Of a stretch of DNA of 64,000 nucleotides, positions 1 to 64,000 are shown piece after piece; within the stretch, counting starts at the first letter, position 1; every line of letters starts with the position of its first letter. Location: NCBI GenBank assembly GCA_003153435.1, contig PLYR01000104.1, forward strand, positions 2,796-66,795, in the 5' to 3' direction. This stretch comes from Bacteroidota bacterium. Its GTDB lineage: Bacteria > Bacteroidota > Bacteroidia > Palsa-965. The notes under the pieces were generated by a model, which ran no database searches, was not told the origin of the DNA, and saw only the letters and a program-made list of their open reading frames with translations. The translations under genes were made by a program, and so were the position numbers.

Positions 1-66
1 GAAGCCTGGCTTGTTGTAAAATTCGACTTTCTCGTCGAGGAAAAGTTTCAGCTCTTTCCGGTTCAT
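1..66 (-). CDS. N-terminal fragment (first ~22 codons, MNRKELKLFLDEKVEFYNKPGF...) of an unidentified protein that continues beyond the window start
   Basis: Reverse-strand ATG at 64-66 followed by an open frame to position 1. The start overlaps the rlmD stop in an ATGA arrangement, suggesting translational coupling. Too short to assign a product. Confidence 0.3.
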   Translation of the reverse strand, partial: MNRKELKLFLDEKVEFYNKPGF

Positions 67-1487
67 CTTCTTTCCAGTAGCACCACATTCTCCACATGGT
101 GTGTATGCGGGAACATATCCACAGGCTGTATTCGGGTGACTTTATACCACTCATCCAGCAGCATAAGATCTCTTGCCTGAGTGCCGGGGTTACAGCTTAC
201 GTAGACAATCTTTTCAGGCTGCATACGGGCAATGGTCCTTACCACATCCTCATGCATCCCTGCACGGGGAGGATCGGTGATGACCACATCGGCTTTACCA
301 TGCTCCTGAACAAAAACATCGCTCAGCACATCTTTCATGTCGCCCGCAAAGAAAAGGGTATTGTTGATCCCGTTGAATGCTGAATTGATTTTTGCATCTG
401 CAATAGCTGGTTCTACCTGTTCAATCCCTATCACCTTCTTTGCTTTCCCTGCCACGAAGTTGGCAATGGTACCTGTTCCGGTATACAAGTCATACACAAT
501 TTCTGTTCCTTTCAACCCGGCGAAATCTCTTGCGATCTTATAAAGCTGAAAGGCCTGATCTGAATTGGTCTGGTAAAACGATTTGGGCGAAATCCTGAAT
601 TTGAGATTTTCCATCTGTTCAAAGATCACCGGCTCACCCGAAAAGAGATGCACCTCCTGATCGAAGATGGTATCATTCTTTTTCTCGTTGATGACATAGT
701 GCAGGGAATTGATCTGTGGAAATGTTTTCTGCAGATGAGTCATCAGCCCGGCAATCGCATCTGCTTCATTTTTAAAGAAGACTATAATCACCATCACTTC
801 TCCTGTAGAAGTGGTTCGGATAATCATATTCCGGAGTAACCCATGCTGATCACGGAGATCAAAGAAGGTGAGTCCGTTCTCCAGGGCATATTTTTTGACT
901 TCCAGCCGTATCGCATTGGAAGGGTCGGCCTGAAGATGGCAATGGTTAATATCCAACACCTTGTCGAACAAACCCGGAATATGAAATCCGAGTGCATTTC
1001 GGTTTCCACCGGGGCCTTCTTCAAAGCTTAGTGATTTATCATTGATCTGTTCCTTGGTAAGCCATTTCTTGTTGGAGAATGTGAATTCAAGCTTGTTCCT
1101 GTACTCGTAGATTTTTGCAGAACCAAGGATAGGGGTGATTTCCGGAATATCCAGCTTTCCGATTCTCACCAGGGCATTATACACCTGCTTTTGTTTGAAG
1201 AACAACTGAGAGTCGTATTTCATATTCTGCCACCGGCACCCTCCGCAGGTTCCGAAATGTTCGCAGGGTGGTTCTGTCCGGCGTTCCGATTGTTTGTGAA
1301 AGAGAATCACATTCCCTTCTCTGAATTTGTTTTTCTTGCGTGTCACTTGCACATCCACCAGATCTCCGGGTATTGCACCTTTCACGAAGACCACCATCTC
1401 ATCCACTTTTCCAATACTCTGTCCTTCTGTTCCTGCATCAATGATGTCGACGTTCAGCAGGATGGGTAATGGCTTGTTGTTTTTCAT
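63..1487 (-). CDS. rlmD: 23S rRNA (uracil-C5)-methyltransferase, RlmD/RumA family (TRAM domain + 4Fe-4S + SAM-dependent methyltransferase)
   Basis: N-terminal TRAM-like region (GQSIGKVDEMVVFVKGAIPGDLVDV), Cys cluster CEHFGTCGGC typical of the RumA Fe-S site, and a C-terminal SAM methyltransferase fold (DLYTGTGTIANF ... DPPRAGM). The start was moved to the ATG at 1487 (MKNNKPL). The 29 extra N-terminal residues in the ORF track are hydrophobic noise and would put the start 14 nt from the divergent rocD start. Confidence 0.8.
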   Translation of the reverse strand: MKNNKPLPILLNVDIIDAGTEGQSIGKVDEMVVFVKGAIPGDLVDVQVTRKKNKFREGNVILFHKQSERRTEPPCEHFGTCGGCRWQNMKYDSQLFFKQKQVYNALVRIGKLDIPEITPILGSAKIYEYRNKLEFTFSNKKWLTKEQINDKSLSFEEGPGGNRNALGFHIPGLFDKVLDINHCHLQADPSNAIRLEVKKYALENGLTFFDLRDQHGLLRNMIIRTTSTGEVMVIIVFFKNEADAIAGLMTHLQKTFPQINSLHYVINEKKNDTIFDQEVHLFSGEPVIFEQMENLKFRISPKSFYQTNSDQAFQLYKIARDFAGLKGTEIVYDLYTGTGTIANFVAGKAKKVIGIEQVEPAIADAKINSAFNGINNTLFFAGDMKDVLSDVFVQEHGKADVVITDPPRAGMHEDVVRTIARMQPEKIVYVSCNPGTQARDLMLLDEWYKVTRIQPVDMFPHTHHVENVVLLERR

Positions 1488-1588
1488 AAGCTGCAAAAGT
1501 ACTAAAACGGAACGCTGCCAACTCAAAAAAAAACCGTAATTTAGTAGCTTATAGATGCCAGGTAAGCAATACATTAAAGCACACTCCT

Positions 1589-2833
1589 ATGAATACCGTT
1601 ATGTCTAATAAGAACGCCACTTCCAGAGCTATTGAACTAGAGAACAAATACGGTGCTCATAACTATCACCCCTTACCTGTTGTTTTGGAACGAGGGGAAG
1701 GGGTCTATGTATGGGATGTGGAAGGCAAACAGTATTTCGATTTTCTGTCGGCATACTCTGCCGTCAACCAGGGTCATGGGCATCCGGTCATTCTTCGTGC
1801 AATGATGGAGCAGGCACAGAAGCTGGCACTCACTTCCCGTGCTTTTTATAACGATTGCCTTGGTGAATATGAGAAGTTCATTACTTCCTACTTCGGATTT
1901 GATAAAGTTTTACCAATGAACACCGGAGCCGAAGCGGTTGAAACTGCAATTAAACTGGCTCGCAGGTGGGGGTATGAGAAAAAAGCTATCACCACGGATA
2001 TGGCTAAAATCCTGGTTTGTGAAAATAATTTTCATGGACGGACCATCACGATCGTTTCTCTTTCTACGGATCCTGAAGCATACACCAATTACGGACCTCA
2101 GACTCCCGGTATACTAAAAGTGCCATTCAATGATTTAAATGCCCTTGAAGCAATGCTCAAAGCTGAACCCAATATTGCAGGGTTCCTGGTAGAGCCCGTC
2201 CAGGGTGAAGCAGGGGTTGTGATTGCAGATGATGGATACCTGCTCAAAGCCTTTGAACTTTGTAAAAAACATAATGTACTCTTTATCGCAGATGAGATCC
2301 AATCCGGACTTGGACGCACGGGTAAGCGACTGGCATGCGATCATGAAGGAGTCAGACCGGACGTGCTGATTCTTGGAAAAGCTCTTTCCGGAGGATTGTA
2401 TCCTGTTTCAGCCGTTCTTGCCGATGATGAGATCATGCTCACCATTAAACCCGGTCAGCATGGTTCTACCTATGGCGGAAATCCAATTGGCTGTAAAGTG
2501 GGGATAGCTGGATTAACAGTATTACGCGATGAAAAACTTTCTGAGAATTCCGAGCGACTGGGGAAGGTTCTCCTTGCGGAGCTTGGTAAGATCAAAACCG
2601 ATTTCCCTCAGATTGTTAAGACCGTGCGTGGCAAAGGCCTCTTTGCAGCTATGGTGATCACCGAGAAAGAAGGAAGGAATGCATGGGATGTATGTATGAA
2701 GATGAAGGATCTGGGTCTGCTTGCAAAACCGACCCACGGCGATATCATCCGTTTTGCTCCCCCTCTGGTGATCAATGAAATGCAGCTGATGGAATGTGTT
2801 GGAATTATCCGCAAAGCCCTGAGCTCTTTTTAG
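1589..2833 (+). CDS. rocD: ornithine aminotransferase (ornithine--oxo-acid transaminase), class III PLP aminotransferase
   Basis: Diagnostic OAT N-terminus [46 protein letters not shown], and a PLP-lysine region (ILGKALSGG). ATG verified at 1589. Confidence 0.85.
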
Positions 2834-3201
2834 AGCAGAACCTTTCTTAAAGAGATCATCCCACTTCATTGAAAGAATAATCATTCTCAGTTAGAGATGG
2901 TTTCTATCCCTGGAGACAAGATTAACGTTCAACTGAAGATCGTTATCATCTCTGCTTCCATAATCGCTTTTTTACCTCGGATTTTATCAGTCTTTAAAGA
3001 GATGATGACTGTTCCTTTCTGAACCGCAACGATCTCTCTAGATGAGATCATCGTTCCGTTGAGAATCGTTTTCGTCTCTAAATGTTTAATGATAATTCAA
3101 CGGAGAATAATAACAATCTCTTTCGCTATTGTGATTGTGTTTGTAGGAAGAGCGATTCTTCTTTTAAGAATGATCCATGTGCTGATTGCGGAGAAAAACA
3201 C

Positions 3202-3453
3202 TCAGGGATTGCTAATCTGTCTCGCTTTCGCTTCTTTGAAAGCAATGAACATCTCATTGAACCTCTCCAAAGCCTTACGAATGAAATCACTATCCATGAT
3301 CCTTTCGATCTCTTCGGGGCCTGTCACTTCTCCTTCAGAAAACTTAAAGACTTGCTCCATAGGGCCGGCTTCCAGCTTAACAATGAATTTTTCATTCATA
3401 TGAAAGATGCTGATCCGGATGGAAGGATGGGGGATGGTGGCTATGATTCTCAT
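3202..3453 (-). CDS. small hypothetical protein (83 aa; real start may be the internal MNEKF at 3399)
   Basis: Protein-like charged/amphipathic composition, and it is co-directional with the SPFH operon upstream. It fully overlaps an alternative + strand Cys-rich ORF (3082-3489), so the call is ambiguous. Confidence 0.3.
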   Translation of the reverse strand: MRIIATIPHPSIRISIFHMNEKFIVKLEAGPMEQVFKFSEGEVTGPEEIERIMDSDFIRKALERFNEMFIAFKEAKARQISNP

Positions 3454-3506
3454 AATGCATATTTAGGCAATGACCCGGAAGCAGGATAGATTCCGGATTC
3501 GGATCG

Positions 3507-3917
3507 TCAGCGTTGAAATTTATGGGCTGCTTCAAGATCTCCCTGCTGCCCGTCGTCATTCAATTTCTGAATGGCCTGGGCCAGGATCAAATAAGAATCC
3601 AGCTTTTTGTCTCTAAGTATTTGTGCTGCTTGTTTATCTCCGGATGCAGCATGAGAAGTTAGTGCCCAGATGAGCACTTTGTTCTGCATCAGCCATTCAA
3701 AAGCTTTTTTATCTCCCAGGACTGAATTTCCGAAAGCTGCGAGTTCCGGATAATTATTTTCCAGAAGCCAGCGCATGTCTTCTTTTTTTCCACGGATGAG
3801 GGAAGCCAGAACGATCAGTTCTTTATAATTCTGTTCTGCCAGCCAGTTGAACGCAAGCGTATTGCCTATAAGGCTTTCAGCCAGTTTACGGATCGGCTCC
3901 AGTGGGTATATCTTCAT
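3507..3917 (-). CDS. hypothetical alpha-helical repeat protein (four ~25-aa repeats of the form AFxWLxxNxxELxxL...GxK)
   Basis: The internal repeats are visible in the translation (AFNWLAEQNYKELIVL / MRWLLENNYPELAAF / AFEWLMQNKVLIWAL / AAQILRDKKLDSYLIL). The start lies 16 nt downstream of the SPFH gene stop on the same strand, so the two are probably co-transcribed. Confidence 0.5.
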   Translation of the reverse strand: MKIYPLEPIRKLAESLIGNTLAFNWLAEQNYKELIVLASLIRGKKEDMRWLLENNYPELAAFGNSVLGDKKAFEWLMQNKVLIWALTSHAASGDKQAAQILRDKKLDSYLILAQAIQKLNDDGQQGDLEAAHKFQR

Positions 3918-3933
3918 CGGTAACCTCGTCGGT

Positions 3934-5061
3934 TTACATCGGAGGCATCGGAGGAGGAACGCTTCCGAAGACGGAGCTCAGCTCAGGCACCTGACCTGCT
4001 GCTATCCAGGCAGCCATACCGGTCTTCCACGCCAGGGTCTCCCTTGTTAGCTGTCCGCTCTGCACCATTTCTGTGAGCTGTTGTGTATTGAATGGACCCG
4101 CCTGCGCACCATTAACAGCCAGGAAATACTGGATCTGAGGAGGCATCGGAGGAGGAGTGTTCATTTGTTGGTTCTGCTGATTCTGCTGGTTCTGGTTTGG
4201 TAGCATGGTATTTCCAAGCACATTGGTCATCAGATTACCCATGCCCATTCCCATGCCCATACCCATACCCATTCCCATAGTACCACCACCGTTTTCGGCA
4301 GCGATTTCAATGGATTTGGCAGCTTTCATCTGGGCCAGTTTACCCATATCGATTTTATTCAGACGGCTATACTCGAAGATTTCCTTCTTGAGTTCATCAG
4401 GCATGCTCACGTTTTCTACCAGGAAACGCATGATGCTCAGACCATAATCAGCAAAATCTGTATTCAGCTTTTCCTGACCTATTTTGCTCAGGTCTTCCAG
4501 ATTGGCTGCGAATTTCTCGATCGGGAAATTTCCGTTGGCTGCTGCATTGGTAAATTTGGTAACGATCAGGCTCTTCAGCTGACCGACTATTTCATCTACC
4601 GTATATGTTTTTTCAGTACCGGAAACTTCCTTCAGAAATTTTCCGGCATCGGTTACTTTGAATGCGAAAGATCCGAAGGCCCGGAGTTCAATCATTCCGA
4701 AGCGTTCGTCATCCAGGGTTATCGGGTTCTTGGTTCCCCACTTCTGATCAATGAACTGGCGCGTACTCACAAAGAATACGTCAGCTTTGAACGGACTGTT
4801 AAAGCCATATTTCCAACCTCTCAGCGTGGAAAGGAGGGGCATATTCTGTGTTTCGAGGGAATACATACCGGGCTGGAACACATCGGCAATCTTACCTTCG
4901 TTCAGAAACACCGCCACCTGGCTTTCTCTAACGGTAAGCTTGGCTCCCATCTTAATCTCACTCTGATAACGAGGAAAATGCCACACGATCGTATCGGTAG
5001 TATCATCCTGCCATTCAATAATATCAATGAATTCCTGTTTGAGTTTGTCAAAGAGTCCCAT
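3934..5061 (-). CDS. SPFH/Band-7 superfamily protein (Band_7_1 / YdjI-like) with low-complexity linker and C-terminal DUF4339-like module
   Basis: N-terminal ~270 aa match the YdjI-type SPFH pattern (MGLFDKLKQEFIDIIEW..., ESQVAVFLNEGKIADVFQPG). Then comes a (GM)8 and QNQ-repeat linker, followed by YFLAVNGAQAGPFNTQQLTEMVQSGQLTRETLAWKTGMAAWIAAGQVPEL, typical of DUF4339. Confidence 0.8.
   Translation of the reverse strand: MGLFDKLKQEFIDIIEWQDDTTDTIVWHFPRYQSEIKMGAKLTVRESQVAVFLNEGKIADVFQPGMYSLETQNMPLLSTLRGWKYGFNSPFKADVFFVSTRQFIDQKWGTKNPITLDDERFGMIELRAFGSFAFKVTDAGKFLKEVSGTEKTYTVDEIVGQLKSLIVTKFTNAAANGNFPIEKFAANLEDLSKIGQEKLNTDFADYGLSIMRFLVENVSMPDELKKEIFEYSRLNKIDMGKLAQMKAAKSIEIAAENGGGTMGMGMGMGMGMGMGNLMTNVLGNTMLPNQNQQNQQNQQMNTPPPMPPQIQYFLAVNGAQAGPFNTQQLTEMVQSGQLTRETLAWKTGMAAWIAAGQVPELSSVFGSVPPPMPPM
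4238..4279. repeat. imperfect hexanucleotide microsatellite (CCCATN)x7 inside the SPFH gene, encoding the (GM)n tract on the minus strand
   Basis: Read directly from the sequence: cccatgcccattcccatgcccatacccatacccattcccata. The unit length is a multiple of 3, so slippage would stay in frame. Confidence 0.6.
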
Positions 5062-5257
5062 GGGAGCTGTTGTTTTATGTTAGAAATAAGTTGAAAGCCG
5101 AGAATCAAACGTACGTGATTTTCACGGAACTCCCAAGTACCTGATGAAATTTAATCGCTTCATAATAAAGCCCCTTCTTGCCTGGTTTCCAGACCCGGAA
5201 AAAGAGAAACAACCCTGGATTTCACGAGAACCCATAATTGCTTAAAATTGCAGACGA

Positions 5258-6484
5258 ATGAGCAGGCATTATATTGTAATTGGAGGGGGGGCAGCCGGAT
5301 ATTTTGCCGCTGTGAACCTGAAGCGCCTATGTCCGGAGGATAAGGTCACCATCCTGGAAAAGGGGAATAAGGTCCTATCCAAGGTCAGGATATCGGGTGG
5401 GGGACGCTGTAACGTGACCCATGCCTGCTTTGAAAATGGCCTGTTGGTTCAACACTACCCCCGGGGATCCAAAGCCCTGAGAGGGGCCTTTAGCCGCTTC
5501 AGTGTCGCCGATACTATTGCCTGGTATGAGGAACGAGGGGTTAAACTGAAGACCGAACCGGATGGACGAATGTTCCCTGAAACCGATGACTCTTCCACAA
5601 TCATCAACTGTTTAATGAACGAAGCCGATAAGTTTGGTGTGGAACTGAAGCTGGGAGCCGATGTAAAGAAAATCATCCCTGCCGAAAGCGGGTTCAGCCT
5701 CGAAATGAACGGAGGGGGAACCCTCCATGCCGACAAGCTGCTCATTGCTACCGGAGGGAGTCCTAAGCTTGAATCGTATAACTGGATGAAGGAGCTTGGA
5801 CATCAGATCTCATTCCCAGTACCTTCCTTGTTTACTTTTAATACGCCTCAATCGCCCCTGACCAAGCTCATGGGCCTCTCTGTTCCAGATGCGCAGGTGA
5901 AGATTGAAGGCCTTCCTTTGGTCTCCAACGGCCCCTTGCTGATTACTCATTGGGGTTTCAGCGGCCCTTCGATACTTCGTCTGTCAGCACTTGCCGCCAG
6001 GGAGCTTCAGGAAAGAAACTATATTTTCGATATCCGCATCTCGTGGACTGGTACAAAAAAGGAAGAAGAAATAAGACTTCGTTTTTCAGAGGTCAGGATG
6101 ATCTGGAACACCAGACAAATTGCCGTCCATCCCCTTTTCGACCTTCCGAAAAGGCTCTGGGAGTATCTCGTTGAACAGGCCGGAATTGAACCGGAAATGA
6201 AGTGGGCCGACCTTCCTAAAAAAAACATGAATAAACTCATCAACAGCCTGCTTCATGATACATACACTGTGAAAGGAAAAACAACATTCAAGGAAGAATT
6301 TGTGACTTGCGGTGGGATTGCTTTGGAAGATGTGGATTTCAGAACCATGGAAAGCAGGAAGTGTAAAAACCTCTACTTTGCAGGGGAGATGTTGGATATA
6401 GATGGCATTACCGGCGGGTTCAATTTCCAATCGGCCTGGACTACGGGCTGGATTGCAGCCCAGGGCATGGGACAGGTGGATTAA
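5258..6484 (+). CDS. NAD(P)/FAD-dependent oxidoreductase, HI0933/BaiN (aminoacetone oxidase-like) flavoprotein family
   Basis: N-terminal dinucleotide-binding motif IVIGGGAAGYFAA, and HI0933-like hallmarks GGGRCNVTH and FAGEMLDIDGITGGFNFQ. ATG verified at 5258. Confidence 0.8.
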   Translation: MSRHYIVIGGGAAGYFAAVNLKRLCPEDKVTILEKGNKVLSKVRISGGGRCNVTHACFENGLLVQHYPRGSKALRGAFSRFSVADTIAWYEERGVKLKTEPDGRMFPETDDSSTIINCLMNEADKFGVELKLGADVKKIIPAESGFSLEMNGGGTLHADKLLIATGGSPKLESYNWMKELGHQISFPVPSLFTFNTPQSPLTKLMGLSVPDAQVKIEGLPLVSNGPLLITHWGFSGPSILRLSALAARELQERNYIFDIRISWTGTKKEEEIRLRFSEVRMIWNTRQIAVHPLFDLPKRLWEYLVEQAGIEPEMKWADLPKKNMNKLINSLLHDTYTVKGKTTFKEEFVTCGGIALEDVDFRTMESRKCKNLYFAGEMLDIDGITGGFNFQSAWTTGWIAAQGMGQVD

Positions 6485-6550
6485 AGCATTATATTAGTCT
6501 GTCGAATATTAATCTTGCAGGAATTATTTTAAATAATATCTTTGAAAGAT

Positions 6551-8551
6551 ATGATACGCCCGTCTGCTCTCTTTTTAATATTTCTTTTTATAGGTTTTGC
6601 ATCCCATGCGCAGACGAGCACGGGTAAGAAGAAGAAATTCCTTGCCGATGATGCCGATCACAAAATATTTGATAAAGGTGAATATTACTTTGATCAGGGC
6701 AACTATGCACTGGCCATGGTTGAATATAAAAAACTCGAAGTTGAATTTCCGGAAGAAGGAGTGCTCATTTACAGGATCGGGGTATGTTATGTAAACTCCC
6801 ACGGAGAAAAAGAACGGTCACTCGATTATCTCGGAAAGCTGGATCCCGATAAATTCAGAAAAACAGATCTTCTTTTTTACCTGGGCAGGGCCAATCACCT
6901 GAACTATCAGTTTGACAAGGCAATAGATTTTTACACCCGGTTCAAAGAATCCAAACGTGGAAAAGAAAAGCAGAAAGTATGTGATCGGCTCATTGAAAAC
7001 TGCACAGCTGCCAAAGAACTCTATGCTCATCCGACCAAGGCAGAGATTGTAAACATCGGCCCTCCTGTGAATACCCAGTTCTCCGAATATGGGCCCACGG
7101 TGTCTTCTGATGAAGCTACCTTGATCTATACCTATCTCGGACCCCGTTGCAAAGGCGGGTTACAGAAAGAGCCCGGAGTGGCTGATTCTGCCGGACAATA
7201 TTTTGAGGATATCTTGGTGTCCCTGAAAGACAGTGCAGGGCATTGGACTTTTCCGGAGCCTATCGATGAGATCAATACCAATGGACCGGATGCTGCCATC
7301 TCGCTCTCAAACGACGGACAAAAATTATTGGTCTTTAAGAATTCAGCAGGTGATGTAGGCGATATCTACCTGAGTCGTCTGGAAGGCAGTAAATGGTCCG
7401 AACCTGAACCTCTGCGTGGAGATGTTAACACCACAGCCTGGGAAGGTAGTGCCTCCTTCTCCCCGGATGAGCACACACTCTATTTTTCAAGTGAGAGACC
7501 GGGCGGATTCGGAGGGAAAGATATTTACTCAGCCACCTTGCAGGATGGCGGCAGCTGGGGAAATGTCAAAAACCTGGGTCCAACCATCAACACAGAATAT
7601 GATGATGACAGCCCGATCATGCATCCCGATGGGGTTTCTCTCTATTTCAACTCGGTTGGACATACCAATATGGGAGGGAATGATATTTTTGTTTCCATGT
7701 TAAAGGAAGACAGCACCTGGTCAGAACCCGAAAACCTGGGCTACCCGGTCAATACTCCGGATGATGATTTGTTCTTTTTTCCGGTAGGTAATGGCGACCG
7801 GGGTTACTATTCCTCAGGTCAAAAAGGAGGTTTTGGACAACAGGATATCTACCGTGTGGATGGTCTGGGAAGGAAAGTAAAATTTGTCATGGTTAAAGGA
7901 GTCGTTACCGTAGATGATAAAGCAGTAGATGCGTCTATTATCGTTCTGAATGAGAAAAAAGGAACTCAGGTTGCTTTTCATTCCAACTCTGTGACCGGAA
8001 AATATCTGGTGAATCTGGCACCCAATACAAGCTTCAAACTACAATTTAAAGCACCCGGTTTTGAAGATCAGGTCAAAACCATGAATACGTTGAATGTTGA
8101 TTCTTTTATGGAATCGACTATGGATGTTCAATTTTATACAGAAGCATTTAAAAATAATCTCAAGCGGATACACGATTCCATTTCTCTTGTTAAGGATACT
8201 GCCAAAGCCAAAGCAGGTACAGCCGGCATGAGCCTCGCTGAAGTGATTGCGAAATATGGCGACTCGAAAGTAGAAGGGCTGGAGTTCCGGGTCCAGATCG
8301 GGGCCTTTAACTTAAAAGATAATTTTAATTACGGTGGCTTATTGAAACTGGGTAAGGTTCAGAAAAACAAAGGAGAGGATGGCATCACGCGCTTCACCAT
8401 TGGGCATAAAGCCACACTCAATGAAATCTATACCCTGAAGAAAAAAGTGATTGATGCCGGTATCAAGGATGCTTTTGTGGTGACATACTACCAGAAGAAA
8501 CGTATTTCCTTAAGAGAAGTCATCACTCAGAACTTATTTCAGAAGCCCTAG
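6551..8551 (+). CDS. envelope protein: signal peptide, TPR region, TolB-like PD40 beta-propeller repeats, CarboxypepD_reg-like domain and C-terminal SPOR (peptidoglycan-binding) domain
   Basis: Signal peptide ending ASHAQ. Several PD40-type repeats (DEATLIYTY..., DGQKLLVFKN..., DEHTLYFSSERPGGFGGKDIY, DGVSLYFNS...GGNDIF). A C-terminal SPOR-like block EFRVQIGAF...GIKDAFVV. The ORF track starts at a TTG at 6542; the first ATG is at 6551. It is a paralog of the giant gene at 54986-61144. Confidence 0.8.
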   Translation: MIRPSALFLIFLFIGFASHAQTSTGKKKKFLADDADHKIFDKGEYYFDQGNYALAMVEYKKLEVEFPEEGVLIYRIGVCYVNSHGEKERSLDYLGKLDPDKFRKTDLLFYLGRANHLNYQFDKAIDFYTRFKESKRGKEKQKVCDRLIENCTAAKELYAHPTKAEIVNIGPPVNTQFSEYGPTVSSDEATLIYTYLGPRCKGGLQKEPGVADSAGQYFEDILVSLKDSAGHWTFPEPIDEINTNGPDAAISLSNDGQKLLVFKNSAGDVGDIYLSRLEGSKWSEPEPLRGDVNTTAWEGSASFSPDEHTLYFSSERPGGFGGKDIYSATLQDGGSWGNVKNLGPTINTEYDDDSPIMHPDGVSLYFNSVGHTNMGGNDIFVSMLKEDSTWSEPENLGYPVNTPDDDLFFFPVGNGDRGYYSSGQKGGFGQQDIYRVDGLGRKVKFVMVKGVVTVDDKAVDASIIVLNEKKGTQVAFHSNSVTGKYLVNLAPNTSFKLQFKAPGFEDQVKTMNTLNVDSFMESTMDVQFYTEAFKNNLKRIHDSISLVKDTAKAKAGTAGMSLAEVIAKYGDSKVEGLEFRVQIGAFNLKDNFNYGGLLKLGKVQKNKGEDGITRFTIGHKATLNEIYTLKKKVIDAGIKDAFVVTYYQKKRISLREVITQNLFQKP

Positions 8552-8566
8552 ACCTAACGGAAGCTG

Positions 8567-10300
8567 ATGATCAAAAAAATCCTTTTCCTGATCTGCTTCC
8601 TTCACAGCATCCTGATTCATGCTCAAACCATTTATTATGTGGATGGGGCAGGAGGAAGCAATAGCAATACCGGCACTTCTCTCCTCCAGGCCTGGAAAAC
8701 AATCCAGAAGGCCTGCGACGCTGCTACTCCGAATAGCATTGTGGAAATCAAGGCCGGGACTTATTATGAAAATCTGGTTTTGAATGTAAGTGGCACAGCC
8801 GGAAATCCGATTACCTTCCGGAACTATCAGAATGACTCTGTTTTTATTGATGGTACCGGCACCGCCGGCACCACCCTGATGAGCATTACTGATCAGAATT
8901 ATCTGACTTTCGATAACCTCGTTTTTCAGAACCTTACCGTTAATAATGCCCAGGGAATTCTGGCTCAGACCAGCACTTCCGGAACTTCCACAGGGCTCCG
9001 TTTTCACAACCTCATCATCAGGCATATCAATTGGACTGCGAATGCATCCGCTATTCCCAATTCGAACGACAATGCCCAGGCATTTATTGTTTATGGTCTG
9101 GCAAACGGAATGACCCATTTGACTGTTGACAGCTGCCAGGTATACAGTAATATTCTTGGATTCAGCGAGGCCGTTTCAATCGATGGGAATATAAATGGGT
9201 TTACGGTTTCGAACTGCCTGGTCCATGATAATACCAATATTGGAATCCTTGCCGCTGGAAACTATGGAACCAGTCCTAATCCTTCCACTGATCATGCCCG
9301 GCATGGATTAATAACCCGAAACACCTGCTTTAATAATGTATCTCTTTATGCCACATCTGCTGGAATTTATATAGATGGGGGATGGAGTGTGGTGGTGGAT
9401 GGAAACAAATCCTATGGAAATGGATCGGGGATAGAGCTGGGTTGTGAACAGAATGGCACCACCGATAGCATTACCGTGAAGAACAATATAATCTATAATA
9501 ATCAGTATACAGGACTCGCCATTGGTGGTTATACCACCGCCACTACCGGGCAGGTGACCAACAGCCTCGTTAGGAATAATACTTTCTTCCATAACACCTT
9601 ACCTGCCAATAATACCGGTGAGATTGAAATGTCTAAAGCTTCGAACTGTACGATTGAAAATAATGTGTTTTACACCGATCCCCAAAACATTCTCTTTACA
9701 GCCGACAGCATTGCCCCTCAGTTAAATAATACATTCGATTATAACTGCTGGTTCACTCCTGGAAATGATTCTACGAACATCACGGTGCAATGGCTTCAAA
9801 CAAACTATACAACGTTTGGTGCCTATAGGGCAGGCACAAGCTTAGAGGCACATTCTTTCTATGCTGATCCCCTCCTTTCGAATGCAGTGCTTCCTCAGCC
9901 AGACTTACATCTGGTAAATCTCAGCCCCTGCATCAACCGGAGCAATCCTGCAACCGTCATTAGTGCAGGAGAAACAGATTTCGATGGAAACCCCAGACTA
10001 AACGGAGCCCGGGTGGATATAGGCGCCTATGAGTATGATTTGATTTCGGGGATGAAGGAAGATTATGTTTCTCGGGCGAACCTGGAGCTTTATCCGAATC
10101 CGGCTTCCGCGGCGATTTTTCTGAGAACTGAATCATCTATCAGAAATATCCAGCTTATCAGTATGGAGGGGGTTGTGTTGAGAGAATGGAATCATGTACC
10201 TAACCTCATTTCACTGGATGGGCTTCCGTCGGGAATCTATATGGTTAGATTGATAACCAAGGAAGGAGAAATTATCTGCCGTGTGTTCACCAGGCAATAA
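8567..10300 (+). CDS. right-handed parallel beta-helix (pectate-lyase-like fold) protein with T9SS C-terminal sorting domain
   Basis: Signal peptide (ILIHAQ), and many PbH1-type repeats rich in N and G (NNIIYNNQYTGLAIGG etc.). The C-terminal ~75 aa match a T9SS type-A CTD (LELYPNPASAAIFL...GIYMVRLITKEGEIICRVF). It starts 15 nt after the preceding gene. Confidence 0.75.
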   Translation: MIKKILFLICFLHSILIHAQTIYYVDGAGGSNSNTGTSLLQAWKTIQKACDAATPNSIVEIKAGTYYENLVLNVSGTAGNPITFRNYQNDSVFIDGTGTAGTTLMSITDQNYLTFDNLVFQNLTVNNAQGILAQTSTSGTSTGLRFHNLIIRHINWTANASAIPNSNDNAQAFIVYGLANGMTHLTVDSCQVYSNILGFSEAVSIDGNINGFTVSNCLVHDNTNIGILAAGNYGTSPNPSTDHARHGLITRNTCFNNVSLYATSAGIYIDGGWSVVVDGNKSYGNGSGIELGCEQNGTTDSITVKNNIIYNNQYTGLAIGGYTTATTGQVTNSLVRNNTFFHNTLPANNTGEIEMSKASNCTIENNVFYTDPQNILFTADSIAPQLNNTFDYNCWFTPGNDSTNITVQWLQTNYTTFGAYRAGTSLEAHSFYADPLLSNAVLPQPDLHLVNLSPCINRSNPATVISAGETDFDGNPRLNGARVDIGAYEYDLISGMKEDYVSRANLELYPNPASAAIFLRTESSIRNIQLISMEGVVLREWNHVPNLISLDGLPSGIYMVRLITKEGEIICRVFTRQ

Positions 10301-10313
10301 TGGATGAGCAGTC

Positions 10314-10886
10314 TCAAAACGCAGTCAGCTCGGCATAAAGTTCAAACATAGGAAGCCCCATCACATTGAAATAGGTTCCTTCGATTCTTTTTACACCCAC
10401 CAGTCCGATCCAGTCCTGCGCCCCATAAGCCCCTGCCTTGTCGAATGGCTTGCTGTGCAGGATGTAGTGCTCGATCTCGGCATCCGATAAGTCTTTGAAA
10501 TAAACCTTGGTTTCAGCGGTAAATACTCTTGTTTTTTCAGTACTCATCAGACATACTCCGGTAAAGACCTGATGCATATTGCCAGATAACATTCTGAGCA
10601 TCCTGACCGCATCGGCATGATCTTCTGGTTTGTTGAGTACTTCATTTCCGATCCATACCACTGTGTCTGCAGTGATAATAAGTTCTTCGGGTTTCAACTC
10701 GGGGCGGAAAGCCTCGGCTTTCTTCTTGCAGAGGTATTCCGGAATTTCTGCTCCTTTTAAATGCAGGGGGAAAGACTCATCGGTATCTTTTGTTCTCACT
10801 TCAAAATGCAATCCCAGCTCTTTCAAAAGATGCTGACGTCGGGGTGATTTGGAGGCCAGGATAATCCTGTGTTTAATGAGCTCCAT
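10314..10886 (-). CDS. maf: Maf-like nucleoside triphosphate pyrophosphatase (septum formation protein Maf)
   Basis: N-terminus ILASKSPRRQHLLKELGL and the Maf family fold. It overlaps the upstream gene by 14 nt. Confidence 0.85.
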   Translation of the reverse strand: MELIKHRIILASKSPRRQHLLKELGLHFEVRTKDTDESFPLHLKGAEIPEYLCKKKAEAFRPELKPEELIITADTVVWIGNEVLNKPEDHADAVRMLRMLSGNMHQVFTGVCLMSTEKTRVFTAETKVYFKDLSDAEIEHYILHSKPFDKAGAYGAQDWIGLVGVKRIEGTYFNVMGLPMFELYAELTAF

Positions 10887-11919
10887 TCTTCAGGAGGTTG
10901 ATGGAGTCTTCTATGAGTTGCATCTGCTCTGCCCGGTACATAAAGAGGTAACAGATACCGGCCAGCATAATGATTTTGGTGAGTCCACCGGAAAAGGTAA
11001 AATGTTTTTTCTCTTTTGCAGTCAGGAGCCTTGCTACCAGTGCAAGAAAAGGGATCTGCAGGCCTATCGTAAAGTACCAGAATGATTTGTAATCGCCTGC
11101 ACCAAATTGCCTGATCTGAAGCATGGCCAGCAGGAACATCACAAATAAAGCAAGGAAAGCGACGAGCATTTTCGACTTGCCGGCTCCTAAAGTTATCGCC
11201 AGCGTCTCGCAACCATTCTCTTGATCTCCTTCCAGATCTTCAATATCCTTGATGATCTCCCGCATCAGGGTCACGATAAAAGCAAATGCGGAAAACACTC
11301 CTACCACTATAAACAAAGGAATAAACGTGGTTTTGGCCAGGGTCAGGCAATAGCCGTTGGCATGGGTCTGCAGTTTAAGTTCGAAGAGTGCCACGATGAG
11401 AGGGACCATGCCGGTAAGAAAGGCCACAGCCAGGTTTCCGGAGAGAAACATGCGCTTCAGATTGGTGGAGTAGAACCAGAGGATCACAATGGAGATACCG
11501 AAGATAAAGGTGCCCGGGTAAAAGAAATCATATTTCCAGGAAAGGCCAGAACCAATGATGAAAGCAATGATATTGATAACCACATGAGCCCCCATCGCTA
11601 CCCGGCGTTTGATCCCTTTATCAATCACCATCTGATCCGGTTTGTTAATCCGGTCAATTTTAACGTCAAAATAGTCGTTGATGATATAACCGGCCGCAGC
11701 AATGAGCACTGTACTGAGGGAGAGAAGAAAAAAGTCAAGGTCATTGACCAACAGCTGCAACCCTTCTGAAGGCAAGGCCATGCAGTATTGGTTCAGCAGG
11801 AGCTCCGTCCCTTTTAATCCGGGATAGAGAATGCAATACCTGACCATGTATTGGGTAAAAGCAATAATCAGGAGATTGGGGAGGCGGATAAGTTTCAGAA
11901 ATGCGATGAAGGATTTCAT
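10873..11919 (-). CDS. UbiA-family aromatic/polyprenyl prenyltransferase (integral membrane)
   Basis: Multiple TM helices and the UbiA Asp-rich motif NDYFDVKIDRINKPD. Confidence 0.65.
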   Translation of the reverse strand: MKSFIAFLKLIRLPNLLIIAFTQYMVRYCILYPGLKGTELLLNQYCMALPSEGLQLLVNDLDFFLLSLSTVLIAAAGYIINDYFDVKIDRINKPDQMVIDKGIKRRVAMGAHVVINIIAFIIGSGLSWKYDFFYPGTFIFGISIVILWFYSTNLKRMFLSGNLAVAFLTGMVPLIVALFELKLQTHANGYCLTLAKTTFIPLFIVVGVFSAFAFIVTLMREIIKDIEDLEGDQENGCETLAITLGAGKSKMLVAFLALFVMFLLAMLQIRQFGAGDYKSFWYFTIGLQIPFLALVARLLTAKEKKHFTFSGGLTKIIMLAGICYLFMYRAEQMQLIEDSINLLKNGAH

Positions 11920-11958
11920 ATACCTGCAAATTTATACTGAAAAACGGTTTGTTGAACA

Positions 11959-12468
11959 TTAACTAAACTGAACCCATTTATCCTGGGCTTTTAGAACTTG
12001 CTCAATCACATCTCTGACGCAACCTTCCCCTCCTTTTTTAAGGGAAATATATTGGCACATGGCTTTGATTTCGGAAGCAGCATCAGCCGGACAAGTCCGG
12101 AGATCACATCGTTTCATGATTTCAAAGTCGGGTATGTCATCTCCCATAATCAGGATTTCAGAGAGTGGAATATTATGAGTCCGAAGAAATTTATCGAATG
12201 CTTCCCGCTTATCCCGGACGTTCATATATACATGCTGGATACCCAGAGCATTCAGCTTCTCCTGTAAGAGATCCGATTTTGCACCGGTGATCACTGCAAT
12301 CTGAAAACCTTTTTCTATTGCCAACTGGATCGCAAAAGCATCACGGACATTAAACTGTCTCAGCATCTCTCCGCCGGGCAGCAGGGTGACAGATCCATTC
12401 GTAAAGACCCCATCGATATCGAAAACGAAGAATCGAATTCCTCCGAGCATCTCTTTGTAATTCTTCAT
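11959..12468 (-). CDS. kdsC: 3-deoxy-D-manno-octulosonate 8-phosphate phosphatase, HAD-IIIA family
   Basis: FVFDIDGVFTNG (HAD motif I), AVITGAKSD and IMGDD motifs. The size (169 aa) is typical of KdsC. Confidence 0.8.
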   Translation of the reverse strand: MKNYKEMLGGIRFFVFDIDGVFTNGSVTLLPGGEMLRQFNVRDAFAIQLAIEKGFQIAVITGAKSDLLQEKLNALGIQHVYMNVRDKREAFDKFLRTHNIPLSEILIMGDDIPDFEIMKRCDLRTCPADAASEIKAMCQYISLKKGGEGCVRDVIEQVLKAQDKWVQFS

Positions 12469-13250
12469 TTTTCCCGGATGCTTTTACTGATGGATAGATA
12501 GAGTTGCCGGAAATTTTTATCATCCGACAGCATTTTAAGATGTTTCTTGAGGGTCTTGGTGTCCTTTCTGGAAGCAGGACCGGTCTGCGCAGCCACAGGG
12601 CCTATATCTAATGATTTGAGCGCGGTTTCAAGGATTAAGGGGTGGAGCAGGGTGAAAGGAATCTTTTTCTTCTTCAGTAGCTTTTCAGCAATGACATACA
12701 TCTGATTGCTGAAGTTGCTTGCAAAGACTGCCGCCAGATGGAGGAGCCTTCTTTCTTCTGTATTGATCCAGACCACTTCGTTGCTCACTTTTCTGGCTAT
12801 CTTTTCGAGCAAACTTTTTCCGGCTTTGGTATTGGCTTCCAGACAAAGGGGAGTTTTTCTCCAGGTTATTGGTCTTTTGACAGAAAGTGTTTGCAGTGGC
12901 CACAATACACCGATGTTTTCAGAAGCCGGTTTCAGAGCGTCTATACCCACCGATCCGGAGGTATGTACTACCAGACGGTCTTTCAGCTTCAGTTTGGAAG
13001 CGAGCATAGCGATGGCATCATCCTTTACAGCAATGATGTACAAGTCGGCATTTTTCTCGATTTTGTTTATCGCCGACACCGGCCTTGCTTTGAGCTGAGA
13101 GGCCAGGGCTTTCGCATTTTTGGAGTGGGGGCTATAAACCTGGGCAATATGAAGTCCGTTCTGACGAAGTGCAAGTCCAAGCTGGGTTGCCACATTCCCG
13201 GAACCGAGCAGGATGATTCTGAAATAAGTAACACTGCTCTTCTTCTGCAT
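12465..13250 (-). CDS. Rossmann-fold NAD(P)-binding protein, DUF2520-like
   Basis: N-terminal GxGxxA dinucleotide motif (ILLGSGNVATQLG), and the length and composition fit the Bacteroidota DUF2520 family. It overlaps the kdsC start by 4 nt. Confidence 0.55.
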   Translation of the reverse strand: MQKKSSVTYFRIILLGSGNVATQLGLALRQNGLHIAQVYSPHSKNAKALASQLKARPVSAINKIEKNADLYIIAVKDDAIAMLASKLKLKDRLVVHTSGSVGIDALKPASENIGVLWPLQTLSVKRPITWRKTPLCLEANTKAGKSLLEKIARKVSNEVVWINTEERRLLHLAAVFASNFSNQMYVIAEKLLKKKKIPFTLLHPLILETALKSLDIGPVAAQTGPASRKDTKTLKKHLKMLSDDKNFRQLYLSISKSIREK

Positions 13251-13260
13251 GTGTCTTTAT

Positions 13261-15921
13261 TTATTTTTTGCGTAACCGCTCCCTCAGGGCCAGCACTGTT
13301 CCTGTAATCATAACCAGGCAACCGATCCAGAGTACATTGATCCAGGGAAACAACAGTGCTTCCATGACAATGAAATCCTTTTTGTTTGATTTATGCTCCG
13401 ATACATAAACAGAAATCTTCTTACTCGCCGGATCAACTTTTACAAAATTAAGCCGGAGGCCAAGATCGTTGAGCGTATCCTCTATAGGTTTACTTTGGTT
13501 ATTACGGATGGTAAAGACAGGTTGAGCCAAATGATGTCTTCCATGATCATCGATTGCCGAAAAATTAGCCTGAACGGCCAGGATGGAATCAGATAAATGA
13601 TACTTCTTCCGGTCAAAATGGGTCGTCAGAGAATCGAGCACCAGGAAGCTGTTGCTTGTGAAAATAGTATCCTGTTTCCCCACCGTCTTTTCAACAGGAG
13701 TAGAGTATTCGTCAGCCCCGGTTCCGATGGAGGGATCGAGGTCGGCTGTGGCCAGATGGGTGTAGATATCACGAAAGAGGAAATGCTTTGTTGAAGGTTC
13801 AAACACATTCCCCATTCTGTCATTCCGTTGAACGAGCGGGCTGAGTGTAAAGGCATGTTCATAATGCCCGTCTTTAAGTTTTTTCAAATATTCCACATCG
13901 AAATACAGATAGAGCTTGTTCTCTCCAACTCCATTGTGTCGTCCCAGATAAGTCACAAAATAATCCCCCATCGGCAATGTATCGCCTTTAGTCAGCAGGA
14001 TGTTTGTAGCGTTTGAAAGGTCTTTGTCAAGCGTTCTTAAGTCTCCTCTGATATTCTGCGAAATAACTTCCTTTTTGGAATTAGAGAGCAAAGCCCCGAT
14101 GAGGATCAGTCCAAACCCGATATGAGCTATGGAAGAACCTGATTTGGAAACTTTTCCTTTTCCAACTTTTCGCCAGTATTCAATATTGGAGCAGACCGCA
14201 AAGAGGGAGCAGAAAAGAAGAATCTCGTTAAGAACATATTGCAGGGAGTTGTTATTCGGAAGGCCGTATCCAATAATGCCGGTAAGCAGTCCTGATACAA
14301 GAAGTGGTATAATCAGATTTCGTGCGAAAGCCTTAAAAGGAGTGTTCTTGTATTTCAGGAACTGACCGAAACCAACGAAGAAGGCAACGACCAGTGCAAA
14401 AAGAGCTTGCCATTTGTTATAGAATGCGATCGCATTTTTTTCTGTAGCCAGCTTACCAGAGGCAAAGTTGGCTAAACCTTTAAAGTTAAACCATTGCACC
14501 ATTTTATTGTGGATGCCCTGAATAATGGAATGGATGAAATCCACCTGTATGATTTTGTTCAGAACAGGGAATGAGGTGTATAGTATAATCTGAAAAGATG
14601 CGATGGTCAGAACCAGGGAACCGATAAACATCCAGAATTCCCGGCTCCAGAGATCTTCTTCTTTTTCTTCTTTTGGAAAGTGATTCTGATACCCCAGGAT
14701 GAGCACCAGCAGCGACAAGACCGAAAAGGTAAATACAAATGCAGTTTTAATGCCTGTCAGGATTCCCAGCAGGAGCAAGGAGAAAGAGAGCAGGGTATAA
14801 ACTATTTTGAGCCTCTTGTTCATTGCGAGGAGGGTAACACTCATCCAGACAAAGAAGAGCATATAGAGCAGCAGTTGGCCCGACATGCCCAGGTCTGTAA
14901 ATGCATGCACAGAAGTATTTCCAAGTATTCCACTTCTGGTCAGGAAAGTAGAATAGAGTACCAGCAGAAAGGTAATGATGGTCAGAAAAAAAGTGGTGAA
15001 AAGGGAGATTTTGCGGTTTTTGTTGACCAGCATCACGTGTCCTGCTCCTACAAAACAAAGCCATGGAACCAGAGAAGCATTTTCAACCGGATCCCATGCC
15101 CAGAATCCTCCAAAGGTAAGTGCCTCGTATGCCCAGGCTCCGCCCATCAGAATTCCGGTGCCCAGGATCATAATCCCGAAAAAGGTCCAGGGCAGGGCAG
15201 GGCTCTGCCACTCATTTAGTTTCTTTTTCCATAAGCCAGCTATAGCATATGCAAAGGGAACAAGGGTGGAAGCGAAACCGAGAAACAGGGTGGGAGGGTG
15301 AATGGTCATCCAGTAATTCTGGAGTAAGGGATTCAGTCCACGTCCGTCCTGGAAGTATGGGATCTTAGTCAGGTAGTCGGCCAGCTTGGTCCACGGCAGT
15401 CCAAGGTTCTCCGGTAGCTGTCTGACCAGCAGAAAAGGATTGCTTCCAATATGCAGACTGCCTACATATATTCCAAGGAGCATGGAAGCAAGAAAGATCT
15501 GTACAAAGGAGAATACGGTCATCACCGGTGCTTCCCATTCTTTTGAATATCGGATCAGTATATTTCCAAGTACTACGTGCCAGAATGTCCAGAGGAGGAA
15601 GCTGCCTTCCTGTCCTTCCCAGAAGCAGGAGAAAATATATTTCATGGGCATCTCCAGATTGCTGTGCTCCCATATATACTGATATTCAAAATAATGATTG
15701 TAAAGCATGACAAACAGAGTTGCCATGATCCCTAGTACGGCCAGAGAATGAACACGGAAGGCAGTTCTCCCTAACCGTTTCCAGGAATTATCTTCAAGTG
15801 GTTTGTTTGCGGTAATAAAATAGGACACGGCCGAAAGGATGGCCCCGGTAAAAGAAAGGATGATGAAGAAGTTGCCAATTAAGCCTGCCCAGCTATGTTC
15901 CCCGCTATAGTGTATTTCCAT
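13261..15921 (-). CDS. ccmF: cytochrome c maturation heme lyase subunit CcmF (extended, 886 aa)
   Basis: Polytopic membrane protein with the Trp-rich WWD motif FGGFWAWDPVENASLVPWL. It sits directly upstream of ccmE/D/C/B on the same strand. Confidence 0.8.
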   Translation of the reverse strand: MEIHYSGEHSWAGLIGNFFIILSFTGAILSAVSYFITANKPLEDNSWKRLGRTAFRVHSLAVLGIMATLFVMLYNHYFEYQYIWEHSNLEMPMKYIFSCFWEGQEGSFLLWTFWHVVLGNILIRYSKEWEAPVMTVFSFVQIFLASMLLGIYVGSLHIGSNPFLLVRQLPENLGLPWTKLADYLTKIPYFQDGRGLNPLLQNYWMTIHPPTLFLGFASTLVPFAYAIAGLWKKKLNEWQSPALPWTFFGIMILGTGILMGGAWAYEALTFGGFWAWDPVENASLVPWLCFVGAGHVMLVNKNRKISLFTTFFLTIITFLLVLYSTFLTRSGILGNTSVHAFTDLGMSGQLLLYMLFFVWMSVTLLAMNKRLKIVYTLLSFSLLLLGILTGIKTAFVFTFSVLSLLVLILGYQNHFPKEEKEEDLWSREFWMFIGSLVLTIASFQIILYTSFPVLNKIIQVDFIHSIIQGIHNKMVQWFNFKGLANFASGKLATEKNAIAFYNKWQALFALVVAFFVGFGQFLKYKNTPFKAFARNLIIPLLVSGLLTGIIGYGLPNNNSLQYVLNEILLFCSLFAVCSNIEYWRKVGKGKVSKSGSSIAHIGFGLILIGALLSNSKKEVISQNIRGDLRTLDKDLSNATNILLTKGDTLPMGDYFVTYLGRHNGVGENKLYLYFDVEYLKKLKDGHYEHAFTLSPLVQRNDRMGNVFEPSTKHFLFRDIYTHLATADLDPSIGTGADEYSTPVEKTVGKQDTIFTSNSFLVLDSLTTHFDRKKYHLSDSILAVQANFSAIDDHGRHHLAQPVFTIRNNQSKPIEDTLNDLGLRLNFVKVDPASKKISVYVSEHKSNKKDFIVMEALLFPWINVLWIGCLVMITGTVLALRERLRKK

Positions 15922-15963
15922 AATATTATTTTGAGGCTTGCTTCAGGCAGGTGCTCGGCGAAG

Positions 15964-16347
15964 TTACTGAACTGGTTTATTGTTGTTATACTTTGAAGGG
16001 CATTTGACAAGAGTTTCAGAGGCAGAGAAATCTGCGCCCTTCATTTTCCCGATCACTACCACTTGTTCTGATTTTTCGAAATCCTGGGGCTTGCTGTTAT
16101 GCAGGCAAACTTTACGTTCTGTTCCTTCCTGATCAGTCATAAAAAAAACAAAGAGGTTAGGGTCTTTTTGTGGATCGTAGATTGTTCCTTTTTCTTTATC
16201 CCACTTTCCAACAATGTGAAAATCAGATTCGGGGCTCTTGGCTGATTCGGAAAAGGTTGCATACTTGCTGGTGCTTACCAGAGAAGACATAATCATCCCG
16301 ATGGCCAATGCGATGAGAATGATGCCTATGATATGGGATCTTTTCAT
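15964..16347 (-). CDS. ccmE: cytochrome c maturation heme chaperone CcmE-like (membrane-anchored OB-fold)
   Basis: A single N-terminal TM helix and a ~100-aa periplasmic domain. Its size and position between ccmF and ccmD match the ccm operon. Confidence 0.55.
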   Translation of the reverse strand: MKRSHIIGIILIALAIGMIMSSLVSTSKYATFSESAKSPESDFHIVGKWDKEKGTIYDPQKDPNLFVFFMTDQEGTERKVCLHNSKPQDFEKSEQVVVIGKMKGADFSASETLVKCPSKYNNNKPVQ

Positions 16348-16358
16348 GAATTAAATGC

Positions 16359-16589
16359 TTAGGGTGTTTGTTTTTTTTGAGACGCCATTTCTTTCTCCAG
16401 CCTGGAAATTTTCCGGTCGATGGTTACGAGGTAAACAATTAACCCGCATAGGACAATGGCGGCCACGCAAACCACTACATATATTTTGCCAGAGGATCGG
16501 AGGGTGTCTGCCATTTCAGGACGTGCGTCCTGAGCAGACATGCTGATAACCGTCAAGACGAAGAAAAGGAAAGTTAATATTCTTTTCAT
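16359..16589 (-). CDS. ccmD: CcmD-family small membrane protein
   Basis: 76 aa. The block MADTLRSSGKIYVVVCVAAIVLCGLIVYLVTIDRKISRLEKE resembles the Bacteroidota CcmD family. The stop overlaps the ccmC start by 4 nt. Confidence 0.55.
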   Translation of the reverse strand: MKRILTFLFFVLTVISMSAQDARPEMADTLRSSGKIYVVVCVAAIVLCGLIVYLVTIDRKISRLEKEMASQKKQTP

Positions 16590-17278
16590 AGGGTAGGATG
16601 ATCAGTAAAAGTGGGTTCGTGTAATTGGTTTTCAAGTGTGGCAATGCGGACCCGGATGGTCATAATCCAGACACCGAGGAGTATCCAACCAAGAACAGCA
16701 GGGTAAAATACCATTCGCATTTTACTGTCCAGGTCGTATTTGCTAAATCCAGGATTTCCTCCGTTGCCAGGGTGGAGAGAGTCTTCCATTCTTGGAAGAA
16801 TCATAATGAATACCATCATCATGACAAAGGCAAAAATGCTGTAGACCGCCGAGAGTCTGGCTCTCTTTTGCTCATCTTCTACGGAGCCCCGGAGGACGAA
16901 ATATGCGAAATAGATTAGCATGGTAATCGCTGCACCGTTCAATTTGGTGTCTGAGGTCCACCAGGTACCCCAGGTATATCTTGCCCAGAGAGAACCCGTG
17001 ATAAGACCCAGGATTCCCATCGCTACACCGGCATGAGCTGATTCTCTTGCGATAAGATCATCCCTCATCCTACCATTTCGGAGGTGTCGGATCCCATAAA
17101 TAACTGAAATGAAGAGAAGAGTCATCATCCCGAACCACATAGGAACATGGAAGTAAAGATTTCGGATGGTTTCGTTCAGAATTTCCCGGGCTGGAACTTC
17201 TCCTATAAAGCCTTCAATTACTGTATATAACAGGCAAACAGAGGCCAGGATTTTCCACCAATTTTTTTTGATATTCAT
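16586..17278 (-). CDS. ccmC: heme exporter protein CcmC
   Basis: Trp-rich WWD loop WARYTWGTWWTSDTKLNGA, six predicted TM segments, 230 aa. Confidence 0.85.
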   Translation of the reverse strand: MNIKKNWWKILASVCLLYTVIEGFIGEVPAREILNETIRNLYFHVPMWFGMMTLLFISVIYGIRHLRNGRMRDDLIARESAHAGVAMGILGLITGSLWARYTWGTWWTSDTKLNGAAITMLIYFAYFVLRGSVEDEQKRARLSAVYSIFAFVMMMVFIMILPRMEDSLHPGNGGNPGFSKYDLDSKMRMVFYPAVLGWILLGVWIMTIRVRIATLENQLHEPTFTDHPTL

Positions 17279-17285
17279 GCTAGCA

Positions 17286-17945
17286 TTAATCCTTCCAAAG
17301 GTACGGAAATAAGAGATAACTGAGAACCCCGGTAATCACATTTATAGAGGCCAGAATGAGTAGGTATTTGTAACTTATAGCAGGATCAAGACCATCCAAT
17401 GCATTTTTTGATATTTTGAGAACAGTCATTAGCAAAGGCAGCAAAATCGGAAAGCTCAATACGGCCATAAGGGTAAAGCTGTTACTGGTTCGGGAAGCGA
17501 TAGCCGACATAGTAGTGAGTACGCACGAAAATCCCATACTCCCCAGTACCACATCCGCAAGGAATAAGGGCATATTCTGAATCGGGTTTCCTCCAAGAAG
17601 AATAACATATACCACAAAACCGATGATTGATAATAGCAACATCAGAAGCATGTTATACAACACTTTAGCAATAATGATGGCTTGAGGACTTGCAAGGGTA
17701 TACATATATACAAATCTGGCCCTGGAGTCCTGGATAAAGCTTTTTCCGGCAGCATTCACAGAGGCAAAGAGCATGATGATCCAGAAGAGTGCATTCCAGG
17801 CTGCCGGCTGAGGAAGCGACCGGAAACTCATTTTGCAGACAAAGATGGTTGAAACCAGGTAAAGAATGATTCCGTTAAGGCTTTGCTTTTGCCGGCTTTC
17901 CAGCATGAATTCCTTGTAAAGCAATAGCCTTATTTCTTTAAGCAT
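17286..17945 (-). CDS. ccmB: heme exporter permease CcmB
   Basis: Six TM helices, about 220 aa from the internal ATG (MLKEIRLLLYKEF) that aligns with CcmB N-termini. The ORF track extends to a further upstream ATG at 18023. Confidence 0.7.
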   Translation of the reverse strand: MLKEIRLLLYKEFMLESRQKQSLNGIILYLVSTIFVCKMSFRSLPQPAAWNALFWIIMLFASVNAAGKSFIQDSRARFVYMYTLASPQAIIIAKVLYNMLLMLLLSIIGFVVYVILLGGNPIQNMPLFLADVVLGSMGFSCVLTTMSAIASRTSNSFTLMAVLSFPILLPLLMTVLKISKNALDGLDPAISYKYLLILASINVITGVLSYLLFPYLWKD

Positions 17946-18058
17946 AATCCTGGTTGATAAGCCCCCCAATGGGGAGGGGACAGATACAAAGATAAGGTTT
18001 TCTTCTTCCCGGATCTTTGGCATCTGTCCCTCCTTAGGGTTAAGGACCAGCTTTGAGA

Positions 18059-18433
18059 TTACTTCACTGATGAAGCAGGAGAAGGACTCTCTTCTCCTTT
18101 TGCTTTCGGAGGGAGATGTATTTCCTGTATCACAATTTCTGTAAAGTAACGCTTCACTCCCTCTTTGTCTTCATAAGTCTTTGTAGTCAGTCGTCCTTTA
18201 ATGGTTAGCTCAGATCCTTTTTTGGTTAGCTTTTCCAAAATCTCAGCCTCTTTTCCCCAGGCAACCAGGTTATGCCACTGAGTTTCTGTAATCCACTCTC
18301 CTTTCGCATTTTTGTAATGATCCGAGGTGGCCATGGTTACCTTTGCCATTTTCTTGCCTCCTTCAAAACTTTTAATCTCTGGATCCCTTCCGAGATTTCC
18401 GATCAGTTGTACACTGTTGCAGATTGTTTTCAT
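18059..18433 (-). CDS. ssb: single-stranded DNA-binding protein, short SsbB-like form lacking the acidic DDDIPF C-terminal tip
   Basis: OB-fold SSB pattern (VQLIGNLGRDPEIK...WHNLVAWGK...). The C-terminus ends ...SPSPASSVK with no acidic tail. Confidence 0.8.
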   Translation of the reverse strand: MKTICNSVQLIGNLGRDPEIKSFEGGKKMAKVTMATSDHYKNAKGEWITETQWHNLVAWGKEAEILEKLTKKGSELTIKGRLTTKTYEDKEGVKRYFTEIVIQEIHLPPKAKGEESPSPASSVK

Positions 18434-18601
18434 GTGTTTGTTTTTTTATTTGTTTTCCTTGCTCCTGTCCTTTGACAAGTTTCTTTTTTTTTTCAACTTT
18501 GATCCGCTGAAATGGATGCAGCTGAATCAAATTGATAAGGCAAAGGTGCTGCTCACCGGTGCTGTTATTCGGTTGATAAACATTTACATCCGTATGTAGT
18601 C

Positions 18602-18621
18602 GTTTGTAAGCGTTTACAAAC
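18602..18621. promoter_or_regulatory. perfect 8-bp inverted repeat with 4-nt spacer (GTTTGTAA-gcgt-TTACAAAC); candidate operator in the divergent ssb / 18650 promoter region
   Basis: Read directly from the sequence. The core TGTAAGCGTTTACA is one mismatch from the LacI/CcpA-type palindrome TGTAAGCGCTTACA. It lies 29 nt upstream of the ATG at 18650. Confidence 0.4.
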
Positions 18622-18649
18622 GGCTTTCTGTCTGATACCGTTGGAAACC

Positions 18650-19009
18650 ATGAGCAAAGTATGTGCAGCATGTGGGGAACTCTTTTCGGGCCGTACCGAT
18701 AAAAAATTCTGTTCTGATTCCTGCCGAAATTTCTTCCATAACAAGCAAAACAGTGAAGCAAGCAATTACCTTCGGAGTGTTAACAATATCCTTCGAAAAA
18801 ACAGGAGAATCCTACATGATCTGCTCACAGAGAAGGATACCCTGACTTGCTCTCGTGCCAAACTCCTGGAGCATGGCTTTGACTTCACTTTTTTTACCGG
18901 AACATTTACGAACAGAAACGGGGACATCTATTTCTTTTGTTACGAATTCGGATACCTGCCTTTGAAGAATGATTATTTTTGCCTGGTACGCAAACGGATA
19001 TCCGATTGA
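18650..19009 (+). CDS. hypothetical protein with N-terminal CxxC...CxxxC zinc-ribbon-like motif
   Basis: CAACGELFSGRTDKKFCSDSC four-Cys motif. The ORF track starts at a TTG at 18641; the first ATG is at 18650. The stop overlaps the next gene start (TTGA). Confidence 0.45.
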   Translation: MSKVCAACGELFSGRTDKKFCSDSCRNFFHNKQNSEASNYLRSVNNILRKNRRILHDLLTEKDTLTCSRAKLLEHGFDFTFFTGTFTNRNGDIYFFCYEFGYLPLKNDYFCLVRKRISD

Positions 19010-19551
19010 AAATTCCTTTCTATCTTCTTCTATACCCTTCCGGGCCTGGGAATGACCTCGTGCTTAGACTGAAAAAAGAACTGAGTGATACCCAGGCTTA
19101 TAAAAACAATTCGTTAAACGCCCCCCCTCACTGGACCTTATGCAGCTTTGCTGTGAAAGCCGGACAGGAGCAGGAGCTTCTGGATCAACTCGATCAGCTG
19201 GCCCCAACTGTTCAGGGGCTGACAACTCTTACCGCCGGAATTTCTTCTTTTCATTCAACAGGTACACTGTACGTTGATTTGAAGGAGAAAGAGCATTGCA
19301 TGGCCCTGCAACTGGAAATCGTTCAAGAGTTAAAAAAACGCTTGCCTTTTCTGAAAAGAAATATGCTTATCGCTTCAGTACCCCATCTTACCATTATCCG
19401 TGGGGTGAAGGCTGACTTGTTGGAAGAGATTAAGAAGGAGCTGAAAAACGGTTACGAAGAGTCAGTTTGTAATTTCAATTCTTTATCCCTTCTTCAGGAA
19501 CAGTCTGGAAAAATGAAACTGCTAAAGAGTTGGAACCTCCATGAGAAGTAA
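19006..19551 (+). CDS. 2H phosphoesterase superfamily protein (LigT / 2'-5' RNA ligase-like)
   Basis: Two H-x-T/S-x motifs spaced as in the 2H family (HWTLC and PHLTII). There is no in-frame ATG. The proposed TTG start at 19006 gives MKIPFYLLLYP, which matches the first beta-strand of LigT-like proteins. The TTG at 18979 is an alternative. Confidence 0.45.
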   Translation: MKIPFYLLLYPSGPGNDLVLRLKKELSDTQAYKNNSLNAPPHWTLCSFAVKAGQEQELLDQLDQLAPTVQGLTTLTAGISSFHSTGTLYVDLKEKEHCMALQLEIVQELKKRLPFLKRNMLIASVPHLTIIRGVKADLLEEIKKELKNGYEESVCNFNSLSLLQEQSGKMKLLKSWNLHEK

Positions 19552-19555
19552 GGTT

Positions 19556-20083
19556 TTATTGGACAGAATTTCTTTCCAGTTCTTTTAAAACCTTTCTGGA
19601 TCGCGCCAGAAAGCCTGGGCTTCCGTGAACAGCTTGTTCTTTCAGAATCAACTTGAGTTCTTGTTGGAGATCAGGTTCCGACTTACATAAATTGGCCAGT
19701 ACGGTCATGCTGAAAACTTTTACCGCTACCGGTTCAGAAGAGCTTTGAAGGAAGTGGAAACAGCTTTCTGCCAGGAGTCCCTGTAGTCTTGATGGGACAT
19801 TCATAAATTGAAGAATTCGAACCGTATTTCGCTTGACTGCATCCGGAAGGCCGGGCTGAGTTAAGTTGCGGATGATTTTTTCAAGCCATCCATTCAATAG
19901 GCCTGGGTAAATACTGACACAGATATTCACTACGCCGGCAGCCCGTTGTGTAACCCGGTACTCCTTTCCCAAAAAAAGCTTCATGAGTTCTGAAAAACGT
20001 TTTTTATCCTCGCCGATAAAATCGGCAATAGACATCATTTGTTTTTTGGAGTGTTCTTTCAATAAGGCTTGACGGATATCCAT
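19556..20083 (-). CDS. hypothetical HEAT-like helical protein (possibly DNA alkylation repair AlkC/AlkD-like)
   Basis: All-helical repeat composition. The start was moved to the ATG at 20083 (MDIRQALL), because the track's GTG start at 20116 lies inside the susD terminator hairpin. Confidence 0.35.
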   Translation of the reverse strand: MDIRQALLKEHSKKQMMSIADFIGEDKKRFSELMKLFLGKEYRVTQRAAGVVNICVSIYPGLLNGWLEKIIRNLTQPGLPDAVKRNTVRILQFMNVPSRLQGLLAESCFHFLQSSSEPVAVKVFSMTVLANLCKSEPDLQQELKLILKEQAVHGSPGFLARSRKVLKELERNSVQ

Positions 20084-20106
20084 TGTGAAAAGGTATAAAG
20101 AAAAAA

Positions 20107-20132
20107 GGCTGCTCACATTGAGCAGCCTTTTT
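20107..20132 (-). terminator. rho-independent terminator hairpin (GGCTGCTC-acatt-GAGCAGCC) flanked by A and T runs, downstream of susD
   Basis: 8-bp GC-rich stem, 5-nt loop and a TTTTT tail. Seen in the sequence. Confidence 0.7.
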
Positions 20133-20152
20133 ATTAAGAATAGATCCTGAAA

Positions 20153-21517
20153 CTATTGGGCAAACCAAACCGGTGTGCTCAATGGAATAAACACCGCATT
20201 TGAATTGGCTGCTTCTTCTGCCAGGTCTGTTGGGAGGCGTTTTGGAATGTAATTTAACGCTGCTCCCGGACGAATTTTCAGCATAGGGAAACCAGTTCTC
20301 CGGTAATCCGCATAAGCTTCCAAAGGCTGACCGAACATCGCTTTCCATTTCTCAAGCATTACCGTATGCACCGTTGCAGTAAGCGGTGTGTATTTGGTAA
20401 GTCTGTAATAGCCTGTAGTGTCTCCATTTCTTACCGCGCTTACGCTTGCAAGGATGGCATTGTTCAGCACTAAAGCCGTGGTAGGGTCGCTGGTACGGGC
20501 AAGAGCTTCTGCCTGAATGAATAAGGCTTCAGCATAGGTAACCAAAGGTGTAGGCAGGTTTTCAGCCGCGTTGTAGAGATAAGGTCCTAAAGCAGATGTA
20601 CCGTTGGAAGTACCAAGTGGGCATCCAATAGGTCCAGTTCCGCTTGTACCGGTAGTGTCAAAGTACCATGGAGTACGTGGGTCGTTCATATTACCCATGG
20701 AATCGATGAGGGTCTGAGCGGCGAAGTTGTAACCACGTCCATCCTGAAATGCTGCCCACTGATTAGGGTCCGAACTGGTATGCAAAGTCATACAGTTGTC
20801 AGCATTGGATGTCATAGCGTTAGCCAGATCCGCAAGCACATTGGCAGAAGCATTAGGGTCTCTTCTGCTCAATAAATTGTGGTAACGTGCCTTGAGTGTC
20901 CAAGCGGTCTTTATCCAGGCAGCTATATTACCGTTAAAAATCAGATCATCTCCAGCAGGAACAGCCTGGTTGGCTGAAACCGGTTTGTTTAGGTCGACAA
21001 TCGCCTGATCCAGTAAGGTCTGAATACTTCCGAAAATATCGCTCTGAGCATCCATCTTTGGCTGGGTTACATTTCCTTCCAGATTGAATGCCTGGGAATA
21101 AGGAACATCTCCCCACAGTTCAGTAGCAATTCCCAGGTTGATAGCCATGTTTATTTTCGCAATACCCGCATGGTAAGGATAGGCACCTTCATATTGGGTA
21201 TAGAGAAGTTTGGCGTTCTTCATGGCCCCGACATAGAGTCCGGTCCAGTAGTTGTCCATATCAAAAGCACTGAGGATATACTCGTCGTATGCAGTAGACT
21301 GAGCCACGCATCCGCTTTGATACTGCATTAAGATAGCTGAAATTCTACCTAAACCGGATTCATAGTTATTGGTAGTATTTGCTTCAACTCCGGTCAGCAT
21401 GGAAGCTGGTGTGGCTGTTGCAGGTTGGTTTGGGTTTTTGTAAAGGTCATCACCTTTTCTGCAACCACTTAAAGCTGCAACTGCAAAGGCAAGAATCAAT
21501 ATATTTTTTGTTTTCAT
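20153..21517 (-). CDS. SusD/RagB-family nutrient-binding outer-membrane lipoprotein
   Basis: Lipoprotein signal MKTKNILILAFAVAALSGC, and an all-helical TPR-like body with SusD-like composition. It lies immediately downstream of a SusC-like gene with a 27-nt gap. Confidence 0.8.
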   Translation of the reverse strand: MKTKNILILAFAVAALSGCRKGDDLYKNPNQPATATPASMLTGVEANTTNNYESGLGRISAILMQYQSGCVAQSTAYDEYILSAFDMDNYWTGLYVGAMKNAKLLYTQYEGAYPYHAGIAKINMAINLGIATELWGDVPYSQAFNLEGNVTQPKMDAQSDIFGSIQTLLDQAIVDLNKPVSANQAVPAGDDLIFNGNIAAWIKTAWTLKARYHNLLSRRDPNASANVLADLANAMTSNADNCMTLHTSSDPNQWAAFQDGRGYNFAAQTLIDSMGNMNDPRTPWYFDTTGTSGTGPIGCPLGTSNGTSALGPYLYNAAENLPTPLVTYAEALFIQAEALARTSDPTTALVLNNAILASVSAVRNGDTTGYYRLTKYTPLTATVHTVMLEKWKAMFGQPLEAYADYRRTGFPMLKIRPGAALNYIPKRLPTDLAEEAANSNAVFIPLSTPVWFAQ

Positions 21518-21544
21518 GTTTCTATGTTTTGGAATTGAGCTTGA

Positions 21545-24500
21545 TTAAAGACCTACTTTTATGTTAAACATATAGGATTTGGTATTGGGGTTATTGAAAT
21601 AATCCCAACCATTGATCTGAGAACCTGCACCGGTAAGGCTGGTTTCAGGATCCACTCCGGTATATTTAGTGAAGAGCAGCAGGTTTCTTGCACTCACTCC
21701 GAGTTCCACATACTGAACAAAACATTTTTTCTCTGGTTTAGCCAGATTGAAACGGTAGCTCAGATTAACAGAACGCAAACGTACCCATCCACCATTCTGA
21801 ATACTGTTCTCTGCAGGACCGTTTTGTCCAAGATAATCCGAGAAGTAAGTTTTAGCATCGATAGAGGTAGTGTTTTGTGCACCTGGGTGTGCTGTACCTG
21901 GACCATATACTCCATCAACGGTGTAAGTCTGGTTACGAGCATCGGATGCATCAGAACGTCCGCGGGAGTTCAAGCTGGAAAGTGTTCCGTTCCAGATCAT
22001 ACCTCCGTGACGAACATCCCAAAGGAAGCTGAAGCTAAGGTTTTTGTACTTTAAGATGTTATTCATACCAGCCAGCCAGTCAGGGTTGGGGTTACCAAGC
22101 ACCTGTGGGTTTGGGTTCAGCATCGGAACTCCATTGTCTCCGATCTGAAGCCTTCCGTTAGCGTCACGCAACCAGGCAGTTCCATAAAGGGTACCTACTG
22201 CATGATTCGGAAGAGCTACTGCCTGAGGATCTCCAAAACCTTGTTCAATATTGATGAAGTTAACCCCGGTAGGGAGTGCACCAACAGAATTCACGTTTTT
22301 GCTCCAGTTGGTCATGATGGTCCAGGTGAAATCTTTCATCTTGATTGGAACAAGGCCCAGGGCAATTTCAGTTCCTTTGTTATCAATCTCAGCAAAGTTG
22401 GTGAATTTGTACTGATAGCCTGTGCTTGGTGCTTCTGGAAGAAGGATCAGTACATCTGTTGTTTTTCTGGAGTACAAAGCAAGGTCCAAAGTAACACGAG
22501 AGTCAAAGAAACGAAGGTCAAGACCGCCTTCAATTTCGTTTGTTTTCTCAGGCTTCAAAGCTGGATCGTTGAGTGCATTGCTGATACCGAAGGCGGTATT
22601 CCCGTTGTAAGGGAAACCAAGTCCGTTTGTCCATCCGTCCGCAATAATAGGAGTTGCATAATTGGTCAATGTAGAGTAGGGTGCAGGAGCTTTACCAACA
22701 CTGGCAAAAGAAGCTCTAGCTTTTCCAAAGGAGAACCATTTTGGAAGCTTAATGGTTTCACTGAATACCCAGCTCAAATCAGCTTTAGGGTAGAAGAAGC
22801 TTTTGCCGTCCCGTCCGAAACTGGTGTTCCATTCGTTACGAGCTGCTACATCAAGATAAATAGCGCGTTTGTAATCAACAGAAACATCTGCCAGAACCGC
22901 ATCCGAATGTTGGTATTGTTCGTAGTTGCTGTTGTATAGGGTTGCAGCATTCGAGAAGTTGTAGAAACCTGGGATCAGAAGGCCTCTTCCGCGGGCAAAT
23001 ACCGAGGAGTACTGATCGTAGAAGAAGTTGAATCCGGCCATAGCACTGAAACCGATGTCTTCGGTGAGCTGCGTATTGAATTTACCAAGGATATCCTGGT
23101 AAATCTGTCTGCTGTCAATGTTGGTGCGGTTTACCTGTCCAAGTTGATCATTCAGGTCATCTCCCATGGAGCCTACAGCAAAAATCTGCTGGTTGCTGGT
23201 ATGGTAGGCATCAACCCCGGTCCTTGAGGTCAGTGTGATCTTTTCGGTAGGGTGAAGATTGAAGAAGATGTTACCAAACATACGGTTGGTCTCATCCGTA
23301 AAAGGATTTTCGTTGGTAGTGAACCAGGTGTTATCGTAGGTACCATAGTACTGACGCTGGGTTCCGTTTGGCAGCAGATACTGGCTTCCGTCGAAATTGA
23401 TCGGCATACGAAGCAAAGAAAGCATGGTTCCGGAAAGATTGGATCCGTTTTGTGGCTTTTCAGTTGCTGTATTCGCGTAAGAAACACTTGCACCAAAGTC
23501 AAGCCATTTGTTCACCTTGTGATCTGCATTGATATGCACACTGGTTCTGTCCAGTTTTGAAGTTGGAACGATACCGGTCTGGTGTGTATTACCAATGCTC
23601 AGACGGATTGATGAATTGTCATTTCCGGAAGAAATCGCTACGTTATTATTAGTAGTAATGCCGGTCTGGAAGAAATTTCCGGGGTTATCATAAACCTTTA
23701 AACCGGGAATTGTACTTGCAGCAGGGCCCCAACTGTAACCGGTACCAGGAGTCAATACGGCATATCCGGGTCCCGGTCCATAAGTAAGAGGGTGGTATGC
23801 TGCGGTCGACTGGCTGTTGCCAGCCCAGGTTCCCTGAACATAATCATTTTGCAATCCAGGTAATTTATTTACCTGATCCATAGCAACGGAAGAGCTGTAT
23901 GTAACAGACATTTTACCTGGTTTGCCACGTTTAGTAGTATAGATGATAGCACCGTTGGCTCCTTTGGAACCATAAAGTGCAGCAGCAGCTGCACCTTTGA
24001 GAATAGTAACGGATTCGATATCGTCCGGATTGATGTCCAGTCCACGATTGGACTCGTTTACACCAGTCAGATTCGCATTATAAGGGTTATCCCCTGCGCT
24101 TACGTTATTTACGCTGTTGTCAACTGGAACTCCATCTACAACAATCATAGGTGTATTATCCAGAAAGAGGGAGTTTGTTCCACGAATCTGAATTTTGGTA
24201 GAAGCACCAGGAGTTCCTCCGGAACCTGTAACCTGAACACCCGGAGCCTTAGCAGCAAGAGCTTCTAAAGCATTGGTTTCACCCGATTCCCGTACAGCAT
24301 CACCGCTTACAGTCGAAACCGAGTATCCAAGGGCTTTTGTTTCCTTGGTAACACCCAGAGCGGTTACAACCACTTCTTTAATTTCAATTCCCACTTTCAT
24401 GCTCACATTCACCTCACCGGTTGTTCCGGCAGGAAGAGTTTGTGTAGCCATACCCACATATGAAAATACAAGCTTCGCATCCGCCGATGGCACATCTATC

Positions 24501-24691
24501 TTGTAAGCTCCATTGACATCTGTAACTACTCCTTTAGTAGTACCTTCTACTTTGACGACGACACCAGGGAGTGGCTGGCCATCATCACTAGCTTTCACTA
24601 CACCTTTGACAGAAGTCTGGGCGAAGGCTCCAGTTGCCGTAAGCAACAGAAATAGTAAAAACACTTGCCATTTTTGTTTCATTTGTTTCAT
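21545..24691 (-). CDS. SusC/RagA-family TonB-dependent outer-membrane transporter (CarboxypepD_reg N-terminal extension, plug, 22-strand barrel)
   Basis: Signal peptide, N-terminal VKGVVKASDDGQPLPGVVVKVEGTTKGVVTDVNGAYKI (CarboxypepD_reg-like), a plug region, a C-terminal beta-barrel with terminal aromatic residue, 1048 aa. Confidence 0.85.
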   Translation of the reverse strand: MKQMKQKWQVFLLFLLLTATGAFAQTSVKGVVKASDDGQPLPGVVVKVEGTTKGVVTDVNGAYKIDVPSADAKLVFSYVGMATQTLPAGTTGEVNVSMKVGIEIKEVVVTALGVTKETKALGYSVSTVSGDAVRESGETNALEALAAKAPGVQVTGSGGTPGASTKIQIRGTNSLFLDNTPMIVVDGVPVDNSVNNVSAGDNPYNANLTGVNESNRGLDINPDDIESVTILKGAAAAALYGSKGANGAIIYTTKRGKPGKMSVTYSSSVAMDQVNKLPGLQNDYVQGTWAGNSQSTAAYHPLTYGPGPGYAVLTPGTGYSWGPAASTIPGLKVYDNPGNFFQTGITTNNNVAISSGNDNSSIRLSIGNTHQTGIVPTSKLDRTSVHINADHKVNKWLDFGASVSYANTATEKPQNGSNLSGTMLSLLRMPINFDGSQYLLPNGTQRQYYGTYDNTWFTTNENPFTDETNRMFGNIFFNLHPTEKITLTSRTGVDAYHTSNQQIFAVGSMGDDLNDQLGQVNRTNIDSRQIYQDILGKFNTQLTEDIGFSAMAGFNFFYDQYSSVFARGRGLLIPGFYNFSNAATLYNSNYEQYQHSDAVLADVSVDYKRAIYLDVAARNEWNTSFGRDGKSFFYPKADLSWVFSETIKLPKWFSFGKARASFASVGKAPAPYSTLTNYATPIIADGWTNGLGFPYNGNTAFGISNALNDPALKPEKTNEIEGGLDLRFFDSRVTLDLALYSRKTTDVLILLPEAPSTGYQYKFTNFAEIDNKGTEIALGLVPIKMKDFTWTIMTNWSKNVNSVGALPTGVNFINIEQGFGDPQAVALPNHAVGTLYGTAWLRDANGRLQIGDNGVPMLNPNPQVLGNPNPDWLAGMNNILKYKNLSFSFLWDVRHGGMIWNGTLSSLNSRGRSDASDARNQTYTVDGVYGPGTAHPGAQNTTSIDAKTYFSDYLGQNGPAENSIQNGGWVRLRSVNLSYRFNLAKPEKKCFVQYVELGVSARNLLLFTKYTGVDPETSLTGAGSQINGWDYFNNPNTKSYMFNIKVGL

Positions 24692-25101
24692 TGTTTATGT
24701 TGATTTTTATTGAACTGATTGTATTTATTTAGGTTGAAGATTTACGAAGGGAAAAGGTTTCATTTTTAACATTCTTTAGCAATTTTTCGGGGTAAATGTA
24801 TTCAAATTATATCACCCCATCAATGGACGGTTAATTATCCGGACAGGCGGCCAAAAGTAGTAAAAAATTAATGATAAGATAATAAAGAGACTTCCTCCAA
24901 TGAATTGGAAGAAATCAGATGGCCATTCGTCACTGAAATTTGAATATTGATCGAAACTACCCTTAATCTTGTCTTCAAAGACCTCCCTGTTTCTGCTCTG
25001 TTAATTTGGCATAAATAAGACCCGGAATGGATCCGGACACGAATGCTTTCATCTTTTTGGAAAGTTTATAAATAAGGAGGATGCTTGATCGAAATTGCGC
25101 T

Positions 25102-25109
25102 TAAATTTG
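25102..25109 (+). promoter_or_regulatory. Bacteroidota-type -7 promoter element TAAATTTG (TAnnTTTG) upstream of recN
   Basis: Matches the established Bacteroidetes sigma-A -7 consensus. It lies 20 nt upstream of the recN ATG. The -33 element is not convincing. Confidence 0.35.
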
Positions 25110-25128
25110 CCATTCGGTTTAAATCTAT

Positions 25129-26790
25129 ATGATTCAGGAACTTTCAATCTCTAATTATGCACTGATAGACCAGCTGGATATTGTTTTTCAGCCAGGTCTT
25201 ACCATTATTACAGGGGAAACCGGTGCTGGAAAATCGATTCTCCTGGGTGCTCTGGGATTAATTCTGGGACAAAGAGCCGATACCGGGAGCTTACAGGATA
25301 AATCCAAAAAATGTACTGTTGAAGCCGTTTTTAGTATTAAGGGCCTGAACCTCGAAAGCTTTTTCAGCCTGCATGATTTGGATTATTCGGAAGTTTGTAC
25401 CATTCGCCGTGAAATTAGTATCGAAGGAAAAGGGCGTGCATTTGTAAATGACACTCCTGTTAATTTGCAGATACTGAAGGAGATAGGATCGAATTTGATT
25501 GATATTCATTCCCAGCATGAAACTCTAACCCTCAGTGATTCCGCCTTTCAACTCGCAGTATTGGATGCTTTTGCAGCAAATGAAACGTTGTTAAAGGACT
25601 ATCAGACTATATATCAACTTTACCGCAAGCTTGAGTCGAAGTTCAAAAGCCTGATCGAAGAAGAGGCTGCCTCCAAAAGGGATCTGGATTACTACCAGTT
25701 TCAATTTAACGAACTGGAGCTTGCTGCTTTGGATAAACTGAATCTGGAACAACTGGAATCAGAGCTGGAAGTACTAAATAATGCAGAGGAAATTAAAATT
25801 CACCTCAACCGGGCTTCCTCTTCTCTCAATGGAGGAGAAGTAAATTTGATTACCTCACTGAACGAAATCAAAACAATTCTTAGCGGGCTATCCCGGTTCA
25901 ATTCGTCTTTTGTGGAGCTCTCCGGGCGAATTAACAGTTCTTTTATTGAACTCAAAGATATTGCATCTGAGCTTGAAACTCTGGAGCAAGGTGTGGTCTT
26001 CGACCCTGATAGAGTAGGGGAGTTGAATATTTGCCTGGACGCGGTCTACCGCCTCTTTCAGAAACATCAGGTTAAAAGTATACCCGAGCTTATTGTTATT
26101 CGGGATGATTTGTCTGGGAAACTTCTCAGCATCGCTTCTCTAGAATCAGCGATTAAGGCTTGTGAAAAGGAACTTCAGAATTGCAAAAAAGCTCTTTTAG
26201 AGAAGGCTTCTACGCTGTCTATAACCAGAAATAAATTCAAAACTATCCTGGAGAAGGAACTCAAACAACTACTCACTCAATTGGGTATGCCGGATGCTTC
26301 GATTCAGGCAAGGTGTCTACCGCTTTCTGAAAACGAAATGAATACTTATGGGTTGGACCGTCTGAATTTTTTCTTCTCTGCCAATAAAGGAGGTGAGATG
26401 AAGGAATTGAATAAAGTTGCATCCGGGGGAGAGTTGTCCCGGTTGATGCTTAGCATCAAGTCTGTCATTGCAAAAAAAACATCACTTCCTGCCATCATCT
26501 TTGATGAAATTGATACCGGGGTCTCCGGCGATATCGCTGATAAAGTGGGTTCTATTATGGAACAGATGGCACTGGGAATGCAGGTGATAACCATTACTCA
26601 TTTGCCTCAGATAGCCAGTAAGGGAGCTACTCATCTTTATGTATATAAAGAAATCACCGCACAAAAAACATTTACCCGGATCAGGCAACTGAAAAAGGAG
26701 GAGCGTATTCAGGAAATTGCAAAGATGCTGAGTACTGGTCAACCTGGACCTGCGGCATTGAAAAATGCAAAAGAGCTTCTGAATTCCTGA
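25129..26790 (+). CDS. recN: DNA repair protein RecN (SMC-like ATPase)
   Basis: Walker A GETGAGKS, a long coiled-coil middle, a C-terminal signature/Walker B region, 553 aa. Confidence 0.9.
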   Translation: MIQELSISNYALIDQLDIVFQPGLTIITGETGAGKSILLGALGLILGQRADTGSLQDKSKKCTVEAVFSIKGLNLESFFSLHDLDYSEVCTIRREISIEGKGRAFVNDTPVNLQILKEIGSNLIDIHSQHETLTLSDSAFQLAVLDAFAANETLLKDYQTIYQLYRKLESKFKSLIEEEAASKRDLDYYQFQFNELELAALDKLNLEQLESELEVLNNAEEIKIHLNRASSSLNGGEVNLITSLNEIKTILSGLSRFNSSFVELSGRINSSFIELKDIASELETLEQGVVFDPDRVGELNICLDAVYRLFQKHQVKSIPELIVIRDDLSGKLLSIASLESAIKACEKELQNCKKALLEKASTLSITRNKFKTILEKELKQLLTQLGMPDASIQARCLPLSENEMNTYGLDRLNFFFSANKGGEMKELNKVASGGELSRLMLSIKSVIAKKTSLPAIIFDEIDTGVSGDIADKVGSIMEQMALGMQVITITHLPQIASKGATHLYVYKEITAQKTFTRIRQLKKEERIQEIAKMLSTGQPGPAALKNAKELLNS

Positions 26791-26808
26791 TCTGCTTGGT
26801 TAATCTCT

Positions 26809-26816
26809 TATATTTG
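26809..26816 (+). promoter_or_regulatory. -7 promoter element TATATTTG upstream of fabI
   Basis: TAnnTTTG match, 42 nt upstream of the fabI ATG. Confidence 0.3.
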
Positions 26817-26857
26817 TCTTCTATCACAATTACTTTTCACGCAATAACTTAAAAAAA

Positions 26858-27673
26858 ATGATTTTAAAAGGTAAACGCGGAATTATCAGCGGCGCTTTAG
26901 ATGCCAATTCAATTGCCTGGAAAGTAGCGCAAAAAGCACATGCACAGGGCGCCAAAATTGTGTTGACAAATGCACCTGTAGCGATGCGGATGGGAGAAAT
27001 AAAAAAGCTTTCGACCGAAACAGGAGCAGAGATCATTCCGGCTGATGCAACCAGTATGGAAGACCTGACGAACTTATTCACAAAATCGCAGGAGATTTTG
27101 GGTGGGAAAATCGATTTCGTCCTTCACTCTATTGGGATGTCACCCAATATCCGCAAAAATATTCCGTATACAGAACTTAATTACGACTATTTTATGAAGA
27201 GCCTGGATATCTCTGCTCTCTCTCTTCATAAAATGCTCAGTGCCGCCTATAAGATAGACGCCATTAGTGAGTGGGGCTCTGTGGTGGCTCTTTCCTATAT
27301 AGCTGCACAAAGGACTTATCCATTCTATACCGATATGGCTGATGCAAAAGCGGCACTTGAATCTATCACCCGGAGCTTTGGTTATCATTATGGAAAGGCG
27401 AAAAAAGTCAGGGTTAATACGGTCTCACAATCACCCACTAAAACTACTGCCGGAAATGGAATTAAAGGATTTGAAAATTTTTACAACGTCGCAGATTCCA
27501 TCTCTCCACTAGGAAATGCCAGTGCAGATTCCTGCGCTGATTTCTGCATGACTCTCTTTTCTGATTTTACCAGAATGGTTACCATGCAGAATCTGTTTCA
27601 TGACGGGGGCTACTCCAATACGGGTATCAGTATGGAGCTCATGGAAATCTTTGAGAAGGGGGCAGGTAAATAA
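26858..27673 (+). CDS. fabI: enoyl-[acyl-carrier-protein] reductase (NADH), FabI
   Basis: GKRGIISGAL...SIAW glycine-rich start, DFVLHSIGMSP, and the catalytic Y-x6-K (YTDMADAK). Confidence 0.8.
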   Translation: MILKGKRGIISGALDANSIAWKVAQKAHAQGAKIVLTNAPVAMRMGEIKKLSTETGAEIIPADATSMEDLTNLFTKSQEILGGKIDFVLHSIGMSPNIRKNIPYTELNYDYFMKSLDISALSLHKMLSAAYKIDAISEWGSVVALSYIAAQRTYPFYTDMADAKAALESITRSFGYHYGKAKKVRVNTVSQSPTKTTAGNGIKGFENFYNVADSISPLGNASADSCADFCMTLFSDFTRMVTMQNLFHDGGYSNTGISMELMEIFEKGAGK

Positions 27674-27754
27674 TTTTACTCTTCCGGGTAATAATTAAGG
27701 CTAAATACGGTTATTATTCACAGGATGCTTGGTAAAGCTTAAATCTCTTTTCCC

Positions 27755-28447
27755 TTGTCAAGACAAATCATCATAGGTATTTTCCTGGCATTGATCACCT
27801 CTGCAACCTTTGCCCAAGATGCAGGAAATGACGAAGATGTCAGAAAGGCTATTTATAGCCCCTACCGACTGACGCTCCGAGGAAACGGCCTCATTCCGCA
27901 TCCGATGTTTAATCCGGCCTTTAAGAGAAGCTTTGATGGGATCTATGATGCCACTTTTTCCCTCGATCTTGAATTAAAAAAAGGATTTAACATCGGCTTG
28001 ATGTACAAGAACTCAGGATTTCAGACACCGGCCGATAAAATTGCCCAACTCAATACCAAGCAGCAATATAATGTTGGAGGAATCAGACTTGGCTATGATT
28101 ATTTTATGAGCTCTGTTTCCGTATTCTCCATGGCTGTGAATGCAGGTCAATGCTACATCACTTCTTATGATATCATCCCGCTTAAAGAAACACACCCGAT
28201 TGTAAACCACAACCAAGGGGTATATGTCGAGCCGGAATTATCAGTATCATTTTATACGGATGAACAGTTTGCGTTGGGTTTTAACCTCAGTTATGAGATC
28301 ATCGGCGTACAATTCGACCCTTACAGTCTCGGGCTGGATCAGCATGGGATCAGTTACTCCGACAGCGATCTTCATGGATATACCCAAAATCTGAGTATAG
28401 GATTCCACTTCGTATATTCATTTTTGAAAAAGAAGAAAAGGAAGTAA
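27755..28447 (+). CDS. hypothetical secreted / outer-membrane beta-barrel-like protein (apparent TTG start)
   Basis: Signal peptide ...ATFAQ, alternating hydrophobic beta-strand pattern, C-terminal aromatic-rich end. There is no in-frame ATG at the 5' end. Confidence 0.4.
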   Translation: MSRQIIIGIFLALITSATFAQDAGNDEDVRKAIYSPYRLTLRGNGLIPHPMFNPAFKRSFDGIYDATFSLDLELKKGFNIGLMYKNSGFQTPADKIAQLNTKQQYNVGGIRLGYDYFMSSVSVFSMAVNAGQCYITSYDIIPLKETHPIVNHNQGVYVEPELSVSFYTDEQFALGFNLSYEIIGVQFDPYSLGLDQHGISYSDSDLHGYTQNLSIGFHFVYSFLKKKKRK

Positions 28448-28460
28448 AAGGTGCTTAATG

Positions 28461-28500
28461 CAAAAGCTCCCTGATGCATCAAGCAACAGGGAGCTTTTTA
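28461..28500. terminator. bidirectional rho-independent terminator (AGCTCCCTG-13 nt loop-CAGGGAGCT + T5) between convergent genes
   Basis: 9-bp perfect stem read from the sequence. An A-run lies upstream and a T-run downstream. Confidence 0.7.
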
Positions 28501-28512
28501 GTTATTTCAGAT

Positions 28513-29046
28513 TCAAAATCCTTCTTTGGAAGAAGCCTTCTGCTCAATCAGCAATCCTACACAACCTCCATCAACTTCCTGGCTGCTCTTATTCTTTGCG
28601 GTAGTGTTCTTTTCTGCAGTTTTCTTGTTGTCATTTCCCTTGGCGCCTCCAGAAGGTGCTTCGCCACCGGCAGTTACTGTAACGATCACATTTCTTGTGG
28701 TAGCACAGGTGAATTCGATATGCTGAGCCCTATCGTCAGTAGCGTTATCATAGATCACCTCTCCAGTCTTAGCATCCTTGATGGTGATCATTAATTCTCC
28801 TTTGCCGAGAGATTTTTCATTGCACATGCTCAAGGAGTAATCATTGTCTTTGTAGATCACAATCTTTATTTCGGACGACATCCCATATTCAAAAAGTCCG
28901 CTTTTTGACTGGGAATTGTACACCCAGCCCTGATCAGCTCCTGATTTGCATGCTTTCTTGTGATAACCCGTACAGGATTGTCCAAAGACTGAACCCGCTG
29001 AAAGGAGAAGGGCTGCGAAAAGGATGGAGAAAATTGATTTGTTCAT
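28513..29046 (-). CDS. hypothetical secreted protein (signal peptide, Cys-containing, Lys/Gly-rich tail)
   Basis: Signal peptide MNKSIFSILFAALLLSAGSVFGQ. It is the last gene of a three-gene minus-strand cluster. Confidence 0.5.
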   Translation of the reverse strand: MNKSIFSILFAALLLSAGSVFGQSCTGYHKKACKSGADQGWVYNSQSKSGLFEYGMSSEIKIVIYKDNDYSLSMCNEKSLGKGELMITIKDAKTGEVIYDNATDDRAQHIEFTCATTRNVIVTVTAGGEAPSGGAKGNDNKKTAEKNTTAKNKSSQEVDGGCVGLLIEQKASSKEGF

Positions 29047-29067
29047 GAGGAATGAATTGAGTCGTGA

Positions 29068-29979
29068 TTAGTTCTGAGTAATAGATTTGCGAATAGCAGA
29101 AGTCTTGTCCACAATAACCTTATAGAGTTCGGACGTTATGCCAATCTTTCCAGTACCACCGCCCAGGACACGTTTTCCTTTTTTACCGCTCAAAGTGACT
29201 GGCCCTTTGGGATCTTCAATTTTATCAAAATCTGATTTTAAATCAACCAATTGTTTTAATACAGAGGCTACGTCTGCATCGCTCTGATATTTTTTCATAA
29301 AATCGATCAGATTATCCAGCGTGTATTTCTGTTCAGCTACACGGGTAATCACTGGACTGTCTTTTTTATAGGTTGGCTCCATACTGGTCACCATGAAAAC
29401 ACTCTCAATCCACCCTCCAGCCATAACCAAAGCAAGCGTGTTTCCTCTTTCATTGCTTTCCAGGTGATCAAAAGTTGTGAAGTATAAATCATTTGAAATT
29501 GCAGCAAGTGAATCAGGAGAACCGATATTGGCTGAGATACGAGTGGCAGTCTGTTCATTGATGGCAGTTGAAATACCAATTTCATCTCCCAGCTTTTTGA
29601 TATCCACAAAGTATTTCAACGCTTCTGCACCGTGATTGAAGGTGCTGCAAAACAACAGATCGGCAGAATAAACACCAAAATTCAAGGAGCGAGATTTATT
29701 ATCATTGTATTTTTTCTTGTTTTCCGTGCTATTGAGTTTGGATACGTCATCCACACCCTTCGTTCCCAACTGTTTAATAAACGAAAACATTTCACCTGGA
29801 GAAGGAACCTGAGAATATTTCTGGACTTCTCCCGGGTTTTTAGGGGTAGGCTTAGAGGCTGTGGTATCTATTGGGGTCTCCGTGTTATCAGAAGCAGTTT
29901 TATTACCACATCCGAAAGAAAGAAGGGAGGCAGTGATTAAAACAGGAGCGATTTGTGAGAAAATTGTGACCTTCTTCAT
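29068..29979 (-). CDS. hypothetical lipoprotein
   Basis: Lipobox-like ...LLSFGCGN after the signal peptide. Real start uncertain (the lipobox sits ~20 residues into the ORF). No recognisable domain. Confidence 0.5.
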   Translation of the reverse strand: MKKVTIFSQIAPVLITASLLSFGCGNKTASDNTETPIDTTASKPTPKNPGEVQKYSQVPSPGEMFSFIKQLGTKGVDDVSKLNSTENKKKYNDNKSRSLNFGVYSADLLFCSTFNHGAEALKYFVDIKKLGDEIGISTAINEQTATRISANIGSPDSLAAISNDLYFTTFDHLESNERGNTLALVMAGGWIESVFMVTSMEPTYKKDSPVITRVAEQKYTLDNLIDFMKKYQSDADVASVLKQLVDLKSDFDKIEDPKGPVTLSGKKGKRVLGGGTGKIGITSELYKVIVDKTSAIRKSITQN

Positions 29980-30091
29980 GGCGGTTCGGGATTATAATGC
30001 GAGCAAAAATAGAATAATTTTCAATTCTTAAGGCTATTTATACAAAATCATATCATAAATGTACCGAGCAAGGGTCACTTCCAGGTAAAAT

Positions 30092-31294
30092 TTACTGCGC
30101 TGCGGCTTTCAGTGCAGATTTTAATGCATCTAAGTTTGATTCTTTCAGGCTGACTTTTTCTTTAGCTTCGGCTGAAGTGGTAAATTGCTCTGAATAAAAA
30201 TAAATCTTGCCTTCTTTTTCCCCATAAACCACCAGAGAAGCCTGCTTCCCAAGAGGCAAGTGAGGGAATAATAGTTCTTTGGATTCGGGTACCAGCACAG
30301 CATCTAGCACCTTACTTTCCCCACCTACAATGATCCTGGCAGTTACAGGGAAGTTAGCAGAAACTTTAAGAGAAAGACTTCCTTTGGCAGGTGCTTTGTC
30401 TGGAGCAGCACAAGCAATCCAGTGAAGTACAGGGGAGGAGATCGTATACTGATGATCAACATGGGCCGCAGCGTTAATAGGGTCAAAAGCATGCAAAATA
30501 AGCAGACCATCTGTCAATTCTCCGGTATATAAAGCAGCATCGCTCAACTCCTGAGTGTTCTGGAAGTTAATACTGATCATTTTGCCTTTTTTTAGTCGGA
30601 CTTCCTTATTTCCACAAATGGCCTTTACCCATAAAATACCGGCAGCATTCAAACTTTCATTATCACTCATAGTAATCAACCCTCCACCAGAGATATCAGA
30701 GAGTTTCGGGAATTCCTGGATCTCTAATTTAATATCACTGACAACGGCCAGTCCATTCTTATATTCAAAGGAGCCCGGAGTGAATTTAAGAACCGTTCCT
30801 CCAGCACAATTAACTGAAATATCCTGGAGGGCTGAAGGGAAAGAAAAAACCTGTTTGGCCGGATACTGCAGATCCAGCTCATTGGCCCTGGAATACTGAG
30901 CTGTGCTCAAGGCTTTGTATACTTCAATATCATATACCAAAAGGTTCTTCATATCATCACTGATGAACCCTTTAACTTCCCTGCCTGGAGTCTTGATTAC
31001 TTTTAAATTGGAAGCAGGAATTCCTTCCTGCAGAAAAAAGTTAGTAATTTCTAAAGAACGCTTCCTGTTCAGCTCATTGATCAATCCCTTATTTTTCGCC
31101 TCGTCATGAATTAGGATTCGGATTGAAATTTTGTCCCCCGCATGCATCCCATCCAGGCATTTTTGAAGCAAATCAACATTTTCATTGCTCAGTCTGAAAC
31201 TGTCAATCGGAAAATACAGATTTCTTGCCAGTGTTTGACTTGTAAGCTGAAGACAGGAAAGAGCCAGAACCAGTAGGAAAATAAGACGTTTCAT
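30092..31294 (-). CDS. hypothetical secreted protein with degenerate N-terminal OmpA-like (peptidoglycan-associated) domain
   Basis: Signal peptide. The region IRILIHDEAKNKGLINELNRKRSLEITNFFLQEGIPASNLKV has the spacing of the OmpA_C core (GHTD..G....N..LS..RA..V..YL...GI). Confidence 0.5.
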   Translation of the reverse strand: MKRLIFLLVLALSCLQLTSQTLARNLYFPIDSFRLSNENVDLLQKCLDGMHAGDKISIRILIHDEAKNKGLINELNRKRSLEITNFFLQEGIPASNLKVIKTPGREVKGFISDDMKNLLVYDIEVYKALSTAQYSRANELDLQYPAKQVFSFPSALQDISVNCAGGTVLKFTPGSFEYKNGLAVVSDIKLEIQEFPKLSDISGGGLITMSDNESLNAAGILWVKAICGNKEVRLKKGKMISINFQNTQELSDAALYTGELTDGLLILHAFDPINAAAHVDHQYTISSPVLHWIACAAPDKAPAKGSLSLKVSANFPVTARIIVGGESKVLDAVLVPESKELLFPHLPLGKQASLVVYGEKEGKIYFYSEQFTTSAEAKEKVSLKESNLDALKSALKAAAQ

Positions 31295-31414
31295 AGAATG
31301 GAGCTGATGGATCTGGTCAAATATATGACAAAATGTTCAACCGGAGTTTATGGAATCCTGTTTTCCAGTGCATCATAGGGGAAAATCCGGTATTCACCTT
31401 CTAAAAAAGAAACC

Positions 31415-32461
31415 ATGACCAACAACGACATCTTCCAAAGAATCAGTATTCCAGAGCCCTGCCATGAGAACTGGAACCAAATGACACCCGATCAAAAAGG
31501 TGCTTTTTGCAAGGTTTGCAATAAATCTGTTCATGATTTTAGCCAGAAAACGGCCCTCGAAGTGGAAGAAATATTAGTAAAAGAGGGAGAAGGAAAAGTA
31601 TGTGGACGGTTCAGCACTCACCAGCTCGCACCCCCAAAGGATTTAGAAATACCATACAATCTGCTACCTAGAAATATCTCTCCATTCAGAGCATTTGCAT
31701 TAGCAGTATTCCTTGTTTTTGGTACAGCTTTGTTTGGAATCGTTGATGCGTCCGGGCAGGAATTGATGGGAAAGGTTTGCATTCGTAAGACTCCTCCGGA
31801 GCCTGTCAAGAAGACGGAGCAATCAGAAATGATCAAGGGAGATGTCAAGCGGATTGAAAAAGTAAAGCCAACGGAAGAACATACCATGAAAACAATGGGA
31901 GTTGTTTCCAGGAAGCCTGTTGTTCCAAAGTCAGAGGTTCCATTGATTAACACCGGTGATAATGATACAGTCAGCACAAAGAAAAAAGCTATACTAGCAG
32001 TACAACCGAAGACTGTATCAGATCCCATCATTGGTTGCGATAATTATACGGTAGGCGAAATGGTTATTCAACCCTTTAAAAAAGACACGGTTATAGCTCA
32101 AAAAGTAATTGAATCTGACAAGAAATCTATAAAAGACTCAATTCCTGCGGAAGAGAAGGTCCGGAAAGTGGAGGAGCCTAACATGGTTCCTGATGAAGCA
32201 TCTTTAGCAATCTCCTGTTTCCCGAATCCAAGCAATGGCAACGTTACTCTTCGCTACTCGGTTACTGATCGAACAGATGTTACCGCTGAGCTAGTGGATG
32301 TTCAGGGACGACTCGTCAAAACCCTCTTTCGTGTTCCAGGTCATTACCAGGGAATCTATAATGTAGCGCTCGACTTGAATGACCTGCCAAATGGTGCTTA
32401 CCTGGTTAGGGTAATTATGTTGAATCAAACCCTTACTACCCGGTTTATCTTAAATAAATAG
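31415..32461 (+). CDS. hypothetical type-II-anchored protein: N-terminal Cys/His zinc-ribbon-like segment, single TM helix, Lys/Pro/Val-rich spacer, C-terminal T9SS sorting domain
   Basis: CHENW...CKVCNKSVH motif, a TM segment (FALAVFLVFGTALFGIV) ~85 aa from the start rather than an N-terminal signal peptide, and a C-terminal ISCFPNPSNGNVTLRYS...GAYLVRVIMLNQTLTTRFILNK resembling the T9SS CTD. Confidence 0.55.
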   Translation: MTNNDIFQRISIPEPCHENWNQMTPDQKGAFCKVCNKSVHDFSQKTALEVEEILVKEGEGKVCGRFSTHQLAPPKDLEIPYNLLPRNISPFRAFALAVFLVFGTALFGIVDASGQELMGKVCIRKTPPEPVKKTEQSEMIKGDVKRIEKVKPTEEHTMKTMGVVSRKPVVPKSEVPLINTGDNDTVSTKKKAILAVQPKTVSDPIIGCDNYTVGEMVIQPFKKDTVIAQKVIESDKKSIKDSIPAEEKVRKVEEPNMVPDEASLAISCFPNPSNGNVTLRYSVTDRTDVTAELVDVQGRLVKTLFRVPGHYQGIYNVALDLNDLPNGAYLVRVIMLNQTLTTRFILNK

Positions 32462-32554
32462 GAAAAGGCTGGGCCGGATCGGAGGATTTAAACTTTTGTT
32501 CGGCCCACTTGCTTTTCTTACCTTTGTTTAGCGTCCCCGCAACAAAGGAAAAAA

Positions 32555-33271
32555 ATGAAACATCTTACCAGATTATTAATTGGGACGTGGCTTTGTATGG
32601 CCGGCATCCTGCCTGCCAAAGCAATTTACACCACTAATCCTTCTTCTCAGCGCGATTCCGTAGTCCGAATTTCAGTAGGAGGAGGGATGGTATTCTCCAC
32701 TGTAAATGTTGGATTGGAACCTGTGGGGGAAATCAAATCGGCAATCAATGGAAGGTTGAATGTAAAGTTTAGAAGAAGACTGGGGCTTTCAACCGAGTTT
32801 ACCAATCAATTCCAACATGATGCCCTCCCGGCCTGGGGGATGATTTCTTCCAGAACCTTCGATTTTAACCTAAACTACATGTATTTTCATGTGGCTCAAA
32901 CCAGTTCCATGTTCTATGGGCTGATCGGAGCTTGTTTCCAACAATGGAAGGGTACCTATCTGGGTACTCCTGCCTTTGCCAAGGATATCTATGATTACCA
33001 TATTGGGGAACAGAAAAGCTTTAATTTCCCAAGCGTTAACCTGGGTATAGGGTTTGAACGTTTCTACAAACATGTAGGGATATTCGGAGAGTTTAAGTTC
33101 AGGTTCGGCCAGAACTTTGTTTCTGATTCATTTGGTATAGTCGATGTCTGTGTCAGCCTGGGGACTAAAATCAATCTTATTACCGTTGATCCCAGGCCCA
33201 GAACATCCTCTACTTCTAAAAATCGTAACCATAAAATGAAGATTAAACCCAAAATTTATCACTGGTTTTAA
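32555..33271 (+). CDS. hypothetical outer-membrane beta-barrel (porin-like) protein
   Basis: Signal peptide ...LPAKA, amphipathic beta-strand pattern, terminal aromatic residue. Confidence 0.5.
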   Translation: MKHLTRLLIGTWLCMAGILPAKAIYTTNPSSQRDSVVRISVGGGMVFSTVNVGLEPVGEIKSAINGRLNVKFRRRLGLSTEFTNQFQHDALPAWGMISSRTFDFNLNYMYFHVAQTSSMFYGLIGACFQQWKGTYLGTPAFAKDIYDYHIGEQKSFNFPSVNLGIGFERFYKHVGIFGEFKFRFGQNFVSDSFGIVDVCVSLGTKINLITVDPRPRTSSTSKNRNHKMKIKPKIYHWF

Positions 33272-33344
33272 TCAGTTGTGTGATCCAAATAAACTTCCCG
33301 GTTTACCACTCATCAAGTATTTCATCCCTTTTTTGTAATTCTTC

Positions 33345-33352
33345 TACCTTTG
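33345..33352 (+). promoter_or_regulatory. -7 promoter element TACCTTTG upstream of the BNR/sortilin-like gene
   Basis: TAnnTTTG match, 22 nt upstream of the ATG at 33374. The ORF track's TTG start at 33350 falls inside this motif, which supports 33374 as the true start. Confidence 0.35.
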
Positions 33353-33373
33353 GTGAAGTCCAAAACTTCCACC

Positions 33374-36300
33374 ATGAAAAACATTTCCTATTTCTTCTTG
33401 TGTTTAGTGTCATTCCCAATCCATGATGCCCTTGCGCAGACTAAAGGACCAGGCAAGCAGCCGGCCTCCGAAGTATCAGCTTTTAACAGCGGGACTTTCG
33501 CAGGTCTAAGCTTACGGAATGTTGGCCCAGCGGTCACCTCCGGCAGAATCCTGGATATTGCAGTGAATCCGAAGAAACATAGTGAATACTACCTCGCAAC
33601 TGCAGGCGGAGGAGTATGGAAAACCATTAATTCGGGGATTACCTTTTACCCTGTATTCGACAAAGAAGCTTCCTTTTCCATAGGCTGTATCAGCCTGGAT
33701 CCTTCAAATCCAAACATTGTCTGGGTAGGAACCGGTGAAAATAATAATCAAAGAAGCGTCTCTTATGGAGATGGTATTTACAAATCCGAAGATGGGGGAA
33801 AGTCCTTTAAAAACATGGGGCTTAAGAATTCAGAGCATATAGGCATGATTACGGTTGACCCACATAATTCCGAGATCGTGTATGTTGCTGCCTATGGCCC
33901 ACTTTGGTCTTCAGGTGGTGACAGAGGGATTTATAAAACCATTGACGGAGGAAAGACCTGGAAGCAGGTGCTCTCCATAAGCGAGAATACAGGATGTAAT
34001 GAGATTCACTTAGACCCCAGGAATAGCCAGGTGCTTTATGCATGTGCCCATCAGCGTAGAAGACATGAATGGACCTATATCAGCGGTGGTCCGGAATCAT
34101 CACTTTATAAGAGTATAGACGCAGGACAGACCTGGAATAAGATAGTGAACGGGTTTCCTTCAGAGGATCTTGGTCGTATTGGCCTGGCAATTTCACCGGT
34201 GAATCCAGACTTCCTTTATGCAATTGTAGAAACAGCAGGAGATAAAGGTGGGGTTTTCGTTTCTACCGACAGGGGTGCGAGCTGGGATCGTCGAAACCCA
34301 ATGTATACAGCAGGGAATTATTACTCTGAAATTATTGCTGATCCAGTAAATCTGCACCGCATCTATGTTTTGAATACAATCAATCAGGTCTCGGATGATG
34401 GGGGGAAAACTTTTTCTGCCCTCGGTGAAAAGGATAAGCATGTTGATAACCATGCATTATGGATTGATCCATCCAATACTAAACATTACCTCGCCGGATG
34501 CGACGGGGGGCTTTATGAAAGCTATGATGGTGCCCAGAACTGGAATTTTAAAGGAAACCTGCCCATTACTCAGTTCTATAAAGTGGCCCTCGACAATGCA
34601 ACTCCATTCTATAATATATATGGTGGAACACAAGACAATAATAGTCTGGGTGGCCCTTCCAGAACCGTAAGTGCTTCCGGAATCATTAATGCCGATTGGT
34701 TCGTAACGACTGGGGGAGATGGATTTGAATCTCAGGTTGATCCACAGGATCCGAATATAGTTTATGCTCAATCTCAGTATGGAGGCTTGGTGCGTTATGA
34801 TAGAAAGAGTGGTGAAGCTATTGATATTAAACCTATAGAAGGTGCCGGTGAGCCAGGTCTAAGATGGAACTGGGATGCTCCTTTGCAAGTAAGCGCCCAT
34901 CAACATACACGCATTTATTTTGCAGCTAACAAACTTTTCAGAAGTGATGACAGAGGTGATAATTGGCACGCCATTAGTCCCGATCTGACACGGCAGCTGG
35001 ACAGAAATAAACTTCCGGTTATGGGTAAAGTCTGGAGCATAGATGCAGTAGCCAAAAACCAAAGTACTTCCATTTATGGAAATATCCTGGCATTCAGCGA
35101 ATCACCAATAAAAGAGGATCTTTTGTATGCCGGGACTGATGATGGATTAATTCAGATTACTTCAGATGGAGGAAAGAACTGGTCGCGAGTGGATAAGTTT
35201 CCAGGTATACCGGAGTATAGCTTTGTTGGATTTTTGCTTGCTTCCCAACATAAAGAAAGTGTGGTGTATGCAGCGTTTAATAATCACCGCATGGGAGATT
35301 TTAAACCCTATATCTTCAAGAGCACCGATCAGGGTAAAAGCTGGATTAGTATCAGCTCGAATCTCCCTGAAAGAGGATCAGTGTATAGCATTGCAGAAGA
35401 CTTTGTAAACCCGGACCTCCTATTTGCAGGCACTGAATTTGGATTATTTTTCAGTGTAGACGGCGGAAAGAAATGGACCCAATTGAAAGGAGGAATGCCT
35501 ACTGTACCCGTACGTGACCTTGCTATTCAGAAACGTGAAAGCGATTTGGTTCTGGCCTCTTTTGGTAGAGGATTCTATGTGCTTGATGATTATTCACCCC
35601 TTCGTACTGTCAATGCGGAGTTACTGAATCAGGCAGCATGCATCTTTCCAATTAAGGACGGTTTGATGTTTATACCATCTACTCCCTATGGTCACAGGGG
35701 AAAAGCATTCCAGGGTGAAAGCTTTTATACTGCCGAGAATCCTCCAATCGGAGCGATATTCACATATTACCTTAAAGACAATCTTAAAACACTGAAGCAG
35801 ACCCGGGAAGAACTGGAAAAGGAAAAAATTAAGAAAGGAGAACCGGTGGATTATCCTTCTTTTGATGCCATTAGGGCAGAGGATAATGAAGAGGCTCCGT
35901 ACCTTCTCTTTACCATCACAGATGAGAACAACAAGGTAATCCGTAGAATAAAAAGTGAAGGCAATAAAGGAATTAGCAGAATTACCTGGGACTTCAGATA
36001 TCCAAGCCCAAGTCCTTCTACCTACCCTGAACCTGATCTTAGTAATCCTTACTCAGACCCGGATCAGGGTCCGCTCGTATTACCTGGGAAATATGCCGTA
36101 GCACTTTCCAAATTCGAAGGGGGTAAATTCACTGAGCTTGTTCCCGCTCAGAAGTTTCAGACACAAGGACTGAATTTTGCCACCTTAGCTGCTCAGGATA
36201 AAAAATCTGTTTTGGCTTTCAACCAGAAAGTTGCAGAATTGAAAAGGGCGTTTAATGGATCAACCGCATACATGGAAGAGATGGAGAACCGGGTTGCTAA

Positions 36301-36670
36301 AATGCAAAAGTCAATCCTTAACAGTACTATAGCATCCCTTGCTATTTTGGATGAAACCAGATCCATTTCGATGGGACTGAAAAAACTTGAAGTAAAAGCA
36401 CAGGGTGATAAGAGTATTGCGAAGCGCGAATTTGAGGTGGCACCAAGTCTGAGTAACCGGGTTGATAACATTGTCTACAGTGCCTGGTTTGCTTCTTGTG
36501 ATCCAACAGGTACCTGCAAAAAGTCATTTGAAGTTGCTAAAACAGAATTCAGGACTTTCCTTGATGAATTGAAGGCTCTGGATACCAGACTCGGTAAAGT
36601 TGAAAAAGAACTTGAGCAAGATAAGACCCCATACACACCCGGAAGGTTCCCTGAATGGAAAGAGGAATAA
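33374..36670 (+). CDS. BNR/Asp-box repeat, sortilin/VPS10-like beta-propeller protein (often annotated glycosyl hydrolase BNR repeat / WD40-YVTN-BNR-like)
   Basis: Signal peptide MKNISYFFLCLVSFPIHDALAQ. Multiple Asp-box motifs (SxDxGxTW: SEDGGKSF, TIDGGKTW, SIDAGQTW, STDRGASW, SDDGGKTF, SYDGAQNW, STDQGKSW, SVDGGKKW), about 1100 aa. Confidence 0.75.
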   Translation: MKNISYFFLCLVSFPIHDALAQTKGPGKQPASEVSAFNSGTFAGLSLRNVGPAVTSGRILDIAVNPKKHSEYYLATAGGGVWKTINSGITFYPVFDKEASFSIGCISLDPSNPNIVWVGTGENNNQRSVSYGDGIYKSEDGGKSFKNMGLKNSEHIGMITVDPHNSEIVYVAAYGPLWSSGGDRGIYKTIDGGKTWKQVLSISENTGCNEIHLDPRNSQVLYACAHQRRRHEWTYISGGPESSLYKSIDAGQTWNKIVNGFPSEDLGRIGLAISPVNPDFLYAIVETAGDKGGVFVSTDRGASWDRRNPMYTAGNYYSEIIADPVNLHRIYVLNTINQVSDDGGKTFSALGEKDKHVDNHALWIDPSNTKHYLAGCDGGLYESYDGAQNWNFKGNLPITQFYKVALDNATPFYNIYGGTQDNNSLGGPSRTVSASGIINADWFVTTGGDGFESQVDPQDPNIVYAQSQYGGLVRYDRKSGEAIDIKPIEGAGEPGLRWNWDAPLQVSAHQHTRIYFAANKLFRSDDRGDNWHAISPDLTRQLDRNKLPVMGKVWSIDAVAKNQSTSIYGNILAFSESPIKEDLLYAGTDDGLIQITSDGGKNWSRVDKFPGIPEYSFVGFLLASQHKESVVYAAFNNHRMGDFKPYIFKSTDQGKSWISISSNLPERGSVYSIAEDFVNPDLLFAGTEFGLFFSVDGGKKWTQLKGGMPTVPVRDLAIQKRESDLVLASFGRGFYVLDDYSPLRTVNAELLNQAACIFPIKDGLMFIPSTPYGHRGKAFQGESFYTAENPPIGAIFTYYLKDNLKTLKQTREELEKEKIKKGEPVDYPSFDAIRAEDNEEAPYLLFTITDENNKVIRRIKSEGNKGISRITWDFRYPSPSPSTYPEPDLSNPYSDPDQGPLVLPGKYAVALSKFEGGKFTELVPAQKFQTQGLNFATLAAQDKKSVLAFNQKVAELKRAFNGSTAYMEEMENRVAKMQKSILNSTIASLAILDETRSISMGLKKLEVKAQGDKSIAKREFEVAPSLSNRVDNIVYSAWFASCDPTGTCKKSFEVAKTEFRTFLDELKALDTRLGKVEKELEQDKTPYTPGRFPEWKEE

Positions 36671-36707
36671 GAAAAAGAAAATTGGAATTTATGTCAATTC
36701 CTTAGAT

Positions 36708-37250
36708 TTATTGAGGTAGTGGTCCTGTATAAGTCATACAAGGAATTCCTCCTGTAAAGCAAGGGAAGTGGAAATTGATGTTCAGGTCTGATTTATTGGC
36801 ATTCGTTACATCAAATGTCATCAGGCATTTATCCCACCATTGCTGAAGGCAGGATTCATCCAGCTTTAGGTTTTTTGTTGTTTTGTTTTTGAAACTTTGA
36901 ATGTCCAGCGCTTTTACCTGGTCCTCCACTACTACGCAGTATGTTCCGGCGGGGAGCTGAATACTAAAATATCCAGAGCTGTCTGCCGTAAATTCCCTGA
37001 TGATTGACTTTTCCGTTGAATTTGAAGTTCCGGACCTTACAAAAAGTTTCTTCCCAGAGTAAGGTGCCGGGGTATTTAATTTCTTCAATAGGTCTTCAGG
37101 AGGTCTTGCCCCCCCACAATAGGAATGAGTTTGTGTGATTCGGCCTGAAACCTTAAATTCAAGACCAGTTTGGGAGGCTGCTTTAGGGCCACATGCAATG
37201 ATAAAAGTCAATGCAGTGAATACAAGAATCGATCTCAGTGAATGTGCCAT
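36708..37250 (-). CDS. hypothetical lipoprotein
   Basis: Signal peptide plus lipobox (FIIACG). No recognisable domain. Confidence 0.5.
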   Translation of the reverse strand: MAHSLRSILVFTALTFIIACGPKAASQTGLEFKVSGRITQTHSYCGGARPPEDLLKKLNTPAPYSGKKLFVRSGTSNSTEKSIIREFTADSSGYFSIQLPAGTYCVVVEDQVKALDIQSFKNKTTKNLKLDESCLQQWWDKCLMTFDVTNANKSDLNINFHFPCFTGGIPCMTYTGPLPQ

Positions 37251-37401
37251 TTGAATATACCTTATTTTGTTTTATTAAAGCGAAAGTAAACTATTTTAAG
37301 TCAATATACTTCCATATATCAGGCCACAATTCTCAATAATTTATGCCATTTCTTTCTTTTTCAAGATTAAATGATATTTTTGAAGAGGTAAACTTCAAGG
37401 T

Positions 37402-37896
37402 ATGCCCCAACGTAATGAAACCGATGTTTTATCCGAAGTCATTGATAATACGCGTGAACTTACTTTGTATTATCTAACCAAGCTTAAAGGTGTTGATATT
37501 TATAAAACCTTTACTGCTGGTAGCCAGTCATTCAATAGTGCTTTTTGGATTATGTGTCATATGGCCTGGGCACAAGATTTTTTACTTCTGAAAGCAACCA
37601 ACGGACCAGACCTGAAAATCGCCTGGTTGAACAAATTCAGTATTGGAACATCGTTACCTCCCAGAGAAGAATGCCCTCCGATTAATGAAGTTCTGGAGGC
37701 GATGCAATTAATTCATTTAAAGGCTGTTGCCCACCTAAAGACCTTAACCGGTGATGAACTTAACGAACCCAATCTGATTAACCTCAAGTTTGGGACAGAT
37801 AATAGCAAGCGGGTGTGCATCCTTCACTGCATTCGCCATGAAGGAGTTCATATGGGCCATCTCAGCTGGCTTGCGAAAATGCATGGCGTTAAGTAG
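37402..37896 (+). CDS. DinB/YfiT-like four-helix-bundle metal-dependent hydrolase family protein
   Basis: Size and conserved His positions (CHMAWAQDF, HEGVHMGHL) typical of the DinB_2 family. Confidence 0.6.
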   Translation: MPQRNETDVLSEVIDNTRELTLYYLTKLKGVDIYKTFTAGSQSFNSAFWIMCHMAWAQDFLLLKATNGPDLKIAWLNKFSIGTSLPPREECPPINEVLEAMQLIHLKAVAHLKTLTGDELNEPNLINLKFGTDNSKRVCILHCIRHEGVHMGHLSWLAKMHGVK

Positions 37897-37900
37897 CAGG

Positions 37901-38776
37901 TCAGGCATTGGTCAGAACTGACAATAAGTTTTCCAGCTCTTTTACTTTGGAAGGATAGCCAAGCTTCTCATAAGCGAGAATCAGGTTCCGGAACACCCTT
38001 TTTATAATATCCGCATTTGAACAAGGCTCATAGTAAGCCTGTTCCAGAGGAAGTTTTAACTGTTTCAAAAAAGCATCTATCTCCTTGCTACTGAAAACGG
38101 CTCCTTTGCTAAATGGGTTGATGTAAAAAAGAACTTTGTTAGGACTCTCACCATAAACAGGGAAGTGACTTTCTTCATCAATGTAAGCAAGCACGAAATG
38201 TTCAGGCAGGTTAACACCGTAAATAGGTATGCTTTGGTCTTGTGTGATTATCAGATAAAGGATAGAGAGAGAAAGAGGGTTTCCTTTTTTTGATTCGAGA
38301 ACGTTATTGATGTATGAATTCTGAGGTGCATGGTAATTTGTTGTATTCCCACCAAAGCCGTGCACATCAAACAGGATATGGTTTATTACCCTTACTTTTT
38401 CCAGAGCAGTAAGGTTATTATTCAACTCAAGCCAGACGTCCTGTTTGATCTGATCTATCTGTTTGATGATTTTAGACTCATCCAGGTCTGGATATTGATA
38501 CTTAGCCACCAAGAGAATACCTTTGAGAAGATCTCCCTGTTCAACTCTTGCCCAGTTCACAAGCTGAGCCTCAATATTATCGAACTGAATCTTATGAATG
38601 ATGCCTTCAATCCGGTTCTGAAAGATGGGATCGAATGAATTTTCCCAGGCATGCTCCAGAAAGGGAATGACATTATGCCCGAGGGAAAGCAGTTTTGCCT
38701 CTATCTCCTGGTAAACCGTTTCATCCGGGTCATCTAGCAGGCTTATCAACGCATTTAATTCCTGATCTTTTAGCAT
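37901..38776 (-). CDS. transglutaminase-like superfamily protein (SirB1/UPF0162-like)
   Basis: Composition and length match the YchA/SirB1 family. The call is by family resemblance only. Confidence 0.5.
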   Translation of the reverse strand: MLKDQELNALISLLDDPDETVYQEIEAKLLSLGHNVIPFLEHAWENSFDPIFQNRIEGIIHKIQFDNIEAQLVNWARVEQGDLLKGILLVAKYQYPDLDESKIIKQIDQIKQDVWLELNNNLTALEKVRVINHILFDVHGFGGNTTNYHAPQNSYINNVLESKKGNPLSLSILYLIITQDQSIPIYGVNLPEHFVLAYIDEESHFPVYGESPNKVLFYINPFSKGAVFSSKEIDAFLKQLKLPLEQAYYEPCSNADIIKRVFRNLILAYEKLGYPSKVKELENLLSVLTNA

Positions 38777-38848
38777 ACTGATGCATTCAACTGCAAATTA
38801 AACGGTTTATTCGGAGAATTGGTTTCCCGGTGCTTGAAGATTTCAACA

Positions 38849-39727
38849 TCAGGCTGTCAGCCGATTTAAGACCAGTGAAATCATTTTATCAACCGTTATC
38901 TTATAGTCTTTACTATAAGTTTTCGCAAGTCTGTTCGCAATAATTGAACAAATGGTGAGGGCTTCATGTCCAAGATGCTTCGATAAGCCATAAAGGGCTG
39001 AGGTTTCCATCTCAAAGTTAGTGATCCTCTCACCTTCATATTGAAAGCTTGTGAATGCATCATTCATCCCTGGAACGGCAAGAGGAATGCGTAAAACCCG
39101 TCCCTGAGGGCCATAAAAACCGGGAGCTGTTGCGGTAATTCCCGCTTTCAGGCCTTTTCCAAGAGTTGCAAGCAACTTATCAGAAGCTTTCACGATGTAT
39201 GGATAAGGTAACCCAGCCTTCCATTGGGTATGCTGCTGAAATGCTTCAACCATTTTTGTTTCCACAATACGCTCGAGGTTTCCGTAATAATTTAACAGAC
39301 CATCCATTCCAAGTCCATAACTGGAAACGAGAAAACTATCGGTATCAATATCCTTCTGCAGAGAACCGGAGGTTCCGAGCCTGATCAGCTGAAGGGATTT
39401 TGTTTCTGATTTTGCTGTTCTAGTTTTAAGATCAATATTGACCAGAGCATCCAGTTCGTTTACAACAATGTCGATATTATCAGTTCCAATTCCCGTAGAT
39501 AAAACACTGATTCTCTTCTTGTTATACACTCCAGTATGGGTAATGAACTCTCTGTTTGAAACCTGATGTTCAATCTTCTCAAAATGCTTGGAGACACTGG
39601 AAACTCTGCCAGGGTCACCTACCAACAGTACAATATCAGCCAGTTGTTCAGGTTGAAGTTTGAGGTGAAAAATACTTCCGTCAGGATTAATAATTAGTTC
39701 GGAATCCGGGATTTGTCTGTTTGTCAT
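38849..39727 (-). CDS. nucleoside phosphorylase, PNP/UDP family (uridine or purine nucleoside phosphorylase-like)
   Basis: PNP_UDP_1 core pattern (FHLKLQPEQLADIVLLVGDPGRVS ... LSTGIGTDNIDIVVNEL ... FEMETSALYG). Confidence 0.7.
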   Translation of the reverse strand: MTNRQIPDSELIINPDGSIFHLKLQPEQLADIVLLVGDPGRVSSVSKHFEKIEHQVSNREFITHTGVYNKKRISVLSTGIGTDNIDIVVNELDALVNIDLKTRTAKSETKSLQLIRLGTSGSLQKDIDTDSFLVSSYGLGMDGLLNYYGNLERIVETKMVEAFQQHTQWKAGLPYPYIVKASDKLLATLGKGLKAGITATAPGFYGPQGRVLRIPLAVPGMNDAFTSFQYEGERITNFEMETSALYGLSKHLGHEALTICSIIANRLAKTYSKDYKITVDKMISLVLNRLTA

Positions 39728-39871
39728 AAAGTTGGTGCTAAATATAACTTTGAATTAAGGATAGGAAACTCTACTATTGTACAACCATATTGCCTTATCC
39801 TTATGCAATTTGGATTGTGAATAAAGGTAAATAAAGATTGAAGAGCTGAACCATTCCCAATTGTTTTTTTT

Positions 39872-40765
39872 ATGGCGGATAAAAATATAAGTCGGGTTCT
39901 CATCGCATTTGACTTTGAAGATCAGTCGCTCATTGCACTTGCCCAGGGCTTGAATTTTTCAAAGGCGATTGGAGCCGAAATCACACTCGTACATGTTATT
40001 GAGGACGGTGGCATCCTGGGGAAAAACCTCACTGACGCTCAATATGACGAAATTCGCAAGGATGTGGATAAACGACTTCAGGATCAAATTGGAAAAATTT
40101 CATCTACCTATAAAGGGATGAAAGTAAATTCATTGGTAGCGCGAGGCCGGGTTTACGAAAAAATCATAGAAATAGCAGAAATGCTACAGGTCACCTTTAT
40201 CGTGATGGGTTGTAATGGGGCAGGCGTGCTAAAGCGTAAGTTTATTGGCTCGAATGCTTTGCATGTTGTGAGAGAATCAAAGTGCCCGGTACTTACTATT
40301 AAAGGCAAGCAACACCGGAACGGGTGCAAAAATCTGATTTTGCCCCTTGATCTTACAAAGGAGACTAGAGAGAAGGTGTCCAAAGCCATCGTTTTTGCAA
40401 AGCTGTATGGAGCGGCTGTAAGGGTGGTGTCCGTGATTTTTACGAAGGATGAATTTATAGTAAACCGTCTTACACGTCAGCTTTCGCAGGTTAAGGATTA
40501 TCTGGAGAAGGCCAAAGTAGAGTGTACTGCTGAAATCATCAAGGGAATTAAAGGAGAAGAGAACCTGGCACAGTGTGTTGTAGATTACGCCAGTAAAGAA
40601 GATGGAGATCTGCTGCTCATTATGACTCAGCAGGAGGTAGATTTTACGGATTATTTTATTGGCTCCTCGGCACAGGAAATTATCCTGAGAGCGGAGATGC
40701 CTGTTCTAAGTATTATCCCTGATTCCGGCAGGGGAAGCGGGGGTAAGGTTCCGAGAAAAAAGTGA
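39872..40765 (+). CDS. tandem-domain universal stress protein (UspA family)
   Basis: Two Usp domains, each ending with the G-x2-G-x9-G-S motif (GCNGAGVLKRKFIGSNA ; FIGSSAQEI). Confidence 0.8.
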   Translation: MADKNISRVLIAFDFEDQSLIALAQGLNFSKAIGAEITLVHVIEDGGILGKNLTDAQYDEIRKDVDKRLQDQIGKISSTYKGMKVNSLVARGRVYEKIIEIAEMLQVTFIVMGCNGAGVLKRKFIGSNALHVVRESKCPVLTIKGKQHRNGCKNLILPLDLTKETREKVSKAIVFAKLYGAAVRVVSVIFTKDEFIVNRLTRQLSQVKDYLEKAKVECTAEIIKGIKGEENLAQCVVDYASKEDGDLLLIMTQQEVDFTDYFIGSSAQEIILRAEMPVLSIIPDSGRGSGGKVPRKK

Positions 40766-40864
40766 TGCTGATCATTATGGAGATTGATTCTCGTCATTTA
40801 CAAATATTATAGTATCGAATACTTTTATAATCCATTTAACCACAACAACCAACACACTACATTT

Positions 40865-41764
40865 ATGACAACATTCAAAATCAATCGAATCTTAATACCA
40901 ACAGATTTCTCTGAAACCGGGCGTCTGGCAATTGAACATGGTTCATTTATGGCACGTTTATTTAAAGCAGAACTTTACATCCTGCATGTGCTGGAGGTTA
41001 ATGAATATACGTATGATATCCCGGAACCAATCCTCCGCCTTACAAATCTGGAAGCATTGCAAGGCATTGCTTTGAAGAAACTGGCAGAAATTGCAGAAGG
41101 AATCCGCAAAGATTTCGGAGTCGTTGCCACTACGATGAGCAGCACTGGAAAGATTGCCTCTGAAATAGTAAACTATAGCGAGGAGAATAAAATCGACATC
41201 ATTATTATGGGCACACATGGAGCCAGTGGCTTTGAGGAATACTTCATGGGCAGCAATGCTCACAAAGTTGTAACCAGTGCCAGCTGCCCGGTTATTACCA
41301 TACAAAACCAGGCCAAAAAGGTTGGATTTGTGAATATCGTTGTACCGATTGACAATAAGTTTCATTCCAGGGAAAAAATTAATTATGCAATAGAACTCGC
41401 TTCCCATTATGCTGCCAAAATTCATATCCTTGGATTGGTTGAATCACATGAAGACCATGATGAAGAGAAATTCAATATAAAGCTGGATTCGGTCGAAGAG
41501 CTTGTAAAAAAAGCCGGTTTGCCTTATACACGAAAAACAGTAGACGGATCGAATCTTGCGGTAAGTGCAATGGAATACTCGAAAACAATCAATGCAGATC
41601 TGATCGTAATCAATACAGATCAGGAATCGAATCTTACGGGAATGTTTATCGGCCCCTTTGCAAAACAAATTGTGAATCACAGCCGTATCCCTGTTATGAG
41701 CGTGAAGCACTCTGAAGGGGATTTCGATTCCTTGAACCTCGGTGGAAATGCCCGCATCTATTAA
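40865..41764 (+). CDS. tandem-domain universal stress protein (UspA family), paralog of the preceding gene
   Basis: Two Usp domains (GTHGASGFEEYFMGSNAHKV ; FIGPFAKQI). The start was moved from the track's TTG at 40784 to the ATG at 40865 (MTTFKINRILIPTDFS). Confidence 0.8.
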   Translation: MTTFKINRILIPTDFSETGRLAIEHGSFMARLFKAELYILHVLEVNEYTYDIPEPILRLTNLEALQGIALKKLAEIAEGIRKDFGVVATTMSSTGKIASEIVNYSEENKIDIIIMGTHGASGFEEYFMGSNAHKVVTSASCPVITIQNQAKKVGFVNIVVPIDNKFHSREKINYAIELASHYAAKIHILGLVESHEDHDEEKFNIKLDSVEELVKKAGLPYTRKTVDGSNLAVSAMEYSKTINADLIVINTDQESNLTGMFIGPFAKQIVNHSRIPVMSVKHSEGDFDSLNLGGNARIY

Positions 41765-41845
41765 AAGAGGTGTAATGGATAAAAAAAAACAAAGGGATTG
41801 TTCGCCGGATTAAATATTCTATTATTTTTGACCAAAACTCCCCCT

Positions 41846-42349
41846 ATGAAAAAAATCCAACTCTTTTTAATGATTTCTTCGGTTGCAGCATTATTTGTTT
41901 CTTGCGGACCGACCAAGAATGATGCTATTAAGTACAATGATGCGTTAATAGCGATCCAGAAGTCGCTTTCGCCAGCGTATAACGCATTTATCAATCAGAT
42001 TGACGGTCACAACAAAGACTCTCTGAAGCTGTCTTATGCCTCTTTCTGCTCCAAAGCAAAGAGCTGCCTGGATGAGTGCACTGCACTGAAAGCTTTTGGC
42101 GGAAGTACAGAATACAAAGATGCGGCCCTTGATTATTTCAAAACCATTAACACGATGGCCGACAATGAAGGAAAACAGATTATGGATATCGCACTGATGG
42201 ACAAAGAGAAGATTACAGATAAAGAAGTTGATGCCATGAAAACGGCTTCTTCCAAGTTTGATACTGAAAGTGCCCGTGTTCTTCAGAAGGTTGGAGAAGC
42301 ACAAGTGGTTTTTTCAACAAAATGGAAGTTCGCTATAGCGAAAGACTAG
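41846..42349 (+). CDS. hypothetical lipoprotein
   Basis: MKKIQLFLMISSVAALFVSCG lipoprotein signal, all-helical body. The ATG at 41846 replaces the track's TTG at 41798. Confidence 0.5.
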   Translation: MKKIQLFLMISSVAALFVSCGPTKNDAIKYNDALIAIQKSLSPAYNAFINQIDGHNKDSLKLSYASFCSKAKSCLDECTALKAFGGSTEYKDAALDYFKTINTMADNEGKQIMDIALMDKEKITDKEVDAMKTASSKFDTESARVLQKVGEAQVVFSTKWKFAIAKD

Positions 42350-43479
42350 GTGATCCGGTGCGGTATGAAGCGGCTCAGGTTGTCAGTTATTAGGGAATGG
42401 CTTTCACGGATTCCGATCCCAGCTGATTTTCCACCGATGATCCAGGATCCAATTACCGGATAATTGCCGTTGAATTCAGGAAGTTTTTGAAGCTTTTGGT
42501 AAATGAAGCCTTCTTCCCCATATTCACCTCCGGTTTCAACTTCAACACTTCCATTCTCTACAATCATAATATTAGCCCCTTCTCTGGAAAGAAGGGGCTT
42601 TTTTACATAGTTTTTCATACCACCATCCTTTCCTGAATAACATTCCAGGAGATTGGGATGATCAGGAAAAAGCTCCCAGAGCACAGGCAATATGGCTTTG
42701 TTACTTAGGATCATCTTCCATGGAGGTTCAATCCAAAGGGTATCTGCCTTCAGGATGTGCGGGCCAAACTCTTCATGCATAATCCATTCCCAAGGGTAGA
42801 GTTTAAAAATCGTTTTAATCGGCTCCTCCTGCAAATCGGTAAACCCGGAACCGTTCCAGCCTATGTTTTCAACGGAGATGAACTGGGTTTGCAATCCGGC
42901 CTGAATAGCACAATCCTGCAGATAGGTCATGTTCATGAAGTCTTCTGCATTTCCATTTAGACTGGAAAAATGAAGCTTTCCCTTTTTTAGATAAATCTTG
43001 ATTTGTTTAAACCATGCAATCAGTTTTTCATGCATTGAGTTAAACTGGTCAGCCTCCGGAAATACCTCTTTCAGCCAGAACCACTGGATCACAGAAGCCT
43101 CCAGCAATGATGTTGGGGTGTCCGCATTAAACTCCAGCATTTTAGGGGCAATGTTTGGATTTCCATCCCAACTCAGGTCAAATCTTCCATAAATGGATGG
43201 GGTTTCACGCTGCCAGCTAGATTTAATGAGCGGAATCCATTTAGCCGGGATATGAAACTGTTCAAACAGATTGTTACGGATGACATAGTCTACCGCTTTG
43301 AGACACATTCTGAAAAGCTTATTGCTGACATTTTCTAAAATCTCAATCTGCCCCGGAGTAAATGAATAATATGCGCTTTCATCCCAATACGTGACTCCAT
43401 CAGGGGTGTGATAAGTAAACCCAAGCTCCTCCACCTTCAGTATCCAGTTGTCCCGGCATTCAATCTTCCTACGTTCCAT
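42346..43479 (-). CDS. glutathionylspermidine synthase-family (pre-ATP-grasp, YgiC/YjfC-like) protein
   Basis: GSP_synth family pattern (ESAYYSFTPGQIEILE ... YGRFDL ... LEFNADTPTSLLEAS...). Confidence 0.75.
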   Translation of the reverse strand: MERRKIECRDNWILKVEELGFTYHTPDGVTYWDESAYYSFTPGQIEILENVSNKLFRMCLKAVDYVIRNNLFEQFHIPAKWIPLIKSSWQRETPSIYGRFDLSWDGNPNIAPKMLEFNADTPTSLLEASVIQWFWLKEVFPEADQFNSMHEKLIAWFKQIKIYLKKGKLHFSSLNGNAEDFMNMTYLQDCAIQAGLQTQFISVENIGWNGSGFTDLQEEPIKTIFKLYPWEWIMHEEFGPHILKADTLWIEPPWKMILSNKAILPVLWELFPDHPNLLECYSGKDGGMKNYVKKPLLSREGANIMIVENGSVEVETGGEYGEEGFIYQKLQKLPEFNGNYPVIGSWIIGGKSAGIGIRESHSLITDNLSRFIPHRIT

Positions 43480-43560
43480 AAAACAGTATTTAGGGAGTAC
43501 AAGACAATTCGCCTGCCAAAGAATGGAGAGCAGGGTTAGAAACTAATTAAAATGTGTGGA

Positions 43561-44022
43561 TCATTCTATTTTCCGGATCCAGAAAACACTGTTGGTCTTA
43601 TAGCCAGCCCGAAGTTCGACCTGATCCCCTTCACCAATTTGCAGCTTAGGAAAAGCAGCTAAATTGAAATCATATTTACCGATCATAATGGTATTACCAG
43701 AGGCCTGATTGACTTTTCCTTTTGCGGCTTTCACCTGAAAATTCGTAAGATCTTTATTGTAGCTCATTAGATCACTGATCCCAAGCCGGAGGGGGAATGC
43801 AGCTATCAAAACCAACACCACGTTCCAGATTCCTCGTCTGGTTTCGTCCATATCAAAACGCACATCATTCGTATTTATAACCACGAGTGCGCCGATAGAA
43901 AGCAGGGAAATCGGGAGGATAACAAGTAATTTACGTTTCAGGGGTTTCCGGAGAACGGTACGCATCAATTCCCGGTCTTCTTCAGTTGTATTATCGGTCC
44001 TTACTTCGGGAAGGGTGTTCAT
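43561..44022 (-). CDS. hypothetical two-TM membrane protein
   Basis: Two hydrophobic helices. The start is set at MNTLPEV (44022), 28 nt after the folP stop. The longer ORF-track start would overlap folP by ~90 nt. Confidence 0.4.
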   Translation of the reverse strand: MNTLPEVRTDNTTEEDRELMRTVLRKPLKRKLLVILPISLLSIGALVVINTNDVRFDMDETRRGIWNVVLVLIAAFPLRLGISDLMSYNKDLTNFQVKAAKGKVNQASGNTIMIGKYDFNLAAFPKLQIGEGDQVELRAGYKTNSVFWIRKIE

Positions 44023-44869
44023 AGATGGGCTGTTCAGAAGAACGAATGTACGCATAAATTTTAACGGCTTCCGCGGCATGCTTCACATCATGCACCCGGA
44101 GAATATTGGCTCCGTTCATAAGCGCAATCATGTTGGCAGCCGTTGTACCGTTCAGTGCATCTTCCGGTTTGGTGCCAAGCACCTTGTTAATCATAGACTT
44201 GCGGGAAAGGCCAGCCATGACAGGGTATCCCAATTCAGAGATAGACCGAAGTCCTGACAAAAGTTCGAAATTTGATTCTACTGTTTTCCCAAATCCAAAT
44301 CCCGGATCAAGGATGATTGACCCGACACCAGCTGCCTTCAAGAGGCCTATTTTTTCATGGAAGTACGATAAAACTGTTGACAATGCGTGGGAGGCAAGCG
44401 GAGCATCCTGCATGCTCTCCGGTGATCCGTATAAATGCATCAGAACATATGGGACCTGAAGTTTTCCCAGGGTAGAAAACATATCTGAATCCAGGCTTCC
44501 TCCGCTGATATCGTTGATTATATCAGCCCCGGCAGCGACAGCTTCCCTGGCAACAGAAGCTCGGAAAGTATCCGCAGAGATGACAGACTCCGGAAAATAT
44601 TTGCGAACCGCCCGGATGGCCGGCAGTAACCTTAACAACTCCTCATTGACAGGCACCATTTTGGCTCCCGGACGGGTAGAAACAGCCCCGATATCAATAA
44701 TTGCGGCACCTTCTTCCAGCATCTGTTCTGTACGAATCAATATCGCTTCTTCCTGACGGTAACGCCCTCCATCAAAGAAAGAATCAGGGGTTACATTCAG
44801 TATGCCCATGACCGCCGGAACAGATAAATCAAGCCGGCCACTTCTTAAAAAAACGTATCTTGTGCTCAC
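43991..44869 (-). CDS. folP: dihydropteroate synthase
   Basis: VMGILNVTPDSFFDGG pterin-binding signature. There is no in-frame ATG, so the GTG start at 44869 is proposed. Alignment to E. coli FolP requires residues upstream of the first internal Met. Confidence 0.85.
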   Translation of the reverse strand: MSTRYVFLRSGRLDLSVPAVMGILNVTPDSFFDGGRYRQEEAILIRTEQMLEEGAAIIDIGAVSTRPGAKMVPVNEELLRLLPAIRAVRKYFPESVISADTFRASVAREAVAAGADIINDISGGSLDSDMFSTLGKLQVPYVLMHLYGSPESMQDAPLASHALSTVLSYFHEKIGLLKAAGVGSIILDPGFGFGKTVESNFELLSGLRSISELGYPVMAGLSRKSMINKVLGTKPEDALNGTTAANMIALMNGANILRVHDVKHAAEAVKIYAYIRSSEQPIYEHPSRSKDR

Positions 44870-44883
44870 ATTTTCTGGTTATT

Positions 44884-45420
44884 ATGGGAAAGACCTCCGA
44901 ACAGTTTGATAATGCGACACGGTCGTGCAAAGATATCTTTGTAAAAAAGATGAAAGATTACGGCAGCGCCTGGCGTGTGCTTAGAACCAGCTCTATTACC
45001 GATCAGATTCTTATCAAGGCTCAGCGAATCCGTAGCATTGAAGATAAAGGTACGCAAAAAGTAGACGAAGGTGTACAAAGTGAGTTCATGGGAATTGTCA
45101 ATTATGCGGTAATCGGGCTTATCCAACTCGAGCTTGGCGAAGACCCGAGGATGGAGCTATCAGAGCCGGAAGCATCAAAGCTTTTCGAGAAATATATATT
45201 TTCGGCAAAGAGTTTGATGGAGAACAAGAATCACGACTACAATGAAGCCTGGAGGGAAATGAGGGTGAGTTCCCTGACGGATCTTATTTTAATGAAGCTC
45301 CTGCGTGTGAAGCAGATAGAAGACAATAAAGGAAGCACTCTGATATCAGAAGGTATTGATGCCAACTATTTCGATATTATTAATTATGCTATTTTTGCAC
45401 TTATCCGTTTGGGAGAATAA
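44884..45420 (+). CDS. DUF1599-family protein
   Basis: Pattern KDYGSAWRVLRTSSITDQILIKAQRIRSIE. The family is conserved next to folP/DoxX/tpiA in Bacteroidota. The ATG at 44884 replaces the track's TTG at 44860. Confidence 0.65.
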   Translation: MGKTSEQFDNATRSCKDIFVKKMKDYGSAWRVLRTSSITDQILIKAQRIRSIEDKGTQKVDEGVQSEFMGIVNYAVIGLIQLELGEDPRMELSEPEASKLFEKYIFSAKSLMENKNHDYNEAWREMRVSSLTDLILMKLLRVKQIEDNKGSTLISEGIDANYFDIINYAIFALIRLGE

Positions 45421-45425
45421 CGATT

Positions 45426-46793
45426 ATGAAAATCTTTGAAAACAAGATCGTGCGTTTCATAATATCTGCCGGGATAGCAGCGTTGCTGTACGCTATTTGT
45501 CCTCCCTGCTTGAGTAAACTGATTCTAGGTGCTGTTCTTCTCACTTTATTGGTCTTCATCAATGCCTCTTCTTTTTTCTCCCGTTTCTCCTGGCTTACAC
45601 ATGGCTCCAGAATTCTCGTAGGCTGCCTTTTCATCTTTTCAGGCTTTATCAAATCAAATGACCCGACGGGATTTTCCTACAAATTGGAAGAATACTTTGA
45701 TGTATTTGCAGACGATACAGCCAATTGGAGTTTTATTGCAGGCTTCTTTCATGGATTGAAATCTCTGTCTCTCTTTCTTGCAATATTTGTTTGTGTTACG
45801 GAAGTTGCACTTGGTTTTATGCTGCTTGTTGGGGCAAAAGTAAGGCTTACTCTTTGGCTTCTCCTGTTGCAGATCGTATTCTTCACGTTCCTTACTTTCT
45901 ATTCCGCCTGTTTCAATAAGGTAACTCACTGCGGGTGTTTTGGTGATGCAATTCAACTTACACCCTGGCAGAGCTTCGGAAAAGATCTTGCTCTTATGAT
46001 TCTGATTACAGTGCTTTGGGTCGGAGAGCAAAACATCAAACCGCTTTTCGGATCCTTTGTTGGCAACCTGGCAATCGTTTTAATCATAGCAGGATCGATT
46101 GCCTTCCCGCTCTATGCCTGGTACTATCTTCCACCGATAGATTTCAGGCCTTACGCCCCGGGTAAAAACCTGTGTGAAGAGATGAAACCCGGTCCGAAGT
46201 ACAAGCCGGCCAAGGTTGAAACAATTTTGACCTATAGGAATCTTCAAACAAATGAAAAGAAAGAATTTACCCAGCAAAATTACCCTTGGCAGGATACTCT
46301 TCACTGGAAATATGATACCATTGTGAACAACATTCTTGAAAAATCATTTGACGAACCTAAGATCACGGACTTTAAAATAACCGATCCGGAGACACAGGAT
46401 GACCTGACGGACTCCATACTCCGTATAAACGATTATTATTTTCTTCTCGTTGTGAATGAACTGGGAGAGAAGAAAAAGGATAGATTCGAACCAAGATCCT
46501 CCTACCTAAAGGTGCAGGGCAGAATCAATGATTTTGCGGCTCTTTGTGAAAAGGACAAGAAACATTTTTATGGTTTGACCAGTGCATCCAAATCCGAAAT
46601 ATCTGATTTCAGACATGAGGTTCAGGCGATGTATCCATATCTGAATTCTGATCAGACCGTACTGAAAACGATGATCAGGTCAAACCCTGGACTGATGCTA
46701 ATGAAAGGTTGTGTGGTGATTGCAAACTGGCCGTTTCATTCGCTGCCTTCGTATAACGATGTGAAGGAAAAATATTTTAAACAGGGCAAATAG
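45426..46793 (+). CDS. DoxX-like membrane protein with large C-terminal extension (BT_3928-like family)
   Basis: N-terminal DoxX-type four-TM region, then a ~250-aa soluble extension. The position in the conserved folP neighbourhood supports the call. Confidence 0.65.
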   Translation: MKIFENKIVRFIISAGIAALLYAICPPCLSKLILGAVLLTLLVFINASSFFSRFSWLTHGSRILVGCLFIFSGFIKSNDPTGFSYKLEEYFDVFADDTANWSFIAGFFHGLKSLSLFLAIFVCVTEVALGFMLLVGAKVRLTLWLLLLQIVFFTFLTFYSACFNKVTHCGCFGDAIQLTPWQSFGKDLALMILITVLWVGEQNIKPLFGSFVGNLAIVLIIAGSIAFPLYAWYYLPPIDFRPYAPGKNLCEEMKPGPKYKPAKVETILTYRNLQTNEKKEFTQQNYPWQDTLHWKYDTIVNNILEKSFDEPKITDFKITDPETQDDLTDSILRINDYYFLLVVNELGEKKKDRFEPRSSYLKVQGRINDFAALCEKDKKHFYGLTSASKSEISDFRHEVQAMYPYLNSDQTVLKTMIRSNPGLMLMKGCVVIANWPFHSLPSYNDVKEKYFKQGK

Positions 46794-46828
46794 AAGTAAC
46801 GGAGAGAGATCATTTAATATAGAGGGTT

Positions 46829-47905
46829 TTGCTGAAATTCATTACAAAGAGGTTCCTTTACGGGGTGTTGGTTATGCTGGGTGTAATCACCGTTATTTTC
46901 CTGCTGTTTAATGTCCTGCCAGGAGATCCTGCCAGGATGATGCTGGGGCAACGTGCGGATTCCCTTTCGATTGCAGCCATTAACAAGGATCTGGGAAGGG
47001 ATAAGCCCTTGATGACACAGTATATTATGTACCTGAATGATCTTAGCCCGATTTCCTGGTACAATATCAAAGACGAGTCCAACACTTTTTACCTGGATAG
47101 TACAAAATATGGACAACCCTGGAAGATCAAGATGGGAGCATCTGCATTGGTCTTCAAAGCACCTTACCTCCGGCGTTCGTATCAGACCAAACGAAAGGTT
47201 ACAGAACTGATCAAAGAAACCATGCCTGAAACCTTTGCATTGGCGTTCGCGTCCATGCTTATTGCTTCGGTCCTTGGGATTGGTTTTGGTATTATCGCGG
47301 CCATTAAAAAGAACAGCTTCTTTGACCGGGTTTCATTTATAGTCGCTATTATTGGTATGTCCGGCCCTTCCTTCTTCATAGGGTTGTTACTCATGCTGCT
47401 TTTCGGTTTTGTGTTGAGCGATTATACGGGTCTGAAAGTAGTGGGAAGTCTCTATATGGTGGATGAGTATACCGGTAAAGAGGTCATGCATCTTCAAAAC
47501 CTGATTCTGCCCGCCATAACGCTAGGGCTCAGACCGTGGGCCATTGTATTGCAGCTTACACGAAGTTCTCTGCTGGAAGTATTGTCTCATGATTATATTC
47601 GTACCGCCAAAGCAAAGGGGCTGAGCTATTACAAAGTAATCTTCAAGCATGCCCTTAAAAATGCCTTGAACCCTGTCATCACTTCCATTTCAGGTTGGCT
47701 GGCGGGACTTATGGCAGGAGCTGTACTCGTCGAAAGGGTCTTCGACTGGAAAGGTATTGGGAGTGCGGTCGTGGAAGCATTGGACAATTATGACCTTCCT
47801 GTCGTCATGGGAAGCACTTTGGTTTTCGCAACTATTTTTATTGTAATTAATATTTTAGTAGATATCACTTACGGAATTCTCGACCCTCGGGTTCGTGTTC
47901 AATAA
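46829..47905 (+). CDS. ABC transporter permease, DppB/OppB-like
   Basis: N-terminus MLKFITKRFLYGVLVMLGVITVIFLLFNVLPGDP is the classic DppB start. The EAA-type loop is present. The apparent start is a TTG. No cognate ATPase or binding-protein gene is adjacent. Confidence 0.7.
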   Translation: MLKFITKRFLYGVLVMLGVITVIFLLFNVLPGDPARMMLGQRADSLSIAAINKDLGRDKPLMTQYIMYLNDLSPISWYNIKDESNTFYLDSTKYGQPWKIKMGASALVFKAPYLRRSYQTKRKVTELIKETMPETFALAFASMLIASVLGIGFGIIAAIKKNSFFDRVSFIVAIIGMSGPSFFIGLLLMLLFGFVLSDYTGLKVVGSLYMVDEYTGKEVMHLQNLILPAITLGLRPWAIVLQLTRSSLLEVLSHDYIRTAKAKGLSYYKVIFKHALKNALNPVITSISGWLAGLMAGAVLVERVFDWKGIGSAVVEALDNYDLPVVMGSTLVFATIFIVINILVDITYGILDPRVRVQ

Positions 47906-47929
47906 TTTATTTCCTGCTATCCGTTTTAT

Positions 47930-48703
47930 ATGAGAAAAAAAATAGTCGCAGGCAATTGGAAGATGAACAAAAATCTTCACGAATGCATTCTTCTCGCTGA
48001 TGACATCCGGGCTGGCCTGGAACCACTACCGAAAAATCAGCTTCCAACTGTTATACTAGCTCCGGCATTCCCTTTTCTTTATGCCGTTTCTCAGACCCTG
48101 GGTGTTAATCAAAGTATAACCACGTCTGCACAGAACTGTTCTTCTGAAAAATCCGGTGCTTATACCGGTGAAGTATCTGTTGATATGATCCGCAGTACGG
48201 GTGCCAAATATGTCATTATCGGTCATTCCGAAAGAAGGTCTCTTTTTCTCGAGACAGAAGATTCTATTCGAAAAAAATTGATGGTCTGCCTGGAGGCAGA
48301 ACTTGCTCCTATACTTTGTATCGGGGAAAAATCAGAGGAGAGAAAAGAGGCGCGGCATTTTGAGGTTGTTAAAAAACAAATTGATTCTGCTACAGGTAAC
48401 CTTTCACCTGAAATACTTTCTAAATTGGTTATTGCCTATGAACCAGTCTGGGCGATTGGAACGGGGGTTCATGCAAGTCCGGCTCAGGCTCAGGAAATGC
48501 AGGCTTTTATTCGCCAGTCTTTTGCTCAAAGTAAGGGTATGGAATTTTCCCAAACTTTGCCCATCCTCTATGGAGGGAGTTGCAATCCCGGAAACGCAAA
48601 AGAATTATTTTCCTGTAAGGACGTAGATGGTGGACTAATCGGGGGGGCTTCCCTGAATGCATCTGATTTCCTCTCCATCATCAAGGCGGCGATGGACCTT
48701 TGA
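47930..48703 (+). CDS. tpiA: triosephosphate isomerase
   Basis: AGNWKMN, catalytic IGHSERR, and C-terminal GGASL motifs. Confidence 0.9.
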   Translation: MRKKIVAGNWKMNKNLHECILLADDIRAGLEPLPKNQLPTVILAPAFPFLYAVSQTLGVNQSITTSAQNCSSEKSGAYTGEVSVDMIRSTGAKYVIIGHSERRSLFLETEDSIRKKLMVCLEAELAPILCIGEKSEERKEARHFEVVKKQIDSATGNLSPEILSKLVIAYEPVWAIGTGVHASPAQAQEMQAFIRQSFAQSKGMEFSQTLPILYGGSCNPGNAKELFSCKDVDGGLIGGASLNASDFLSIIKAAMDL

Positions 48704-48724
48704 TTTTCTAAAACAAACAATCGC

Positions 48725-49558
48725 TTGTCCTCTTATCTTGAATTTGATTTTAAAGTGAATCCACCGATTCCAGGAACGGACATACTCATTTCCGAACTAG
48801 CTGACGCTGGCTTTGAAAGCTTTGAGGAAACGGATAAGGGTTGCAAAGCCTGGATTCCGGCCGAAAGTTATGATGACTCTCTATTCGATATCATTGCAGT
48901 TTTCAAGTCTTCCGAATTTCACATTTCCTATGAGGTAAAGATGATAGCCCCTCTTAACTGGAATGCGGTATGGGAGAGCAGTTTTGAGCCCGTTATTACA
49001 GACCAATGTATCATCAGGGCTCCCTTTCATGTAGTTGACAGAAAGTTTGAATACGAGGTGGTTATTTTGCCTCAGATGTCTTTTGGAACCGGTCATCATG
49101 AAACGACATCCCTTATGGTAGCGAAATTATTAACAATGGACCTACAGGAAAAGGACGTACTGGATATGGGATGCGGAACAGGAGTCCTGGCTATATTAGC
49201 CTCCATGAAAGGGGCTGCAAAAGTATGGGCGGTTGATAATAATACCAATGCAGTCGAAAATACACTTGAAAATATTACGTTGAATAAAGCAGAGCGAATT
49301 CTTGTTCATAAAGGGGATGCTGCAATTTTGCAAGGCAATGTATTTCATGTTATTTTCGCTAACATCAATAGGAACGTCTTATTAGCGGATATGAGAAGTT
49401 ATGCCGGGGCACTAAAACAAGGGGGCTCCTTACTTTTAAGTGGTTTCTTTGAAACAGACATCGTACAGCTTCTAGACTGTTGCGGACAGAATGGTCTGAC
49501 AGAAAAAGAAAGAGCTCTTAAAAACGGCTGGGCTCTGCTTGAGATGAGAAAAGATTGA
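48725..49558 (+). CDS. prmA: ribosomal protein L11 methyltransferase
   Basis: PrmA N-terminal region (YLEFDFKVNP...GFESFEETDKG) and the SAM fold motif VLDMGCGTGVLAI. The apparent start is a TTG. Confidence 0.75.
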   Translation: MSSYLEFDFKVNPPIPGTDILISELADAGFESFEETDKGCKAWIPAESYDDSLFDIIAVFKSSEFHISYEVKMIAPLNWNAVWESSFEPVITDQCIIRAPFHVVDRKFEYEVVILPQMSFGTGHHETTSLMVAKLLTMDLQEKDVLDMGCGTGVLAILASMKGAAKVWAVDNNTNAVENTLENITLNKAERILVHKGDAAILQGNVFHVIFANINRNVLLADMRSYAGALKQGGSLLLSGFFETDIVQLLDCCGQNGLTEKERALKNGWALLEMRKD

Positions 49559-49585
49559 ACGATAAGCTATTAATAAATCTACTTC

Positions 49586-52500
49586 ATGCAAATTATCAAA
49601 AAGACTCTTCTTTTTTCCCTGATCTTCCTCTTCTCCGGATTACATATGTCTGCCCAAACGCAAGCAAAATCATTTACTGAGGACCCTGTCGTTTTTATTA
49701 AGGAACTGGTCGATTTTTTCGAAACCAGTGAAAAGAAGGAAGGAAAGACTTATATCAATGAGGTCTTCCAACCTGTGTGGCTGAAGATGGATGATTCAAA
49801 AAAAGCTTTCGTTTATAAGATGTGCAACGCAATGCTTAAAAAGCGAATGCATACCCCTGAGTTCAGGAGTTTGCTCAACGCAGTCATGGCGTTCGTGAAT
49901 GGCAGTCAGCCTGAGAAGAATTTTACCGAATGGCAGAGCTGCCTTGACAAACTTATAGCCGGCAAGGTTAGTAAGCCTTTTGTTGATTTCGTCGGCATGA
50001 GTGAGAACCTGTTTTCTTCAAACACCTTTTACAAATCACCTACTGCAGAGTGGAGGACAGAATCCAGTGATTACCAACTCTTTTGTGACAGTATTCCAAG
50101 GATTATTTTCAAAAGTCTGAATTTGCATGGTTACTCTAAGGGTGATAGCACCGTCATCCTCAATACTTCCGGAACATATTTCCCGACTCAGGGTAAGTGG
50201 GTTGGAAATGGAGGGAGGGTGACCTGGAAAAGATGCGGATTGGATGAAAATCAGGTTTATGCCGATATCAAGCACTATACGATTGTCTTGAAAAACCCAA
50301 GTTATGTAGCTGATTCCGTGACTTTTTATAATCAGATTTATTTCAAAGGAAAACCGCTCTTAGGCAGGCTCACAGAAAAAGTAGTTTTCGATGCTACAGA
50401 AAAAAACGCTGCTTTTCCGCGGTTTGATTCCTATAGCTCGAGGTACTCTATCAAAAACTTGTTCGAGAATGTTGACTTTGATGGAGGGTTTTCTCAGGCC
50501 GGAGGGCGTTTCCTGGGATCAGGATCCAAACAGGGTGAAGCCTCCGTTGTTTTTAAAAGAAAAGACAAAAAGTTTTTGGTAGTTCATTCCTCCGGATTCG
50601 TGATCACCAAAGAGAAACTTACCAGCGCTGATGCTGCTGTTACTTTTTATCTGGATAATGATTCCATCTGTCATCCCGATGTGAACTTCAAGTATATCAT
50701 TGCTGATAAAAAAGTTACCCTCTACAGAAGTGATGAAGGAGCCTCCCAGAGTCCATTCACCAATTCATTCCATAATATCGATATGTGGTTTGAGCAGCTC
50801 ACGTGGAAAATTGAAGAGCCAAGGATAGAGATCAGTGCTGTGCCAGGAAGCAGTACAAGTGAGGCAACTTTCCGATCCAAAACCTACTTCAGACGCCTCA
50901 TTTGGGATAAATTTCAGGGAATCGGTACGGTTAATCCTCTACCGTTAATCAAGGATTTCGTGGTTAAAGGAAATGGTGGGAAAAAAGATTTTACGATTAC
51001 TCAGTTAGCCGGTTATTTGAAGCAAAATCCTCAGGATCTAAGGATTGAGATGCTAAAGTTTTCTTTTTATGGACTGGTCTCGATGGATCTGGAAACAGAT
51101 AAGGTGGTTGTGAGAGACAAACTCTTCAACTTTATTTCCAATGCACAGAACAGGCTGGACTATGATATTATAGAATTTAATTCCAGTGTTCCTCCTTCTT
51201 CACTGAATGGAAGTATCAATTTGCTCAACTATGATATGACTATCAAGGGTGTTGCGCAGATCCAAATGAGTGACTCTCAGAATGTGGTTATATACCCGAA
51301 GAACCGAGAAATTATCCTTAAGAAAAACAGAAATTACACTTTTGCTGGTAGGGTAGAGGCTGGAAAATTCGAATTTTTCGGAAAGGAATTTTCATTCGAT
51401 TACGAGCAGTTTAAAGTTAACCTTAACAACGTGGATTCCCTGAGGATGATTGTAGACGGGAAAGGAGTGGATGCTTTTGGAAAGGCTATCCAGGTTCCCT
51501 GTAAGACGGTGGTGGAAGATATTAACGGAGATCTGCTGATTGACCATCCGGGAAATAAGTCGGGTATTTTTAGTGCCAATCTTGCCCAATATCCAATATT
51601 TAACAGCAAGAAAGAGTCATTTGCTTATTACGACAAGAAAAATATTCAGAAAGGGGTTTATAAACGGGAGAAATTCTACTTCAAGCTGGAACCTTTCTCA
51701 ATCGATTCCCTGGATAACTTCTCGAACTCAGGTCTGAACTTTAAAGGGAAAATGACATCCGGAGGAATTTTTCCGGACTTTCAGGAAGCACTTACATTGC
51801 AACCCGATTATTCTCTCGGTTTCGTCAGATCAGCGCCTCCTGGAGGGTTTCCGATGTATGGAGGCAAGGGTAAGTTCAATGATCAGATCCGATTGAGTAA
51901 TGAGGGGATGAAGGGGGATGGAACCATTGATTATGTAACATCTACCACTACATCCAAGAATTTTTTATTCTTCCCCGACTCCACCAATGCCGCAGCAGAA
52001 AAGTTCGATGTAAAGGAAGTGAAGGGTGGGAAAACAGAGTTTCCAACGGTTGCCGGGAAGAACATCTATATGCACTGGATGCCTAAAAATGACGTGATGC
52101 AGACCTTTGACAAGGATTCCACATTCAGTATGTATAAGGCACAGACTAAATTCCATGGAAGGCTTGATCTCACTCCAAACCTCCTTTCAGGCGATGGAAG
52201 AATCGATTTCGGCAATGCGGAGATGAAAGCCCCTCTGATGAAATTCAAGCAGAACAAGTTTGATTCAGATACGGCTGATTTTGCACTTAAATCGGACGAC
52301 TTCAAGGCGCTTAGTTTTGAAACAAACAATGTCAAATCCCATATCGACTTCGATACCCGTACCGGAGATTTTTCTTCGAATGGAAAGGGATCTATCGTAA
52401 AGTTCCCTGTGAATCAGTATATCTGTTTTATGGACAAGTTCCGGTGGTATATGGATAAGGAAACGATCGAACTCAATGGTGGAAAAGCAGCTCCCAAGGT

Positions 52501-54058
52501 TGGGGAATACACAGACCTGAATCTGGAAGGGCCTGAATTTATCTCTACTCACCCCAAACAGGATTCTTTACGTTTCGTTGCTCCTTCTGCAAAATATGAC
52601 CTCAAAAACCATATCATTTCAGCCAAGGATGTGGTTTACATTAATGTGGCCGATGCGAGGATCTATCCTGATAAAGGGGATGTAACCATTGAAAAGGATG
52701 CTTATATCGAACCCCTTACCAATGCCAAGATCCTGGCTAATACGGTTACAAAACACCATAAAATGTACAACGCGAATGTCAATATTTTCGCTAAGAAGAG
52801 TTACTCAGGTTCCGCTTCCTACGATTATATAGATGAAACCAAAGCCAAGCAGACCCTTTATTTCTCGAATGTTCAGGTAGATACTACGGCACAAACCTAT
52901 GCAGAAACAAAAGTTGCAGAGGATGCAAAATTCGCGCTCAGCCCGCATTTTGATTTTAATGGAAAGGTTAAGCTGCTTGCCTCTGAGGAGTTCCTGATTT
53001 TCGATGGGGTAACACGGATACAGCATTCCTGCGAAACGGTTAACAAAACCTGGTTCCAGTTCAAGGCTCAGATCAATCCGACTGCCATTCAGATTCCGAT
53101 TAGCGCTGACCCGGTTGATAATAACGGAAAACCAATTGCCGTAGGGGTAATGAGTACGACCGATTCAACACATGTCTACTCTGCATTCGTTTCCCGCAGA
53201 AAGAACAAGAACGATGTGGAAGTACTGACTGCCGACGGGTTCCTGATCTTTGATAAGAATACAGGGGAATATAAGGTATCCAATAAAGAGAAACTGATCG
53301 AAAGAAACCTCCCTGGAAACTATGTGAGCCTCCATGTAAATACCTGTGTGCTCTATGGTGAAGGAAAGATGAACCTTGGGGCGGATCTTGGAATGGTAAA
53401 GGTGACACCGGTAGGTACAGCCACTCATTATCTGGTTCCTGATTCTACTGCCTTTGACCTGATTGTTGCAACAGATTTCTTCTTTGACGACGGGCTAATG
53501 GATAAGATTTCCGATGCCATAACGGCCAAAACAGACCTAACCGCCACGGATTTTTCAAGGCCGGTGTATGAGAAAGGGCTAAGGGAACTGATCGGAAAGG
53601 AAAAAGCGGACAAGGCCATTTCGGATATCAATCTTTATGGGAAAATCAAAAAATTCCCGGATGAGCTGAAGACCACTATTTTGTTTACTGATGTCAAGAT
53701 GAAGTGGAATAAGAAGAGCCGGTCTTTCATCTCCACCGGGAAACTGGGTATAGGAAACATCAACAAGAATCAGATTAATAAGCTGATAGATGGAAAAATA
53801 GCGATAGAAAGGAAGAAAACTGGGGATATTCTCCATATTTACCTGCAGGTTGAAGATGGAAAATGGTATTATTTTGAGTATAACCGAGGAATTATGTCCG
53901 CAATTTCATCTGATGAGGCCTGGAATCAGGTTATTAAGGACATGAAATCGGATAAAAGAGAAACCAAGGGGGATAAAGGGCAGAGTTACCGCTTTATTCT
54001 GGGACAACCCAGCGCTCCTAAAATTTGGCTTAAAAGAGTTGGATGTGATGGTTGTTAG
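49586..54058 (+). CDS. very large (1490 aa) secreted hypothetical protein, beta-rich, no recognised domain (weak AsmA/TamB-like compositional resemblance)
   Basis: Signal peptide ...HMSAQTQ. The whole length is rich in short beta-strand-like segments (G/K/F/D-rich). It sits immediately upstream of plsY. Confidence 0.65.
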   Translation: MQIIKKTLLFSLIFLFSGLHMSAQTQAKSFTEDPVVFIKELVDFFETSEKKEGKTYINEVFQPVWLKMDDSKKAFVYKMCNAMLKKRMHTPEFRSLLNAVMAFVNGSQPEKNFTEWQSCLDKLIAGKVSKPFVDFVGMSENLFSSNTFYKSPTAEWRTESSDYQLFCDSIPRIIFKSLNLHGYSKGDSTVILNTSGTYFPTQGKWVGNGGRVTWKRCGLDENQVYADIKHYTIVLKNPSYVADSVTFYNQIYFKGKPLLGRLTEKVVFDATEKNAAFPRFDSYSSRYSIKNLFENVDFDGGFSQAGGRFLGSGSKQGEASVVFKRKDKKFLVVHSSGFVITKEKLTSADAAVTFYLDNDSICHPDVNFKYIIADKKVTLYRSDEGASQSPFTNSFHNIDMWFEQLTWKIEEPRIEISAVPGSSTSEATFRSKTYFRRLIWDKFQGIGTVNPLPLIKDFVVKGNGGKKDFTITQLAGYLKQNPQDLRIEMLKFSFYGLVSMDLETDKVVVRDKLFNFISNAQNRLDYDIIEFNSSVPPSSLNGSINLLNYDMTIKGVAQIQMSDSQNVVIYPKNREIILKKNRNYTFAGRVEAGKFEFFGKEFSFDYEQFKVNLNNVDSLRMIVDGKGVDAFGKAIQVPCKTVVEDINGDLLIDHPGNKSGIFSANLAQYPIFNSKKESFAYYDKKNIQKGVYKREKFYFKLEPFSIDSLDNFSNSGLNFKGKMTSGGIFPDFQEALTLQPDYSLGFVRSAPPGGFPMYGGKGKFNDQIRLSNEGMKGDGTIDYVTSTTTSKNFLFFPDSTNAAAEKFDVKEVKGGKTEFPTVAGKNIYMHWMPKNDVMQTFDKDSTFSMYKAQTKFHGRLDLTPNLLSGDGRIDFGNAEMKAPLMKFKQNKFDSDTADFALKSDDFKALSFETNNVKSHIDFDTRTGDFSSNGKGSIVKFPVNQYICFMDKFRWYMDKETIELNGGKAAPKVGEYTDLNLEGPEFISTHPKQDSLRFVAPSAKYDLKNHIISAKDVVYINVADARIYPDKGDVTIEKDAYIEPLTNAKILANTVTKHHKMYNANVNIFAKKSYSGSASYDYIDETKAKQTLYFSNVQVDTTAQTYAETKVAEDAKFALSPHFDFNGKVKLLASEEFLIFDGVTRIQHSCETVNKTWFQFKAQINPTAIQIPISADPVDNNGKPIAVGVMSTTDSTHVYSAFVSRRKNKNDVEVLTADGFLIFDKNTGEYKVSNKEKLIERNLPGNYVSLHVNTCVLYGEGKMNLGADLGMVKVTPVGTATHYLVPDSTAFDLIVATDFFFDDGLMDKISDAITAKTDLTATDFSRPVYEKGLRELIGKEKADKAISDINLYGKIKKFPDELKTTILFTDVKMKWNKKSRSFISTGKLGIGNINKNQINKLIDGKIAIERKKTGDILHIYLQVEDGKWYYFEYNRGIMSAISSDEAWNQVIKDMKSDKRETKGDKGQSYRFILGQPSAPKIWLKRVGCDGC

Positions 54059-54213
54059 GTAGTTAGATTATATTATATGAAGTATCAGTACACAAGAGTG
54101 AAGTCTTATTAACAAATAATTGTTATCATATTTTTAAGGATAGGTTGCCCTATTTTTATCAAATTACCCTATATTTGAGTTATAGGAAGTATTGTCGGAC
54201 CTTAATTTAAAGA

Positions 54214-54867
54214 ATGATCACACCAATTGCAGTTTCTGCATTGATTTTTGCCTACCTCCTCGGTTCAATCCCTTCTGCAGTATGGGTTGGTAAAATCTTT
54301 TATAAAGTGGACGTACGGGAGTTTGGCAGCGGTAATGCCGGTGCCACGAATACTTTCCGAGTGTTGGGAAAGAGAGCTGGGGTTCCAGTCCTCATACTCG
54401 ATATTCTAAAGGGATGGATTGCGGTAAGCATGACTTATTATCTGGTAGATGACCTCCCTGGAACAGAGCCATTTGTAAACATGCAGATTGTTCTCGGAAT
54501 CGCTGCTCTTTTTGGCCATATCTTCCCGGTATTCGCAGGGTTTCGCGGAGGAAAGGGGATTGCGACTCTTCTTGGAATTATGCTTGCTATTCAACCTGGA
54601 GCTTCTTCCATTGCAATCTTTATCTTTTTAGCAGTATTCCTTATTTCCGGTTATGTGTCGCTCAGTTCCATGGTTGCCGGTTTCAGCTTTCCTTTCATCA
54701 TTATGGTTCTTTACAATACCAGCGTAGTGCCTTCCCTACTTATCTTTTCTTTCCTTATTGCTATCCTGATCCTGATTACTCACCAGAAAAACATCGAGCG
54801 CCTCATTAAAAGGCAGGAGAGTAAAACACGCATCCTACGTAAAAAAGACGGAGTGCTTGTAAAGTAA
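54214..54867 (+). CDS. plsY: glycerol-3-phosphate acyltransferase PlsY (acyl-phosphate dependent)
   Basis: N-terminus LLGSIPSAVWVGKIFYKVDVREFGSGNAGATN and the PlsY membrane topology. Confidence 0.9.
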   Translation: MITPIAVSALIFAYLLGSIPSAVWVGKIFYKVDVREFGSGNAGATNTFRVLGKRAGVPVLILDILKGWIAVSMTYYLVDDLPGTEPFVNMQIVLGIAALFGHIFPVFAGFRGGKGIATLLGIMLAIQPGASSIAIFIFLAVFLISGYVSLSSMVAGFSFPFIIMVLYNTSVVPSLLIFSFLIAILILITHQKNIERLIKRQESKTRILRKKDGVLVK

Positions 54868-54985
54868 TCGGCCTACCCTGTAATTATGGAAAATCCCTCT
54901 GTTCAGCATCTTTGCATCAAATTGCCTAACTTTGTTGGACTCATTAGACGCACAACAGGCCGTTTCGATTATTGATGTGAAATGT

Positions 54986-57900
54986 ATGAATAAAAGGATT
55001 TTTTCTCATATCATTCTTTTGTGGGGAATTATCTTTTTCTTACAGATTCCTCTTCATGCCCAAAATGATCTGAGTTCAGAGGAAGCGCTTCGAAAGGAAG
55101 CCCAGAAAGTCTTTGATGATGAGGACTACCCAACAGCCCTGAAATACTACCTGCGCCTTCTAAGCGCCAATATTAAAGATCCTCTCTATAACTACCGCTA
55201 TGGGGTTTGCCTGCTCGAAGCCTCTGCCGATAAAGAAGAGGCCATAAAATATATGGAGAAGGCTGTTAAAGACCCTTCACTCGACAAAGAAGTTTTTTAC
55301 TATTACGGTCGTGCGCTCCAGCTTAGTTATCGTTTCAACGACGCCATTAACGCCTATTCCAAATACAAATCACTCGTTTCAGAATCCAAAGCAAAAAAAC
55401 TGCAGATCGATCATCTCATCGAAACCTGTCATAACGGGAAAACCCTTCTTCGAAAAATAACTGATATTCAAGTAATTGATAAGAAAAATCTGGAAGAAAA
55501 AGATTTCTTCAGATCCTACGACCTGTCTGATATCGGCGGTCGCTTGCTCATCAAGCCGGATGATTTCCGCACCGGGCTGGATAAAAAGAAAAAGGATAAC
55601 TCCATCATTTTCCTTTCTCCCGATAAGAATGAAATCTACTTTTCCAGCTATGGAAGCAGTGACGAAAACGGGAAAGACATCTATGTAATTACAAGGCTAC
55701 CCAGTGGAGAATACGGCAAACCGGTATCTCTTGGATATCCTATCAACACGGAATTTGATGAAGATTATCCATTTCTGCATCCCAATGGAATGGTGCTTTA
55801 TTTTGCCTCCAAGGGACATAACAGCATGGGTGGATATGATATTTTCAAATCTGAAAGAAACTCTGAAACCGGAGCCTGGGGAAAGCCTGTCAACCTTGAT
55901 TTTCCAATCAGCACCCCGGATGATGACATCCTTTTTGTTACCGATAAAGACGAAAAGACGGCTTATTTTGCTTCCCGTAGGGCGAGCGAAAAAGGGAGGA
56001 TCGATGTATACCATATCAATCTCCAGCGAAAACCGGTGGATGTTTGTGTCTTTAAAGGAACCTTCTTGCCATTGGATGGAAAGAGTAAGGCCGCAAAGAT
56101 TACAGTCAAAAATGTAGATATCAACGAAGTTGAAGCGGTACTAAGTGCGAGTGAAGCGCTGGGGGAGTATACCTACAATCTTCCTAACGGAGGAAAATTT
56201 GTAGTCACTGTGGAGACTGCAGAAGGGGATATCCAATCGGATGTTCTGATGATTCCTCAGCAATTTGAAACTGTTCCGATCCGTCAGGAAATTACATACA
56301 TCGATGGAAAGCTGCATGTAAACACCTTCTTCGGGGAAAACCATGGGGAAGATGATAAATACAGTTTGGTTACAGAACTGATTAAGGAGAAGGCCAGGAT
56401 GGATGTGAACCTATCAAAAGCGGCAGTTGAAGCTACACAATCAGCAACTGAAAAAGCGGACTCTGCACGGGTTGCAGATTCAACGCTCACTGCCTCCAAA
56501 CTTCCTCAAAAGCATTTGTCGAACGAAGACCTTATAAAAATAGCTGATCAGGATGCAGCGGATCTGGACAAAGAGGCTAAGGATTTAAGAGAAGCGGCTG
56601 ATAAGGCTCTACAGATTGTTAATGACAAGAATATCAAAGTCCAGGACGAAGGTAAAAAGCTTCAGGAAGCGAATGATGCTTTAACCGCCGCTACCGATGC
56701 AGGAGATAAACAGATTCAGGCAGCCAGGGTGGATTTACTGCAAAATCAGCGAAACAATGCGGAAATCGAAGCTGTGGGTGCCAACAACTTTTTCAATACA
56801 CTCGATTCAGAAGCTTCCCGGAAGAAGAAGGAAGCTGATCTGAGTAAACAATATGCTGCTGATCTGGCAGCTGCCATAAAGTCGAATTCAAAAGATGCAA
56901 TGACAAAGCTGGATGCACAAAAAGAGGAGCTGGACAAGTTTACTGAAGATAAATCAAAAGAGGATGACCCGGTGACAGCCATCCGCAAAGAAGCCGCCGC
57001 CAAACAGAAAGAAGAGAACTCAGCCAGAGAGGAATCAGCTTCTATCAGAGAGGAAATTAAAGGTATGGAAGCGGAAGTAGAAAACCTGGGCAGAGAAGAA
57101 GGGGCCACCACCAATCCTCAGCTCAAGGAAGGGCTAAAGGGACAGATTAGTGGCTTAAAAGAAGACATCATTAAAAAGAAAAACGACCTTACTACGAATG
57201 ACCTGAAAGTTGGAAAATTGCAGAAAGAAGCAGAAAACCTGAATAGTCAGGCATCGTTAGTGTATCAAATGAATGAACAGATCAAATCCGGTCAGGTGCC
57301 GGTTAGTTCAGAGGCCATTGATAAAGATAAACTCAATCAACAGATCAGTACTTATCATCCCAAAGTACTTTCAACCACTGTTAACTCTGACCAGGCTCTT
57401 GTTCATGATACTTCCAGAGTCATTACAGAAACACCAGGTGATAGTACTTTAAGATCTTCAGTAGTAAAAGAGGATAAAGTCAAAAAGGACTCAGAAAAAG
57501 ACAGTCAGGGTAAATATGTAGAACAGGAAGCCTCCTTTACCAAGGCCATTGCTGATGCCGATAACAAAACAGGAGATCTCGAAAAAGAACAGGCCAAAGC
57601 AGAGGCTTACAAACAATGGTCTGATGCAATCAGTCACCGTATAGAGGACAAGAACACCGAACTGAAAGCCACCACAGACCCAACAAGACAAAGTCAGTTG
57701 AATGAGGTCATCACCGCACTCACCAAGGAAAAAGAAGAGAAACAACACCAGGCAGATGAAAGTCTTGACAAAGTAAACAAACTTAAACAGGCTCCACCGG
57801 TTGCGGCATCCGAGGCTGATTATGCCCGTCATTACGAAAACAGAATCGCTACTCTGGATTCTACCTCTGGCAAGCCGGCTCAAGCCCAGGCAAAGGCCGA

Positions 57901-60900
57901 AATCTATAAAGATTGGGCCTCTGCGATCCGGAATGATGCTACCAAGAAGAAGACGGAGATGGAAGCAAGTAAGGACCCTTCCGAAAAAGCTAAACTAAAA
58001 GAAGAAATTGCCCAGCTTGAAAAAGATGCAGAAACAAAAGAAACAACCCAAAAAGAATTACTCGCCTCTGTTCCTGTAAAACAAAAGGAGGAAGACCATC
58101 AAACAGAAGAGCCTGCTACTGTAAATGCCGCAGTGTATAAAAACAAGCTCACTGCCGTGGAGTCCTTGCCAACACAGGAATCTAAAGACTCCGCCAAGGC
58201 ACAGATATACCAGGAATGGGCGGCTTCTTTAAATCAGGATTTGAAAACCCGGAAAGAAAAACTGACCAGCATCATCGAGCCCGACAAGAAGAAGGCAGAA
58301 GAAAAGGCAATTTCTGAGTTGGAAACGGAAGTAACAAGTAAAAACGAAGAAGCAGCCAGATTAACGGAAATTGTGGCCGATCGCAAAACACGCCCGGTGA
58401 ATACGACTGCTCTCGCACCGACCGACACTGCATCTCAAACAAGAGCCCATTCTACCGAACCGGCTGTAACCAAAACGGGTACTGAGCCAGCCGTAGTTAA
58501 AACAACAGCAGTCCTGCCTCCGGTTAAGAAGGCCGTTGACCCTTCTTATCCCTTAACCTCCCCGTCTTCCGTTGCAACCAATGAAGAGCGGAAGCAGCTT
58601 GAAACGGAAGCCGCAATTCTGAAAATCCGGGCCGACACAGCAAGGGCCCAGGCCGATAAACTCTCAGGCCCGGAGCATGATGCCAAACAAAAGGAATCGG
58701 AAGATCTTTACAAGGCTTTCAGCATGAAGGAGTATGATGCTTCCAATGCAGGGGCTAAGGTGAGCTTGATGGAATATGGGGCTAATGAACAGAAGCTGAA
58801 TCAATATGAATTAAAGACCAATACCTCCACAGATCCCGCACTTACCCAGGCGGAGACCTTTACAGATGCAGCCAAAGCATTTTATGCTAAAGCCAAAGAA
58901 CAAAGAGAAGCTGCCCAAAAAACGGATAACCCGAAATTAAGGGAGGAGAATATTAAGCTCGCTGAAGAAAATGAAAACCATGCCATAGAGAGCCAGTCGA
59001 AAGCGCTCAAAATATACGAATCGTCCTTTCCTGATCTGGTGATTCGTGCCGCTGCTGAACCCCGGCATGTCCGTGTAGACAGCACCCTGGATGATGATGC
59101 AATCATTGCAGCCAGAGTAGCTGCTGCTAAAAAAGAACATGATGCCGCAACCGGTCACAAAGATGAGAATGGGCATAAGGATGATGTTAAAACAGCTCCC
59201 GTAGTCGTTGCTAGTCATACAGACGAAAACAAGACTGGAGTAGGTACGGATCACACCGTAGTTACGACTTCGCATACGGATGAAAATAAGAACCCCGGTC
59301 ACACCGAAGCGGTGGAAACGAAACACACGGATCATACGGAAGCTTCAGAGCCAAACCATACAGGGGGAAGCGACAGCGCTAAATCAGAACATGCCGCGAT
59401 TGTTGTACCAAGCCATACAAGAGAAGAAGATTCCGTAGCAACAGCAAGGAAAGTGGAAGTAACTGCAAAAGTAGCTACTCTGAAAGCAGAAGAAGATGTT
59501 TTCCTGGAAGCAGCTACAGCTAATAATCATCAGGCCGATGATGTTCAGATTGAAGGACAGCGACTGGCGAGGGAATCGGGCAAAATGAATAATGACAATT
59601 CGAATATGCCGGATGATGCAAGCAAGGAAGCGGCGAGGACACTATCGAAGGAATATGAGGAACGTGCAAAGCAGAATTTCGCTAAGGCAGATTCTATCAG
59701 AGCGGTAGCGCAGGACTTTAACCGAAAGGCACAAGAGAAAAAGAAAGAACGGGAAGACCTGATGGTATCTCTGGATCCGAACTATAAGCGATCAACACCT
59801 GTCAAAACGGATAAGACAGAAGTGGGTTCAATAACAATAAATAAGGAAACACCTGTAGGAGATAAAAATCCCGTTTCGGAACCGAGAACAGGCACTAAAC
59901 TGGTGGGTGGCTTGGTCAAGGAAACATTCCTGATCGCGACTTCAGCGTCTGTGCCAAAGCAGATCGAGCTGGATCCTAAGATGCCCGAAGGTCTTGTGTT
60001 TAAGGTACAGATTGGGGCTTTCAAACGTACACTGAGTGGTGATGAATTCAAGGGGGTGCGCCCGCTTACCGGGGAGACCACTACCAAAGGATTTATCCGT
60101 TATACCGCCGGCCTCTTCTCCAAATTTGAATCAGCCGATAAAGCTAAAAAATCAATTCAGGCACTTGGATTCAAGGATGCCTTTGTGGTGGCATTCCTAA
60201 ATGGAAAACGCATTTCTGTTGCCGATGCGCAGACGATGATCAGGACCGGAGAAATTCCTGCATCGGTGCTTGGAGGCGGAACTACACCTCCGGTTGCTGA
60301 TGGTGGTAATCATACTGTGGCAGATGGAGGCAATCACACTCCAGCAGTAGAAAGTCATCAAGGGAATGATCAGCTGCCGGCAGTCACCCATACAAACCCG
60401 GGTGCTATTGCCAAGTCGACTCCGGTTACAGGGGTGAGTGGATTGTTTTATGCAGTTCAGATCGGGGTTTATTCCAAACCGGTGAGCAATGAGAAAATTT
60501 ATGGGATTCAGCCTTTGAATACCGAAACGCTGGAAAATGGAAATCTAAGATACACCAGTGGTCAATACGCAGATCCTCTCAAGGCAGAGGAAGCTAAGCG
60601 GAAGATTGTGGAACTGGGCATTAAGGATGCATTCGTGGTGGCTTATAAGGATGGGAAACGGGTAGGGCAGGGAGGTGCAGCAAGAGCGGTGACACCTGCT
60701 GCTGTTCCTGCGAAGAAATCTGAAACGGAACCCGGTGAAGTAAAACCGAATACCCCCGCCATAGATAAAAAACTTTCACACCACAAAAGCGTTATTCCAA
60801 CGGCATCTACTGTAACCGATGTTAAACCTGGTGATTTCAGCCGTTATGATAACAAAGAAATTCCGATGGTGAAAGGGGATACTGGTGTTGTGTTTAAAGT

Positions 60901-61144
60901 TCAGATCGGTGCATTCAAGGAGCAGGTTCCGATTGAGATTGCTAATAAATTCATTTTACTGGCCAAAAGAGGAGTCAAAAACTTCACCGATGAAAACGGG
61001 TTAACTGTTTATACCATCGGCATCGTAACCAGCTATGATGATGCCGTCTTCCTCAAAGAAGAGGCTATAGCCAAAGGTATTCCGGATGCCTTCATCCTGG
61101 CCTACAAGGACGGGAAAAAGGTATCTGTTTCCGATGTGAAATAA
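54986..61144 (+). CDS. giant (~2050 aa) envelope protein: signal peptide, TPR, TolB-like PD40 repeats, CarboxypepD_reg-like domain, ~1300-aa Lys/Glu/Ala-rich repetitive coiled-coil-like region, three C-terminal SPOR domains
   Basis: The N-terminal ~450 aa are paralogous to the gene at 6551-8551 (YRYGVCLLEA / YRIGVCYVNS; YGRALQLSYRFNDAINAYSKYK / LGRANHLNYQFDKAIDFYTRFK; PD40 repeats DKNEIYFSS..., NGMVLYFASKGHNSMGGYDIF, EKTAYFASRRASEKGRIDVY). The three SPOR blocks begin FKVQIGAFKRT, YAVQIGVYSKP and FKVQIGAFKEQ, each ending ...KDAF(V/I)(V/L)A. The ATG at 54986 replaces the track's TTG at 54932. Confidence 0.8.
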   Translation: MNKRIFSHIILLWGIIFFLQIPLHAQNDLSSEEALRKEAQKVFDDEDYPTALKYYLRLLSANIKDPLYNYRYGVCLLEASADKEEAIKYMEKAVKDPSLDKEVFYYYGRALQLSYRFNDAINAYSKYKSLVSESKAKKLQIDHLIETCHNGKTLLRKITDIQVIDKKNLEEKDFFRSYDLSDIGGRLLIKPDDFRTGLDKKKKDNSIIFLSPDKNEIYFSSYGSSDENGKDIYVITRLPSGEYGKPVSLGYPINTEFDEDYPFLHPNGMVLYFASKGHNSMGGYDIFKSERNSETGAWGKPVNLDFPISTPDDDILFVTDKDEKTAYFASRRASEKGRIDVYHINLQRKPVDVCVFKGTFLPLDGKSKAAKITVKNVDINEVEAVLSASEALGEYTYNLPNGGKFVVTVETAEGDIQSDVLMIPQQFETVPIRQEITYIDGKLHVNTFFGENHGEDDKYSLVTELIKEKARMDVNLSKAAVEATQSATEKADSARVADSTLTASKLPQKHLSNEDLIKIADQDAADLDKEAKDLREAADKALQIVNDKNIKVQDEGKKLQEANDALTAATDAGDKQIQAARVDLLQNQRNNAEIEAVGANNFFNTLDSEASRKKKEADLSKQYAADLAAAIKSNSKDAMTKLDAQKEELDKFTEDKSKEDDPVTAIRKEAAAKQKEENSAREESASIREEIKGMEAEVENLGREEGATTNPQLKEGLKGQISGLKEDIIKKKNDLTTNDLKVGKLQKEAENLNSQASLVYQMNEQIKSGQVPVSSEAIDKDKLNQQISTYHPKVLSTTVNSDQALVHDTSRVITETPGDSTLRSSVVKEDKVKKDSEKDSQGKYVEQEASFTKAIADADNKTGDLEKEQAKAEAYKQWSDAISHRIEDKNTELKATTDPTRQSQLNEVITALTKEKEEKQHQADESLDKVNKLKQAPPVAASEADYARHYENRIATLDSTSGKPAQAQAKAEIYKDWASAIRNDATKKKTEMEASKDPSEKAKLKEEIAQLEKDAETKETTQKELLASVPVKQKEEDHQTEEPATVNAAVYKNKLTAVESLPTQESKDSAKAQIYQEWAASLNQDLKTRKEKLTSIIEPDKKKAEEKAISELETEVTSKNEEAARLTEIVADRKTRPVNTTALAPTDTASQTRAHSTEPAVTKTGTEPAVVKTTAVLPPVKKAVDPSYPLTSPSSVATNEERKQLETEAAILKIRADTARAQADKLSGPEHDAKQKESEDLYKAFSMKEYDASNAGAKVSLMEYGANEQKLNQYELKTNTSTDPALTQAETFTDAAKAFYAKAKEQREAAQKTDNPKLREENIKLAEENENHAIESQSKALKIYESSFPDLVIRAAAEPRHVRVDSTLDDDAIIAARVAAAKKEHDAATGHKDENGHKDDVKTAPVVVASHTDENKTGVGTDHTVVTTSHTDENKNPGHTEAVETKHTDHTEASEPNHTGGSDSAKSEHAAIVVPSHTREEDSVATARKVEVTAKVATLKAEEDVFLEAATANNHQADDVQIEGQRLARESGKMNNDNSNMPDDASKEAARTLSKEYEERAKQNFAKADSIRAVAQDFNRKAQEKKKEREDLMVSLDPNYKRSTPVKTDKTEVGSITINKETPVGDKNPVSEPRTGTKLVGGLVKETFLIATSASVPKQIELDPKMPEGLVFKVQIGAFKRTLSGDEFKGVRPLTGETTTKGFIRYTAGLFSKFESADKAKKSIQALGFKDAFVVAFLNGKRISVADAQTMIRTGEIPASVLGGGTTPPVADGGNHTVADGGNHTPAVESHQGNDQLPAVTHTNPGAIAKSTPVTGVSGLFYAVQIGVYSKPVSNEKIYGIQPLNTETLENGNLRYTSGQYADPLKAEEAKRKIVELGIKDAFVVAYKDGKRVGQGGAARAVTPAAVPAKKSETEPGEVKPNTPAIDKKLSHHKSVIPTASTVTDVKPGDFSRYDNKEIPMVKGDTGVVFKVQIGAFKEQVPIEIANKFILLAKRGVKNFTDENGLTVYTIGIVTSYDDAVFLKEEAIAKGIPDAFILAYKDGKKVSVSDVK
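60293..60340 (+). repeat. 24-nt imperfect tandem duplication (x2) encoding VADGGNHT-VADGGNHT in the linker between SPOR1 and SPOR2
   Basis: Read directly: gttgctgatggtggtaatcatact / gtggcagatggaggcaatcacact. Confidence 0.6.
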
Positions 61145-61215
61145 GTAGTACCGGAATTTTGAATTTTGCCTGAAGCCGGGTAATTTTGTACCTGCAAACA
61201 GCTGATCAGGAGATT

Positions 61216-61515
61216 ATGAAAAAGCATCCTTTCTTCCAAAACCCTGCTCCGGAAGTTGAGCTTCTGGAGAAAGAAGAAGTTGCAGTCAGTCCTCAGCATG
61301 CCATAATCCTCTATAACGATGACGTGAATACCTTTGAACATGTCATCGAGATGCTTATTACCTATTGCGACCACCAACCTGAACAAGCCGAACAATGTGC
61401 CTATATTGTTCATTATAACGGAAAGTGTTTAGTCAAAAACGGATCGTATGATGATCTGGTACCGGTGTGTTCTGCCTTGCTCGACCAGGGTCTGAGCGCC
61501 AAGATTGAAGCCTGA
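61216..61515 (+). CDS. clpS: ATP-dependent Clp protease adaptor ClpS
   Basis: ClpS core (VILYNDDVNTFEHVIEMLITYC..., 100 aa). The ATG at 61216 is preceded by AGGAG. The track's TTG start at 61186 is rejected. Confidence 0.8.
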   Translation: MKKHPFFQNPAPEVELLEKEEVAVSPQHAIILYNDDVNTFEHVIEMLITYCDHQPEQAEQCAYIVHYNGKCLVKNGSYDDLVPVCSALLDQGLSAKIEA

Positions 61516-61669
61516 CCTTTCTGCTTGAGTAATCTTTAACTATCCAGGGTTCTTTCAGCTTATAGCCTTTAAATGGAGGTATCTGTTTGTGAATTACTAG
61601 GTCTAATATTAATTTGAATATTGGCTTCAAAAAGTTACTTTTGAAACTTCTTCACAAAAACAATCAGCT

Positions 61670-62881
61670 ATGAATATTCACGAATATCAGGGGAAAGGAA
61701 TTCTTAAAGGATTTGGGGTGGCAATCCAGGAAGGTATTGTTGCCGATACTCCGGAAAAGGCTGTGGATGCTGCCAAAGAACTTCAGAAGACAACAGGTAC
61801 CGGATGGTTTGTAGTGAAAGCACAGATCCATGCCGGGGGCAGAGGTAAAGGTAAGATCGTCGGATCCGAACAACGGGGTGTAGCACTTGCTAAATCTGTT
61901 GATGCGGTTAAGGAAATCTCCACGAACATCCTCGGTCATAATCTGGTAACCGCACAAACCAGTGCAACCGGAAAACTGGTAAAGAAGGTCCTCGTTGCTC
62001 AGGATGTTTATTACCCGGGTGAAACGCCAACCAAAGAATTTTATATCAGTGTACTACTGAATCGTCAAAAAGGGCGAAATATAATTATGTACTCCACAGA
62101 AGGAGGAATGAATATTGAAGAAGTTGCAGAGAAGACCCCTCACCTCATTTTTAAGGAGGAAGTGGATCCGAAGGTGGGTCTCCAGGCTTTTCAATGCCGT
62201 AAGATTGCATATAACCTGGGCCTAGAAGGAGAAGCCCTGAAGAATATGGTGAAGTTTGTGGCTTCCTTGTACAAAGCATACGAAAGTATTGATGCTTCTC
62301 TTTTCGAGATTAACCCGGTACTGAAAACATCCGACAATAAAATCATTGCGGTTGACTCAAAGGTATCGCTTGACAATAACGCTCTTTTCCGTCATCCTGA
62401 TTATGCAGCACTCCGTGATGAATCTGAAGAAGATCCAACAGAGGTTGAAGCAGGGAAACATTCCCTGAACTATGTTAAGCTGGATGGAAACGTAGGTTGT
62501 ATGGTAAACGGAGCCGGACTGGCTATGGCCACCATGGATATCATAAAACTTTCCGGAGGAGATCCTGCGAACTTCCTGGATGTGGGAGGTACCGCTAACG
62601 CAGCCAGGGTAGAACAGGCATTCCGTATCATCCTTCGGGATGAGCATGTGAAGGCCATTCTGGTGAATATTTTTGGAGGGATTGTCCGTTGCGACCGTGT
62701 CGCCCAGGGAATCGTGGATGCTTATAAAAATATGGGCACCATTCAGGTACCTATTATTGTAAGGCTTCAGGGAACGAACGCTGTAGAAGCTAAGAAAATC
62801 ATTGATGAATCAGGTCTTAAAGTTTTTTCCGCCATACAACTGCAGGATGCTGCAGATCTGGTGAAGAAAGTCCTGAATTAA
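61670..62881 (+). CDS. sucC: succinate--CoA ligase (ADP-forming) beta subunit
   Basis: MNIHEYQGKGILKGFGVAIQEG ATP-grasp N-terminus and a C-terminal CoA-ligase domain (NIFGGIVRCD). Confidence 0.9.
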   Translation: MNIHEYQGKGILKGFGVAIQEGIVADTPEKAVDAAKELQKTTGTGWFVVKAQIHAGGRGKGKIVGSEQRGVALAKSVDAVKEISTNILGHNLVTAQTSATGKLVKKVLVAQDVYYPGETPTKEFYISVLLNRQKGRNIIMYSTEGGMNIEEVAEKTPHLIFKEEVDPKVGLQAFQCRKIAYNLGLEGEALKNMVKFVASLYKAYESIDASLFEINPVLKTSDNKIIAVDSKVSLDNNALFRHPDYAALRDESEEDPTEVEAGKHSLNYVKLDGNVGCMVNGAGLAMATMDIIKLSGGDPANFLDVGGTANAARVEQAFRIILRDEHVKAILVNIFGGIVRCDRVAQGIVDAYKNMGTIQVPIIVRLQGTNAVEAKKIIDESGLKVFSAIQLQDAADLVKKVLN

Positions 62882-62900
62882 CGCAAGCATAGAAAAGCAA

Positions 62901-62931
62901 AAAGGCTGCCTCCAATAGGGGCAGCCTTTTT
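62901..62931. terminator. bidirectional rho-independent terminator (GGCTGCC-loop-GGCAGCC, A-run upstream, T5 downstream) between sucC and the convergent lipoprotein gene
   Basis: Read from the sequence: aaaaaggctgcctccaataggggcagccttttt. Confidence 0.75.
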
Positions 62932-62950
62932 CGTTATGAGAGATTCTTTC

Positions 62951-63376
62951 TTATTTGATCAGTGTAAGTGATTGTTTAAGACCAGAGTTTTCCATAGAGA
63001 AAACCATTTTGCTGGCACTCAGTTCTACTACTTTAGAAACGATACCACCTTTTTCTTTCGCTGAATCTTCAACGAGGGTCATTTGTGTAGCATCATCACT
63101 CAAAGCCCATTTTCCTTTGGTTTGGTTACCCATCATTTTAACAGCGTAGGATCCGTCTTTGTTAAATTCGAAAGTGCAAGACTTCTTCATTTCTTCACAC
63201 TGAGCCTTGCTTTGTACTTCCAACACTTTTTTCAGTGAATCCGGAAGTTCTTTAGGAGCTTCTGAAGACATGTCCCCAACCTTCCAGGCTCCGGCAACAA
63301 GATCTGATTTTTTTCCACTGCAGGCTACCAGAGTAACCACTACAGCAACGAAAAGGATACTGAATACTTTTTTCAT
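62951..63376 (-). CDS. hypothetical lipoprotein
   Basis: MKKVFSILFVAVVVTLVACSG lipoprotein signal. Small, mixed alpha/beta. Confidence 0.5.
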   Translation of the reverse strand: MKKVFSILFVAVVVTLVACSGKKSDLVAGAWKVGDMSSEAPKELPDSLKKVLEVQSKAQCEEMKKSCTFEFNKDGSYAVKMMGNQTKGKWALSDDATQMTLVEDSAKEKGGIVSKVVELSASKMVFSMENSGLKQSLTLIK

Positions 63377-63472
63377 TTTCTACTTAGTTTTTGGTTGAGG
63401 TTAATTTGAAGTTCAAATATAGGAATTAAGTGATTTGCAGCTTGATCTTGTGTAAAATATAGAATCAATTGG

Positions 63473-64000
63473 TCAATGGGCTTTACGATGAGGGGGGCGG
63501 CTGGAACCTTGCTTGCTGCCAGAATGGGATGATCCCGATCCTCCGCTTCCTCTGGATTGTCCTTTCCCGCCCTTTCCGAATTTTGAACGGGGTTCATAAA
63601 CAGCACCTGCTTCTAACCCTTCGGGGAGGGGTATTTTCTGAACAGATTTCTCCAGAAACTTTTCAATGCGCTGGAATTTTTCACGGTCCTTGTCATTCAC
63701 AAAAGTGATTGCAACACCGGTTGATTCAGCCCGTGCGGTACGACCAATGCGGTGGATATAGTCCTCCGCATCACCAGGCACATCGAAGTTAATGACCAGG
63801 CCTATATCGTCAATGTCAATACCACGGGAAACGATATCCGTGGCCACCAATCCCTGAATCTGACGGCTCTTGAACAGGCGCATCACATCTTCCCGTTCGC
63901 TTTGCTCCAGATCGGAGTGTATAGATCTTACACTGAGTTTTTGTTTTCTAAGTTCTGTTTCAAGGCTCTTCACCGTTTCTTTGCGGGAAGCAAAGATGAT
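63473..64000 (-). CDS. DEAD-box ATP-dependent RNA helicase, C-terminal portion (gene continues beyond window end), with Gly/Arg/Ser-rich tail
   Basis: Helicase C-domain motifs V (LVATDIVSRGIDI) and VI (HRIGRTAR), then a GGKGQSRGSGGSGSS...RPPHRKAH tail. The frame is open to the window edge. Confidence 0.8.
   Translation of the reverse strand: MIFASRKETVKSLETELRKQKLSVRSIHSDLEQSEREDVMRLFKSRQIQGLVATDIVSRGIDIDDIGLVINFDVPGDAEDYIHRIGRTARAESTGVAITFVNDKDREKFQRIEKFLEKSVQKIPLPEGLEAGAVYEPRSKFGKGGKGQSRGSGGSGSSHSGSKQGSSRPPHRKAH

Follow-up and report, generated by a model that had tools for sequence, protein, structure and literature searches.

A giant Bacteroidota envelope protein with a PorE-type front end and three divergent SPOR domains

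Two paralogs with a common front end

Two open reading frames in the window, the 64,000-nucleotide stretch analyzed here, encode related proteins of very unequal size. Both frames were confirmed, at 54932/54986..61144 (+) and 6542/6551..8551 (+); in the former, 54932 is an in-frame TTG at which the mechanically called frame opens, and the ATG lies at 54986. The longer gene was described in an earlier, sequence-only reading as lying between plsY and clpS, and both neighbors were found. The features of the locus, up to the end of the shared front end, and the paralog are as follows.

54214..54867, + strand: plsY, upstream of the giant gene (Pfam G3P_acyltransf)
54986..61144, + strand: giant gene, 2052 aa plus stop; an identical protein (P0001) and long homologs are on record
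54986..55063, + strand: signal peptide of the giant, aa 1-26, type I cleavage between LHAQ and ND, no lipobox cysteine
55064..55480, + strand: TPR region of the giant, aa ~27-165 (Pfam TPR_16 E 0.004, below threshold)
55589..56023, + strand: three PD40 beta-propeller repeats of the giant, aa 202-346 (Pfam PD40 E 9e-7)
56033..56335, + strand: CRD-like beta-sandwich of the giant, aa ~350-450 (AlphaFold2 strands at pLDDT 84-90)
61216..61515, + strand: clpS, downstream of the giant gene (NCBIfam ClpS models)
6551..8551, + strand: small paralog, 666 aa, with signal peptide, TPR, five PD40 repeats, CRD, short linker and one SPOR domain

Signal peptides and cleavage sites of both proteins were read by eye. 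As proposed earlier, the giant starts with a signal peptide, MNKRIFSHIILLWGIIFFLQIPLHAQ, which contains no cysteine and is followed by ND. By the same reading, a lipobox cysteine at or near the cleavage site is absent from the giant, the small paralog and most homologs, and the cysteine-free 'AQ' cleavage pattern recurs in homologs of both families.

Homology between the two proteins extends through the entire front end. BLASTP aligns their TPR regions (residues 12-165 of the giant with 7-168 of the small paralog, E 3e-15) and their propeller/CRD regions (180-401 with 274-492, 35% identity, E 2e-33). In the alignment of giant homologs, column identity is 50% across the TPR region and rises to 72-77% in the PD40 region, the best-conserved part of the protein. 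Jackhmmer counts three PD40 repeats in the giant (202-346) and five in the small paralog (167-437), where a CRD follows at aa 448-518 (Pfam CarboxypepD_reg E 2e-4). The Pfam CarboxypepD_reg model finds no match in the giant itself; its CRD is assigned by alignment with the corresponding region of the small paralog and by the AlphaFold2 model, for which transthyretin is among the Foldseek matches (TMt 0.55).

The sequence-only reading had linked this front end to the TPR-PD40-CRD-OmpA_C proteins of Bacteroidota, and the curated models bear this out. The NCBIfam CHU_0125_OmpA and PorE models match the small paralog at E 5e-64 and 3e-58 (217 and 197 bits) and the giant, over aa 201-405, at E 4e-28 and 2e-23 (98 and 82 bits), although neither protein reaches the whole-protein cut-offs of PorE (NF052230, 600) or CHU_0125 (NF053607, 620). 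The small paralog possesses the full PorE/CHU_0125 front end of TPR, five-repeat propeller and CRD, covering profile positions 21-502; the giant possesses it only in part. Neither protein gave an OmpA match, and beyond position ~500 the profiles find no counterpart.

How close are these proteins to known systems? In PorE of Porphyromonas gingivalis (PG1058 / PGN_1296), signal sequence, TPR, PD40 beta-propeller and CRD follow one another as they do here. PorE has five repeats whose coordinates nearly coincide with those of the small paralog, likewise ends in a C-terminal peptidoglycan-binding module, and is likewise specific to Bacteroidota. It differs in carrying OmpA_C and a lipobox where the giant and small paralog carry three and one SPOR domains, respectively, and no lipobox; the giant also has only three repeats and adds a helical region of ~1160 aa. 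The CHU_0125 family of OmpA-like outer membrane integrity proteins (Cytophaga hutchinsonii) provides the best-scoring model for both proteins and has the same front-end architecture, but its OmpA_C portion (positions ~500-639) has no counterpart here. TolB of the Tol-Pal system (TIGR02800) resembles both proteins in its PD40-type repeats and in connecting outer-membrane components with the wall from within the periplasm, but it has an N-terminal domain absent here and six repeats rather than five or three; its model gives the small paralog a marginal 19.8 bits (cut-off 343) and does not match the giant. The earlier label of a 'TolB-like propeller' is too strong for the giant, whose three repeats are modeled at moderate confidence (pLDDT 50-79, AlphaFold2). 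For the same reason, a PorE-like propeller and binding to a PorP-like barrel are uncertain in the giant.

Divergent SPOR domains at the C-terminus

Both proteins were proposed to end in SPOR domains in place of OmpA_C, the giant with three copies and the small paralog with a single one, and this assignment stands.

59987..60241, + strand: SPOR domain 1 of the giant, aa 1668-1752, above the Pfam SPOR threshold
60434..60673, + strand: SPOR domain 2 of the giant, aa 1817-1896, homologous to block 1, with the VQxG glutamine
60884..61141, + strand: SPOR domain 3 of the giant, aa 1967-2052, in which the first helix segment is longer
8276..8527, + strand: SPOR domain of the small paralog, aa 576-659 (Pfam SPOR alone E 0.08)

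With its cut-off of 21 bits, Pfam SPOR (PF05036) recognizes block 1 (24.3 bits) and the whole giant (21.5 bits). Searched singly, blocks 2 and 3 give no Pfam match and the block of the small paralog stays below threshold; their assignment draws on profile and fold comparisons. Across 40 blocks of the family, 30 match at E <= 1, the best at 4.4e-7, and relatives reach 98 bits. When a profile of these 40 sequences was compared to PDB sequences, the CwlC SPOR domain ranked first (E 2e-6). The block of the small paralog is a member of that alignment, scores 103 bits with a block profile, and is matched by each of the three blocks of the giant in BLASTP (E 1e-8 to 8e-7). The fold is RNP-like: four antiparallel strands form a sheet, and the helices lie on one of its sides. 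The conserved SPOR glutamine (VQIGAF, second residue) hardly varies across the block alignment, and all 119 full-length homologs of the giant have exactly three C-terminal blocks, with this residue at least 90% conserved at each of the three positions. It corresponds to the strand-1 glutamine RlpA Q270 / FtsN Q251, whose role has been described (PMC6895207). The C-terminal blocks are thus divergent but genuine SPOR domains of a subtype that Pfam mostly misses. In the same PDB comparison, the block profile also matches 7adk_B, 'Lipoprotein', at E 0.005.

Blocks 1 and 2 retain a first helix of only about 4 residues, and an extra beta-alpha extension is present in every block, features that set them apart from typical SPOR domains; ligand specificity could differ as a consequence. 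Otherwise, the RNP-like fold and the VQxGaF strand with its glutamine are common to CwlC, FtsN, DamX, DedD, RlpA and CHU2221 (the SPOR domain of the last was reportedly tested in E. coli), as is the C-terminal placement behind a long stretch that is flexible or of low complexity. In typical SPOR proteins a single such domain follows an inner-membrane anchor or enzyme domain, whereas the giant has three positionally conserved copies behind a PorE-like module.

This SPOR subtype occurs in about 10,000 proteins that represent clusters at 50% identity, and the small paralog has 4519 homolog clusters at E <= 1e-5. Public databases list members of the giant and small families under the names 'hypothetical' or 'PD40 domain-containing', many with precomputed PF05036 and PF07676 matches. 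Literature searches that paired SPOR with PD40, with Bacteroidetes or with type IX secretion returned no description of this architecture, consistent with the earlier suggestion that the combination of TolB-like and SPOR domains is undescribed.

A candidate envelope tether and its gene neighborhood

Why combine a PorE-type front end with SPOR domains? PorE-type proteins are known wall anchors of Bacteroidota outer-membrane machines, with a propeller that binds the outer-membrane barrel PorP, and SPOR domains are known readers of amidase-processed septal wall. With this front half and these domains, the giant probably ties an outer-membrane partner to bare glycan strands. On balance, we think it probable that the giant and small paralog are periplasmic tethers that run from such a partner to denuded peptidoglycan. 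Both would be Sec-exported, non-lipidated periplasmic PorE / CHU_0125 paralogs with SPOR in place of the OmpA_C anchor. The N-terminal TPR, PD40 and CRD domains would form a protein-docking module, and the SPOR domains would bind glycan strands stripped of stem peptides; the tether would thereby link an outer-membrane-associated partner with the amidase-processed ('denuded') wall, a form of wall that is concentrated at septa and new poles. With its three positionally specialized SPOR domains on flexible linkers, the giant would bind multivalently. Septal localization is predicted by analogy, since SPOR domains elsewhere target septal denuded glycans (PMC6895207; bioRxiv 10.1101/2022.07.01.498525).

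The gene neighborhood provides no functional clue. In related loci, clpS lies directly downstream of the giant gene in 37 of 55 cases (median gap 108 bp); plsY lies upstream in 17 of 64 and is conserved only in a subset. Given that ClpS is a cytoplasmic adaptor, we read its adjacency as operon history and not as function. The neighbors of the small paralog vary among relatives. In the loci examined, no type IX secretion, division or amidase genes stand beside the family genes; clpS, plsY and housekeeping genes are found instead.

Could the giant be a dedicated division factor of these Bacteroidia, recruited to the septum by SPOR while a PorE/TolB-like module pulls the outer membrane inward, in a role like that of Tol-Pal or DamX/FtsN and close to the septal picture of the sequence-only reading? 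All characterized SPOR domains have septal denuded glycans as their target (PMC6895207), three copies would favor avid septal retention, and CHU_0125 has been described as a Pal-like lipoprotein and Pal homolog (PMC5891637). We nevertheless consider this unlikely: dcw-cluster, fts, amidase and tol-pal genes are absent nearby in every locus examined, TolB membership fails, with a sub-threshold score in the small protein only, and PG1058/PorE mutants had normal envelope architecture, unlike tol-pal mutants (PMC5053529).

Distinctly unlikely, too, is that the two proteins are true functional PorE paralogs in type IX secretion or gliding, anchoring PorP/SprF-type barrels and type B cargo with SPOR as an alternative wall anchor. 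PorE and CHU_0125 are indeed the closest curated models, Bacteroidota species carry 2-13 PorE homologs each (PMC5053529), and the genome encodes type IX secretion cargo, with one cargo gene 16 bp downstream of the small paralog. This adjacency occurs in close relatives only and is lost in more distant ones; no porP/sprF-like gene adjoins the giant or small gene in the loci examined, where the family neighborhoods, unlike PorE, show no link to type IX secretion genes; and OmpA_C with its peptidoglycan-binding motif, essential for PorE function, is missing from both proteins.

The helical middle region, distribution and implications

Between the CRD and the SPOR domains of the giant lies a region of ~1160 aa (481-1640), folded here by AlphaFold2 from a 36-sequence alignment, with conservation taken from a 118-sequence alignment.

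56522..57289, + strand: conserved unit of five long helices, aa 513-768 (pLDDT about 80-91)
57521..58393, + strand: three mutually homologous repeats of ~95 aa and three helices each, aa 846-936, 945-1039 and 1049-1136, with motif AKAxxYxxW...DP
58562..59026, + strand: conserved four-helix unit, aa 1193-1347 (pLDDT 81-92)
59063..59905, + strand: non-conserved His/Thr/Glu-rich linker, aa ~1360-1640, ~280 aa

The sequence-only reading described a charged, repetitive insert of ~1300 aa. Its Lys/Glu/Ala-rich composition is confirmed (A 13%, K 12%, E 11%), but the insert is shorter, and repetition is local, restricted to the three ~95-aa units. The model contains 19 helices of at least 11 residues, arranged as a five-helix unit, the three repeats and a four-helix unit, with disordered linkers between them. 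Helices in the five-helix unit span 56, 62, 21, 46 and 58 residues (20-49% identity among homologs; no Pfam family was found), and those in the four-helix unit 33, 49, 29 and 32 (20-26% identity, 98-99% occupancy). The same three-helix pattern occurs three times in aa 846-1136. BLASTP self-comparison finds no repeats at E <= 0.01; kinship emerges only with homolog profiles, each of which recovers the other two repeats at E 2e-13 to 5e-23. Copy number in homologs ranges from 1 to 6. The linker falls to 3-8% identity and 33-50% occupancy. Pfam finds nothing in the middle alone (Nif11 at E 1.2), and Foldseek of a 1200-residue model against PDB returns only generic helical, WD-repeat and transthyretin-like matches (query TM <= 0.1), which say nothing about the helical units. 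An NCBIfam 'head-tail connector' match at aa 1361-1421 (23 bits, cut-off 24) was rejected as spurious because it falls within the non-conserved low-complexity linker.

The middle had also been read as a very long coiled-coil fiber, and an intermolecular coiled coil forming long periplasmic fibers or a lattice would suit its few Pro and Gly, low hydrophobicity and almost entirely helical prediction. Such a structure is very improbable. Uninterrupted heptad-repeat helices of hundreds of residues are absent from the model: helices of 11-62 residues alternate with turns of 2-6 in five units at pLDDT 80-92, as is typical of intramolecular bundles, and three disordered breaks and the unconserved linker interrupt them. 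At a rise of 0.15 nm per residue, a continuous helix of 1160 residues would measure about 170 nm, far beyond periplasmic width. As modeled, the region consists of helical bundles on flexible strings and not of one coiled coil. Within the tether we favor, it may act as a modular spacer or interaction platform, its length tuned by repeat number.

That the gene is an assembly artefact, a chimera or a decaying pseudogene can practically be dismissed: the identical protein on record comes from independent contigs, at least 119 full-length homologs (1750-2336 aa) share its architecture, relatives occur in at least 594 GTDB species, GC is even (0.42-0.48), and the only two DNA tandem repeats are trivial (24 and 49 bp). 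The product is a real and widely conserved envelope protein of uncultured Bacteroidota; its best matches are all MAGs, and its close relatives all come from MAGs and metagenomes.

Might the giant be the defining part of an envelope device not yet described, belonging to a large clade of uncultured Bacteroidia? We regard this as quite improbable, but such a device would be a length-adjustable periplasmic tether, with 1-6 three-helix repeats and flexible linkers, gripping denuded septal glycans by three specialized SPOR domains and capturing an outer-membrane barrel by its half-propeller and TPR. Where the wall is split, it would then direct the outer membrane to invaginate or surface machinery to be placed, without Tol-Pal or a lipid anchor.

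The giant and small paralog belong to a large, conserved family that joins a PorE-type front end with SPOR domains. The ~95-aa three-helix repeat, which is unmodeled and variable in copy number, and the divergent SPOR subtype both merit follow-up, and the three SPOR domains, each kept distinct, offer a natural case for differences in SPOR ligand or affinity. With relatives of the giant in so many species and such a wealth of SPOR-subtype representatives, many uncultured Bacteroidia would therefore place an outer-membrane-associated module by how far the wall has been processed, and not just by whether wall is present.

A real and widespread family with three architectures

Two genes, one giant and one small, had been picked out in a sequence-only reading as sharing several regions, with the giant gene lying between plsY and clpS. 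The open reading frames, the shared regions and the order of the flanking genes (plsY upstream, clpS downstream) were all found as described.

6542 or 6551 to 8551, + strand: small paralog
8567 to 10300, + strand: T9SS cargo gene (beta-helix, choice-of-anchor Q domain, Por_Secre_tail), 16 bp past the small paralog
49586 to 54058, + strand: 1490-aa secreted protein, upstream of plsY and the giant gene
54932 (TTG) or 54986 (ATG) to 61144, + strand: giant gene, 2052 aa from the ATG at 54986
61216 to 61515, + strand: clpS, directly 3' of the giant gene

The giant starts with a typical signal peptide (cleaved between …LHAQ and ND), with no cysteine close to the cut. By BLASTP, the TPR regions of the two proteins align (E 3e-15), as do their propeller/CRD regions (35% identity, E 2e-33), and each of the three C-terminal blocks of the giant matches the small protein's only such block (E 1e-8 to 8e-7). 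Within the window, SPOR/PorE-like domains of this type are confined to these two genes.

Is the giant an artefact of assembly, as the same reading had asked? A protein identical to it is recorded from other contigs, its 120 best homolog clusters span 1750-2336 aa save for two shorter or partial entries, and the gene is free of meaningful tandem repeats in its DNA and uniform in GC; the giant is therefore no artefact. These clusters come from Bacteroidota MAGs and metagenomes and bear only "hypothetical" or "PD40 domain-containing" annotations. With each GTDB species represented by one genome, a scan detected relatives of the giant in at least 594 species, the best 80 all being MAGs. We conclude that the giant and small proteins form a real, conserved, uncharacterised family.

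Three architectures were identified: ~660 aa with one SPOR domain, to which the small gene of the window belongs; ~940 aa with three; and ~2000 aa with a helical middle and three. Exactly three C-terminal blocks are present in all 119 full-length giant homologs. In other MAGs, three-SPOR (936-939 aa) and one-SPOR (659-665 aa) paralogs lie near-tandem (locus L083, 3921-8998; L085, 3927-8980), parted only by a small opposite-strand DUF2196 gene. Giants of up to ~3150 aa also exist (P0279, P0361). Four to six tandem blocks of the same SPOR subtype occur in proteins of 690-1190 aa (among P0241, P0242, P0244, P0247, P0337 and P0369), some of which have thrombospondin type 3 repeats in place of a detectable PorE-like front end.

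SPOR domains behind a PorE-like front end

Are the C-terminal blocks SPOR domains? The Pfam SPOR threshold is passed by block 1 only (24.3 vs 21); blocks 2 and 3 searched alone give no Pfam SPOR match, and the block of the small protein alone reaches E 0.08. Compared with all PDB sequences, a profile built from 40 block sequences (A1) has as its top match the SPOR domain of CwlC (1x60; E 2.2e-6), pairing VQIGAF with VQIGAF. Pfam SPOR is matched by 30 of the 40 blocks at E <= 1 and scores up to 98 bits in relatives with four to six blocks, and the VQxG glutamine is conserved at >=90% at each block position. This glutamine is the sole highly conserved SPOR residue and touches denuded MurNAc (PMC6895207). 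The CwlC match, the Pfam matches and the conserved glutamine answer the doubt that the sequence-only reading had raised against its own domain calls, which are right for both proteins: the blocks are SPOR domains.

Blocks at the same position are 60-70% identical across species and blocks at different positions 30-36%, even inside one protein. Blocks 1, 2 and 3 are thus positional orthologs, copies from an old triplication that are each under a constraint of their own. Searching with A1 recovers 10,266 representative proteins at E <= 1e-3, 4,341 at <= 1e-10 and 1,278 at <= 1e-30. The linker joining SPOR domains 1 and 2 contains ADGGNHT two times over, encoded by a 24-bp tandem repeat (60299-60347; two copies at 76% match).

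For both proteins, the top curated models are CHU_0125_OmpA (NF053607) and then T9SS PorE (NF052230). Matches to the profiles extend over positions ~21-500 for the small protein (217 and 197 bits, respectively) and only ~272-476 for the giant (98 and 82 bits), all far under the cut-offs of 620 and 600 bits because the OmpA_C part is missing. Five PD40 repeats in the small protein (167-437) almost coincide with the five reported at 167-433 in PG1058/PorE (PMC5053529). The giant has three (202-346), with only moderate AlphaFold confidence, so that "TolB-like propeller" overstates its case; a CRD-like beta-sandwich follows (pLDDT 84-90). PorE is a lipoprotein, whereas a lipobox is absent from both the giant and small families; this makes both proteins PorE-like paralogs and not PorE itself. 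Heath et al. demanded all four PorE domains in their homolog collection (PMC5053529), which left SPOR-ended relatives out by design. The small family has a conserved KKKKK tract a few residues past the signal-peptide cleavage site (6551-6650; homologs P0121-P0145), which might stand in for the missing lipid anchor via anionic lipids.

The middle region of the giant

The insert, put at about 1300 residues in the earlier reading, comes to ~1160 (481-1640). It is Pro/Gly-poor and ~40% charged (A 13%, K 12%, E 11%), and no part of it matches a Pfam family. Conservation along a 118-sequence alignment of giant homologs is patchy.

Residues 520-800: 20-49% identity
Residues 840-1040: 19-30% identity
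Residues 1200-1360: 20-26% identity
Residues 1360-1640: essentially unconserved

An AlphaFold2 model of residues 161-1360, built with 36 homologs, has a mean pLDDT of 73.8, with helical units at ~80-92.

Residues 513-768: five long helices
Residues 840-935, 943-1037 and 1048-1135: three units of three helices each
Residues 1193-1347: four helices
Residues 470-509, 792-842 and 1137-1187: disordered stretches

The profile of each three-helix unit recovers the other two (E 2e-13 to 5e-23), and homologs carry one to six copies. The predicted region is one of helical bundles on flexible strings, a variable-length modular spacer rather than one continuous coiled coil; in the model, the short turns and the lengths of the helices suggest packing inside the bundles. 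With short-turn units, disordered stretches and three-helix repeats, the coiled-coil fibre proposed earlier is overstated, and assembly into an intermolecular fibre is highly improbable.

Within the non-conserved linker, residues ~1390-1480 (~59150-59430) are His/Thr/Asp/Glu-rich with loose SHTDENK-like repeats, and could possibly bind metal. The coding strand at 56800-59800 has a very high AT skew of +0.30 to +0.38, vs ~0.1 in flanking genes, owing to Lys/Glu/Ala-rich, purine-rich codon usage.

Gene neighbourhood and possible roles

ClpS is a cytoplasmic protease adaptor. Its gene comes directly after that of the giant in 37 of 55 related loci (L001-L082; median gap 108 bp), even where giant identity is ~32%. 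In 17 of 64, plsY lies upstream of the giant gene, frequently accompanied by the 1490-aa protein, for which neither Pfam nor NCBIfam gave a match; some of the related loci share this arrangement at 37-55% identity, and the closest relative (L003) at 84%. Adjacency of the small paralog and the cargo gene is retained in a 77%-identical relative (L087) and lost in the more distant L083 and L085.

What would such proteins do? In the best-supported reading they are periplasmic linkers. The front end would dock onto a partner associated with the outer membrane; PorE itself binds PorP through its propeller and cannot do without wall binding (PMC12773672). The SPOR domains would grip denuded glycan strands, putatively at the septum, with the helical region of the giant as a putative spacer. 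A dedicated role in cell division or outer-membrane constriction, with which the SPOR domains are consistent, is unlikely; a PorE-like role in T9SS or gliding, consistent with the front end and the cargo gene beside the small paralog, is slightly less probable again. No T9SS core, porP/sprF, division or amidase genes lie near either gene in the loci examined, and context therefore does not discriminate between functions.

We found no publication describing SPOR domains combined with a PorE-like front end; the sequences themselves can already be found in public databases. The family is carried by uncultured bacteria, and there is no sign here of a new principle. The biology of the family is plausible and its SPOR part cheaply testable, and it is best filed with the PorE/CHU_0125 envelope anchors, with SPOR swapped for OmpA_C and with an as yet unmodelled region of helical repeats added in the giant.
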